Shown: positions 1 to 64,000, numbered from the stretch's first letter. The stretch: 64,000 nucleotides of DNA from Lepidodermella squamata (GCA_047495785.1 JBLDXI010000006.1:124001-188000), one strand, 5' to 3'. Numbers and translations: made by a program. The notes: generated by a model not told the origin, from the letters alone.

Positions 1-2323
1 GGTCAGACATCCTACCAGACTACGAACTGGAAATCGAAGACGGCGATGAGAAGGCGGCAGCTTCAGCTACAGTCCGAGTATGGATGGACTTCACGAATCG
101 CTTCATCAACAACTACGACGCTTTGGCCCAGAAAAACACTTATCAGTCGCCTGTTTCCATTGGAATGTGGGTGTCGAATGGATGCAAAGCTGTTGGCAGT
201 TTCATCCACCAATTTCAATCGGTCAACATCATGGAAACATGCTCAGCATGTAAGTCTTAAAATTCTGAAAATTCCTTCTTAAAAATGTTTGCTCAGATTT
301 CTTGACGGATAAAAAGCTTTACCCGAACATGTTCACAACAAACCAGCCAGTGAACCCGAAATTTTTCGGTATCGTTCGACTTCTCAAGGAAGTATATGGG
401 ATCAAAAAGGCGATAACTTATAGCGGGAGTATCAACGATTTCGCAGCGATTTTGAGCTTCCATCAAATCGCTACTGAGCAAGGAATTGATGTTGTTTGGC
501 TTGATTCTGTCATTCAGTTGGATCAAGAGCGAGCTATGACTCTGAAGAAGAGTGATGCTCGCTTTATCGTAGCGATCTTAACTGCCCTAACCGATACCGT
601 TGATTTCTTCTGCCAGGCCTACAGGGTCGGAATTCGGGGTCCGCGTTACACTTTTGTAATCACGGACTCTTCACTGCCTGTTCCTAGTATCTACGCGGAG
701 GCGGCTATTCCTAGGAACTGCAATCGCACTGTTTTGTATGAACAAACCGCACAGACCTTCGAAATTGCAGCCGGATTCAATATCAATCTCGAAAATGAAG
801 TGCCTTGTGAGTTTGGCTACACTCAGACACAATTCGACGTTATGTTTAATCAGATGAAAAACGGAACTCCGCCTGCGATCGACTACGACAGACGCTACCT
901 ATGCCACGACGTAGCAATGCATGCGATTTTGATTCTGAACAAAACTGAAAACACGTTGAAAGCGAGTGGGAGTAATTTGACCCTGAAAGACTTCGTAACC
1001 CATCGACAATCCGTTGGCGCGGTGATTAAACAAGAAGCTGATCGGATTGATTATCGATCTTTGCATACTGCCCGGACGAAATACGACGCTGAGGGGCAAC
1101 TTTTCAGCAGAGATACGTTTCTGCTGAAATGGTTCCCGGGCGAAGGTTATCGAAATGTCTTCGCGATCCAACGTCTAGACACCCCGCTAACTTGGTCGTA
1201 TGAAAGCTACAAAGTTCGCCAGATCGGGAACCCGAATTGGGGAACAAAAGACGGATTGGCGCCCCATGATAGGGCTTACATTAGCCTGACATTGCAACCG
1301 TCTCAATCCACGCTAGTCGCAGTGATTATATTCGCGGGGTTAATCTCGGCGTTTCAAGTATTCGGAATGTTGATTTTCGCGATCACTCGAAGGAATTTAG
1401 GATCTTCACTATTGATTGTAAAGAGCCTTGGGTTATTGGGGTGTCTAATGTTGAACGCCTCCGCAATCGCTCATACTTGGCCTACGGAGATCAGTTTTGC
1501 CCTAGAGTTGGAAATCGTAAGACTTAGCTTGGTAATAGGAGGCCTGTCTCTTCTTAATGGCGTTGCCGCTACAACGCCTTACTCCATGCTGAGAAACGGC
1601 GTCCTAATGCTTCAGCAAAAGGGTAACAATTCAAGCAGTAGCTCAATGTCACGGAAGGCTAAGATTTTCGCTATTGTCCAGAATCGGGCTTATAAGTATC
1701 TAATAGCCTTCGTGGCACTGAACGCCCACATTTTGATAGTTTGGCTCATTGCCAAGGATGGTTTACATTGCAGTATTTCAATGCCCGATCAGCCGATTGT
1801 TGACGATGAAAATGATGTAATGATCAGTCAGTACCTTGTAGCTTGTATCTCAACACTGCATCACCGTTCTTGGATTATGGCTCTAGGAGCTTTTCACATT
1901 CTGATTTTGAGCACTGGCTGTTTGTACGCGTTCAGACTACGACAGGTCAAGGAACTTGATGTCACCCTTGCAGCGCTAATGGTCATCAATGCGAATGTCA
2001 TGATGATCGCTTCCTATTTTATCCTGATTATTCTAGACGGCAATGCGATTGCGCAACGCATTGCCACTGCTGGATTGTCACTGGTGGTTTCGGCAACCTG
2101 CAGCGCAACTATGATGTTTCCGTGCGTTGAAATGATGAAGAAATCGTCTGGGGTTATCGTCGATGTTGTACGCTCAGGCAGTCGGTTGAATGCATTGAAA
2201 TCGAGGCCAAATCGATCGCGAGCGGTTTTCTCACCGAGTCTTGGTTCGAAACTGGGCGATACAAACCTGGCCTCAACCTCGTCACTTGTTACACCGTTTC
2301 AGAACGATCAGAACGACTTTTAG
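1..2323 (+). CDS. GABA-B-like class C GPCR (Venus flytrap + 7TM), 5' end outside window; exons <1-249, 297-2323
   Basis: Exon 1 reads SDILPDYELEIEDGDE..., the typical class C N-terminus. A 47-nt GT-AG intron (250-296) joins it in frame to 'YFLTDKKLYPNMF'. It has an 'LKKSDARFIV...FCQAYRVGIRGPRYTF' VFT motif and seven hydrophobic segments ending 'MFP'. Confidence 0.85.
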
Positions 2324-3046
2324 TGCCGCCCGGATCCACCGATTGTGAGAGGGAAGTAGGTGCGATAAAATCTATCGGTGTTCCCATTCCTAGTATAATA
2401 GGAATTCAAGAACTGTCCTAAATTTTAATTGTTATTCAAGTACTGTTGTTTCTTTATAAGTCTATCATCGATTCCATCGCTTTGTTATTGCAAGCTAGAA
2501 AAACAAATGTGACTCGTGAATAAATCATTAAGCTGCAAAGGATTCTATCATTCATTTTTTGCGTCATACAGATATATTACAAGGCGTCTAAATATTTGCA
2601 CCGCTAAAATTCATCATAGACGTACGTAGGGTCCATTACATTTCTTCGACGAATTTAATGAGCAAAAAGTGTGAATATTCTCACTTCTATAGCAAAACAC
2701 CAGCAAGCTTGACTTTGCTCCTCATTAAAAAATCACGCCTGGTTTTCTTATATGCAAGCCTACTGGTATCTTGCCCAAGATTGAGGTTCAATCACTGAAA
2801 TTTCTCAATTGTACAGAATTCAGCCTTCCTCCTTTCTTTATCAATAATTACACTATGAACTATGACCCAATTTTAATACTTTGGCATTGCTGAATGCTGA
2901 ATGCTGAATTCGCAAAATTCACTGATTGTAGAATCGATATCGTCTATACAAGCCGAAGTAAGCTCTAAAGCAGACGTTAAGCCTGAAAAGACCAGGGGTT
3001 ATTTAGTGCTAGAGCCTCTGCTAGAGACCTGCTAAGTACAATTACA

Positions 3047-3748
3047 ATGAACGATATTTCAATCACCCTGCAAAAGGTTTAGTGAACTTTTTCGACAATT
3101 TTTTCTCAAACATTTAAGGAATTTCAGGAATTCTTCTCAGCCTGTCTAACTGGTGATTTTTCGGCCATCAAAGCGTTGATCAACAGATCCAGTGACATCG
3201 ACCCTCTCGCACTCATCAATACGAGATGCGAAGTTGAAAAGCATGGCGGTATGATTTCAACTCATCGCGTTCGCGATGGCGAAACTTGCCTACATTTCTG
3301 CTGCATGGGCGGCCACGACTCGATTCTCGAATTCATCCTATCAGAAAAGCTGAAGCTCGAACAGCTGAAAAATGGCTTAAAGAAGCAACACGCTATCGAG
3401 GGTTTAAGCACCTTCGTAAACCAAGGCAGCGATCTTCGATTCGAAACAGCGCTTCACAAAGCCGCCGATCTCGCTCGGCTCAACTGTGTCAAAGTTCTAT
3501 GCGAATTTCAGCCATTACATGGATTTTGTTTAGCAGACGTAAATTTGGCGAATTCCAACTTCGAAACTCCGCTAGTGAAAGCTGCCGGATCTTGGAATGG
3601 CGACCTGGCTGAAATTGCCGATTTTCTCATTTCAAAAGGGGCGCAAATTGACCTTAAAGATGGAAAAGGTCGCACTGCCTTGGATAGAGCCATTTTCAAT
3701 AAAAAGACACAAACTATCGAAATGTTGAGCAAATATTCGAATAGTTAG
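3047..3748 (+). CDS. Ankyrin-repeat protein; exons 3047-3076, 3128-3748
   Basis: Contains GETCLHFCC, ETALHKAA, ETPLVKAA and GRTALDRA ankyrin motifs. The upstream ATG exon splices in frame via intron 3077-3127. Confidence 0.85.
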
Positions 3749-3871
3749 TCTAAAATTATAAATTTTATTAAAATGAATAAAATTTGTTTGACTATTTGAA
3801 CCAAAGCTTAAAGCAAGAATCACAGTTTTAAGGGTGATAAAATTGTGTAAATAATGTTGCGAATTCCTCAA

Positions 3872-4384
3872 TCAATACGGGCACCAGTCGAAGTCGAAGT
3901 CCTGATTTGTGTCAAAAAGTGTCAACTCGAATTCGCATTGGCCGTTTAGCGCTTCAAACATGGAATCAGCTTTCGATTTCTCGCGGGTTCGAAATGTGAA
4001 CAGCTCTTTTTGCGACCCAATTTTGTTTATCGAGCTCGGTAGATCCGGGAAGTTCGCCTGTTTTGTATGCAGCTCGTAGTATAGGACCTGCTCGTCGAAA
4101 ATGGCCGGGTAGCTGTCAGGTCGTGATCGCAGTTCAACTTTGACCCGTAAACATGGGAATGTGAATGCTGGGACTAGTGATAGCGCGATTTCTTTCGCTA
4201 CTTCAAAGTCGGTTGTAGTCACAATTCGTTTGAACATGTACTCGTCATGTCGCTGTGGGTCCTTGTGGTAATTAATTATAACTGGTTTCACGTTGTTCAA
4301 CTCGCATTGCTGGCAGAATTTAGCCTCCTCGTCCTCTTGGACTTGGTAGGTATTATGAATCTCAAATAGCAATGTTTTCGCCAT
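3872..4384 (-). CDS. Intronless 170-aa hypothetical protein with duplicated E-x-H strands (FEIHNT / YYELHTK) and C-terminal 'FDTNQDFDFDW'
   Basis: Clean ATG-to-stop ORF with a TATA-like run at about 4441-4450 upstream. From memory, the motif pattern (FEIH..KP..RVKVE..YYELH.K..F.T.R..E..FDTN..D..W) resembles an uncharacterised bacterial/giant-virus/protist family. Confidence 0.7.
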   Translation of the reverse strand: MAKTLLFEIHNTYQVQEDEEAKFCQQCELNNVKPVIINYHKDPQRHDEYMFKRIVTTTDFEVAKEIALSLVPAFTFPCLRVKVELRSRPDSYPAIFDEQVLYYELHTKQANFPDLPSSINKIGSQKELFTFRTREKSKADSMFEALNGQCEFELTLFDTNQDFDFDWCPY

Positions 4385-4878
4385 TTCTCGCCAAAAAATG
4401 AGACAAGGAAAATATTGTTTTGGAGCGTTATAACCTCAGCTTATATATATTGCCTTTCGAAGGTGAAATTTGCCTTAATATTGCATCAGTTCTGGTATAT
4501 CTTCATGCGCGTGACTCACGCATTTACACGTATGAAAATCGATGACTCATCGCACACTTCTAGAATATTACTGTGCGCGTAATAAAACCCGCTAATCCAC
4601 CTTTTTCATTTGATGTCGCGCGCACTTTTATGTAATAAAAATGCGTGCGTTTGACAAATGAAAACTACGCATTAAGGAATTCATTTCCTATAAATATTGA
4701 TTTTAAGTTTAAATGAAACAACAACGTATTTATTTACTTCGGCTCTAATCAGCCGGATGATTAAAATTCGCACGTAAGAGACGGGAAAAAATATGTGAAT
4801 TATGGCGTACAAGTTCGACGGATTTTTCAGTACTCTGTTCCGCATTCTTCGATAATCATCGGGCTTATTGTAGTCGAA

Positions 4879-5407
4879 TTATCGGCTTTTCAGATGTTGC
4901 GCCATTTGCTGCTCGATGGACATGGTGACGCGGTCGAACGTTGAATCTTCAGTGTAATCGACGAACGGCCGGCTGCCGATGACAAAGCCGAGCCAGCCCT
5001 GCGTCTGCACGTCCTTTTGCATGCGCAGCGGGATGATAAGCTTATTCGCCTGCTTATTCGCGTACTCGGCTTCATTCTGGCATTTTTTCGTATTTTTAAA
5101 CTCGTCACTGACGCACAAGATGATGGCGTCAGACGTATCCATGCCCTATTTTAATTAAAATAAAATAATTAGAAAATAAAAATAAAATAAAAAATCCGCC
5201 TTAAAAGAATTTAATTTAGATTTTCTCATTTTTTGAGAAATTGAAAAAATGAACCTGTTTGGCGATTTCATCCTGCATCGATGAGGTCATTTGGCTCGTG
5301 TCCATCCATACGGTGAAATTTTGCTCCTTCAGGTAATCGGCGAGGCGTTTGATCGCCTCTTTTCGCCTCAGTGGCGAATAGCTGATGTAAATGTTGCCCT
5401 TCGACAT
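4879..5407 (-). CDS. TIR-only protein (TIR_2/SARM-like type), ~139 aa; exons 5407-5255, 5145-4879
   Basis: Motifs 'IYISYS', 'FTVWMD', 'AIILCVSDEF', 'CQNEAEYA', 'IIPLRMQ' and 'GWLGFVIGSRPFVDY'. A phase-0 GT-AG intron (5254-5146) joins the two ORFs. Confidence 0.9.
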
Positions 5408-5799
5408 AAAATGTTAATTAACGTGAAAAAACCTGGTTTCAACCAGCAGAAAATGATGTTGATTTGCCGCACCCCTTTTTGCGGCTTCCAGGCAACTTAT
5501 TGAAGGTAATTTAATTGACAGAGCGCCAAAAAAACACTCTGCGAGAAATCAATTAACATTCACTTTATTTTATTCTCAGTTTTTTTTATAATAATATATA
5601 ACATAGAAAGAGGATTGCCATTAATTAAACTGATAATTCCAGAAGCAAAAAAAAAACAATCGCGTGAATTGACCAGAAAAGTGGACTAAGGTGCGTCATA
5701 AATAGGGCGATTTTGTATTCAGATAATAAGGAAAGAAAGTCTAATAAATATACCAGAGCATAAATCGAGTTGCTTTTGCGGGCGATGACTGGTTAAATT

Positions 5800-6758
5800 C
5801 TAGTCGCTGTCATCCTCATCATTCATGGCCTCATCCTCCGCATTTCGAGATCCTGTCATACGAGAATTTTTAGAGGAAGCATTAGACGAAGCAGCGATGG
5901 ACAAATGCCCGGGTATTTTCATTAAAACTTTAGAATACGCGTCAAAATTGGGCGTTACATTTTTCTGGTTGAAGTACTGCTTGATAGTTTTCACGTCGTC
6001 GTACCGCATAGGATAGTCTTGGTACTTCTCGTAAAATTCAGGCTGTAAAAAAATAAAGTTTTGAATTAAAATTCGAAATCTTAGAATTTTTTTTAATTTT
6101 TGGGACATTTCATAAATTAATTTCGAATTAAAAAAAATCATTTTGAAAATAGGAAATTTTGAATTATATGATAAAAATTGACACGGGTGATATGCAATTC
6201 GTCAGTAATAAAACCGACCTTGAGTGATTCCTGAAATTCGCCAAGTTGCCGAACAAATCCAGAATTAGGACCAGCCTCAGGTCGAATAAATTGAACAGCG
6301 CTTAGGCACTGCTGCCACGGCATTTTCGTCACGGTCATTAAATATGCGAGAATTATTGAAACACTTCGTGAAATTCCCATTCCACTGGAAAAATTTGAAT
6401 ATGCATAATTTTATACAATTTCGGAAGGAATTTACCAATGAACGAGAACTCCGGTTCGTTGGAGCCTTGCATGGTGTATGAACTCGATCGCTCGTTTGAA
6501 ATATTTGGAAATATTCACCCATGGATAGTCCTTAATATCAATAATGTGATATTTTATGTGCTGGAAAAATTGAAAATTTTAAATTAAATTTTTGAAAATT
6601 TTTAATTTGTTTACGCTGTATTTTTTCTTGGCGCCATCGATGACACTGACAATGTGAGTGATGCCTTCTTCCTCGAGCAGCGCTTTGTCCAGCGAATTAT
6701 CCAAATCGCCGAGGTACAAATATTCAAGGACCTTGGTCAAATTATTGACTTCATCCAT
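5800..6758 (-). CDS. Atypical dual-specificity protein phosphatase (DUSP22/15-like); exons 6758-6615, 6560-6436, 6384-6219, 6042-5800
   Basis: The spliced product has 'LYLGD', 'GITHIVSV', the catalytic HCGMGISRS (split by an intron) and 'AYLM...IRP...PNSGFVRQL'. All intron phases are consistent. Confidence 0.9.
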
Positions 6759-7586
6759 ATTGCTCGCAATAAATTACTTATGCTGCTGGGTCAAAAATAA
6801 AATAATGCAAAATGGATAATAAGTTGAAGGAGGCAAATACGCGGAGATGAGCGAGCGGCAGGCGGGCGTCTGCGAAGGATAATTTCGATGCCGCATGTCA
6901 CTAATATATAACAAGAACTCGGGCGTAGTAAACTTGCTTTTGTCTCGGTGCAGCGAACGCGCGTATTTTGAGCTAAATAAGCGCCCAACAAATTAGAGAT
7001 TATTTCTTCAATTTACCGATTTACCTTTGTGCGTAAATTTCGCCTGTCAACCGAAACAGGGTGGCTGGTTATTTTTCCGAATTTTCATAAAAATATTTCA
7101 ATCTTTTTTAATAATTTTCAATAAATTCAAACTTTCAAGATTCAAATGCCCCAATTATTTTGAGAAAATTTCTCGGAATAATCTTGAAATTCCAATTTTT
7201 GGGAAAATTATTTATCGATGATTCATTTCAATATCAAATGATAGCGGATGAGACAGTGACGACTCTTCGAGCCAACTAACGTCATGAAATGTACCCGACC
7301 TTGCGTCAAATTGACTGAAAAACAAATCACTGTTTATCACACCCTTAATTGCAAAACCGACTCATTTGCATTCGACAATAATATTATTTTTTGTCTCATT
7401 AATAGGTCTATTGGGGGTCATAAAAAAGTGCGCGTTTTTTTCACTCCTTAGCGTGACTGTGACTTGTTTCCGCTCATCGTCATGGCGATGAAAATCAATA
7501 ATAAAACAGCCATACGCATTAAATTAGTCATAATTCATAACCGGCTAATATTTTGACCAATATTTTTGTCTATAACAACAAATAAA

Positions 7587-8765
7587 ATGTTTGACAGATT
7601 TTTTAGCCGAGTTTCGTTGAAGTTTGTATTCTGGCAAATTTTCTTACTCATCTGCCTGAGTTCGCGGCTGATAAATGCTGGCCGTCTCGTGAAACGGGCC
7701 GAGAGTTACCTTACCTTGCGGCGCCACCGCGATTTGAACACGCAATTTTTGACGCGAATCATGTCGAAATGTTCGAATGATGACGTGTGCAATCGTGCGC
7801 TGACAGACGATTTTTTCGTGTGCGACCGCGTTGAGGGCGTGTGCCGGCACAACCCGGAGAAGGAGTTCGATTTCTGGCTGGCCCTGAATGAAATGCACGC
7901 CCGCCGCTTAGAGGACGAATGGGCTAAATTAACCGTAAGTTCAACTTCCGCATTCTTGTAATTTTCCAAAATTTTCGCAAAATATTTCAAATTTAATACT
8001 CCATTTTAATCGAGGGTCTAGGCTAAATTTTTCGATATTTCCGATTTCCCTAACCATTGAATTTTATTTTGCCAACGTCTTACCATCTTCGAAGCTCTGT
8101 TATTTTATCTTTCAATACTGAGGACTTCGCGAAAATCAGTGATTTGCAAAATCGATATCGGAAAAATCACAATTGAGGAAACGGCATTGTTGGAACCTTA
8201 GAATCTACAACAATCTTGTTGACGTTTTCTTAATTCAAATTTAAATTTAAAATTAAAATTGCTCTACAGCAACCTCATTGCAGCTCATTCGTTCTGTTCC
8301 ATTAATCTGACGCTATTTCTCGATTTTGTAGGAGGAATGTCAAAGATCGTAAGATTTGTCTAGTCACCTTAAAAGGGGCATTTCGAACGCCTTTGTGAGA
8401 ATAAATTACCGAAATATACTCCGAAATAACACCCCAAAAATGTCTCAAAAATTATATTTTATTCCTATCAAAATGGGCCAATATTGACCTTGGACCTTGG
8501 AATCTTGGGACTCGAATAAAACTTGAATGTTCGAAATATTTAAGGCTTTCCTCTCACGTTTGTCTTGCTATTACAGGCTTCGCAGAAAATAGCAAGTCGT
8601 TTGTATTCAGTCTGCGACTCTGCCAACGACTGCAACCGAAAACTGGGCGGCGAGCACTTTTTCGACTGCCGCCTGAAGCAGTACAACAGCGGCCGCAAGT
8701 GGTGCGTACCGGCCGAGAGCAGGATGGACGACATTCTAGCCGCATTCGCCAACAAAAAGAACTGA
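7587..8765 (+). CDS. Secreted precursor with two related 4-Cys motifs; exons 7587-7934, 8577-8765
   Basis: Hydrophobic N-terminus, KR/RR dibasic sites and a phase-0 intron (7935-8576). Two C-x5-CNR-x-L-x(3,4)-FF-x-C-xn-C units. Confidence 0.65.
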
Positions 8766-9064
8766 TGACACCTGTTTTTTTCGTCACGCTAAAAATAATA
8801 TAATATTCTAGAATTTATCAATTTTTTCCTCATTTTTAAAGCTTTCACGATCGAACTGGAAAATAATCACAATAAAAAAAATTCACAATTTTATTAACAA
8901 AAATGTTGGCAACATAAAATACAGAGTATCTCTTAGCGGAACTAAATTTCAAATCATAAATTTAGATTTTTTTCAATTAATTAAAAAATTTGAAAAATTC
9001 GAATTAATTTATTTCAATTCAGTTTGAAATTTGGTTCCACTAAAATTAGTTTCCGCTCAAGTTT

Positions 9065-11041
9065 TTACGGTTCAATGAATCTGAAGGCGAATTTTCCGTT
9101 TTCAGTGTAGGCAGTCGACGGCCGAAATTCGCGAGAAATTCTAGCGTACAGCGCTGGTTCGCGGTAATCAACCGCCCCGCCGTCGCTTAAATCAATCGGA
9201 AAATATCGATCACTACCAAGGGCTAGGCTCTTCTCATCTTCAAGGAAAACATAAGTCGGCGATGGCTTCTTGTCGCTTTTCCGACTAGCTTTCGTCATGA
9301 AAACAGGCTTGGTCGGTATTGTTAGTAGCTCGGCCGAAGTTGCGTAAGTGTCGTAGAAAAACCCGAGAAAGTCGCCCTTTTTAACAGGAAACGGCTCCGG
9401 CACGTCGAGTTCGTACCACAAGTTGCTTTTCAGCTTCATTTTCGACGACTGCATAACTTTATTATTGACGTAGATGAACGACTGAGCGGGCGAGTGCGGC
9501 AGATCAGCCTCGCCGTTAACGTCCTGGAACGAGGCGGCGATTAGTTTAGTTGTATTAACGACTAGAAACGTCGTTTCGCTTGATTTGAGCCGGCGGAACA
9601 CGCCCAGGTGCAGGTTGTAGATGTAGCCGTTCGTGTTGATGAAGCCCCACGTGTGCAGGTAGCCGTTGCATGGAATTTCGGTTGAGCTGAAAATTTGCAG
9701 AGCGCTGCTTACGCTGGTAAAGTAATTGCTGAGAAATGGCCGGTAAGGCGTTGTAAATTCCTTGCTCGCTTTGCAGAATCCGGATTTTCGAACTTTTGAA
9801 AGAAAAATGTACAATTAAAATGAGAATGAAATGGAAAACAGGTAAGAAATACAAATACTACAACGTAAAAAGGGCGATTTTTCCAGAAATCTGAAAATTC
9901 TACAACATAGACATCTCAAGGAACTAACATGAGGAATTACGACGAAATATTAGATGCGGAAAATATTGCTCATTAGCAGTTTGATATAGCCAGTGGTATT
10001 AAATCGGTTCCACGGTTAGCCGAACCTAATTTCCAATATTTCATGAGCTCAAAAATCGGTGTGAATAACGAGTAAATTCTGAATAATAAAGCGTTGCGAA
10101 GAGCTTGAATTTTCGAATTTTTTGAAATTTTGAAATTGATCGAAAAATGCACTCCGGCAAATTTCAATGCCGGATTCCCCTTAAATATATTCTGGGGTTT
10201 GGGGTTACTACATGAATAGAGAGAATTTGTTCCCAAAACAAAAAGAGGCAAATTTAAGAAAAATAGAATTCTCTCTCGAGCTTCTTCGATTTTTCAAGTA
10301 AATTTCTTCATTTTAATGGTTTTTGCAGGTTGCCTAAAAGTTCTCGCCTGTATTAATCGAAATTTATGGCAATTAATTGAAAGAATATAACGAAATTGCG
10401 GAATAATAGGAAATAGTAGGTACACCTTCAAGCTACAACCCATTGGAAATCGGAACTAAAGCAGTCACCAATTTCAGGGTCAAAGCAGTCCAGAAAAGTG
10501 AAGTTTCGAAATTTGGTTATAACCAAATTTAGTCAACTCAATTTAGTCAACTTAGTCAGTTTAGTTCAATTTAGTCCACTATCTGATACTATAGTATCAG
10601 ATAGTGGACTAAATTGCATCGTTTCATTTTTTCACGGGAAAATTGGGAACTAGACAAAATTATACAAATTAGGACAAAATTACAAAATTTTCTGGAATAA
10701 CTTTTTCGCAAAAAATTGAAGAATTAATCACATTTTGTGAAATTTTAGAGACCGGCTTGGGATTAGGACTAAATAAAAAATCGAATCTACTTGTTCTAAA
10801 TCTAGGACAGGAGCTAGGGATCCTATCTATAAAGCAGAATTGACGATATTTAATGGCTATAGGAACATCTTCGCTCCTAATTGCAAGCTTCAATTACAAC
10901 TTTCTGTTAGAACTGAACTAACAGTTTTGTGTAAGCAGAAATTGTTACAAACTTACGAAATTTAATGCTGTTCGCCAGCGTTATGTTAAGCGTTGCGATC
11001 AGAAGAAAGTAGAAAATGGCGAGATTATCACGGATTTTCAT
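9065..11041 (-). CDS. Secreted protein of unknown function; exons 11041-10957, 9792-9065
   Basis: The signal-peptide exon MKIRDNLAIFYFLLIATLNITLA has a gtaagt donor (phase 1) and splices in frame to the 249-aa ORF ('IPCNGYLHTWGF...LGVFRR...VKKGDFLGFFY', beta-rich). Confidence 0.6.
10567..10616. repeat. Perfect 50-bp palindrome preceded by degenerate ttagtc repeats
   Basis: caatttagtccactatctgatacta|tagtatcagatagtggactaaattg is self-complementary with no spacer. Confidence 0.9.
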
Positions 11042-11728
11042 CACACCGTCATCAAACCCAGATGATAATATACGAGTAAAACAAAATTAACCAGCGAAAT
11101 TTATTCAGCGGTTGTGGTCAAGAAAAAAAAACTCGAAACAACGCAATAAAAAGCGCGCGTTATTGCCGCGAAAATCGGCGATGTTGTGCGTTGTTGACGT
11201 TATGCGCAATTCGGCCGAATAGTTATTTTATTATAAAAGTATACCGCAGCATCATACTTACTCTGTATATTAGCGCTCATTAAGCAAACAGGCGACATCA
11301 CGACTAAACGAGCGGCGGCAAGTGCCAGCACACGTACGCTATAGTTTATTATAGCAACCAACAGCTACGGCCGGCCACTGCTACCTTCCCGGGCCAAAAT
11401 AAGCTTGAGAGAGAGAGGCCGGTTCCGCCGGCACACTTGACGCATAGTATACGTATGGTCACGCGGCGGCCGTTTTTGCGGGCGTTTAAAAATAACGTCG
11501 GTTGGGCACGTTTATTGACGTGTTTTCATTTCATACGTTTTTCACGCTGTTGTGTTATATATGGCGGTTGTAGTATTTTGACGGATGTGAACGAGCCTTT
11601 TTAGCGACTTGAAGACGCACTTCAATAAAAACGCCCGTTTCACACAAAAACATCCGGCTAAAACAGTCATAACAAAATTTACATTTTTTCATTGTCATTT
11701 TTCATAAATTTTAATAGTTGGAGAATTT

Positions 11729-12557
11729 CAGGGCTGCAAAACTTGCAGAAATGGCGCTTGGGATGCGCAGGAAATTTTCGAAATTTTGCGAAACTCATTT
11801 TAAAACGCTTGGAAACGTTTGGAGAATGCCAGGAAAAACTATAGGAAGCTGCCAAGGACACACGAGAAAAGCAAGGTGAATACTAGTTTAATACTTCAAA
11901 TAATCGATACCAATAGTCGATATATTCGAAAACCAATACTCGATAATTCACATTTTCAGAAGACCGACGCATGAAAACCGAGGTCACCAATGAATTCCTC
12001 GTGAAAAATTACCCTAGAACATGTCTCGCACTGCTAGAAAATTTGCAATTTTGAACAAGGTAATAAAAATTGCTTTATGGCACCTAATTACCGTAGTTAC
12101 CGAAATACAAGCATGGGCGGCACTACAAAGAACATCAAAGTGCCGACAAAGGGTTGCCGCCTAGGCTTCTATTTCGGTAACTACGGTATCTCCGCAACCG
12201 CGATAGATAACAAAATTCTGCAAAAGCCATTCGATTCCGCTTATGAAAATTAAGGGGTATCTAAGGGGATTTCGACATCAAATACGCCGATTTACCGCAA
12301 TGTTGTGATGTTTTTTAATTTCAAGGTTTCAAATTACCGTTGCCGACAAAGACCGGAAGCAAAAACTAACAGCACTACAATTGCAATTGGTGAAGTATAC
12401 GGAGCTCAAAATTTACGCCTATGGGTAATTCTATGCGGGGAATTCAACGGCGCTATCAGTTTTTTGATATTCCCGATCGACTTCGATTATCGGTGATATT
12501 GGGTATTTCATAGGAAATTAGGAAATGTTGAGTTTCTGCGCAGGTTTTGCAGCCCTG
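11729..12557. mobile_element. Non-autonomous hAT-type MITE, copy 1
   Basis: TIRs cagggctgcaaaac / gttttgcagccctg, with a perfect 8-bp TSD gagaattt (11721-11728, 12558-12565). Homologous to 40162-41183. Confidence 0.9.
12091..12186. mobile_element. 96-bp Tc1/mariner-pogo-type MITE nested in hAT MITE copy 1
   Basis: ~32-bp TIRs ccgtagttaccgaaata.../...tatttcggtaactacgg with TA duplication. Absent at the matching site of copy 2 (cacctaatta|tctcc). Confidence 0.85.
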
Positions 12558-13322
12558 GAGAATTTAAAATCGATTTCGTTGTTCGAAGTTCGAAGACTGA
12601 ATAATCCCAACAGCCAACAGCTCTCAAATAAAATTTGTGATCCCAATATTGCTGTAGTTTTGTTCGATCAATACATCGGATTCGGATTTGAGCTGGGTTT
12701 TTAAGCGACGTTGAAATTGTCGCTTTTACCTTCCCAAGGGCCGAAATCGTCGAATTTGGTCCATGAGAATGGAACCTAATAATATGATATGAGTTACCAT
12801 GCTGGGTTCTGGGTTATTAATCGAGCATGAGTTAGTATGTCCATAACATGTTATAGAATTCCGAAAATCGCGCCTACACCGAGTATAGCGATTTCGTTGT
12901 GAAACGACTTGAATTCGAGTGCACCACCGTTCCAGTTTCGGAGTGCCAACTAATGAAAATCCAACTTATACTGCGTCATTGCATTTCAGAACACGGATGA
13001 TGTCAATACGCCCCCCAACTCCCAGGGCTCGAATCATGTAGCCGATCTATGTATGTGATCAGGTGGCGAGAAAATTCGCGAGCCTGGTAGCTGACGTAGA
13101 AACTCCAGCTGAAAACACGTCGCGTGCGCAGGTGATCAAAGCAAAAAAGCGTAAAGATTCGCAACTTGTTTTTCGCGCTCGCGAAACGAAAACAAGTTAC
13201 CCGAGTCTGATCAGCTGTACGAGTTTAGTGCAATCGAGTACACATACGATAGTTTAAATACTGAGGGACTGCACGGATGCTTATCATTATCAAAAGCTGA
13301 TTTCTCTCAATTCTCTGCAGCG

Positions 13323-14117
13323 ATGAACAAGTTTCTGCCCGTTATCGCCGTTCTGCTTGGCCTGGCCTCCATCGCCACGGCTGCTGATCTGAAGCTTCAG
13401 TTCTGCAAAGCTCTCGTCAAATCGTAAATTATCTCTTTTTACCTCGAAACTCGTTATGCAGTGACATTTTTCACTTCAGGACCGACTACGCAAGCAATCA
13501 AGGCTATGCCAGCTTTGTCGAAGCCGTTTGCGGGAAAAAGTCAGTTTCGCTTATGAAATGTTCCAGATGTTTAACAAAATCCCAATCTTTTTCTCTAGTG
13601 GAACTGCAACTGGCTGCGGTGGCGTTTCCCTCGATATGCCGAATGCCATTTTCTGCGCCCTCGGAGCCACCAAGTGCAAGGTTGACTCAGTGACGAGCAA
13701 GAACAACAAACTGGTCAAGTACGCCGGCCTTCTTGTCAAGTACAGCACGAAGCTTGCGCCGGTTCTTGACAAATTCGTCGGCAACGAATTGGTTTGCGCC
13801 TTCGTCGAGCAGGCGTAAGTTAATCCTTGAAATTTCCGACGAATTTTCGAATTTCTATTTCGCACAGTTGTTGCCGTGCCACTGATACTTTGACATTTGC
13901 CGAGGGCATGATCGAATTCATCCTCGAGGACAGCTTGGATGAGATCGAAAAGGTCGCCGATTTCGCCAAGGATGTTGTCAGCGATTTCAAGAGTGACATC
14001 GACAAAATGGACGATGCCGCTGATAAGGTTGCTGATAAGGTTAGCGATGCTGCCAAGGACACTGGTAAAGCTGTCAAGAGCGGCCTCAGCAAGCTGAAGA
14101 AAAAGTTCAAGCTGTAA
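13323..14117 (+). CDS. Secreted Cys-rich helical protein A; exons 13323-13423, 13480-13539, 13599-13814, 13868-14117
   Basis: Signal peptide MNKFLPVIAVLLGLASIATA, three GT-AG introns in consistent phase, 8 Cys and an amphipathic C-terminal tail. Paralogue immediately downstream. Confidence 0.8.
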
Positions 14118-14910
14118 ACTATACGGTTGCGATATGAGCTAAAAACGACTCCAATCATTTGCGAACTACAATAATTAATGTGAAATAAAATGATGGAATG
14201 TTACTTTTCGCCTTGGAAGTCTCGAAACTATGTCATTTCCAAGAATTGGAGGTTTGGGAATCTTTTTAGGAATTCCTAGAATCTTTCAAAAAAGGTTCAA
14301 GGGACCTCACGCTACTACAGAGAGGAAAATCAAACCATTTCTTGTTCTCATGGTTGAGAAGCGCAGGAACATTGCTCAGCAGGATTCCAATGGTAAGATG
14401 GAATCTTGGCCACGTCTTTTTAACTTGAACTTGAGATTTATATTTTGAAGATAATGACAATGGGTGTATGTAGCCTGCATTCCTGGACCGGAATCCAAGC
14501 GAACAGGTTAATCCAATCGAAAAATTACGATCCAGTATTAACTAACTTCAAGGCTCTAAATTTGATATAATATTGTTGAAAAAGTCGAATTCAGACGGGT
14601 TTAGCTTGTAGAGGTAGAGGTTGTAGAGTTGTTTAGTTGTAGAGGTGGAGGTCCGGCTAAGTTTAGTCCGCTTTTACTGAGTTGGATTAAATGGCTAACG
14701 AAACGCAAATTGCGACAGCCAGTTGAGTAAACACATTTCCCCCGCCAGTGAAAAAATAGAGGCTGGTGCTCGTACGAGTAAGCTTGAGACAGACTGGCGC
14801 GACGTTAGCGGGGTAATGATTCGAGACACTATTTCCGGTATAAATTAGGAAAATGAAGGGCTCGTATCATCGCAACCAATTCATTTCTGTCTATCATTTC
14901 GAGCGAAGCA

Positions 14911-15814
14911 ATGAAGGCCGCTATCTCTGCTCTCGTCTTTTTCGGGCTCGTTTCCTGCTCCATCGCTGGAAATCTGAAGATCAAAGCCTGCAATACCCTT
15001 GTCAAATCGTAGGTTTTGCTCGCCTTGGTAATCTCGTTATTTCCAACGGATTTCAATCCTAAGGACCGAGTACACTAGCAACCACAAATACGCCGATCTT
15101 ATTGAAGCTGTTTGCGGAAAGCAGTAAGGAATCTCAAATTCATCTATATCGATTGATTTTCTACCACCTTTCCCATTAGCGGAAATGCGACTGGTTGCGG
15201 GAGCATGACCTACGACATGCCCAATGCCCTCTTCTGCGCCCTCGGGGCCACCAAGTGCAAGGTCACCTCTGTTACTAACACTGATAACAAGCTCGTCAAG
15301 TACGCTGGAATCCTCGTAAGCCACAGGTATAACCTTTAACCAAAGATTCGGGATCATCAAAGAACTTCACCTTGCTATAGCTCCAAGTTGGTCAAGGTTC
15401 TGGACAAAATGATGAGCAACGAGCTGATCTGCGCTTTTGTTGAACAAGCGTAAGATTTCGAGTCAATTTCGGCCTAGTTCCTATTTCCTATTTCATGCCT
15501 TTCACATAGTTGCTGCCGTGCTGCCGATACCATGAACTTCGCAAATGAGCTGGTCACTTTCATTCTCGATGATAGGTTAGTCATTCGAACAACTCAAACT
15601 TCCAATTTCTTACTGTTAGTACCTGTAAAGCATGGACGAAATCAGCAAGTGCAAGGACTTCGCCAAGGAAGTTCTGAACAACTTCAAGGACGTCGATCTT
15701 CACGATATCAGTGGTACTGTTAGCAAAGTTGTTGCTACTGCTGACAAGGCCAAGTCCACAATTGACAAGGTCAAAAGTGGAATCAGCGCCCTCAAGGATC
15801 TGATCGACTGGTAA
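14911..15814 (+). CDS. Secreted Cys-rich helical protein B (tandem paralogue of A), 6 exons
   Basis: Signal peptide MKAAISALVFFGLVSCSIAG. Shares 'DMPNA.FCALGATKCKV', 'NKLVKYAG' and 'NEL.CAFVEQACCRA' with A. Five short GT-AG introns. Confidence 0.8.
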
Positions 15815-15924
15815 AACGACTTATGATTCGTTGCAATAGTTGAGAAATAAAGACAACACTCTCATGAAAAGCCTCAGTTTATTTGCCAAAATGAAACAAA
15901 AGCGGTGAAAATGAAAGTTAAATC

Positions 15925-17348
15925 TCAAACAATGCCGCCTCTTGCGACGAGGAGTTGAGCGATTTGAGCTAGACGGGCGTTTTCCTTAGCGTAGCCCAAA
16001 GCTGTACGGCCCTCCTGATTTCGAACATTGACGTCGCAACCAGAATCAACCAGCAGCCGAACAACATTGAAATGGCCGTCCCAAGTCGCGACAATCAGCG
16101 CCGAGTCGCCGTCTTCATCACGAGCGTCAACCTCCGCGCCGTTGTCAATCAACAGCCGCACAATGTCTGTGTGGCCTAGCTCGGCGGCGTAGATCAGCGC
16201 CGTTGTTTGCAATCGGCTTTTTGCGTTGACGTTGGCGCCGCGTTCGATCAGCAGTGCTACGGCGTCTTTGTGCGCGTTCTGAGCTGCTTTCATCATTGCC
16301 GTGTTGCCGTCTGTGTCCTGGCTGTTGACGTCAGCGCCCTGCTGGATCAGCTGAGTCATTAGGTTCAGATTACCCTGAGACGCCGCGTCGATCAACTCGT
16401 GTGCGTATTTTACCTGGAAATAAGAAAATCTAAGTTTTACGAACATAAGAGTAAGATGCCTAATGAGCCTAATGAGCTAAAAGGTTGAGAATCGAAGAAT
16501 TACCGGAATGCAAGAAGTGTCGATGCGCCAAGTTCTATCTTGTGTGCAGTAGACCGTATCGCGACCCGTCAAACCATAACCATGGTGACATGTTACTCGT
16601 CTTGAGGCGCCGATGCGATTCGAACCAGCGAAAATCCGCCCATTCTCCAGGTTAGGCAGAGGACCACACGAATCAGCTTGAAGATCGAAAAAATAAATAA
16701 TTAATTAATTATAATTTAGGGAATAATTTATAATAAATAAATTATTTTTTACTTAATTAATTTAAAATAATTTAATTTTCTGGAATTTCGAGCTTTTTGA
16801 ACTGGGTGAAATTTTATTTCGAGTAGATCGGGTGTATTTTGGGTAAAATGTGTTACTCACGAACGCATCTGCCTTCGATGTGCCACTTCTTCTGAGCTGT
16901 GCACTGAACGAGACTTGACCCAGCCAGCATGAAGCCGTCATTGCACGAGAAAGACCTCATAGTACCAATCGTATTACCACCCTCGCTGATCATGCCGTTC
17001 TCGATGGGAGGAGCCCGGCCACACGTGCCGATTTCAGCGCAATGCCCGTCGATTTGCCATTTGCCGTTATCGTCACAACGTACAGAGTCTGAGCCGGTCA
17101 GTTGAAAGCCAGGGTTGCACTGGATCTTTCGAGTTGATCCAATCACCGAAGAGCCATTAAGTAAAATTCGACCGTGATTGATTTCGGGCGTTTCGCCGCA
17201 AGCTCCTTCAGATAGGGTTAAAACCCATCCTAATAAAAACGAGATCAAGGAATTAGGGGCTGAATTATTCAAATTAAAACGTACCTTCAGCTGATGCCAA
17301 AAAGAGGCTGAGCAACAGAGCAGGGCAAAATTTCGAATAATTCATCAT
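15925..17348 (-). CDS. Signal peptide + 3 Sushi/CCP domains + ankyrin repeats; exons 17348-17285, 17205-16861, 16676-16504, 16413-15925
   Basis: Signal peptide MMNYSKFCPALLLSLFLASAE, three C-G-x-x-P-x-I/L-x-N/H-G...C..G(F/Y).L.G...C....W....C domains and ~5 canonical ankyrin repeats. Intron phases 1,1,0 all match. Confidence 0.85.
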
Positions 17349-17723
17349 TGAAAAATGAATGAAATTATGTAAGGTGGAAAGTTCCTACTCGCATCACAAG
17401 TCACATGTCTGTTTGGTTGTTTGCTTTTGCAACACCTTGGCTATGTAGAGCTCTGTGGCCATAAGGGTGCCACATGTTCGCAACGAAATCAGGAAATATG
17501 GGGAAAAGTGCCATGTGGCTACCCTTCCGGGCGTTTATTGTTTGCTTTTCGCTTTTTTTCCATTAGGCGCTAAAAGATACGCACTTCACGCGGCTGGAGA
17601 GACACTATGGACACTTGAGGCAATATAAATAATAGTCCGAGTGAAAAGAAACTGGGTAAACAGATCTCGCAGAAGGCGGAAAATAGATACAAATTCAGTC
17701 TGTCCAAGACGAAAGTCTGAAAG

Positions 17724-18346
17724 ATGGTCCCTTTAGAAAATCTTTCTCTAGCTTTTCTGTTGGTAGCAATCGCATTAAGCGCAGTTTCAAGCCTGCCGAA
17801 ATTCAAAAGCCGAATACCGAACGGAGATTTTGTTCCGGATCCGTGTTCCAAAAATAAAACGCTATGGAGTGGTAGGTTTATTACAAAACAGAACAATTTC
17901 TTTTTAAATACAACTTTCAAGCTGTCGGGCATGTGAAACCTCACGAAGGCGGCCATGATGGAACTCTGAACCAATTCGGGTTAGATTTCACCAAGGTTAG
18001 TAAAGCTCGCTGGAATACAACTTTCTGCAAGCTGGACAGGTATAACTTTTAATAGTTATTGTGATAGTAGAATGAAGGCTAAAATGTCAGTGATGGTGAT
18101 GGCCGAACGAACGGGCAAGAATTGGGAGATCCGGATTGCGTGTGGCAAGAGGGAAGTTCACCTTCACGTAACAACAGCATCACCCATCCTGGCATTTGCG
18201 AGCCTGTTGATTCAGCAAACTGCCGGCGACTCAATGCCCGATATTTCAATGCAACTGACTGCCAGATCATCGCATCATCTGCCGAGACAATTCTGAATCT
18301 AAACTCACAGATTTTATTCACCCTTATCAATCTGCTTATGATATAA
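17724..18346 (+). CDS. Temptin-like secreted protein; exons 17724-17871, 17922-18039, 18091-18346
   Basis: Spliced product: RIPNG..VPDPC...W.AVGH...GG...LNQFGLDF...W...FCKLDSDGDGRTNGQELGDPDCVW...THPGICEP. This is the temptin / DBH-like monooxygenase N-terminal Cys domain signature. Confidence 0.85.
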
Positions 18347-18373
18347 TGGTCTGAAAGTGAAACTAAGTAATTT

Positions 18374-20690
18374 TCAAATTTTGAGCCTCTTTCTAGCGAG
18401 AATAGCGTAAAATAAGGTCAAGAAAGTTGACAATGAAAAAACCAATTCACAAACCGCTATGACAACTATCTGGTCAAAGAAATTTCTAATCAACGCTGTA
18501 ATTCCGAAAGCAGCCACCAGAATTGTTATAGCGTTGACAACAGCCACCTTAACTGTAGCAAACTGAATCTTATGAGAAGCAGGTGGCTTGAAACCACGCC
18601 CGCCGTACAACCGAACGGCGGCAAAGCCTGACAGCAGCAAGTTCAACCCGGCGAAGCCTGCGATCCAGAAAGCAAGCGACTTCGAATAACATCGTTGGTA
18701 GCTCTCTGAAACAAACTCGTCGAGAATCGCGTCAAAACGAACAGGACTCCTTTCAACGACAGACGCGAAACTTTCGTGGAATAAAAGCCATATTCCGAGG
18801 AGAATTGCGTTAACCAAACAAAATCCCGCGGGTAGTCCGAGCAGAATCTTCCATTTCGAATTCGCTGGCTGCTCGCTTTCGGAATTCCGAGCAACTTGAA
18901 ATGCCGGGGTGAAAGCACGAGCGGAAGCTTTGGAACCGATACGGGATTTCGTTCTTAGACTTGTGGCATCTCCTAATGTAGCAGCTCGTGCTGTTAGAGA
19001 ACCGGTGACGATTGAGAGCCCAAGAATAGGAAGAACCACGATGGCTAAGCATAAATTCGAAGTTCCAAGTAATTGAACAATCACTGCCAAGTCGAGAAGC
19101 AGAAATCCAGCTGGAGAAATTGAAGAACTGACAAAGTCAAAATATACCCGCCCCGGTTTCGATTTCGCAATGATCCACCCGCGAAATGTAATAGCCAGAA
19201 TGGCCAACTTCGATGCTATAATTACGGCGGATATAACTACAATGGAATACTTGACTGAGGGTTGTAACATTCGCTGCACTACTACAACGTCGGAAAGGTC
19301 TTTCGGCGGTTTCCCCGAAACTGTGAACCATTTCGGTATCCTAGGTGGCTGATAGAATGGCTCAATTCCTAGATTCGTCGTGTTTTCTATGTCTGAATGC
19401 GGGTCGATCATGAAAACGTTGTAAAGATGGATTGCCTCGTTGTCGATTATTTGCGAAATTGATTGATTTTCGATATCTACTTCGAGCCTTGTTGAGTATA
19501 GAATACGGCTAACTCGTACAGTCGCAATATCGAGTTCAGTTGCAGAGCGGTTCAAAACAGCCTGAACAACATTAGGGTTAGTTGAAAAGTTCGCCAACGT
19601 CATATTGTATAAATTTCGAAGGTAGTATTCAGTCATGTTTAGCGCGGCAATTGTTGCCATAATAGCTTCCTGGCAGAGCAGACGGGCTGGGTAATCAGGG
19701 ACCAAATAACCCGTTTTGCCTAGTTCCACATCGAGTCGCCGCTCGAAATCGGAGACATTATAGCCCAATGAACTCGGACCTTCATAGAAACCACCCCGTT
19801 TCAGCCCTATCCAGAATGTGATCTTCTGCTGCTCATTCACAATCCACTGGGGGGAACATTCCAATGGAAATGGGACAATTCTAGGGTCAGGATTGAAGGC
19901 GCACATGTTAGTTACAATGAACAGGTATTGAGGGGCCCGAACGCCAGCTTTGTACGCCTGACACCAGATTCGCAGGCAAAGCATAGTGTTTTGCACTGTG
20001 GCGATCGAAATAAAGAAAATTCGAACATCACTCGATTTCATTTCGTTGGCGAAATCTGGCTTCGTAAAGTCAAGATCCGTGATAACTGTTGCTAATTTGA
20101 TGCCATTTTCGCCGGCTGATTTTGAGAAAATTCTCGCAAACGTGTAGTCTTCTTGCCTTGTAGCTTGTAGTTGTGACTATGCCGATTTTTCGCCATTTTC
20201 CAACTTCCTTAATGAATTTAACCGCGGCGGAAATCGTGTTTTCAATCGGCATTTGAATTCTGTACAGCGATGAAGTCCGATGCCGAGGTGCTAGAATGTT
20301 GATCGAGCTGCAACCGTAAGAAAACTGAATCGTGTTGTAGAACTTTGAAATCGGAGCAGCGAAGTGGCAGTTGGAAGTTTGCCCGACAAAAACCGGCGCC
20401 ATAAGACTGGTTTGATCTTTAGAGTTCTCCATTATCCTGACAATTCTGGAGGGAACGCCCGTACCCCCAGCTTGTTCATCCTCTTCTTGGATGAGAAGTT
20501 TGTAGCCTGGGAGGATTTCAGGTCGCCGATTTGCCTCGTCCACAGCTACTTTGTATGACGCGAGACAGGCGGTTCCATTTGAACCAAGTTGGCCGGTTCT
20601 TGAGATGAAGCTGACCAATCGTAGGGGTACATCTTCAGCTGAGCCTAAGCTCAAGCCGAATAAGGCTAAAGCGCCCAGTATGAAGTACAT
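18374..20690 (-). pseudogene. GABA-B-like class C GPCR with a frameshift caused by a 7-bp tandem duplication (20157-20170)
   Basis: The N-terminal ORF (ANRRPEILPGYKL...) and the C-terminal 7TM ORF are in different frames. Removing one copy of cttgtag restores one continuous frame (TTTRQEDYTFARIF...FANEMKSSDVRIF). Confidence 0.75.
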
Positions 20691-20976
20691 GCTTGTTTTT
20701 CCTGAACTGAAAAAGTGCAAGTATGAATTCGATAACATCGTCCGGAGTCAGGAGTCAGGATTCATTGTTATTATATGTTTAGAACTTGATATCGCTAATT
20801 TTCGTGGTCAAAATGCACTATGTTCAGCCGTGAAGGCCTCGAACGTGATCTTTAGCTCATAGCTCCAATTTAGTCGCGAGACTTAATTGGCAACAAATTC
20901 CAGCACCACCCATGCATTTCTACTGTATTCGATGACAAATGTCGTGTCTAATAGATATTTATTTTAAGACAAATCG

Positions 20977-21903
20977 TCAAAACAGGCATATGTCAGAATA
21001 GCCTTGCTCTTCAGCCAGCAGTTTTGTAAAAAGAAGCATCATCTCTTGGAGACGCGTTCTTCTGAACTTGATACGCGTATCCTCAAAGTTTCGCATTGAT
21101 TCAGAAAGTATTTTCACATCTAATTCGTAACGATTCAGAACAGAGTCGAGTCTAGTTGTTTCGAACCAGCTGTCATAGATCGACGTTAAAGCGTGATGCC
21201 TTTCAGGGACAGAGGGTGAGGTGAATAGCTGCTTGACCAGAACTCTCCATTCATCCTTTAACTCGTCATCAGATTGGAGAAACTCGCCGCATATGAAAGG
21301 TATAGCGCAGACTATCGGAAAGTTGTACAAGAAATCGCCTTGGAAAGCGCGTCTTGCCACTTCGAAGTCGAGTAGAAACCTGATTTTGTCCACCAGAGCA
21401 GCATCGCCATACGCGAATTGTTCAATTAAATCCTCAATATTTACTATTTCGTCCGTATCGATGTCTGTAATATCAGCAGCCGATCTGTTGCGGTAATTCA
21501 TTTCGAAGATGAATTCATATCGAAAATCCTGAAATGTGATGACGACGGGCTTTCGGAATTGCAAATACCAAATCGCGTTGCTTTGGAATCGTTTGAAGTG
21601 CTTTTTCGTCACTTGAGGTGGAATAAATAGAATTAGATTCTCCCCGAATTCTTCATTTCTTTTCGTTTCAGCCATCAATGCGGCACGGTCTTTGCCGAGC
21701 AATTTATGTATCGATTCGATGATTGCGTGAAAGCACCATACACGTTTCGAGGTAGAAAAATTTGTGAAATCGAAGTGAACAGCGTCATCAAGGCCTGTTA
21801 ACGATTGAAGCTTCGATCGGATTGTATTTCGTAGTGGCTCATCATTTTCATGTTTGCGGAGATAATGCCAGAATTTCTGCGAAATTTTAACCATTCGTTC
21901 CAT
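20977..21903 (-). CDS. Intronless 308-aa protein of unknown function
   Basis: Long uninterrupted ATG-to-stop ORF with globular composition and an aataaa downstream on the minus strand. No motif recognised. Confidence 0.6.
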   Translation of the reverse strand: MERMVKISQKFWHYLRKHENDEPLRNTIRSKLQSLTGLDDAVHFDFTNFSTSKRVWCFHAIIESIHKLLGKDRAALMAETKRNEEFGENLILFIPPQVTKKHFKRFQSNAIWYLQFRKPVVITFQDFRYEFIFEMNYRNRSAADITDIDTDEIVNIEDLIEQFAYGDAALVDKIRFLLDFEVARRAFQGDFLYNFPIVCAIPFICGEFLQSDDELKDEWRVLVKQLFTSPSVPERHHALTSIYDSWFETTRLDSVLNRYELDVKILSESMRNFEDTRIKFRRTRLQEMMLLFTKLLAEEQGYSDICLF

Positions 21904-22512
21904 TGTACGTAAGACGTAAAATAAATGTTTTGATGACCGATTAGCAATATTAAGCCTTGATGCCTATTGTATTGATCCAATCCAACGCATTAATATTGCA
22001 TATCAACGGCCGCTAAATCAATCATCTCATTGATTAACGATTATTTCAAGATCCAGTAAGCTAAAGCCTTAATGCTATCGATGTAGGCTTCCCTGGTGTG
22101 TGAACGCCTGTGAACTCTAACAACATCTTTGAATTCCATATTTCTCTTTGACTAGGTGGGCTACCAGCTTTTTCAGCTTTATATGCAAAACTTGGGAGGG
22201 CAAAATGAAGTAACCTTACGAAGCCGTATCGTATAAGAGATAAGTATACTTGATTTTCCGTCAGATAATTAGTTTAATTAGACTGTTGGGAATACGCATT
22301 TTCCGATTCATAATTGCAGTTTGTACTCAAAAGCTGCAGATAGGTTTTTAATTGTGGAATTCAATCTCTTTCATTTGATGCGAAGGTTGGATTCGATAAC
22401 TCGTGATTCCTGCGTCCTAACTACCGGTGTGATTTTACGCTAATAATTTCCCATTAGTCACTCCGGTTTTTTGACAAAAACCCCACACAGTACAATATTT
22501 CATCTAATTGAG

Positions 22513-24735
22513 ATGATCAGAGTAATTTTCAGCTTAATGCTCGTCTTTGTTGTAGTAAATTCGCAGCGTAATATGGAATACGTCGCAAAAAAGCACAAAC
22601 TGCTGCTATTCTCTACAGCAACCTGGACAGGATCCGAGCCCAGGGACGGCAAAATCTGCCAAGCTGCTATGCAGGTCGCTGTCAACACCGTCAACTCCCG
22701 TCGAGATTTCCTTCCCGACTACAACATCGAAGTTTCTTTCGGCGACGAAGGTCCTTCAGCTGTACTCGCGCCAAGATCATTCATCGACTTTCTTCGAAAA
22801 TCTGAACGAAAGCTGGACGGCAAAACTACCTTTTTGGCGCCAGCTTTCGTAGGTAACGCTCTGATTTGCTTAACTACGGCAAATTTGGTCCGGGAGATGA
22901 ACATGGTCCAGTTTAGCCCAGGTTGCGGCGGAGCAGTGTACGGGAATAGGAAGCTATATCCTTTCCTGTACCGCAATCGAATTTCATCAGAAGGTGGTTA
23001 CTTAATCCCGTTGCTTTTCGCTTTCAAATACAAACCTGGAAATTGGAGGCAGATAGGCATCGTGAGTTACGAGACAAACGGGCGGCTAAGCTCAATGCTT
23101 ATCAATCAAGGTTGGGAACATATGTACGAAGACATCGAGACAGAAGTTACAGAGCAAGTTGTCATGAAACTAAAGAAGTCAAATGCGAGATTAGTATACG
23201 TGGCGAATGGCAACCCTGGACAATATGCACAATACATGTGCATAGCCCATCGATTGGGCATTCGCCCCCCACAATATTTCTTCTTAGCCGGAGCACCAAA
23301 CTTCAATGACCCATACGCTCTCGATTTGAAACTGCCAGCAAACTGCACGCGAGAAATGTTTGCCGACCAAATGCGGGCGACAATTTGGGGCGGCCCGTTT
23401 GACTTTGCGATCGAGCCACACGGGAAGACAGTTTTCGGCTACGACGGTGTGGAATTCGATGCGTACCTAGATCAAGTGACGAACAAATCTCGTTCGGCTG
23501 ATTATTCGAGACGGCATCGATGTTTCGACTCAATGACTCAAACTCTACTATCCCTAGACAAGGCCGATCGCTACCTAAGGGCTAGTTACAACAAATCCCT
23601 CAGAGACTTCGACAAAGACCCCATCACAATTCGAAACGTTGTCAATAAAGCTGCGGCTGAGACGGATTTCAATGGTCTTAGGATAGGAAGGATCAAATAT
23701 AGCGAACGGTTGGAGGTTGACGACGAAGTTCAGTACGTGACGCAATGGCACAACAGATCTATGCGAATTCTGTATGTAGTAAGATACAACGGTTCGAATG
23801 CAAGTTTCATACACGATTTGAAAGCTTACTCAGTTGAGAAGATCAACGATCCGATTTGGGACTTTACAAGAGATGGGCATCCTCCGAAAGACCTGTCCCA
23901 TCTACAACGTCGTTTCAATCTGATTCCGATCGAGAGCTTAAGTATTTTCGGATTTCTCGTAGCAATAAGTGTTGTTTGCCTTTTAGTTTTTATTCGGTTT
24001 GGATTTAAACGTTCCGTGAACTTAAAACTAGATTCAATCATAATTGTTGCTTGTTTCTTTTGTGATCTATCAGCGTTGTTGATGTTGTTGACTGGAATGG
24101 TAGTTTCGAACATTCTCTGCGTATTTCAAGTCCTGATTTTAACTATCGGAATTTCAATCATCGATGGCTCTTTAATATTCCGGATGGTCGTAATAGTTCG
24201 AAGAATTTCAAATTTTTCGAAAGATCGATCACTGACTGATTCGCGTTACCTATCATCAATTTATTGTGAAAAATTGACCCAATCCTATCTCGCGATTTTC
24301 ATAGCTCTAAATATCTCTTTTATCCTAGTGATTCTCGCCATAGATCCGCTGCTAATGACTGCAGCCAGCGATCCGCCTAATTACGACCCGGATTTAGATA
24401 TGTATTACGACGTGACTCGTTACTACTGTACGTCAACTTTCGCCAATTATTGGATGTTAGCGGTGGGTAGTTTTCACCTACTCCTTCTCGTCCTGTCTAG
24501 CTTTCTCGTCTATGAAACGCGAAGAGCTGCGGTGAGACGACGTTTACGTACAGAATTTAAAACCGTACGTCTAGCTGTGTTGAATGCAACTATCATGATG
24601 GGTGCGATGATTGTAATTTTGGAAATAATACCTGTTGAAAGTTCCAATTTGATATTGACCATTCTTGCTTACGGTGTTTTGATATTTGCCAATAGCTCTA
24701 CTGCCATTATTATGATACCTAAACTAAGCTTCTGA
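22513..24735 (+). CDS. GABA-B-like class C GPCR, intronless
   Basis: Signal peptide, 'VNSRRDFLPDYNI', 'LYPFLYR', 'LKKSNARLV', 'GHPPKD' and a 7TM region ending 'IPKLSF'. Confidence 0.9.
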   Translation: MIRVIFSLMLVFVVVNSQRNMEYVAKKHKLLLFSTATWTGSEPRDGKICQAAMQVAVNTVNSRRDFLPDYNIEVSFGDEGPSAVLAPRSFIDFLRKSERKLDGKTTFLAPAFVGNALICLTTANLVREMNMVQFSPGCGGAVYGNRKLYPFLYRNRISSEGGYLIPLLFAFKYKPGNWRQIGIVSYETNGRLSSMLINQGWEHMYEDIETEVTEQVVMKLKKSNARLVYVANGNPGQYAQYMCIAHRLGIRPPQYFFLAGAPNFNDPYALDLKLPANCTREMFADQMRATIWGGPFDFAIEPHGKTVFGYDGVEFDAYLDQVTNKSRSADYSRRHRCFDSMTQTLLSLDKADRYLRASYNKSLRDFDKDPITIRNVVNKAAAETDFNGLRIGRIKYSERLEVDDEVQYVTQWHNRSMRILYVVRYNGSNASFIHDLKAYSVEKINDPIWDFTRDGHPPKDLSHLQRRFNLIPIESLSIFGFLVAISVVCLLVFIRFGFKRSVNLKLDSIIIVACFFCDLSALLMLLTGMVVSNILCVFQVLILTIGISIIDGSLIFRMVVIVRRISNFSKDRSLTDSRYLSSIYCEKLTQSYLAIFIALNISFILVILAIDPLLMTAASDPPNYDPDLDMYYDVTRYYCTSTFANYWMLAVGSFHLLLLVLSSFLVYETRRAAVRRRLRTEFKTVRLAVLNATIMMGAMIVILEIIPVESSNLILTILAYGVLIFANSSTAIIMIPKLSF

Positions 24736-24849
24736 ACCTGTTAAATAAAGTCATCATTTTTTAATATACGTTGTTATTTGCAATAAAAAAGATGTGCCTA
24801 GCGGGCACCGGCCAAATTTACTAAATACTAAACCATGGCATCTCATCCA

Positions 24850-25145
24850 TGGTAATCGCTCGAATTTCCTGCTCGAAAGGACATTCAGAGTTAGGGCTGA
24901 GCTAGCAGCAACTCCTGGATCTTCGCCATTTCTGGAGGAGTTCCGCGAGGTTCGCCACTCAGCCCCATCTTGTACTCACTGTACACAGCCTACATCGTTC
25001 AGCACCTCCCGAGCGAATGCATCTCGGCGTGTTTACTGACGACCTCGTGGCTGCGAAAAAACACGAGAGCGAGAAAATTTGGATAGATCGAGTGAATCAT
25101 TCATGCCAGCAAATTGGAAAATGATTTAACAAGTGGCGCTTGTAA
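24850..25145 (+). mobile_element. Degraded non-LTR retrotransposon (LINE) reverse-transcriptase fragment
   Basis: Frameshifted translation NFLLERTFRV...GVPRGSPLSPILYSLYT...FTDDL matches the RT motifs GVPQGSxLSP and YADD. Confidence 0.75.
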
Positions 25146-25860
25146 GTAAGTAAAATAGCAAGTGGCACTTGAAAATCAACGATTCCAGTAATTTTTATTG
25201 TAACAAAATTTGTGAATATTTGATGAAGCGGATCGGAACTTAGAAAAAATGAAATAAATACAATACAAACCTATAACCTATAGTTGATGGATTCCCAGTC
25301 GATCTGCACTGTCTTTCGACAGGAACGATGACGCCTTGAAGATTCTGATTTCCCAGGTAAGAGAAAAACAGAGCCCTTTATTTCCGAGATCAGCTTCATC
25401 ATTCCTCATTTCCAGACCGAGGGCGAAATACCCGTAGTCCTTAGCTTTCCCTCGCGCTCTCTGCTTTTGAGCGAGCCTCGAGCGAGATTTTGAAACGTTT
25501 TACGACAGCTGCTGTCCCTACATGTATCAAAAGGATGAAAAGCGCAGAAAAGATCAATTTACAAACTAAGGCTGGCTCGTTAGGCTAATCTATTGCTACC
25601 TTTAGATCACCATGGCGCTGAAGCAGCTGAATTCATGTCAAATATGGCTTCAAACAGCCAGTTCAAGACAGCATGTGAAACGCACGCTGTCAAATTCAAA
25701 TGCGTAAGAGATGCGGTAACATCTTTTTATTAGGATTACTCACGACTCCTGGGTCCTAATTGCATCCGGTAACATTTGAAGCTAATTTAAATCGTAATGA
25801 ACAGTTGACGGCTTTCTAAAGACTGTCACAAATGCTTCTTACGCTATATGATAAATTAAG

Positions 25861-28083
25861 ATGCTAAGGGTTATCTTTAGTTTTATGCTTCTTTGTGCTT
25901 CAGGAGTATCTCCACAGCGAATGGAAAATATTGCAAAAAAGTACAAACTGTTGTTATTCTCTACTGCAACCTGGACGGGATCAGAGCCCAGGGACGGCAA
26001 AATCTGCCAAGCTGCTATGCAGGTCGCTGTCAATACCGTCAACTCCCGTCGAGATTTCCTTCCCGACTACAATATTGAAGTTTCATTCGGCGATGAAGGT
26101 CCCTCGGCTGTACTTGCGCCCAGAACATTCGTCAACTTTCTTCGAAGTTCCGAAGAAAAGCTGGACGGCAAAACTACCTTTTTGGCGCCGGCTTTTGTAG
26201 GTAATGCTCTAATTTGCTCAACAACGGCGAATTTGGTTCGAGAAATGAAAATGGTTCAGTTCAGCCCAGGTTGCAGCGCCGCGGCTTTTGGAAACCGAAA
26301 ACTGTACCGCTATTTGTATCGCAATCGAATCTCTGCCGAGGCCGGATACCTAATCCCTCTGCTTTTCGCCTTCAACTACACGCCAGGCTATTGGAGGCAG
26401 ATGGGCGTCGTGAGTTATGAGTCAAACGGGCGAGTCAACCCTATGCTAATCAGTCGAGGCTGGGAGCCGCTGTACGAAGACGTCGAAACAGAAGTTACAG
26501 AGCAAGTTGTCATGAAACTAAGGAAAACCAACGCGAGGTTAGTGTATGTGGCGAATGGTAATCCTGGCCAATATGCTTTGTACATGTGCATAGCCCATCG
26601 ATTGGGCATCCGCCCACCTCAATACCTATTCCTATCAGGTGCATCTAACTTCAACGACCCATACGCGCCAGAGTTGAAATTGCCACCGAACTGCACGCGA
26701 GAAATGTTTGCCGACCAAATGAGAGCAACCATTTGGGGTGGTCCGTTTGACTTTGCGATCGAGCCCCACGGCAGGACAGTTTTCGGCTACGACGGTGTGG
26801 AATTCGATGCGTACCTAGATCAGTTAACGAACAATTCTCGATCGGCTGATTATTCAAGGCGACATCGGTGCTTCGACACAATGGCTCAAACTCTGCTATC
26901 CCTAGACAAGGCCGATCGCTACCTAAATGCTAGTTACAACAAATCCCTAAAAGATTTCGACAAGGACCCGAATTCAATTCGGAATGCTGTAAACAAAGCT
27001 GCGGCTGAGACGGATTTCAATGGTCTGAGAATTGGAAGGATCAAGTACAGCGAGCGGTTGGAAGTTGACGATGAGATTCAGTACATAACGCAATGGTTCA
27101 ACGGATCTATGCGGATCCTGTATGTCGTGAAGTATAATGGTTCAAACGCGAGTTTCATCCACGATATTAGAGCTTATTCAATAGAGAAGACCAACGATCC
27201 TATTTGGGACTTTACCAGGGATGGCCATCCTCCGAAAGACCTTTCCCATCTACAGCATCGATACAATCTTATTCCGATCGAGAGTTTTAGTATCTTCGGA
27301 TGTCTCGTAGCATTTAGTTCTTTTTGTCTCTTAGTTTTCATTCGGTTTGGATTCAGACGTTCCACAAACTTCAAACTAGATTCAATCATCATTCTTGCAT
27401 GTTTCCTTTGTGATCTATCGGCGGTGTTAATGCTTTCGACTGGAATGGTTGTTTCCAACTTGATGTGCGTATTTCATACCGTGATTTTGATGACTGGAAT
27501 GTCAATCCTCGATGGATCTATGATTTTTCGTATGGTTGTACTCGTTCGAAGGATTTCAAATTTTTCGAAACATCGATCTCCGACTGATACTCGTTACCTG
27601 TCCTCCATTTATTGTGAAAAATTGACATTTTTATATCTTGCAATTTTCTTTGCCCTTAACCTCGCATCAACCATAGCAATTCTCGCGATAGATCCGTTAC
27701 TAATGATTGCAGCCAGCGATCCGCCTAATTATGACCCGTATGTAGATACGTATTACGACGTGACTCGGTACTACTGTTCTTCAAGTTTCGCCAATTACTG
27801 GATGCTAGCTATAGGATGTTTCCACCTACTCCTTCTCGTCCTGTCTAGCTTTCTCGTCTATGAAACACGACGAGCTTCAGTGCGGCAGAATCTTAGTCTC
27901 GAATTTAAAACCATACGTCTAGCTGTGTTGAATGCAACTATCATGTTGGGGGCGATGATCGTGATTTTGGAAATTTTACCGGGTGAAAGTTCCAACTTAA
28001 TATTGAGCATTTTTGCGTACGGTGTTTTGATTTACGCTAACAGTTCCACTGCCATAATTATGATACCTAAATTATGTTTCTGA
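25861..28083 (+). CDS. GABA-B-like class C GPCR, intronless tandem duplicate of 22513-24735
   Basis: Colinear and highly similar to the preceding gene, with similar 5' and 3' flanks. Confidence 0.9.
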   Translation: MLRVIFSFMLLCASGVSPQRMENIAKKYKLLLFSTATWTGSEPRDGKICQAAMQVAVNTVNSRRDFLPDYNIEVSFGDEGPSAVLAPRTFVNFLRSSEEKLDGKTTFLAPAFVGNALICSTTANLVREMKMVQFSPGCSAAAFGNRKLYRYLYRNRISAEAGYLIPLLFAFNYTPGYWRQMGVVSYESNGRVNPMLISRGWEPLYEDVETEVTEQVVMKLRKTNARLVYVANGNPGQYALYMCIAHRLGIRPPQYLFLSGASNFNDPYAPELKLPPNCTREMFADQMRATIWGGPFDFAIEPHGRTVFGYDGVEFDAYLDQLTNNSRSADYSRRHRCFDTMAQTLLSLDKADRYLNASYNKSLKDFDKDPNSIRNAVNKAAAETDFNGLRIGRIKYSERLEVDDEIQYITQWFNGSMRILYVVKYNGSNASFIHDIRAYSIEKTNDPIWDFTRDGHPPKDLSHLQHRYNLIPIESFSIFGCLVAFSSFCLLVFIRFGFRRSTNFKLDSIIILACFLCDLSAVLMLSTGMVVSNLMCVFHTVILMTGMSILDGSMIFRMVVLVRRISNFSKHRSPTDTRYLSSIYCEKLTFLYLAIFFALNLASTIAILAIDPLLMIAASDPPNYDPYVDTYYDVTRYYCSSSFANYWMLAIGCFHLLLLVLSSFLVYETRRASVRQNLSLEFKTIRLAVLNATIMLGAMIVILEILPGESSNLILSIFAYGVLIYANSSTAIIMIPKLCF

Positions 28084-29732
28084 GGCTTTTGAGTAATTTT
28101 TAATTGAAATACGATGTTGGCAATAAAAATATTGGATGTGCGCCAAGTGGACATCGTAAAATTGGCTGCCAGCTGTATTACTCCCAAATACGGAGTTTCA
28201 CATTTGCATGTCGTACCGTTATGAGCAAACCGCCCTAATTGGCAATTGGGTTACCCTGAAGAGAAATTTCTCTAAAAATCCACTTTTTAAGCAAATTAAT
28301 AATTCCCAAAATAATTATTTCCCAAAACGATACATCGATGACCGATAATCGTGGTATTTTATATTTATTCTCAACTTATTATCATTTTTCGGCATTAATG
28401 GCTGGAAATTTCAAATAATACTCAAATTAAAATTTTCGTCAACGTTAAGGACGTCAACCCTAAGCAGTTTCATTTCTGGTTCCCCAGTTCTAGTATATGG
28501 TCACCTTGCTTGAATTTTCGGATTCCTTTTTTCCAAAGCAGTTGATGCTAGAGACTCTTCCAACCTCCATGAAATCCGATTTCTGTGAACTAGGGGGTTG
28601 AGGTTACTTTTTAGACTGCGAATTGCTTCAGATGACGAAATTAACCAGTCGGAACTAAGATCATTATCTTGAACCTGGAAGGTTCAGCAAAAGTTTCAGC
28701 TGCCAACTATGATCTATCAGTCGGTTTTTGGTTGAACTTCGGGATAGCTTTATTATATCTCTACCAACCCACTTAGTTAGGAATTTAATCAGTTAGCAAC
28801 CTTTTTAGGCTTACAGGAGGAAATATTCGGAGTTTCTAGATACTGTCAATTATTGTCCTTAGCGATATCTGATATCTCCATCTTGGGCATATTGCCTCAT
28901 GGGTTATCCCAATTGCCTTTTGGGAGGATTGCCTAAAACGGTACGACATTCACATTCTCCTTTGAATCGCAATTTTAATAATTCTCGTACTTGTCGTACT
29001 CGATTTTATCAATTAATCGATCTATTGGTTTTTCTTTCCGATAAAGCCAATATTGGTAATATTGGTTCCACAACTATACCTGAGAATGCTAGGCATAAAA
29101 ATTCCCAGAGTCAGGATTTATGTATATGACCTGAACATTAAGCTGGGCTGCTGATGACGGCGGTGTGAATTGGATGTTAAGAAAGAAATGAATCGATTCG
29201 CTAATTGTTATTGCAATGAAACAGCCGCCGAGTTGCCCCCATTTCGTCCCTATCATACCCCAAACCCCAATACACATTTTCGACCAGTTTTCGATCGGGA
29301 TTTAGCCATCGATCAACCATCAACATGTAGACTTATTTTTGTTGTTTTGTGTGATTAAAAAATTTCCATTAAACAATTAAAATGTCCCTTTGTTTCCGCT
29401 CTAAAGCTAACATGTCCCTCTAGACTGAGAGGAGAATGCTACATCAGAATTTAAGAGAAATTCGGAATTGAAAAACTGAAAAAATAATGAACTCATTTTG
29501 CATGTTATTTTAGCAGACGCTCTTCTATTTTGACCTGATTTTCAGGCCAATTTTCACAAATTAGTGCTGTTACGATTCTCAATTACGCAACACATGCGGC
29601 GCATCCAATCATCACTGAGTCACGCCTCGACTATTTCAACTCGCCGCAATTCGCAAAGCAATCACCAGTCTATCAAACACATTTCGAATTTCACTCTCAT
29701 TTTTCGACAACAACAACTACAACATCAGCAAC

Positions 29733-30005
29733 ATGGATTCGATCAAGAGCGCCTACTACAGCCTGACTGGCGCGACGAAGTCAAGCACGGCCGATGCGGC
29801 GAGTGGCTTGTCGACCGGCGCCGCCCAACTGGCGACCAGTGCCCAGGAATCGTCGCTGATGGACGCGCAACGCAAGGCCGAGATCGACGCTGAGCGAAAC
29901 CGCCAGGCAGCTGTCGACCACGCCCGGGAAGCTGCTCAGAAGGCCGAGGAAGCTGCACGTGCTGCTGAAGAAGCTGCTCGAGCTGCATCAACCACAACCC
30001 GTTGA
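29733..30005 (+). CDS. Small Ala-rich hydrophilic protein (LEA-like helical repeat)
   Basis: Good start context (caacATGg), GC-rich coding island, and AEEAARA repeats with no hydrophobic segment. Confidence 0.6.
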   Translation: MDSIKSAYYSLTGATKSSTADAASGLSTGAAQLATSAQESSLMDAQRKAEIDAERNRQAAVDHAREAAQKAEEAARAAEEAARAASTTTR

Positions 30006-30149
30006 ATTTCTCCGAATTTCGCCGGCTTATTTCGGCACAAAAAAATGACCTGTTTTTTTTCTTCATCATCATTTTACGATATACGCAATTCTTTTTATTA
30101 TTTCAATCGATTTGTACTCACGTGTGTGATTTTTAATTGTAATAATTAA

Positions 30150-32311
30150 TTACAGTATGTAGTAAAGAAGTATAGGGCTGAGAATTGTGCACAAAAGTCC
30201 GAAAATAAACAAGCCAATGTCGATTTTACCGAGTATTTTTGCCAATTTACCTCGCAGTTTCTCGTCAATGAATCCTGTCAAAAATGAACATTTTTTTATT
30301 GCGAAAAATTAATAAAATTATTCTGAAGCAATTTTTGATTTTTTTTAATTTGATTTAAAATGTGAAATTTTGCTAATTCCAGTGAATACGGGTTAATTTT
30401 TGACCTTTGTCACTTGACTTTGCAGATGATTAACCTTTCGGGGGTGATGGTTGGAAAATGCGATTTTCAGCATAAAATGCATCGTCCCGTAAGATTTTTT
30501 GCTTGACTTTAAAATCAAAGTGATTGGACCTATATTAAATCGTCAATAAAATACAATTAGTTTGACCTCAGATGGCATTTTCGTTTATTTCCCATATTTT
30601 TTAAATTTTCAAATATTTTAAAATTATTTGTTCGGCTTGGAATATTCGCTTCCCTTGAGTATTTTGTTCCGACGGTGAGTTCAGGGAAGCTACCTTAAAG
30701 ACCTGATAACCTGATTTTTTTAATTAACCGGTGCCCCAATTAAAAAAAACGGTTTGCAAATTGTTTGACCACAATTTTCAGGAGGAATCTTGAAACTCAT
30801 GAGCCCGTTACATATTATGCAAATGAGCGTCTACAATTACCCGCTAAATTTTCAAGGTTAGCCATAGAATTGAATTACAAACAATCAGGCAAGATCCGGA
30901 AATTTTTCAAAAATCATAGATAAATCATGATTGATTTTGCCCTTCTTTGGGTCGAATTTCACAAATTTTTGTGAAAAAGCTGTGATCATACCTTTGAAAA
31001 ACATTAATATATTAATTTCATCATTTCTGGCTTCGGATGCTATAAGGGCGGAAATTGACAGTAAGAGAATTTCCCGAAGAAATGAAGCGGCAAATGATTT
31101 TTAAAATACCTGGAAAATTTATCGATTTAAAAATTTATAAAAAAAATTGAAATCTTAAATTTAGGTATTTTTATATAAATGTTAAATTCATAAATCGATG
31201 AATGTATACATTTTTTAAATTATTTATTTGAAATTTCCGTCTCACCTGTTCGGACTGACATGATGTAGACTGAAAGTATCGCTTGAAGGATGAAAATTGT
31301 GTTCAGGCAAGACAGCGTGCTGATGAACCACAACAGGGCCGAATTGCTGATTTTCGGCAGCGAACTCGTCACGGTTGACTGGATGACCCAAAACGCGAGC
31401 AGAATCGTGACTAGAAAACTCGACTTTTCAACGGTATCAGACGGGCAAAACAGCGCGGCTAGTTGCAACACGGCGACGACGCAACTCGGCAAAATTATTG
31501 TCTGCACATGGTAGCCGGGCAGGCGGCGGGCAGTGAAGCGGAACGACACAACACTGCGGCCATTAACGCCCGAATTAACGCTCGCGTTGATGCCGACAAG
31601 ATCCCAAATTGGCCCGCCGATAGATGCGCTGTCTTTGCCCAGTAAATACCCGACTGAATCGAGATTTTTCCCGGCAATCGACCCAACACTCAACGCGACT
31701 TGTTCCTCGTGGATTAAAGGCGCCCATAAGAATTCGCAGGTGTGTGTATCGAACGGGAACCATTTGATATTAGCCTCCATAGGGCAATTCGCGTGGAAAT
31801 ACGAGTAGATGTACCATGTGCTTGTACTATTTGACTGGTACGTTTTGTCGCCAATCGCCGTCCAACTTACTGTTACCTGAGTTATATCTCGAATTTGCGT
31901 GAAAAGTTCCGGGTTTCTCGGGTCGTTGAATTGCCATAAAACAGGCACCCAGATTCGATTGGCCGAAATTTGATAGTCGACGTAGTTCGGCGTCATCGAC
32001 CTGCCCAAGGCTGAGATCGAATCGTCGAACCATTTCAGCTTTATCCGGCCCGTGAATGACATGATTTCTTCGATGTCGTCGATTCCGTTGAAGGTCGTAA
32101 TCGAAAGTGAAAAATTGACCTGGTTTGGGTATTGCCCTAATGACGTTGGAACCGGCTGCACGCCTGGTGGGTCATTTTCGGCCAATGACTCGGCTAATCG
32201 CTTAGTTTCCGAGTAGATTTTCTGCGATTCCTCGCGACCACTCGAGGCTTTGATAGCCGACGAAGGATTTGCAAAATACAGGAATATTGTCAGAATTATT
32301 GGAAAATTCAT
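30150..32311 (-). CDS. Divergent pentameric (Cys-loop) ligand-gated ion channel subunit; exons 32311-31246, 30274-30150
   Basis: Signal peptide, 'W.D', 'IWVP', Cys-loop 'CPMEANIKWFPFDTHTC' and M1-M3. A phase-1 intron joins an M4 exon (GFIDEKLRGKLAKILGKIDIGLFIFGLLCTILSPILLYYIL*). Confidence 0.85.
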
Positions 32312-32965
32312 TTTTTAGGTTTTAAGTTTTGCAAAATAATACTCATCCGCGCTTTCTTCAGAACTTGGTTTGTTTATTTTCAATCAAATTTCTTAGTCAA
32401 CATCGCCGCCTTCAAATCGTTATAATCGGCTGATTTTCCAATATTGGGTGACTACAACCATTAATCATTAAAGGTTAGAAAAGTAACTCAAGTTAGCTGG
32501 TTCTCTGATTCGCTAAATTGTGAGACCTTGGCACGATGGCATTTTCGAAGATTTCCAACATTTTTGAAATTTTAAAATATTTAAACAAATTTAAATGTCA
32601 TTTGCAATTAAAATTAATTTTCTATTTTAACGTAAAAACGCGATTTTTATTCAAGTTTATAGTCATACACTTTTATTTTGAAGGGCGAAAAATCAAATAA
32701 AAATTTAAATTGAAAAAAATCATGAATCATCTTTGTCAAGTTTAGAGGCTAGAACCGTAGTTCAGGTTAGCTGGTTCTATGAATTTCTACCTTCTCAGCT
32801 GTAGCGTGGGTCGAACAGTAGCAGGGCTCAAGTAATGACTTGTTTTATTGTATTCGGAAATTTACCATAAATGAAAGAACCTATAGCTTTGGGTTAGGGT
32901 TAAGTATTTTCAACTTGCTGACATCTTCACGGCTTTTTCTCACTTCAGCAATCATGTGATGATTT

Positions 32966-33393
32966 TCAGCCCATAGTATACGCTACTACAGAGGCCGGCA
33001 GTTTAGCCATCCCGCCATTCGGCTTGCAGTTGTAGTACAATGTGCAGATTTTCTTGGCGCTGTCGTACGTAAAGCCGATAGCGCCCGAAGCTTTGCCTTT
33101 ACAGAGATCTATTGTTTCAGATTGGCGAATACTACCGGAATGTGTTCGCTATTGCAAATCGAGCCGGCTGGCTTGAAAGGCGACATTCTCTTTAGCATAG
33201 CATTTTCTATAGACGGAATCAAAATTGAGAAATGCCGAAGGTGCTGATATAATCTCTTACCCTTCTCGGCATTTTTCGCCAACTGCTCGTTAGTTATTCC
33301 CAGAAGTTTCAGACGATCAGCAGCACCATCGGCAGTAGCAACAGCAGCTATAACCGCCATGAAAGCTGCTACATAAATGATCTTTTTCGCCAT
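32966..33393 (-). CDS. Small secreted protein with PAN/Apple-like C-terminus; splice or frame uncertain, possibly a pseudogene
   Basis: Signal peptide MAKKIIYVAAFMAVIAAVATA with a gtaag donor near 33260. A downstream frame reads DLCKGKASGAIGFTYDSAKKICTLYYNC. Confidence 0.45.
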
Positions 33394-35078
33394 ATTGGAA
33401 ATAGGAATTAAAGAAAAACGATAATAGGTATTCAATTAAGAAAGAATAAAGCTGAATAATGAATATTATGACGGAGGATGAACGCGATTCGATGCAAAGT
33501 TATTACCCTTTGTCCTACCAGCTGCTTGTTATTGCTTACTTGGTAGCCACCTTAAATGGTGTTGTATCGCTGCCCCTCATTACCAGGTAAAGAGATCACA
33601 GTATTTGTTTTAGCGATGAAATTTTCACCTCCTCGCCGTTTGTCCTAATTACACCAATTTTTTATGCCGGTCAAGGACAATAATGAAAACGTGTGAATAT
33701 TTTTAATATTATTAATACTTGCGTAAGAAGCGGAAATTAAGGAGGTTCCGAAATTGAGGGGCAAAATAGTCTGTATCTGTATCGGGAAACTACACTTTTC
33801 ACTAGTGAAGTTCATTTTCTCGGCTTGGTGCAGATAATGTTTGAACAACGCGGTTCCCAAAAATTGTCCAATGTTGCGTGATTTTGGATGGAAGTCTCCA
33901 CTGAGAACTGAAAATAATCAAATGAGAAATAAAAGGCATAAATAAAATGAAATAAATACATTGTTTTTGGCTTCAAATTTCACTAGCGAGTCTTGAAACT
34001 CACGAGCAGGCCGCTGATTATTCAAATGAGCGTACAAAATTAACCAAGCAGGTTATCGGCCACTTTTATTTGTTAATTTTTCAAAATTCAGGTACAAAAT
34101 CAGGTTAAAATCCTGAAAATTTGCGAAAAATCAGGAATTACCTTGCACACCCTGGCCTCAAATTAAGGATCTTTTGCCGATGTTTGAGCTTCGAAAAATT
34201 AGTTTGACCAAATTTACCCTGCAGGGAATTCAACATCATAATGAAATGCCATCAAGTAAACTGGCAATAATGGCGATGCAGTTTTCAGGTAACATATTTG
34301 CTTCCATAAGTCAAACCAGGTGTTTCAAATCTGTGTTCTATTTGCGTTTTCGGCACGCGAGCATTTCATTTTCAGCTCTTCAAACTACATACGCTATCTC
34401 TCATCTTCTACGCTAGATATACACAAGAAGACTTAACACAGCGCTGACGATTTGTATTTGATCTTGCTAGTATATGCTATATGAAAGGTTTTTTTACTAC
34501 TATTACAAAAATGGCTGCATGCCATTCACGAGCTGAATAATATGTATCACGCGGCAAAACTGTCCATTGTACACACGCTCCATTCAAAGTCGGCCATTTT
34601 TTTAAACACTCTATTCTCTTATTTTTTCCCCACTATTCTTATCAAAATTTGAAACCTATATTCATGCAATACCAGCGTTGTTTCATATCATTTTGCTGAT
34701 GAGTCACCTTTTGGCTAAAAAATTGGTCTTCTTATTGACTTTAGCCAAGCCTTAAAATGTTGTGTTAATTTCCTTTAATTTTTTTTCCTTCACTTTCCTT
34801 CACTTTCCTACAATTTCACTTTCAATTTAAAAATTCAAAATTCAAAACTAAATCATAATTTTGGTAATTTTTTCTGAAATTTATCTGTTATTCTAGAAAT
34901 AAATTCTCAGTGAATTAGGTATATACTGAATTTTCGCTCGAAATTACGGGTCTAATTTTATAATTAATTGAATATTAATTCGACCTGAAATTAGTGAAAA
35001 ATGAAAAATGTATTCCAGAAGATCACTTGGAGAATTTTTTAATTTAGAAAATTTATCTCTAGATATAGGTTGAAGAAA

Positions 35079-35594
35079 ATGATTTTACAGTTGATTTTCG
35101 GAGCCGCCTCTGTCGCGTGCATGATTTCTCACGGCTATTTCGGCTACGAGCACGGCAAGCTGCTCATCGGCAAAGACCTGCCAAACTACGCCGCCGATCC
35201 GGAGCTGCTCCACGACCACACGCCAACGAAATTTCTCATCGAAATCGCAACTGTCACAACGAGTTTCCTACTCATCTCGTACTGGCGCGGCAAGCTGTCC
35301 GTCTGCCACGGTTCAATAGCCGCGCTGCATCTCGCCGGCCATCTCGCCTACTCGCTGATGTGGCCCGGGCGCGGCGAGACGCCGAACATGTTTGTCGGGT
35401 CGATTTTCGACTGGTACCTGCACGCCGATGCGGCGACTCGCATCGCGAAGAATGGCTATTTCTTGTACCTGGCTAATGCCGGCGGCATTGTTTTTGACAT
35501 TTACTACTTTCATGTGTTTTTCATTCAATCACTCATCAAGGGCATGTTTGGGACGTCGCATGTCGCTGAAGACGCCAAGGCAAAGACGAATTGA
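35079..35594 (+). CDS. 4-TM His-rich membrane protein with KxKxx tail (paralogue of 49333-49833)
   Basis: GC-rich coding island with four hydrophobic segments. Alignable to 49333-49833. The start codon is uncertain (a possible acceptor at about 35090). Confidence 0.75.
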   Translation: MILQLIFGAASVACMISHGYFGYEHGKLLIGKDLPNYAADPELLHDHTPTKFLIEIATVTTSFLLISYWRGKLSVCHGSIAALHLAGHLAYSLMWPGRGETPNMFVGSIFDWYLHADAATRIAKNGYFLYLANAGGIVFDIYYFHVFFIQSLIKGMFGTSHVAEDAKAKTN

Positions 35595-35853
35595 ATGAAA
35601 AAATTCAGAATAAAATAAGCGAGCGTGCTTTCAACCACAGAGTTTCTAAATAATCGAAATCAATTTTCAGAGATTTATTTTTTCGAACTTTTTTAAGGAA
35701 AGGTTTCAATATATGGCAAGTAATTGAGAGAAGCTGATATTTTTGGGGTCATAACTGAGGTCATTTTGAATGCGACCCAGCGTGAATATTCAAATGAGGG
35801 TCAAATAGGAGCTGAAATAAATGAATGAAAATAACCTGAAAAAACGGTGAAAC

Positions 35854-38515
35854 GGTAGATCCGCACGGTATATTGCGCGAGTGGAATTTTCCGCATCTGG
35901 ACTGGAACTTTCCGCACGATTTAAATAGGAATTATCCGCATCAGTTTTCAAATTGAGTGGAATTTTCCGCATGAAGTCAAAATTCGAAATTGAAATCCCA
36001 AAATTAATTTGAGTGGAATTTTCCGCACAACTTTTATTTTAGAGAGGAATTTTCCGCACGAGAAATTAAAGAATAAATGCAAGTTTTAATCATCACAATC
36101 TGAGCTGTCCCTCATATCAGCAATAGCGCTGGCTTCATCATCAGTGCCTTCATCATCACTGGTGGCGTCAATATCGACCTCATCGAGAATAAGTGTTTCA
36201 GGCTTCGGCTTCTTTTCCTTTAAGTCGATCAGGCAATGGGACACACTGTCGAGGAATTGAATATAGCCAAGTCGACCGTTAGCCAACTCAGCCCAGAAGG
36301 CCTTGATACGATCTGTTACGTTCTGGTATACCCTCTTCCTCGACAGCTTATAATTGGCCGCCTTTGCAAGACGAAGACGAGTTGTTGTGATCCGGTGCTC
36401 GCGGATAAGCAAATTCGAGAATCGCCACACATTAAGGTGGACACCGTGTGCGACTTTGTTGACATGGCTGTTCCAACCTTCTACGAAGTTATTGGTGCGG
36501 AAATCATTGCCGTAGACGTTCCACGACTGCATGCCAACAGTCTCGAACCAGTAGTTATTGAAGTAGTCCAGAAATTTCGTCAATTCATCGTGGGCCGGAG
36601 CTTCATTTCGAATTTGGAAAAACGCCGTTCGAACCAGATTGATCGGTAGCAAAGCCAGGGCCATGCACCGGCGGATCGCTTTTCGAACTAAACTACCTGG
36701 TTCCACGTATTCGTTCCACAATCCCAGAGAAGCCAACTTCCGAAGAAGAGCTTGGCAGAAGTGGAAATGGCAGCCAATTATCGTACAGCCCCAAATCGTC
36801 AATGCTGAGTGAATCAAAGCCCATTCGTAGTCACAGGTGAATTGGGTCATTGTCATTGAGCCAGCAAGACGTTCCATTTCTGACCGAAGGTATCTGAACA
36901 CTTTCTCGTACAACTCCTTAGACCGATTCGTCATCAAAACATAAGCACAAGGAGCTGAAAACGATTGAGGCGACTCGGGTGGTGGTCGAGGAACACGCTC
37001 GAGAGTATGAAAAGTTAGCAATTGTGAAAACTGAGGCGGGCAAACCTTGAATGTCCCATCGCCAAAAGCCCTTTCAGACCGAGCTAGTCGCTTCAAATCT
37101 TCATCGGTGGCATACACCACAAAAGCACCCGGCTTCGGAATATCACGGCAGATTTCCCATTTGCGAAGAAACTTTTCGTCCATGCTGGTTTGGGTATATT
37201 TCAACACTTTCTCGTCAACGCAACCGTCAACTCCATCAAGCTGTGAAAAAAACCCGTTAACAGTTTTAGAATTTCGAGGCTCAATGGAGGTTCGTATTTG
37301 CCGAAACGACTTGCCGCACGAACTATATTTAGGCACCACGGAATCGAACTCGGCTACATCCAAGTTCCAGCGTTGTAGACGTTCACCTGCTTTAGACAAT
37401 TCATCATCGTAAATTTCCGGTACAGAACTTGCAACATCGGTCGCAACTCTCCGCCTTATCTCGGACATCATGATTTCCTTCTCAGCGTGTCCATAGCTGG
37501 GTGAACACTTTTGAACACCGCTAAATCCAACTACAGCGGTACCATCAGAGTTAAGGACAGGACTAGCAGAACATTCAGTACAGCGATACTTTTCAGTACT
37601 TGGTATCCAGCGGTAACAGTACCCACCGTAAGCAATACATTTTGTACCTTTGGTGTTGATGTAATGGCGTAAAGGTGGTTGAATGAAAGCAGGCGGAGCT
37701 GGTCGTGGAACCGGAGGTAAGTTCTGAGGTTGAAAAACAAACGGCTGTTGCGTCGTAATAGGCGTCATAGGCGGCTGAAGAGCTGTAAAGAGTTGAGCCG
37801 GTTGAGTTGGCTGCGAAACTTGGCGATTCTCCGCAAGCCAGTTGCTGTGCCACTGTTGTTGATACTGGCTAAACATAAATGCCATGAAGTCGTGGGGTGA
37901 AGGAGGTACAACCACAGGTGGAATCGGAGGAACAGGCCTGGGCGTTGAAGCCAATCTAGGCTCAATGTTGGACTCATGTAAGGCGAACGAAATTTCAGGC
38001 TGTGCCGGGGGCAACAAATTTGAAGAGGAGGCGATAAATGACCGGCCGGTGTCAGAGGAAGACTCGTTTATTGCTGTAGAAGTGGAATTTATAATGGGAC
38101 TCGAGATCAAATAATAGCCTGATCTTACATTGTTGACTCGCCGGCGTCTGTTGTTGTTGCTTATGCGCTTTACCTTTGTGAATAGCGAGACCTCTAGCTG
38201 AAGCATAAGTCTTTCCATCATTGCATATATCGCACTTAAGCTCCATTTCATCAAACAAAAAGGGATAAATTGACAAGAATGATACGGTGACCAACGGGTT
38301 AAGCTTGTCGCGTGCGGGAATTGCCGCTCCAAATTTTTTGTCGATTACGCAACACCAACGCCATGCGGAAATTTCCGCGATTTTTCTTTTCATGCGGAAA
38401 ATTCCGCGATTTATTTAATCTGAACTCGTGCGCAAAATTTCCATCACTCATTATTCTATGCGGAAATAATACGTGCGGAAAATTCCACTGTACGAATATA
38501 CCGTGCGGATCTACC
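35854..38515 (-). mobile_element. Mutator-like (MULE) DNA transposon with TIRs and subterminal repeats
   Basis: Termini ggtagatccgcacggtatatt / aatataccgtgcggatctacc, and arrays of tggaattttccgca in inverted orientation at both ends. Encloses a transposase gene. Confidence 0.9.
36086..38246 (-). CDS. MULE transposase with N-terminal C2H2 zinc finger and FLYWCH-like domain; exons 38246-38129, 38073-36086
   Basis: DDE motifs FGDGTF, CDYE, GCHFHFCQ and RTNNFVEGWNS. Exon 1 MELKCDICNDGKTYASARGLAIHKGKAH splices in frame via a phase-1 intron. Confidence 0.9.
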
Positions 38516-39111
38516 TCTGAATCGAAAAAACCAGGTTTTATGACGATGGATTTGAACCAAAGTTGGTATTACATACTCGCACTGAGTTTCAATAATTTCC
38601 GAGGCGAATATCCATTCTTCATGAGTGTGCCATGTGCAAATGTTAAAATTATGGTACCAGTATGGAATTTATGATATTTTTTATTCAAGTATGATTAACC
38701 GACATTATTTCATGGTTCGATAATATTATATTATATTATATGGTTCGACCCCGCTCGTTCATCGATCTTAAAAGTGGTATCAAAAATCCACGATCTAAAA
38801 TATCACCGCATAACCCCACTTTTCACTTTTCAAATTTCAAGTTATATTTATACCTTGTATCTTGTATCTAATTTTGTCCGCTCTCGCAAAAATACTGGCT
38901 GTGAAGAAAGTACATGCTGCGAACATGCGAAATTCGATTTGTTGTTTTCAAGTGAAATTGAGATATCTCAGTGAAACTGATACGCGAATGTTAAGGCACA
39001 ACACGAACATTTTTCCATTTATTTGCTTATTTTAATTGGAAGCCAGCAAGCGCGCTCGAGTAATTTGGTAATATATATCGATTAAAGCGATCGAGCAGAT
39101 GTCCCATATTA

Positions 39112-40125
39112 TCACTTTTTCTCAGTGAAAATGATGCGCGAATATGCTGGAACCAGGAACTTGTTGCTATCCAGCGTCGACGAAAACAGCCCGTGATGGG
39201 CGATGAATTTCTTCTCATCGCCGCCGATGACCTGCCACTCGACATTGGTCACGTGCGCCCGCATGTCATACTGCGACGATTGCTGCGGCTTGTTAAACAA
39301 ATCAATCAACCAACCGCAGTAATAATCAGGGTGCCCAGAACCGCAGTATTTCACCCAGAAAATCTTCGACCAAAACTGCGTGTCCAGCTTACCGGCCCGA
39401 ACTTGGCCAGAAATTTTCTCGCAAATTTCCAGCGTGGTTTTCAAATATTTTTTAATCTCAGCACCTGGTAGCAAATCGGCCCAATTTGTCAGGGCGGATT
39501 CAATTTTGGTCCAGTCTTCAAGAGTACCTTCAAGTCGGACCTTTTTAATGCCGCAAAGGGTGCAGTCATACAAGTAGTAGGGCGAGGCGGCTTCGGCAAA
39601 AGCGGCCAAACGAGCTTCTCGCGATATTTCAGTGTCAGTCGTGAAATCGGGCAGCAATTTCTCGATCGCACTCGGAATTCTCTCGCGCAGCGCCGCGGTT
39701 AATTTTTCGAAATCAATGCACTTTGCCGTGTCTTGAACAATGACAATCTGCTGTTTGTACGGCTTGTCCGTAAATATCGATCGGCATTCCTCGTGATTTT
39801 TGATGACGTAATGCGCAATTTCGTTGTAAACTGTGAAATAGAAGAGATCGGGCCGGAAGACGATGCCTGCGTGGCTTGCCCAGCAGCTTCTAACGTAACC
39901 AACCAGGTTGCGGTGCATCCATGGCGAGTTTGTTGGGATTGAGCTTTCGTAGATTTGCCACTTTGACCGCGCCTCTTCGTCGACTTCACCGCCTTTGCCG
40001 CAGTGCATGCTTCCGATAAGATCGATCAACTGTCTGTACACCCAGTTTTCATCGCCAGGGCTGGACTGAAACTGCGAAGCGTCCACCTCTTCGAGTTCCG
40101 GATCGACTACAGCTTCAATGACCAT
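39112..40125 (-). CDS. DUF4419-family protein, intronless
   Basis: 'HAGIVFRPD', 'LLPDFTT', 'PYYLY..LCGIKKVRLEGTLEDW', 'FWSKI' and 'CGSG...GW' are the characteristic DUF4419 motifs. Confidence 0.8.
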   Translation of the reverse strand: MVIEAVVDPELEEVDASQFQSSPGDENWVYRQLIDLIGSMHCGKGGEVDEEARSKWQIYESSIPTNSPWMHRNLVGYVRSCWASHAGIVFRPDLFYFTVYNEIAHYVIKNHEECRSIFTDKPYKQQIVIVQDTAKCIDFEKLTAALRERIPSAIEKLLPDFTTDTEISREARLAAFAEAASPYYLYDCTLCGIKKVRLEGTLEDWTKIESALTNWADLLPGAEIKKYLKTTLEICEKISGQVRAGKLDTQFWSKIFWVKYCGSGHPDYYCGWLIDLFNKPQQSSQYDMRAHVTNVEWQVIGGDEKKFIAHHGLFSSTLDSNKFLVPAYSRIIFTEKK

Positions 40126-40161
40126 TTTCAAATAAATTAAGAATTATATCCTAGAAAATTG

Positions 40162-41183
40162 CAGGGTTGCAAAACATGCAGAAATGGCGCATGGGATGCG
40201 CAGGAAATTTTCGAAATTTCGCCGAAATTAGGAAATTTTGGCTAGGAAACTCATTTTAAAACGCTTGGAAAACGCTTGAAAGTGCCAGGAAAAGCTAGGA
40301 AGCTGCCATGAAAACACTATATCAGCAAGGCGAAAACTAGTTTAGTACTTTGATTAATCGATACAAATAATCGATATTCGAAGAGCAAAACTCGATAATT
40401 CACATTTTCAGAAGACCGATGCATGAAAGCCGAGGCCACCAATGAATTCCTCGTGAAAAATTACCCTAGAACATGTCTCGCACTGCTAGAAAATTTGCAA
40501 TTTTGAACAAGGTAATAAAAATGCGATAATTGCTTTATGGCACCTAATTATCTCCAGATAAAATTATAGATAAAAAAAATTCTACAAAAGCCATTCGATT
40601 TCGCTCAGGAAATTTACCCCTCTGGAGTTTCTAAGGGGATTTCGACATCAAAAACGCCGAGTCACCGCAATATTTTGATGTTTTTAATTTCGAGGTTTCA
40701 AATTACCGTTGCCGACAAAAACCGGAAGCAAAAACTACAACACTACAACTTTTGATTGGTGAAGTGTATGGAGCTCAAAATTTACACTAAGGGGTAATTC
40801 AATGCGGGGAATTCAACGGCGCTATCAGTTTTTTGATATTCCCGATCGACTTCGATTATCGGTGATTATCGATTATCGATTTCGATTGTTTTTATCAATT
40901 TTCACAGCGAAATCGTGATATCGTTAGCGTCGTTGAATAACTCGAATTTAGGCTTGTTTACATTCTTTTCAAGGCGAGAATTGACAAGTAAAAGTCTTTT
41001 GTTTTTTTGTCGCTTCATTCATGTTGAAAAAGCCGCTTTTTACATGACACTTTTCACCATGAAACGGATGTAAACAAGCCTAAATCCGAGTTATTCAACG
41101 ACGCTAACGATATTGGGTATTTCATAGGAAATTAGGAAATTTTGAGTTTCTGCGCAGGAAGCTCTGCATGTTTTGCAGCCCTG
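40162..41183. mobile_element. Non-autonomous hAT-type MITE, copy 2
   Basis: TIRs cagggttgcaaaacatgcag / ctgcatgttttgcagccctg and an 8-bp TSD with one mismatch (gaaaattg/gaaaaatg). Long blocks are near-identical to 11729-12557. Confidence 0.9.
40921..41110. mobile_element. 190-bp MITE nested in hAT MITE copy 2
   Basis: ~60-bp imperfect TIRs tcgttagcgtcgttgaataactcg.../...cgagttattcaacgacgctaacga with a TA (or ATAT) duplication. Absent from copy 1 (gtgatattggg). Confidence 0.85.
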
Positions 41184-42697
41184 GAAAAATGATCAAATAA
41201 ATGTTGTGGAATTTTTTAAGTGATTTTAGAAATGTTCCGAAGTTCTTTAAATGTTTAGTAATTTTTCGGAATTTTATCGAATGTTTTTCCGAGTATCAAT
41301 AAGACAGTGAATTAGCTGGTACTTTTTAAAAAAGGAAGAAAAAATATTCGCCTCTTAGTGTACATAGCAATCAAAGAAAAGTGTGCGAAATGAGTCTAAA
41401 GCGAGATAAGGCATGTATTTACCATCAACTCTTGTGGGTAAAGGTGAATCATCACAAAAGATGCTGTTTTATATTAGCCAGGTGTAGCAATAATATATTT
41501 ATTGTCGAGCAATGTTTGTATTCGCGACCCTCTTGAATTCGATATCGCGGAATGCGGATGACACAACGACTTGCCTATAATCGAAACAAATGGCGTGTGG
41601 CCACAGACTTTCAACAAAACTTTCAAAAACTTTCACTAAACATGCCGGAAAGACGCTTTCCGCTTTCCACAACCACAACTTGTTGAAGAAACGTGTGCAT
41701 TTAAGGCTCAGTCTGTTTTTTATCATCACAGTGTAATTCATTGCCATCAATGCATTTAATACAATGATTAATCATCATAAAACATTAATAAGCATATTTG
41801 TTACATTTGACCGGTAACAAGTGAAAAGTGGGGTTTGGTAAAATCTTTGACATCTCTTTGGCTGTGAGATTTTGCAGCCGCTCTAAGAATTTGATGGAAT
41901 CAAAGTAATGCTTGCACGGCATTCGAAATCTATATGCCTTTTCGGCGATCGACCCTTTGGGATCTCACGTCTTTGAAAAGGGTGGGAGCCTCGTAGAGGT
42001 CTTCTTTCTTTTTCCAATTCAAAATCTTCAAGAAAATATAAGTAAGAAAACGCTGGAATCGTCCCACTTGAAGTCAAAACACTACAGAAAATACGCAAAA
42101 CCTCACTTTTCACTTGTTAACAGTCATTTCATTCAACTTACTTCTGAAACTTCAACTTCTTATTATTATCATTGTTCACTAATATTATTACAATAGTATT
42201 CACTTATAGTATTGGATGACACGATACAAGGCAAAAAAACCTTCCGCAAGTTAGTTGACGTTTAAGGAGGAGGGCCGGTTGGCAGGTAAAATCAAAATGA
42301 TGGATAGACAAAAGCCTGAGAGCGATAGGATGCTCAGGTGGCGATTGAAAAATTCTGAGAAGTTGATACTATTTGGCGATGTGCACAAGAACGCGTATAA
42401 ATATCTATGGTCACATGACCGCGGTTCACCAAATATAAAACGCGGTTTCCTTCGACAAAAGGACTTGGAACTACAAAGGGCCTGTCGTAAGCTTTGCAAT
42501 GACTTTTTCATGGCTGAATTCGGTTGTTTGCGCCTTATCCGGATTTGATGATTTTTGACGCCGGATAACTGATATGGTTGTCATCGGTGGACAGCGATGG
42601 ATATTCCTCCTTCAGGCCGATATCCATCGTGCTATCCACCTATGATATCCACCCGGATATTGTATAATATTGAGCTTGGGGTTTAATAACCCCGAAT

Positions 42698-43080
42698 CGG
42701 CAAGGCTCAACATGTTTGTCGGGTGGATTTTCGACTGGTACACCTCCGGCAACTAGTATTGTCAATAACGGCTATTTCTTCTACTTGCGGCTATGCCGGC
42801 GTACTTCCATGTGTTCATTATTCAATCGCTCATCAAGGGAGACGAATTAAATGAATAATTTAAGCGAACGTGCTTTCATTTCCAGACTTTCAGCAGAATC
42901 TTAACCAAATAATAGTAACTTTATTGGGCAAACTTTTCCAACCGCCTCCAACCGCCTCCAACCTGGAAGGAAATCTCGAGAAACTTACATGTGCATATTG
43001 GGACATAACTGTGGAGTAATTTCGAGTGGCGCAGTGTGAATATTCAAATGAGGGTCGAAAAGGTGCGAGCTGAAATTATT
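42698..43080 (+). pseudogene. Degenerate copy of the 3' half and 3' flank of the 35079-35594 gene; shorter copies at ~43474-43545 and ~44210-44250
   Basis: 'aacatgtttgtcgggt.gattttcgactggtac', 'ggctatttctt', 'ttcaatc.ctcatcaaggg' and 'gtgaatattcaaatgagggtc' recur with indels. Confidence 0.75.
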
Positions 43081-43620
43081 TAAGAAAATAAGTAACTAAA
43101 CAAATGTAGAAAAATGTGAAAAAACTGGAAGTATAATGGTGTGGCTTCGAATACTCAAGTTGTGGTTATTCTCACTGAAATATCGAATTTCAATGATTAC
43201 AAAACAAGTGTTGGGTTCTTTGCCTAATATTTCCTGACTCTACAGGGCGTTCGCGTAATAATCTTCTAAAAAAGTTTGAGCAGAAATTTGGGACATAAAA
43301 TTCACTAAGAATTTATTTACAAATAATAACAATACAAATAATTTACAAATAATAAAAATTACAAATACAAATAATAAATCTAATTAATAACAGATAAATT
43401 TCAAAAAATAGCTACATAGCTACAGGGCGTTCGCGTAATACTCTTTTTGCTACTTTTTGCATGCATTTTCGGGTGCGGCGAGACGCCGAACATGTTTGTC
43501 GGGTCGATTTTCGACTGGTACCTGCACGACGACGCGGCGACTCGCGGCGATTCGAGCGTTGACTCGCCAGTTTAGCTACTAGCATTCTAGGTTCGATTTG
43601 CAGTGTCAAAGTCCATCTGT

Positions 43621-43971
43621 TTTTTGCAGGGTGTGGTCGTGTGGTCGGGTCGGTGGGAGCGGTCGCGCTGGTGGTTGCAAACAATGAGGCTTGTTCGGTA
43701 AAGCTATAAGCACTCGCCCTAGTGGCGAAATCATGAACCATCGTAGCGTAGCGGCTGAGGAGGCTGATATTGCCTGGGAGTTCGATGGTTCGATTCCGGC
43801 TGAGGTCGTCAAATTTTTGTAGTGAATAAGTTTTTCAGTTCGACTAGTTTTCCTTATTGCAGTTTTAGCTTGGGAAAACTAATCTACGCCATCCAAAAAT
43901 GACGATTAAAAAACTAATTCACTAAAAAATGCGACCACCTTAGCTGGTTTTTAATGAAACACCCTGCAAAA
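43621..43971. mobile_element. MITE-like element with ttttgcagggtgt/acaccctgcaaaa ends and an internal tRNA-like A/B box
   Basis: Terminal 13-bp inverted repeat and an internal imperfect inverted repeat (~43797-43845 vs ~43903-43947). A-box tagcgtagcgg, B-box ggttcgattcc. Confidence 0.5.
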
Positions 43972-45071
43972 TAGAAAAAAGCGTGTGGCCACAGACCGAT
44001 ATTGAGACTGCGAATGAGAATGGCAATTGATCGGGAAAGTTTCGCCGAGGTTTTCACAATTTTGGATAGGATTAAGCCGGATTTGGAACTACAAAAGGCC
44101 TGTCGCTAACTTTGCAATGAATTTTCGGTTGAATTCTGTTATTTGCGCGATTTTAAGCTTGATATTAAATTAATATTAAATTGATGATAATTGATTTTGA
44201 GCCGGAATCGGCAAGGCCCAACATGTTTGTCGGGTAGATATTCGACTGCTCCCTGAATGAAACAGACAAATCGCACTATTAATTTATCGCTATTATATTA
44301 ATTTACGATTTAAAATGAAAAAATAAATTAAAATTTAATTAATTAAATTAAGCAAGCAATGTTTTTATTTGATCAAAAAAGCAAACTAGCACCGGCCATC
44401 GGCTTTGGGCGCGTCTTGATTGATTAAATTAATCAATTAAGAAAATGTAGGCATTTCAATTAGAAATTTTCACGTCAAAACCTAAATTTTCGAGGCACGC
44501 GGCTTGTTCAGGGTTAAAGTGACAACTTGACTTGAAATTTCCCCAGTCGGGCGCAATTTTCCAGAACATTTATGTTATCTTTGAATTGTTCTGTGTATTT
44601 TTCTGCGTACTTATTTTTTGCATTTTTGTATGAATGATTTGAAAAATGTTCCGGTTTCAGCCATAGACAGCTATGAATAGATTTCCGCCTCATTTAAACT
44701 TGAACCAGGGACACAAACTTGCAGGCCATTCCTCTTATCTGGCTGAAAATGATAAAACCCTATAACCGAGCACGTGCGTTACTGTTGAAACACCGCGACT
44801 TCGAAAGCGTGTTTCAGCCCAACACAGGGCTGAGCGGCGCCGAATAAGCGCGAATACACTTTAAAAACGCCTCGCCATTTACATTTCTCATTTCAGTATA
44901 GCCTTGATTTGTCTTTTTTCACGAAAATGACATTATTATCGGGCACTTTCAACATTGAGAACGAAGCTCAATTTAGAGAGAATACAGTTAAAAAATTCAA
45001 TTTTTTTAATTTAATGTTGTCAAATTATTGTCGTTCTTTAGTTCATTTTTTTTAAAGATTTTACGAGTCGA

Positions 45072-45500
45072 ATGACTCATCATCTTCAAGCCTTGCTATT
45101 GTTGGCACTGACGCTGGTGTTCAGTGACAAGGCTGGGTGCAACCGATTGGACTGGGTTCGCTGCTTCTCAAAGCTGACTAAAAAATTCACTAGCTGCGCC
45201 CCAGCTGCCAATGGCTGTAATGCACTTCGAGAATATCAGGTTGGCTTCGCTTTGATACTTGTTAACTGAAATAATAATATATCTCTGTCTACGCAGTTGG
45301 GTTCAGTTTTCCACCGATCCGGCGTGTGCTACCGTGGGGTGAGTTTCTATTCAATTTTTCGTCAAAATTCCGATAATATTATATTTTGCTTGCAATTTTA
45401 TCCGCAGAATGCTCGCATGTGCTACGCATACGAATCGCTGGCTCCGATTTGCGTGCCTGGCAATATTGGCTGCAACAAGCCGGGTGAAATGAGTGTATGA
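45072..45500 (+). CDS. Secreted Cys-rich protein (exons 45072-45239, 45297-45338, 45408-45500); may be the 5' part of the lectin gene
   Basis: Signal peptide MTHHLQALLLLALTLVFS and in-phase GT-AG introns. The Cys pattern is homologous to the exons at 47294-47724. Confidence 0.65.
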
Positions 45501-47293
45501 CATAACTTCGATAACTGCGTAGGGCAAAACCATGATTTCGATGATTAAAAATCTTAATTCAAAAATTTATGATAATTGATAGAAAGGTGTGTTAGGGGGA
45601 TTAAGAGGCGGCTTTAGGTCGACATTGAAACAATTAATTTAAAAAAATTTGAAAAAATTTGCAAAATTAATAAAAAATTAAATTAAAAAACTAATTTTTT
45701 TTAAATTTTGTAAAAAGGAAAATTTTATTAGGTGCGCTGATATACCCATTCCAAAATTTCCTTATTTTTAGTGGAATATTCAGATGAACTGAAAAGTGGC
45801 ATGATAAAAATTAGGATACTCCTCGGCAGAATTTCACGAATCAAAGTATTGATTTTTCTTGACATTATACAACGTTTATTTCCAGTTATTTTGGTTCGAC
45901 AATTCTACAATATTGCTCAACCTACCGTTCAATCTCAAAGAATGTGAGAAGAAACGAGATGTATTCGATGTAAGACTGTTAAAACTACAAACGCTTGCTC
46001 CCGATCAGGCTTTGTTTCCTTGTTCTAGAAACTGCCATTCAGGCGGTGCACCTTCAACAACTACACCAGAACTTGTGTTCCAACTCCGTACAATTGCCCG
46101 AACAATTGGGTAAGTTGGCAATCTAACAATTCCATCAGCAAATTAATTATTTTCGATTTTTTAAAGACCTTTTATCAATTTTCAAAATTAATAATAAAAT
46201 AATAAATAACATAATAAAGAGCGGGGTTTTTTCAATGTCGATTTTCCCAAAAATTTCATAGCTGATTGAGCTGCCTTTAAAGAGAACATCTATATTAAAA
46301 CCCATCTTTTTCTGCCACCCTATATTTAAAATATCCTGTAGGGTGACTACAACCCCAGGGTGTCTGAAAAGCATATCTCCGCGCTGGGAAATCGTATAAA
46401 TTCGGGGAAAACGGATAAATGACCAGTGTCTCGTAGGCTTGGTGATGAGCTAGGAGCCGTTTTTTGGGACTGTCACCAAACGGCACTAAAATGTCATCAA
46501 AATCGATTTTGCACGAAGTATCACCTATGACCCAACTGATTGCATTTCTAGATAGATCTCATCACGCTGATGAACTTGTTCTTTGAGAGCGGCTTCCTAG
46601 CTATCACCGTTCTTGAGATAATCGTCCTGGTGTGGCAAAAGGTAAGGTCACGTGACAACTTGACACTGGAATATCTCAATAACGGTAGATGATAAAAATA
46701 TGCGGTTTTCAGATTCTTAATCCCCGAATTTTTCTCTATCGGAAAAGCACGTGTCAAAAGGGAAAGAAAAATGTCAATATTTTCCGAAAGCATTCTGGGC
46801 TTTAATGGTTTTTTATGCTATTATTATAATTATAGTTTCCCTTCTTTCGATATAGGAAACCGGGTCGACGATCTATTCAAATCTATCATCGTGTACCAAC
46901 GGACCGAGTAAGACCACTTTTTTCATAAATTTGATGAAGTTGATAATTGCTGTCAAAATTTAGCATTTTAATACTTAAAAATGCAATAAGCTACCGCCCG
47001 GAAAAAACCGCCCGGAAACGGAACCGAAATTTGCATAATTTATTCCCCAAAAAAATCATCCTCAAAACTTTCGAGAGCTTTCGTCAGAAATCCGATTAAA
47101 TTACCTTGATTTAAGGCCTGATACTACCTTGATAGAGATCACGGCCTAACCATTTTCCGAAAATGACAATTTTTTAAAGTTTGCATTTGGTTTCGACCGC
47201 AAGTTTTGAAGACGCCTTAAATAATGAGATTGCAAATTTTTAATTTTGCTGCCGCACCGCACCGCCGTGTGACTATTTTTTTGTCTATTTCAG

Positions 47294-48266
47294 TCAATGT
47301 TCCAATCACCGAGAAGCCGCACATTCGTTGTTTCGTTTCTAAGACTGGCTCTTTCGCCAACTGCCGGCCGCAGAGCTCTGGCTGCTCTGCTAACAACGAA
47401 ACTCAGCAGTTTTCGACAGGCGATTTCATCAACCTCGCCACTTGCCTAGCCGGCGTGAGTTTCAATCAACTGCATTAATACAGTCGTCACGGGTGAACGA
47501 ATGAAAAGCGCCCTAATATCCCGTTATTTTCTAAATATTTCGCATTCAATTTAATTTGAAGAATTTCACCTCAAATTCGATGTTAAAAAATTTCTTTAAA
47601 TTAAAGCCAGAATTCGTGAAATTTAGTTCCACTTTATTTTTTATTACAGAACGCTGCTCAATGCCAAGATGCATCGACAAATAAGACTTCATGCTATGCT
47701 GTTTGCCCGCAGAACCTAACACAGGTAGAAGAGCTTCAAATACCTCGCTCGGATAAAATTAATATTTTTCGCAATTTAAGGTCAAGTTGTACACTGACCC
47801 GCGGGGCTTCAAATTCAACAATGACAAGTGTAAACAGGATATCGCCCCGGTGAGTTCGACAAATTCATCATCGATTTATCAGTTAATTGCGTTATATATT
47901 GCGCAGCCTAATCCGTTCACTGTCTTCGCATCAACCATGCCTAAGACGCAAAGTGAAGCGAGAAGTCTTTGCGGCTCGGGTACTCAATTGGCTATCATTA
48001 AAACTGAAGACGAACGGCAAGCTGCTTACGAAGCAATGGTCAAAGCAGGCGTCACAGAAGCTTGGATCAATTTGGCGAATGAGGCTGGTAGTTGGAAGTG
48101 GTATGATCGCTCTCTGTACGCAAACATGCCGCCTTGGGTGAACGGCCAACCGAGCGGAGGGCTCACATGCAATGCCGTGGCAACCATCAAAAACCAAGAA
48201 CTGTTTGTCAAGGACACAGCTTGCAACGCGGCCTCAACCAGCGCCTACATGTGTAAAAAAACCTGA
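47294..48266 (+). CDS. Cys-rich domain + C-type lectin domain; exons 47294-47454, 47650-47724, 47781-47849, 47907-48266 (5' exon not resolved)
   Basis: CTLD motifs 'EARSLC..LAII', 'AWINL', 'WKWYD', 'W..GQP', 'C..KDTAC..YMC'. Intron phases are consistent. Confidence 0.75.
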
Positions 48267-49332
48267 TGACGTGATGATGAAGAGTGATAAAACAATGATG
48301 AAGAAGAGCTTGACACTGATGAGAAAGTGAATGAAAAATTTGAAATGTTTCATAGCATTTAAAAAGCCACTCGTTATGCCTAAGTGTGGAATAGTGAGTA
48401 ATAAAACAATAAATTCTTTGCGTAAGTATTATTCTTTTTAAATTTTTTAGAAAAATGCTATTTTGCGTCGTATTTTTGGCTATTTCCGATCGCGCTTTTT
48501 GCGCGCAGGTAAAAATTGCGAAAAATTGATTTGTCGCCTCGGGTTCGATTCTCAGTGGCCACCAAATTTTCCGTGCTCCGATTTTCATTTTTTATTTTTT
48601 ATTTTATTATTTTGGAATCTGATGGACCGTTTTTATGAAGTTTAGCCGCTTCAACTAATAGGACAAATTCGCGTTTATCGCGCTTGCCCTACCTATAAAG
48701 TCCACTTCTAGTCTTATCAAAAAAATTAAGTACGCACGGATTTATAAATATAACTATGCCGCTGTCATTGCCGAAATGCCGCTTATCTGTTGACAACCGG
48801 CCAGATAACATTCGTTGAAGTAACAGTAGAGTGTGTAAAAAAATAGGCTTTTTCACGACTCGTGCGAGGGTGCGAACTGGGTACGAACACACACGGCACA
48901 AACAACCGCACACACTCACACACACACCGGTCGGCTTTTGAGAAAAAACCAACGATAAGTATATGCCACACACACACACCTGGCCATTATTACTATATGC
49001 GGTTTTTCATCTCAATTCTTTTCAAGCGTTTTTAGAACAAAGTAAACACGAAGGTTTTTTTTACCTTTCGCTGATGATTACTTTTTTTTTGGGTAATTTA
49101 TACTTCACCCCAATTTTCTCTATATTTATGAATATTTATTAAATTGTCAGTTGTGGAGCCAATTTTTGAATGATTAAAAGACAATTTTCTTGAATTTCAT
49201 GAGCAATTAAAAATTGAAAATAATTTCAATAATTTCAAAATCAGAAATTATTTGAAAATTATTTGGCACCTTTTATATCCATTTCCGATATTGTGTTGAT
49301 TGATTATTTAGTAATTATTTATAAAAAAAAAC

Positions 49333-49833
49333 ATGGCTTTGAGCTCATTGGCCACCTTAGTGACACTCGCTTGTGTCGCGTCGCATGGAAAATTCGCCTA
49401 CGACCATTTCAACCTGTTGACCGCCTTCAATTTACCTGACTATTCGAAAGACATCGATGCCTTGTTAGACAGGCCGTACAGTGGCTTTACCGTTGAAATT
49501 ATTACCGTAATAACCGGTGCGTTACTCGTGTCGTATTGGCGCGGAAAGCCGTCAGCCTGCCACATTTCGATCGCGATACTTCACTTTGTACTACATGCCT
49601 TCTACATCTTCACGTGGCCGAAAAAGCAGGGTGATTCGATGGATGCGTTGACTGAGTCGGTTTACCAATGGCACCTTGAACATGATTACGTGAAGAGGTT
49701 TCAACTCAATGGCCTCATGCTGTTCGCGACAAATGCTGCTGGGCTGATGTTCGATATTTACTTCTTCCATTTATTTTTCATTAAATCAATCATGGAATCC
49801 ATGTTTGCTTCGGGCAAGGTTAAAAGCCAATAA
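49333..49833 (+). CDS. 4-TM His-rich membrane protein with KxKxx tail
   Basis: Intronless ORF with a good start context. Shares SHG, EI, SYWRGK.S.CH..IA.LH...H, W.L, NG, NA.G..FDIY.FH.FFI.S with 35079-35594. Confidence 0.8.
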   Translation: MALSSLATLVTLACVASHGKFAYDHFNLLTAFNLPDYSKDIDALLDRPYSGFTVEIITVITGALLVSYWRGKPSACHISIAILHFVLHAFYIFTWPKKQGDSMDALTESVYQWHLEHDYVKRFQLNGLMLFATNAAGLMFDIYFFHLFFIKSIMESMFASGKVKSQ

Positions 49834-50233
49834 AATGAAGGAACGAGAGTCAAACTTTTTTCCTCACTCAGAACCGGATTAATCATTTATAAAATAAAAA
49901 TTAAATATTCAACTTTTTTTAAGTGAAATTCTCAAAAATTTCGTCCTATGTCCTATCAGAGTTATTATTACAAAGTGACATAAGGACATCTGGACGAAGT
50001 CCAGAATCAGCACTTTCCGTTGTCTGTGGTTATAATCATTTCGAACTCCATATCAGGATGCCTGGAAAAATTTATTGCACCTCATTAAATATTATAGGTG
50101 ATCAGTACGTGACGCAAAGCCGAGCTAATTAAAACTTTTAACATCTCAAATTACCCATGCGACTACTTCCGAAGAATATAATCGGGAAAATTCTTCAACT
50201 CAGAGTTTCTATACTTATTCCTGTTCAAAAATA

Positions 50234-53200
50234 ATGAAAAAAATGCTCTTATTACTTATTTTATTCCAGCTTAAAATCGCGTCGTTGGCTTTGTGCCAAG
50301 AATGGCTCCAAGTCCCAGTGGATAAAAATAACACCTTGCTGATGTTCGCAACCGCAACGTGGACAGGTTCTGAGCCTCGAGATGGCAAAATTTGCCAGGC
50401 TGCGATGCAGGTCGCCGTCGATACTGTCAACTCTCGAACGGATATTTTACCGCAATATCGCATTCAGGTCAAATTCTACGACGAAGGCCCCAACGCGATT
50501 TTGGCCACACGCCAATTTGTCCGATTTCTCGATGACGCTGATAGCGAAATAGCTAATGACTCGAAAAATCGCACCTTCATCGCTCCGGCTGTTGTTGGAA
50601 CGGCAATAAATTGCAATAATTTGGCGAATATTGCGAAAAATTTGAAATTCGTCCAATTCACGCCTGGCTGCAGCGGGGTTCAATTCACGAATCGGCGTGA
50701 TTTATACCCGTTTTTGTACCGAAATCGAATCCCGGCAGAGACTCAATACCTGATGCCGATGTTTCTCGTCAAAAATTACCGAGGTGGCTGGAAAGAAATG
50801 GGCAATATCGCATTCGACGGAACTATCGGAACCTCAAATCCTAGTATGGGCTTGGTAAAAAGTGAAAATTCAGCCTTTTCTGATCCGAATAACCTTGACG
50901 AGATTACGTTTCGAAGAATCGCCAATAGCAACGCGAGAATTTTATTCATCGGTACAGGAACCGCGGCGACTTATACCAATTTCATATGCAAGGCATTTAA
51001 TTTCGGAATTAAGCCACCGCTCTTTTTCTTTCTAACTTCATCGTCGAATTTCAACGATCCTTACGCTAAGGATTTGAAACTACCGCCTGGGTGTAGCTAC
51101 GATGCGTTTAAAATGCAGATTCAGGCTACGTTCTGGGGTGGTCCGTTCGATTTCGCCCTAGAAAATAACGGTAATACGACGCTGGGCTATGACATGGTTG
51201 GGTTTGAGCGGTACCTGGATGCGTTGACTAATTCGTCACGCTCGGCTGATTACGTACGGCGGCATCGGTGTTTTGATGCTATGGAGCAGGCTTTACTCAG
51301 TTTGGATAAAGCCGAAAAAGTTCTCAGCGCCAAAAACAGGTGAAACTATTTTTTAATAAAAATAGGAAAATGTTTATCAATTTTCAAATTTAACACAACA
51401 TGTTAAATTATTTTTCAGATTTAAAAATATATTAAAAAAAAACAGTTAGAAATTGAAAAAATTATTTCTAAAATTTTTAATATTTGAAAATTGATTAGAG
51501 GGAGAAACCATTTTATTTGGTTGTACTGTGTTATTAACAATAATAACAATGCCTTTAAGACGCAGTGGTATATATTTCTTAATTTTAGTTGGATAATATT
51601 TTGATTAATGGTTGGATTGATTGTTAGCGTATAGATGATGATTTAGGATTCTAATTCCATCTTTTAGAACTTGAAGGGCGATTTCCACTGATTTGCTGCT
51701 GCTGATGCCGTAATCCTGAAGTAGTTTTACCGCTTCTTTTGTCAGTGAGCCACGGGCGCCAATGTAGAGGCCGCGTACTAAAAATTATTAAAAAATTTAA
51801 ATTTTTTTATAAATTGCCTAAAATTCGAATTTAAATTTAAACTTGAATTAAATTGGTTTAATTTTTGTTGCCTTTATAGGTCGCTTCGCGATTTTAAAGA
51901 CGATCCTTGGGCTGTTGTTAAAGCTGTCAATAAATCGGCGGCCGAGTCGGATTTCATCGGCCTCCGAATCGGTCGAATTTTCTATTCGAAACGCGTCGAA
52001 ATGGACGCCGAGCCGCAGTTTGTCGCGCAGTGGTTCAACGGCCGCATGCGAGTCATTTACCGAATCCGGTACAACGGCTCAGATTATAACAACGACCTTC
52101 ATAACATGTCGTTTTACGCGGTTGAACCAGGCGAAGATCCGGTTTGGATGACTAGGGACGGATCGCCACCGAAAGACTTGAGCAAAGTCGGCATTATCCT
52201 CGACTCGTTCGCTATTCAAGTATTCGGAGTCGTCATTTCAGCCGTTTTCATCTCAACGCTCGGTCTAGCATTTTTAGCCGTAAAATTGATTAGGCGACAT
52301 GCGAAAATCGGAAAAATCAACATGCTAGTGATGACACGAGCTGATTTAATGTCGATGATCGGCTGTGTCCTCTGTAATTTAGCCGCGGTTAGTTTCGCAT
52401 TGACGACATTTGAGGCGACCCCACAGCCAAATTTGTGCCAATTAAAAGCTGCTTTGACAACTCTCGGTGTCGCTTTGACGGTCTCGTCCGCAGTTTCGCG
52501 GCTTTTAAATGCAGTTCGGCGGCAAAGTGCTCGTAAAAAGGTTGATTTTATTTAATTTTAGTTTAATTTTAAATCTGAATTGTTTTCAATTTTTTAAGGC
52601 CCAATTTCAGCGCAAACTAGGTCGATTAACGGCTTTATTCAGCCGGGGTCAAACGCCTGATAATCGATCAATTTCTTCCAAGGCAACGTTGCGTGGCCCT
52701 AATTTAGGCCGCGATCGCCCGTTAGCTACAAATCATCGCCATAACAGGCAATGGGAGAATAAAATCCTGCTGCAAATTTTCATCTTCACCATGGCAAACT
52801 TTACAATCAGTTTGATAGCTGTTTTCCTTGACGAATTGCAGGAATTTACCGTTGTTTCTTCGTCTTATTATGACCCAGTTTCGGACGCTTATTTCTCGCC
52901 TGTTCGGGCGTATTGCCGGTCGGAATATCTACACATCTGGGCGCCTATTCTATCGGCAATTCACCTGTTGCTGCTGATTTTAGCAGCTTTTCTCGCCTAC
53001 GAAATTCGCCGCTCAATCGCGGCGAGTGCTGATTTGAAGTACGAGCTGACAATATCGCGGATAGTTGCCCTGAACACGCTGGCTATTTATGCGGCCGTTT
53101 TTGTCCTCGTCATGATTCTACCAGAGAAACAATCGACGCTGAAATCGTACATTCTAGCTTTTGGGGTGTTGGTTTTAGGAAATTCATGCTGCTGGCTGAC

Positions 53201-53342
53201 GTTATTACCCATGTTTTTCAAAGCTGAAATCAACGAGATTACCGCTTCGATGGAGAGAAACGCCGGTTCGATTTCATTGAGCTCTGATAAAGCGCCAAAA
53301 ACAATAGTGACAATCCTCCCAAGTGTTCCAGACAATAAATAA
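50234..53342 (+). CDS. GABA-B-like class C GPCR; exons 50234-51339, 51880-52540, 52599-53342
   Basis: Identical 'ATWTGSEPRDGKICQAAMQVAV' and 'WGGPFDFA' blocks shared with the 22.5 and 25.9 kb genes. Splicing gives 'NRSLRDFKDDP', matching the paralogues. Confidence 0.9.
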
Positions 53343-53711
53343 TAATTTGTATTTTTTTCAAATTTTTAAGGTGGAGTTTTTCAATAAAATTATGACATTC
53401 CTTGGCTTTTTCAATTGTTGAATTTTGCAGTTCGAATAAATGCGTGACCTAATTATAATAAAATTGCGAGAACAAATCGCGGTCGAAAGATGCGAGGACT
53501 GCACTTTTATTACGATGAGTGTGTGTAATAAAAAATTGCAAACAGCAACGCACATTTGCTTGTCGCGCCTTTTTATTCTGTGTTTCATAATCACGCACAC
53601 ACATTATACACGTCGTCTTGTTACTCGCTGGCATAACTGAATGGGCGTTTCGATTTTCTAGCTTATTTCTTGCTCTACACATTTGTTACTCGTAAAACTA
53701 TTATTTTAGTC

Positions 53712-56377
53712 ATGTTAGCCCAACAGTGGAAAAAGGCCGGGCGGAAGGCCGATATTCTCAACAAGCTTTCTATCAAAGAGCTGAGAGAAGAAGGCTTGAA
53801 AAGCGGGGTTTACTGCAAAAAAACAGCTACCAAAGGTAAGTGATTTTTTGTTAATTTCGTGTTTTTTCATCGTCTTTTTCTTTGAAGGCGAAATCGTCGC
53901 AACCCTTCAAGCTCGTCTCGAGGCGCAACATGGAAAGGAAGCGACGCCCCCGCCTAGTGACTCGGATTCTGACACTGTAAGTTTTACTTATTTTTATTTT
54001 TCAAATAAATAATTTTAATTTTTTTTTTCAAATTTTCAGGAGCCCTGTGTGAAAATGGCGAAATTAGGGATGAAGGAAGAAGACTACGAGGAGAAACTGC
54101 GAAATCGCCTCATCTTTATATTCACGAGCCAAAGCAACGCCAAAGAAGAAAAACCGAAGACCCCAGCCAAATCTGGCCCTGGCAACAAGGCTTCAACTTC
54201 GAAACTTCTCGCCGCAGTTGCTGCTGCTACAGCCCCGACCAAAGCTACCGATTTCTGCTGCACATCCGAGATCGACATCATCCCACAGATCGAGATCAAC
54301 GGCTGGCAGTTGAAGTACCCGTGCGACGACGAGGTTGGCGAGAAATTGGTCACTTTAGCCAGTGCTGCTCCAGTTGGAAAAGGCGCTGATACAGTCATGG
54401 ATAAAACCATTCGAGACGGCTGGCAAATCGAGTCGAGCAAGGTGAAAATCGTGACTACGGCCTGGTCGACGTTGTTCAGCAATTCGAAGAAGAGCAAGTT
54501 GTTGGAAACGGTTCGCCTCAGCCTGGCGCCGCAGTGCGAGAAAATCTCGGCCGAGTTCTACAAGTTGCTGGTCTACGGCAAGGGCTCGTTCTTCAAGTCA
54601 CATCGAGACACGCAGCGGCAGCCGAATCATTTCGGGTCAATTGTTGTCTCGCTGCCGAGTCACCACACCGGGGGAGATTTGACTGTTCAACACGGCGGAT
54701 CGCAGCGCAGTTTCCAGTTCGGCCTCAAGAAGGGATTCGACTCGCTCAAGTAAGCTTCGAAAAGTTTCGAATTTTATTTAAATCCAGATTATCAACTTCA
54801 AACATTAGAAATGTTGGTTTGACTTTGCTAAAATTTATTTTGAATTTCAATAAATTTTGAAAAATCCATCAAGTCGCAATTCCGAATTCAGAACTAAATA
54901 AATTTGTCTTCTCGAAATTTTTCCACTTTCAAAATTAATCGTTTTTTGCGTCTAATTTTTGAGAATTGCTTTGGAAATTTGTCTTGTAATTCGGAAAAAC
55001 TGCCTTTTCACCTTTTTTGGATAAAAATAAATACCTGAATTAAAAAAATTAAATACTAGGCATTGGTTTTTCTCAACGTAATGTTGGAATCCTTTAATCG
55101 CCGATCAACTCGATATTGGATCGCTGTGAAATTTGTTCCCAAGTTATTAGCAGTTTGAACTGTCGCCAGGTGAAAAGGGAAAACCTAGCCCTGAACCTAA
55201 TTTATTTTTAAACTCATCTGTAATCATGTCTTGGCGCCTGGGCATCGATGCAGTTGAGCTCAAAGTTTAGGTTACGCACGAGTTAAATTTAGACGCGACG
55301 AGTGCGTTGAGATAAATTAGCGCTGTAACAGTTTGAAGCCAGTTTGAATGACGTCATCAGCTTCATGATACCTTGCGTGTGTTAATTTTATACATAAATT
55401 TCATGAAATATATTGGAAAAATAATAATGATAAAAAAGTTGCGAAATTGTTCAAATTTTTCGATTTTTTTCACACCTGAGAAACTTGTTTTTTTGTATTA
55501 AAATGAAAGTTTTTACTGAATTCCACGACCTTTTTTGTTGCAAAATTTTCAAAGCTTTGAATCGCGACCCGAAATAACTGAGGAAAAATTGTTTCATTCG
55601 GAAAGACCTTCGGCCTCTACCAACATTTTGTGACTTTATTATTTTGATTATTTGTTAATTTTTTTCAGGTGCCACATGGTTGCGTTTTTTACCGACTGCG
55701 TTCACGAAGTTCTGCCCGTCAAGGACGGCTATCGCGTGACGATGACCTACAACCTGTTCTTCGAAGGCGAGAACGCCCCGGAAGTCCCAATTGCCGCCAC
55801 CGATCTCGGCCAGAAAATCAGCCGCAATCTCAACAAACTGTTCTCGCTATCAATGTGGCAGGACAAAACCCTCGGCTGGCTGCTCGAACACCAATACGCC
55901 CTAACTTCCCTCAACCCATCGATGTTGAAAGGCGCCGATCGAACGCTGTATGATGCCCTGCTTTCAAGTGGAAATTTCGAGGTCGAATTCATCCCGGTTT
56001 TAGTCGAGGCTAATGGCCAGGGCGGCTGGGATAACGGCCGTCAGAAACCGGCGACTTTGTACAGCGAGGCTATTGACAGCAAGTATGACTGCATGCAGAT
56101 GTCAGTCAGCCGCATGTCTTCCGAAGATTTCTCTCGCAAAAAATCGGCGAATGAATCGATGTTCGGTCGCGGTGATGGCAAATCGAAGTTGCTGTGTTCG
56201 TTCGAGTACAGCGGCGGGCCGTCGTATGACGAGGGGCCTGTTGAGTTTATCAACAACTGGAAGGATGTTTCGATCGGTGAAAAAGCTAGTGGCCATGCTA
56301 GTGCGACGGGTAACGAAGGCACCGAGTTCGAACTTCAGTACCAGAAGGCGGCGTTTCTCGTCAAACGTAAAAAGTGA
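53712..56377 (+). CDS. SAP/HeH-like domain + 2OG-Fe(II) oxygenase (prolyl-4-hydroxylase-like superfamily), copy 1; exons 53712-53835, 53888-53976, 54040-54749, 55669-56377
   Basis: HxD (SHRDT), distal His (DCVHEV) and 2OG-binding Arg (GYRVT). N-terminus LNKLSIKELREEGLKSGVYCKKTATKGEIVATLQARLE. Intron phases are consistent. Confidence 0.85.
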
Positions 56378-56539
56378 GGAAGAAGCATAGATGAGAATTG
56401 ACGACTTTTTCTTCGCATTTTGTGACTTTGATACATACCTCTGGAAATTAGTGATACTACCTACTATACGATGGCAATGTAAAATGGCTGGTGATTTTTC
56501 TCGCGTGATTGTTTGGCTCTTGCTTACTCGAATAAATAA

Positions 56540-57690
56540 ATTACCACTGTCGGCCTGCGGCCTTTGACAGTTGACGGGGAACTCCGTGACTTTCTCGAAC
56601 ACGTGGGCACGTGTGAACTTGAACATGCCTAACCTAAGACCTAAGTATAACTTTCTTGCACATCCGTGACTTGCTGCCCAGCTTTGCGTATAACCATGTA
56701 TCGTGTCACCCATGCGCGACGACGGCGACGACGGCGACGACGGGATGGAGATGATCGTTCATTTGAGAGTCATTCCGTAAGCGCCACCTGCACATATTGG
56801 CATCAGGGTCCATATCACGCAGGCCGAGCTGATGGACTTGCAAGTTAATGCATCGTTGCTCAGGTGGGCTTCAATTCAAGCTACAAATCACGAATTTGAA
56901 TATCTACGTGGTAGTAAGATTTGCTTGTTATTCGGTAAAAATAGCGCACATGCATAGCGCATAGCGTAAATGTTTTCACGAAAACGTGAGCGGGTCTGGG
57001 AATGTGCTATTGCCGTTAGTCTCAGGTCAAAAGTTGCCAGTCGTACATGCTAAAATAGTACGAATTGCATACGTCCGGGAACTTTTCATTGGAAGATTGA
57101 AAACAGGTGATAGACGATTTATGACGCCATGTCACGAGAGTCAGCATGTCATCGGATGCTGCGCGCTGATGTCATGCGCACAACGCGGTTATCGACAGCG
57201 GCACAGCGCACGCGGCATCGGTTGGCGACTGCACAGGGCTGTAGTATGTTACCGTGTAGATTCGTCGTCTGATGTTGGTGCTATACGAATAGCACGTTAC
57301 ATGGAGAGCGTGAAGATGGCGTGAAGATGTTCGCACGTCGCCGTGTGGCAATCTTGAACACGCCTTTTACATCCTTCTTCAGTAATAGCAATAAGCAATA
57401 GTCGATGGTTGTGAGACAGTTGGACAGTCTGTTTTTTTTACGTACACCACTATCCTCCTTCACGATACACCTAACAGCGGAATACAGCCTGCATGGGGTA
57501 ACTGTGACTACACCGCTATTTTTTATAGGTTCCCCACTATCCTCCTTGACGACCGACAGACCGACGAACGACGAACGACGAACGAACGACGAACGACGAA
57601 CGAACGACGAACGACGAACGAACGAACGACGAACGACGAACGAACGAACGAAGGCGACCCGTGACAACGGGGAGTTCCCCGTCATTGATT
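56540..57690 (-). mobile_element. DINE-1/Helentron-like non-autonomous element (HINE)
   Basis: Subterminal inverted repeats tgacggggaactcc (56572) / ggagttccccgtca (57671-57684), a hairpin ctgtcggcctgcggcctttgacag next to one end, and a microsatellite next to the other. Confidence 0.65.
57550..57652. repeat. (ACGA/GACGAAC)n microsatellite
   Basis: Directly visible tandem array. Confidence 0.9.
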
Positions 57691-58209
57691 TATCGGAGTT
57701 TTTCGCAAGTTTTTGTTTAACAGGATGCTAAAGGCAAAAAATATTCAAATAGTTTTCAATTATAATGTCAAATAAATGTTTTAATATTGCTGAAAATCGG
57801 GTGAAATTAGAAAAATTTATGAAATTTCAGAAAAATCATGAATCACCTTCATTAAATTTAACAGTTTTTTTTTATAAAATTGAAATTGAAAATGTACATC
57901 TTAGAAATTAATTTTCAATAAGTACCTAGAGATGTGCGTGAATTCCTTATCAATAATTCCAGATCAGGTGGATAAATAATTGTTGGAAAAGATGGAACCT
58001 GCGGCAATTTTCTTAAATCGTGGTTTCAGGTCACATGTTTGATAATAGGCCAGTCTACCACAGGCGAAAATTACTCAATCTGTGACAACAGGCGGTGACG
58101 ATCTGCTTGAGTTTCTCTTGGAGTGAAAATTATAGTTTCGCCTTAATCATTTCATCGCTTTGACCTGTCTCGTTGCCATTATTAGCCTGATTTTCTGGCC
58201 ATTTTAGCA

Positions 58210-60422
58210 ATGCTCGCGCTGCAGTGGAAAAAGGCTGGACGGAGCGCCGATCTTCTCAACCAGCTCTCAATCAAAGAATTGAAGGAGGAGGCTGGCAGAA
58301 ATCATCTGTACATCAAATCATCAGCCACCAAAGGTAATTGAGAAGCGCTTTTTTGAATACCTGGACAATTATTAATTCTCATAAATATTGTCATTACAGG
58401 AGACATAGTGGCGGCAATACAAGCCAGATTCGAGTCTAAGCATGGTGAAAGCGCCACACCTCCACCAAGCGATTCAGAGTCAGATAACGTGAGTGCCTAT
58501 TCAGCTTTCCTAGCATGCTGAGAAATAAGAAATCATGCTCGGAAGAATTAGATATGAAATAAATATCAAGTTACCATTCCACAGAAAAGTGAAGCTTGAT
58601 AATTTGTTTCATGTTTTTACTAATTTACTTTTAATTATGAAACTTAACACATTCTCTTCTTTATTAACATCAACATTTTTCAAATTTTTATGGCCAAATT
58701 TTAATTACTCTGCATCATTTTTTTTCATTTTCTAATTCAAAGTTAAGAGTTGAAGCCTAAAATTTTGAGGAAATTCGAAATATTTAAATTTGCAAAAATT
58801 TCATTCATTCAAAGTTTGAAATTTCGCAATTTTCTTTCATTTTTTCAATTAATAAATTAATAAATTAATAATTGCCGAATTTGTAACTCGCTTGCTTAAA
58901 TCTCTCCAGGAACCTGCATCCAAGGTCATCAAGAGCGAATTGTCCGAAGACGAGGCTGAAGAACTCGAGCAGAAACTCCGCAAACGCCTGGCCTGGATCT
59001 TCGCGAACAACACCTCGGCGAAATCAGCAGAGGCACCCAAGACACCTGCTGGTAAACAAGGCGCTGCCGGAAGAGCATTCGCCAAGACACCAAACTCAGC
59101 TGCCAAATTAGCTGTAGTAGCAGCAGCTCCAACCAAAGCCACCGATTTCTGCTGCACATCCGAGATCGACATCCTCCCTCAGATCGAGATCAACGGCTGG
59201 CAGTTGAAGTACCCTTGCGATGACGAGGTTGGCGAGAAACTGGTCACTCTAGCCAGTGCTGCTCCAGTCGGAAAAGGCGCTGATACCGTTATGGACAAAA
59301 CGATTCGCGATGGCTGGCAAATCGAGTCGAGCAAGGTGAAGATCGTCACAACCGCCTGGTCGACGCTGTTCAGCAATTCGAAGAAGAGCAAGTTGTTGGA
59401 GACGGTTCGCCTCAGCCTGGCGCCGCAGTGCGAGAAAATCTCGGCCGAGTTCTACAAGCTGCTGGTCTACGGCAAGGGCTCGTTCTTCAAGTCGCATCGA
59501 GACACGCAGCGGCAGCCGAATCATTTCGGGTCGATCGTTATTTCGCTGCCGAGCCACCACACCGGGGGAGATTTGACTGTACAGCATGGCGGGTCACAGC
59601 GCAGTTTCCAGTATGGCCTCAAGAAAGGATTCGACTCGCTCAAGTAACTTATTGACAATTTGAACTAGTTCGAAATTTTTGTTTGAATTATTTAGGTGTC
59701 ACATGGTTGCCTTTTTCACAGACTGCATTCACGAGGTCCTCCCAATTAAGGAGGGATATCGAGTCTCATTGACCTACAACCTGTTCTTCGAGGGCGAAAA
59801 CGCCCCTGAAGTTCCGCTGGCTGCTAGCGACCTCGGCCAGAAAATTCGCCGGAATCTTGACAAACTCTTCGCGCTTGAAAGTTGGAAGGATAAATCTCTT
59901 GGTTGGCTCCTGGAACATCAATACGCCCTATCGTCACTCAACCCTTCGATGTTGAAAGGCGCAGATCGAACTCTGTACGACGCATTGGTTTCAAGCGGAG
60001 CTTACGAGGTTGAATTCATCCCGGTCTTGGTCGAGGCTTGCGGTCAATCTGGCGATGACGACAGCCGTCAAAAAGCTGCCAAGCTCTACAGCGAAGCTAT
60101 CAACGACCCGGAATATGAAGGTCTTCATTTCACCATCTCGCGCATGACGGCTGAAGATTTCAGCAGCAAGAAGAAAACGCCGAGCCTTGGCTACGGAATG
60201 CACTGCTATCGTGATGACGAGAAAAAGGCGAAGGTGTTGTGTGAGTTTGAATACACGGATTTTGGTTCTTTTGGAAATGATGGGTCTGCTGATTTCATCA
60301 ATGATTGGCGCGAGGTTTCGATCGGTGAAAAAGCTAGTGGCCATGCGGATGCGACTGGCAACGAAGGCACTGAGTTCGACCTCCAGTATCAGAAAGCTGC
60401 GTTCTTGATCAAGCCTAAGTAG
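58210..60422 (+). CDS. SAP/HeH-like domain + 2OG-Fe(II) oxygenase, copy 2; exons 58210-58333, 58400-58488, 58910-59643, 59696-60422
   Basis: Same exon structure and catalytic residues as copy 1. N-terminus LNQLSIKELKEEAGRNHLYIKSSATKGDIVAAIQARFE. Confidence 0.85.
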
Positions 60423-60607
60423 TAGCAAATTAAACAGATGATAGGATTTTCTCGAATTTTCCGACATGAAAAAGGTCTTTCGCTTTGTAATTTTCTTTGA
60501 ATAAAAGTTTGAATAAACAAGCACACCCTGAAAAGAATAGCAAGGAAGATGTGAAATATTATGTTCTGAAATCGATTGTTAATAAAATTATGAAGTCTTT
60601 TCTGCGG

Positions 60608-63600
60608 TTATTCACAATCCACTTTTGTTTTTCGGATCATCATAGCTGCTTGTTCTAGCAGCTTGCCTCCCCATTTGAAACTGCTGGTTTTATCGTTCAG
60701 GTTTGCATGGTCACCACAGTCTAAAGAAGGTGTAAATATTTGTGAAAGCAATATTTCAATATTAGAAAGAGTACCTTCGGTGAACCACCAGCCTGCCTGA
60801 TGATTCTCCGCGCACGTAGGATCATTGCGTCGGTAGTGACGATTGTAGACTGGAGTATAGTTTTCGTGTGTTCTGAATGGCTGATCCCTATGAGGCTGCA
60901 ATACATCACTATCGGGGAATTCGCCCTCGCCAATGTCGCAAGTAGATTCCCCATAGCTCATCTTGAAGCTTTCGCTCTCGCTTTTTAGGTAGAACTTCTC
61001 GTAGAATTTATACCTTATGGCCTTGTCTTCCCGAGATTCCAAGAGAATTAGTAACGAATATTTCGCCGTAGTGTCTTTTTTGTAGGTAAGTGAGTGGACG
61101 TGTTGGTTACCAAGCCAAAAGTTTGAACCAGCTACATCACCGAATCCGTTTTTGAAGTCAGCGCTAGATTTGTAGAAAGGATTTTCTTCATCAGTAGATC
61201 GGCGATGGAAAACAGTCCAGCCTCCACCTTGAGTTGTCATGTCGCAAAACACTTTCAAAGGGTAGCCTTGATCGTGATTTACATAAATCGTGTATACCCC
61301 ATCCTGCTCTCCTAATCCGAAATGCAAAATATCTTCGCAATCTGACGGCAATGTCCTCTCGCAATAGCCCCCGACATACCAGTAGCCCACTGATTTGCAA
61401 CTTACAACTTCGGAGCCGGCTACGTGGTAACCCATTTTACACTGTATTTCGCCGACTGAACCGACACAGGTCGAATTAACTGTAATCTTTCCGTTGATTA
61501 TTTTCGGAGGATTACCGCAAACACGCGGGACTTTGTGACTGATCTGCGAAACCTTGTTATCGCACGAGTCGAGCGCGTTCATCGAACATTTTCCCGAGTT
61601 CATCATCACCTGCAGCAGCAGCGGATAACCGAGGTGCTGCGCCAGGTGAAGCGCACTCAACCCGTCACGGTTCAACATTCCACATTTCGCATTAGCATTA
61701 TGCAGGAAATACGACACCAAATCACGACAGTTCCTAGCTACGGCGGCATGAAGCGGAGTTTGCCCGAAATCATCCCAAATTTCCATAACATCACTCGTTT
61801 GATTAGCTAATAAGGCGTGAACTATTTCGAGGGTTAACGTGTTGCAAGGGGTCGCGAGGTGCACGGGGGTTCGGCCAAAATTATCCTGCGATGTTATTTC
61901 GCCAGATGAATACCGAATCAACAGCTGAATCATCTCGAGATGCTGATTCGCAACTGCATCGTGAAGAGGCGTTTGACCGTAAGAATTCACAGCAGAAGTG
62001 TTGGCCAAGCTATTTTCCAACAACATCTCAGTTAGTTCCAAAATGTTATTCCTGGCACAGAGATGAAGGGGAGAATCCCGACCAGTTTTGACCTGGGCGA
62101 TGCCTTGAACCCCAGAGTTGATCAAAAGCTTAGCTATTTCAATCTTCCCTTGATCGATTGCCGCGACTAGAGCCGTCCTGTTGAATGGATCGAGCTCGGC
62201 AAAGTTGAATTGATGCAGCAGGAACATGTCGATGGCTTCAATGTTATCCGCCTCAATCGCCAATTGAATCGCATTTTGCCCAAGCTCGTTCTTTGCCGCT
62301 TTGTCAGCTCCATGGCTGATCAAATAGGTAATCAGTTCAATAGGCTTCTTCTCATAAGTCGCGACTAGGAGGGACGAAGCGCTGCCCAACTGGTTTTTCG
62401 CAGGGAAAGTAGGCCGATTAATATCGACGAACAAATTAGGCAGGCGTAGTAGGTAATCGACATAAGCCGGGTGATTGGCGAGATGAAGAGCCGAGAAGCC
62501 ACGTCGATCAACCGCGGAAGGATTCGCGCCAAATCGAAGCCGCAGCCGTTCAGCAAAATCGCGAGATGAAACCATGGAGGCGATTAGGAACGGGGTCCGG
62601 CCGAGAAAATCGCCAGTTTCGATGATGCGTTTGCTCCGTCGCCACAACATTTCGATGATTGAATCGTCTGTTTCGATAGAAGATTTATTCGAACTACTTG
62701 CTAGAACGTGTACAGCTGTTCCACCGGTTGAGTCTTGAGACAAAACATTTACCTTGGGCTGTTGCAAGAGAAGCTCAATGTACCTATGCTCAATAATTGT
62801 GAGAAGCATTACAAATGGGCTTGGAAATTGTCTTACTTTTTCTGGCGGTGAAAAGCAGCGGCATGGAAGGGACTTCCATTAGTCTTCTGTTTGCCGTAGA
62901 CACAATTTCCAATGGTCAAAGTTTCCGGAGATAATTTCTCAAGCATTTTGGTGGCGAATTCAACTGACCCACTGGCCGCTGCGATACAAGCTGGGACTTG
63001 CCCCAAGTTATCAATAGAAGTCGCATTGAACAGGTCACTGCTTGCAAAATCAGCAATATTCTGTTGAGCAGCCAAATGGGAAATCGTTAGGCCTGATCTT
63101 GTTTTCGCAGAAGCTAGCTCTTTGTCTGCATTGATCAAAGCTTTCAAGCAATCGAAATTCTTCCTTAAAACAGCTCGATGGACGATTTGGAGACCGTCTC
63201 GATCTTCATGGGTAAGATTCGCGCCATGCTTCACCAAAGTCGCAATGACATCCGCCGATTTTCCCGAATTGCAAGCGTGGAAAATTGGCGTTTCCCCAGC
63301 TGCATTCTCAGCCTCCGTTAATTCAGCAACAGGTTTCTTCAATTGAGGAGCAATTTTGAGGAGATGGTCGACCATTTCAGCCTGGCCGTTGGAGATAGCT
63401 AGATGAAGCGGCTGTTCCTCTGAACTTGCGGTCTTTGCGCTGAAATCGGCGCCCTTCAGGCTCAGGAGTTCAACTACCTTAGCCGAGCCGTAGAAGGCAG
63501 CTAGATGTAGTGGCGTAAAGCCTGTTGAATTTGCGAAATTGACCCGACCGGAAAACTGCTCATCCAGCAGCTCCTCAGTCTCAGCTGCATCATCGGCTTT

Positions 63601-63711
63601 GATTGCATTGAAGAGTTTTTTGAAGGCCTCAGCGGAAGGCTGCTTGCTATCTGCAGCAACCGATATGAATAGAGTTGCGGTAAACAAAAAGCCAAGTTTC
63701 AACATTATCAT
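60608..63711 (-). CDS. Signal peptide + long ankyrin array + Sushi + fibrinogen C-terminal (FReD) domain; introns 62836-62784 and probably 60774-60721
   Basis: Signal peptide MIMLKLGFLFTATLFISVAA, many TPLHLAA-type repeats and a CCP 'CGNPPKIINGKI...C'. FReD motifs 'VFCDMTTQGGGWTVFHRR', 'GFGD...FWLGN' and 'GWWF..C..ANLN'. A phase-2 intron joins the two ORFs. Confidence 0.9.
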
Positions 63712-64000
63712 ACTAGTGAAAAACAGCAAATGAGCGAATGGCTTTGTATCATTTTGGATACACCGATAATGAAATACAGTATAATGCTAATGAAAAACAT
63801 TCCGCAATCCCAACATCCTTAATTTCGATGAATCACCTAGCTTTGTTTTAGCGTAATGTTCGCTTCTACCCTCATAAAGTTTTTTACTTGAAAATCATTT
63901 ATCGATAGAAAATATCAATGGTGAGTGAAATTCTCGCCGTTACTTTTTACTCAGTCGGCGTTACTTTTTATTGGAAAAATCTTCTCCGCTCATAATTTTC

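Follow-up and report, generated by a model that had tools for sequence, protein, structure and literature searches.

Tandem Fe(II)/2-oxoglutarate oxygenase genes with a SAP-like N-terminus in Lepidodermella squamata: candidate chromatin-associated members of an uncharacterised family

Oxygen sensing, translation control and epigenetic marks all rest on the hydroxylation of proteins and nucleic acids by 2-oxoglutarate (2OG) oxygenases. A 64,000-nucleotide stretch of Lepidodermella squamata DNA (hereafter the window, i.e., the whole stretch that was analysed) holds two neighbouring paralogous genes in which such an oxygenase follows a short N-terminal segment resembling a SAP domain. This raises the question of where these enzymes would act, on what, and how they came to reside in an animal genome. 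A preliminary description had read the locus as a possibly horizontally acquired oxygenase that gained a DNA-binding module by exon addition and works in a manner analogous to TET/JBP/AlkB. We regard as probable a reading that differs from this in part, namely that these are tandem paralogous Fe(II)/2OG oxygenases whose SAP-like head tethers them to DNA or chromatin, where they would hydroxylate a nearby substrate.

Both genes lie on the + strand, comprise four exons and are intact, and they were found where the preliminary description had placed them, with canonical GT-AG splice sites at all three introns of each gene and the same exon entry phases (0, 1, 0, 2). Further copies were not found elsewhere in the 64-kb window. 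The features are as follows.

53712-56377, + strand: gene 1, 543 aa
53712..53835, + strand: gene 1 exon 1 (41 codons + 1 nt), with the start codon, a conserved W..GR, and SAP-like helix 1 and loop (from about 53757)
53888..53976, + strand: gene 1 exon 2 (89 nt, phase 1 entry), with SAP-like helix 2 (to about 53925), then Pro and the Ser/Asp acidic linker
54040..54749, + strand: gene 1 exon 3, with linker, N-terminal helix and the first half of the double-stranded beta-helix
54601-54603 (His) and 54607-54609 (Asp), + strand: gene 1 iron ligands in exon 3, at conserved family columns
55669..56377, + strand: gene 1 exon 4, with the distal His (55703-55705), the 2OG-binding Arg (55733-55735), the C-terminal alpha/beta module (55769-56374) and the stop codon
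56531..56540, + strand: gene 1 poly(A) signals of AATAAA type, about 155 nt past the stop; a contig of run X2 spans 56409-56568
58210-60422, + strand: gene 2, 557 aa
58210..58333, + strand: gene 2 exon 1, paralogue of gene 1 exon 1 (66% amino-acid identity)
58400..58488, + strand: gene 2 exon 2, with SAP-like helix 2 and acidic linker
58910..59643, + strand: gene 2 exon 3, with linker and the first oxygenase half, including HxD
59696..60422, + strand: gene 2 exon 4, with distal His, Arg, C-terminal module and stop
near 60501 and 60514, + strand: gene 2 AATAAA signals, 3' of exon 4

The two small 5' exons had been proposed earlier, and their peptides read as quoted there. Comparison of the paralogues gave a pS of 0.65, a pN of 0.22 and a dN/dS of 0.17 for exon 1, a pN of 0.19 for exon 2, and a dN/dS of about 0.17 for the 5' exons. 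Saturation at synonymous sites combined with little change in the encoded peptides shows that these exons are coding sequence under purifying selection and not chance ORFs. An acceptor-like ATTTTAG lies 2 nt 5' of the ATG in both genes. Divergence is uneven along the genes, with approximately 490 nt at the end of gene 2 exon 3 (about 59150-59643) being ~93% identical to gene 1 (about 54256-54749), against ~70% outside this tract, and with a dS of 0.35 within it against about 1.4 elsewhere. The tract covers the catalytic half and is likely the product of gene conversion. Contigs of run X2, which is RNA by the software's guess, cover exon 3, exon 4 and the 3' UTR in gene 1 and skip the 919-nt intron 3; one of them begins precisely at the exon 3 boundary, 54040. 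Read joints linking exons 1, 2 and 3 were not seen among the X2 reads, and the sole joint at 54040 leads to 53727 on the opposite strand and looks artefactual. Both tandem genes are probably functional.

The claim of an intact HxD...H...R oxygenase was borne out, as the H-R-D of exon 3 and the distal His and Arg of exon 4 are all retained in both genes. Among 215-246 relatives the iron-triad columns are 98-100% conserved, and the column that binds the 2OG C5-carboxylate, about 10 residues past the distal His, is 97% Arg, with Arg in both window genes. The family has 40 positions with a conservation of at least 80%, among them the iron triad, this Arg and the invariant residues of the C-terminal module; both copies keep every one, three of them as conservative substitutions. 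The motifs listed in the preliminary description (AP.GKG..TV.D..RD.W, YKLLVY..GSFF..H.DT and GNE) are all present, as is L.H.Y....LKG.D, although the spacing from Y to LKG in the last is 9 residues and not the 4 given there. The Pfam family PF13640 scores 19.3 bits on exon 3 alone, below its cutoff of 27, because intron 3 splits the domain; in relatives it reaches 30-44 bits. Sequence searches of the PDB with exons 3 and 4 returned nothing useful, and a word search with exon 4 returned a single match on account of its length window.

The catalytic fold was modelled on a proxy, the relative P0003, with the window exons as alignment rows; this protein is about 35-40% identical to the window proteins. 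In the resulting model (pLDDT 83), residues 37-248 form the matched catalytic domain, for which the best match was the Pseudomonas putida P4H (4iw3; Z 14.0), followed by Trichoplax PHD (6f0w; Z 13.2), Dictyostelium PhyA (Z 11.7) and the OGFOD1/Tpa1/Ofd1 group (Z 11.4, for OGFOD1, and 11.0). The small-molecule enzymes PolD, PasI and SnoK also matched, at Z about 10, and AlkB/ALKBH structures lay at 9.2-9.5 (AlkB 9.5, ALKBH7 9.4). TET/JBP entries were absent from the best 50 matches of either structure search with the proxy. As judged from this model, the catalytic domain is closest to the prolyl hydroxylases (PHD/P4H clade, PF13640).

Beyond the catalytic domain lies a family-specific alpha/beta module of ~200 aa, in which a His, a Tyr, a Lys, an Asp, an Asn and a further Tyr are invariant. 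A model built from the window's own sequence (pLDDT 78.7) found no solved fold in the PDB (best Z 3.3, best Foldseek E 0.37). Its matches in the ESM Atlas were limited to unnamed or 2OG-dioxygenase clusters, which probably represent the same oxygenase family. This module probably helps substrate selection.

The N-terminus of both proteins carries a helix-loop-helix pattern in SAP register, ~35 residues long and cut by a phase-1 intron, which is followed by a Pro-rich stretch and then, as the preliminary description had it, by an acidic Ser/Asp linker. That description had also read a SAP/HeH pattern in this segment, and at the level of pattern the N-terminus is indeed SAP/HeH-like, with the fold itself a prediction. 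A profile of exon 1 aligned in the correct register with Pfam-positive SAP domains of the family (hhalign E 0.027 and 0.0017), and a language-model comparison placed exon 1 next to Rho_N and SAP clusters. The proposed origin of the head by exon addition is plausible. However, the exon-by-exon tests were weak. Pfam gave no SAP match at E <= 1 on single exons (the PF02037 threshold is 23.9 bits for a motif of roughly 35 aa, and here the motif straddles the exon 1/2 junction), while a small self-built SAP HMM gave marginal matches, partly out of register. Exon 2 by itself had no similarity to the SAP profile, and helix 2 is predicted from its sequence pattern. Read by eye, the loop is ~2 residues longer than in the canonical SAP. 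Neither protein has a strong nuclear localisation signal, with KRKK at the C-terminus of gene 1 and KPK at that of gene 2.

The closest relative, a metagenome contig (L001), shares the 5' exon of the window genes together with the phase-1 intron after 'TK', inside the SAP-like motif, and holds the second-helix peptide and the oxygenase in one ORF. Apart from this contig, no near-orthologue whose N-terminus is unsplit turned up when such sequences were searched for. Members of the wider family occur in bacteria, fungi, protists, an alga, a sponge and a coral, in keeping with the earlier view of a mostly bacterial, fungal and protist subtype with few animals. The family is uncharacterised. The window exons, P0003 and P0177 match no curated NCBIfam family, and other relatives match only NF003974, far below threshold; a literature search combining SAP with 2OG or prolyl hydroxylase found nothing relevant. 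The gene neighbourhoods of three bacterial members were mutually unrelated and gave no functional hint.

Independent backing for the proposed link to DNA or chromatin comes from domain fusions in these relatives. A Pfam-significant SAP domain is found at the N-terminus of P0015, P0018, P0091 and P0251 and inserted in P0005, P0011 and P0016, seven clusters in all. Among the 152 top relatives it was counted in 7, at two different positions, and P0251 carries it as well. No accessory domain other than SAP recurs in the family, and one relative, P0008, has a BRCT domain. In P0091 the layout is that of the window genes, with a Pfam SAP at E 2.4e-8. Relatives in other eukaryotes acquired genuine SAP and BRCT modules on several occasions, and on the strength of this repeated gain the family is probably chromatin-acting.

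The same observations bear on the strongest alternative, which keeps the enzyme but takes its N-terminal helices for a protein-interaction or regulatory peptide and would have the oxygenase target a small molecule or a soluble protein. Most relatives, including the coral and sponge members, are without a DNA-linked module, and such targets are presumably those of the fungal, bacterial, coral and sponge members that are poor in domains; the lack of a significant SAP score in the window exons and the small-molecule enzymes among the structural neighbours point the same way. Set against this are the register that helix 1 shares with Pfam-positive SAP domains of close relatives, the true SAP of a relative with equal layout, the gain of SAP at two positions and the BRCT fusion. 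We consider this alternative rather unlikely, though it deserves weight, and favour the SAP-like head as a putative tether.

If the head does tether the enzyme, the question becomes what is hydroxylated. Known substrates of the prolyl-hydroxylase clade are mostly proteins and, because the fold belongs to that clade, a chromatin-associated protein would be a likelier substrate than a base. The earlier analogy with TET/JBP/AlkB, under which the catalytic domain would be brought to DNA by the SAP-like head and would oxidise a base, is weakened by this fold of the proxy, and we judge such nucleic-acid-modifying activity improbable. SAP and BRCT fusions would fit DNA-directed work, the invariant polar residues of the C-terminal module could bind a nucleotide, and P0011 has a weak, sub-threshold similarity to PF09859 (Oxygenase-NA). 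The catalytic domain nevertheless ranks with protein prolyl hydroxylases, and neither a nucleotide-recognition lid nor a Cys-rich TET insert was seen.

The horizontal acquisition suggested earlier was not supported by phylogeny. Two trees were used, each from a single exon, with only part of the sequences carrying taxon labels. In these the window genes belong to a group of 14 to 21 sequences in which every labelled member is a eukaryote (the exon 3 tree gives it a support of 0.95), and this is nested in a larger clade labelled as fungi, sponge and alga (0.996); labelled bacteria lie outside in both trees. Placed in this way within eukaryotic sequences, the window genes lend no support to a recent transfer from bacteria. 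A recent import from a bacterium, or a contaminant, is rejected as scarcely credible despite the patchy distribution, the many bacterial members and an exon 4 profile search that scored a named animal (Oculina, 52 bits) below a named protist (Acrasis, 82 bits), given three spliceosomal introns per gene, one of them shared with L001, a GC content like the rest of the window without compositional anomaly, and contigs of the run that extend past the low end of the stretch at an even depth of about 46-53. These are long-resident eukaryotic genes.

What emerges is an entire subfamily without a studied member, with a prolyl-hydroxylase-like core and a second domain that has no solved relative, to which eukaryotes independently attached DNA- or chromatin-targeting modules several times; the recurrence of such fusions hints strongly at a nuclear substrate. 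A 'hypothetical protein' thereby becomes a candidate, open to direct testing, for a new enzyme that modifies chromatin or DNA, and the two intact, diverged copies with a conversion tract over the catalytic half offer natural test material. A broader proposal, which we put forward as speculative and doubtful, is that of a eukaryote-wide, unstudied oxygenase family recruited to DNA or chromatin by repeatedly gained SAP, BRCT or zinc-finger modules, which might mark a chromatin protein or a nucleic-acid base by hydroxylation, with the fold-orphan C-terminal module as substrate reader.

Comparison with known systems places the window family as follows. With TET/JBP and AlkB it has superfamily and cofactors in common, and a DNA-directed role is conceivable. 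However, it belongs to another clade by fold ranking and lacks their substrate-recognition inserts; membership in either group is rejected, in the case of AlkB on Z-scores well under those of the prolyl hydroxylases. OGFOD1, Tpa1 and Ofd1 are ribosomal-protein prolyl hydroxylases of two domains, in which a PHD-like catalytic domain at the N-terminus is followed by a second, degenerate beta-helix. The two-domain plan with an N-terminal PHD-like domain is alike, but the C-terminal domain of Ofd1 matched the catalytic domain of the P0003 model and not the C-terminal module, which folded alone finds nothing above Z 3.3, and membership in this group is likewise rejected. With the PHD/P4H enzymes (PPHD 4iw3, Trichoplax PHD, human PHD2 and PhyA; PF13640) the window family has in common its double-stranded beta-helix, its HxD...H triad and an Arg that follows the distal His by about 10 residues. 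It differs from them in its identity of only 13-18%, an extra conserved N-terminal motif (A..G....T..D...R), the 200-aa C-terminal module without a solved counterpart and the SAP-like head. As for that head, the window motif has no above-threshold score on single exons, its loop exceeds the canonical one by about two residues and an intron interrupts it, unlike the SAP domains (PF02037) of proteins such as SAF-A, Ku70 and PIAS. It resembles these proteins in a hydrophobic and Lys/Arg pattern of the type L..L.h..L[RK] ... G ... K..hh..L, in the N-terminal position and in the flexible linker that follows; DNA binding by the head is a prediction.

The window carries two oxygenase genes on the + strand, arranged head-to-tail, whose exon boundaries were read from the sequence and checked by script; no additional copy of the gene was found within the window.

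Exons of the two oxygenase genes
53712-53835, 53888-53976, 54040-54749, 55669-56377; + strand; gene 1, 543 aa
58210-58333, 58400-58488, 58910-59643, 59696-60422; + strand; gene 2, 557 aa

All six introns are bounded by GT..AG, and the exon entry phases (0, 1, 0, 2) are common to both genes, with intron lengths of 52, 63 and 919 nt in gene 1 and 66, 421 and 52 nt in gene 2. A conserved, acceptor-like ATTTTAG is found 2 nt 5' of the ATG in both (53702-53711; 58200-58209), AATAAA signals lie 3' of both stop codons, and the GC content of the pair is similar to that of the remainder of the window. When 246 family members were aligned to the family HMM, 40 positions were conserved in 80% or more of them; both window genes keep all 40, three by conservative substitution. 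The N-terminal A..G....T..D...R motif is among these positions, as are the HxD His and Asp, the distal His and the Arg, which are intact in both genes. Judged by sequence, both genes are intact and under selection, and their iron and 2OG site is complete.

The orphan C-terminal module is also conserved, its His, Tyr, Lys, Asp, Gly-Asn and Tyr being conserved in the family and kept in both window genes. A model of gene 1's own C-terminal 202 residues (55769-56374; 79 aligned relatives; pLDDT 78.7, pTM 0.74) had no solved counterpart, with a best VIA Z of 3.3 and a best Foldseek E of 0.37. In the ESM Atlas, every cluster matched by the module is either unnamed or labelled 2OG-dioxygenase; these clusters come from bacteria, ascomycetes, haptophytes and actinomycetes and are probably members of the same oxygenase family, which no NCBIfam model names.

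The paralogs are ~93% identical over the 3' two-thirds of exon 3 (54256-54749 vs 59150-59643), where dS is 0.35 and amino-acid changes affect 3 of 166 codons, whereas outside this tract they are ~70% identical with a dS of ~1.4. The tract, which spans the catalytic domain's N-terminal half, likely reflects gene conversion. The spacer between the genes (56540-57650) is a high-copy repeat, with a DNA-run depth of ~300 to 2900 vs ~48 on the genes; it contains a GAACGAC-type microsatellite (57548-57647), and many contigs break at 56538-56585. The neighbours, a large ankyrin-Sushi-fibrinogen gene on the - strand (60608-63711) and a multi-pass membrane-protein-like ORF pair (52001-53342), appear unrelated to the oxygenases.

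Of the exon 1 codons that differ between the paralogs, 11 show synonymous change only and 14 an amino-acid replacement (pS 0.65, pN 0.22, dN/dS 0.17), while in exon 2 synonymous sites are saturated and pN is 0.19. As synonymous change is high or saturated and amino-acid change low, the peptide of these small 5' exons is under purifying selection. The closest relative in any database, P0002, is encoded on the metagenome contig L001, with ~50% of residues matching those of the window proteins. The upstream exon of L001 ends in TK followed by G|GTAAG, i.e., the phase-1 intron position of the window genes, and its next exon holds the second-helix peptide and the oxygenase within one ORF. Since this exon and intron layout is shared, at least two lineages have the N-terminal peptide as part of the oxygenase. 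Expression of gene 1 is partially supported by reads: contigs of X2, a run that is RNA-like only by a tool's guess, cover exons 3, 4 and the 3' UTR, with none on intron 3, and one starts precisely where exon 3 begins (54040). Among the read joints listed there was no clean exon-exon joint. One X2 contig ending at 54040 continues on the other strand at 53727, a position within exon 1; this is probably a library/cDNA or assembly artefact, and several more opposite-strand joints occur in X2.

The N-terminal pattern quoted in the preliminary description is present, namely L..LSIKEL[RK]EE...G/H, a loop ending in ATK, and G/D-[ED]-IV-A..-[LI]QAR-[LF]. This SAP-like motif is interrupted by intron 1, and searches were run exon by exon; Pfam on single exons gave no SAP match for the head, and a small custom SAP HMM gave only marginal ones. 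The exon 1 peptides of gene 1, gene 2 and L001 were combined into a profile, which aligned in the correct register to the family's Pfam-positive SAP profile, from helix 1 through the RG[LI] position (pairwise E 0.027 and 0.0017); exon 2 was too short to score. Language-model neighbours of exon 1 included clusters of Rho_N and SAP, both small helix-extended-helix modules, at scores (0.77-0.86) that the tool treats as leads only. We consider it fairly probable that the head, which is common to the window genes and L001, is SAP-like.

SAP is the sole recurrent accessory Pfam domain in the best 152 relatives. It is N-terminal in P0015/P0152, P0018 and P0091, and also in P0251, a further relative. 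In P0005, P0011 (Acrasis kona) and P0016 it lies within the C-terminal module, so that SAP has been joined at two different insertion points. This is the strongest argument for a DNA or chromatin role of the clade, independent of the window's own weak scores. The layout of P0091 is that of the window genes: SAP (E 2.4e-8), an Ala/Pro stretch, an acidic Ser/Asp linker and the oxygenase. Other members carry BRCT (P0008), Macro (one), SWIM (one) or Cys-rich zinc-finger-like heads (P0013, P0018, P0076), and many have KKQK-type basic C-terminal tails. The internal SAP is a full domain between the post-LKGxD helix and the next long strand, an unusual position for SAP. Next to P0018, on the protist-like contig L002 (5351-7291), is a 1706-aa protein with T4 RNA ligase, 3'-5' exonuclease, R3H and kinase-like AAA_33 domains.

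An exhaustive profile search with exon 4, in libraries that did not include the window's own proteins, returned 1712 proteins at E <= 1e-3, only two of them below 1e-30. The earlier view that the family is largely microbial is borne out by its named members, which comprise Bacteroidota, Nocardia, Planctomycetaceae and Rickettsia endosymbionts, many fungi, one green alga, and the protists Acrasis (Heterolobosea), Ploeotia (euglenid) and Soliformovum (Amoebozoa). Animal members are the sponge Ephydatia, the whitefly Bemisia and the coral Oculina; Oculina patagonica has at least four paralogs on one 33-Mb chromosome (P0146, P0249, P0250, P0261), none of the four with a SAP domain.

FastTree trees, built separately for the exon 3 and exon 4 parts, pair gene 1 with gene 2 (support 1.0 and 0.995) and place them in a set of 14 to 21 sequences in which every labelled member is eukaryotic. 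Acrasis, one EukProt entry, the SAP and BRCT members, P0002 and P0003 belong to this set, which is supported at 0.95 by the exon 3 tree and less strongly by the exon 4 tree. The enclosing clade of 62 to 77 leaves is labelled fungi, sponge and alga (0.996, exon 3 tree). Sponge copies do not group with the window genes and the coral copy is no more than a near outgroup, so the genes may derive from ancient paralogy with losses or from eukaryote-to-eukaryote transfer, both of which are viable. A recent bacterial import is not borne out, because each gene has three introns, of which one is shared with L001, and a host-like composition, and labelled bacteria all fall outside the enclosing clade in both trees. 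Gain of the putative SAP head by 'exon addition' is plausible.

The SAP-like head would tether the enzyme to DNA or chromatin, where it would hydroxylate a substrate near its tethering site. PF13640 scores 30-44 bits in relatives and 19.3 bits on window exon 3 alone, a low score because intron 3 splits the domain. The fold was modelled by proxy on full-length P0003, a relative, using an alignment in which the window exons formed rows of their own (pLDDT 83, pTM 0.77).

Structural matches to residues 37-248 of the P0003 model
P. putida prolyl hydroxylase 4iw3: Z 14.0
Trichoplax PHD: Z 13.2
PiuC: Z 12.8
Dictyostelium PhyA: Z 11.7
OGFOD1: Z 11.4
Tpa1: Z 11.0
AlkB: Z 9.5

The best 50 matches hold no TET/JBP entry, and the model indicates a catalytic fold of the prolyl-hydroxylase type. 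This fold ranking suggests a protein, rather than a base, as the likelier substrate.
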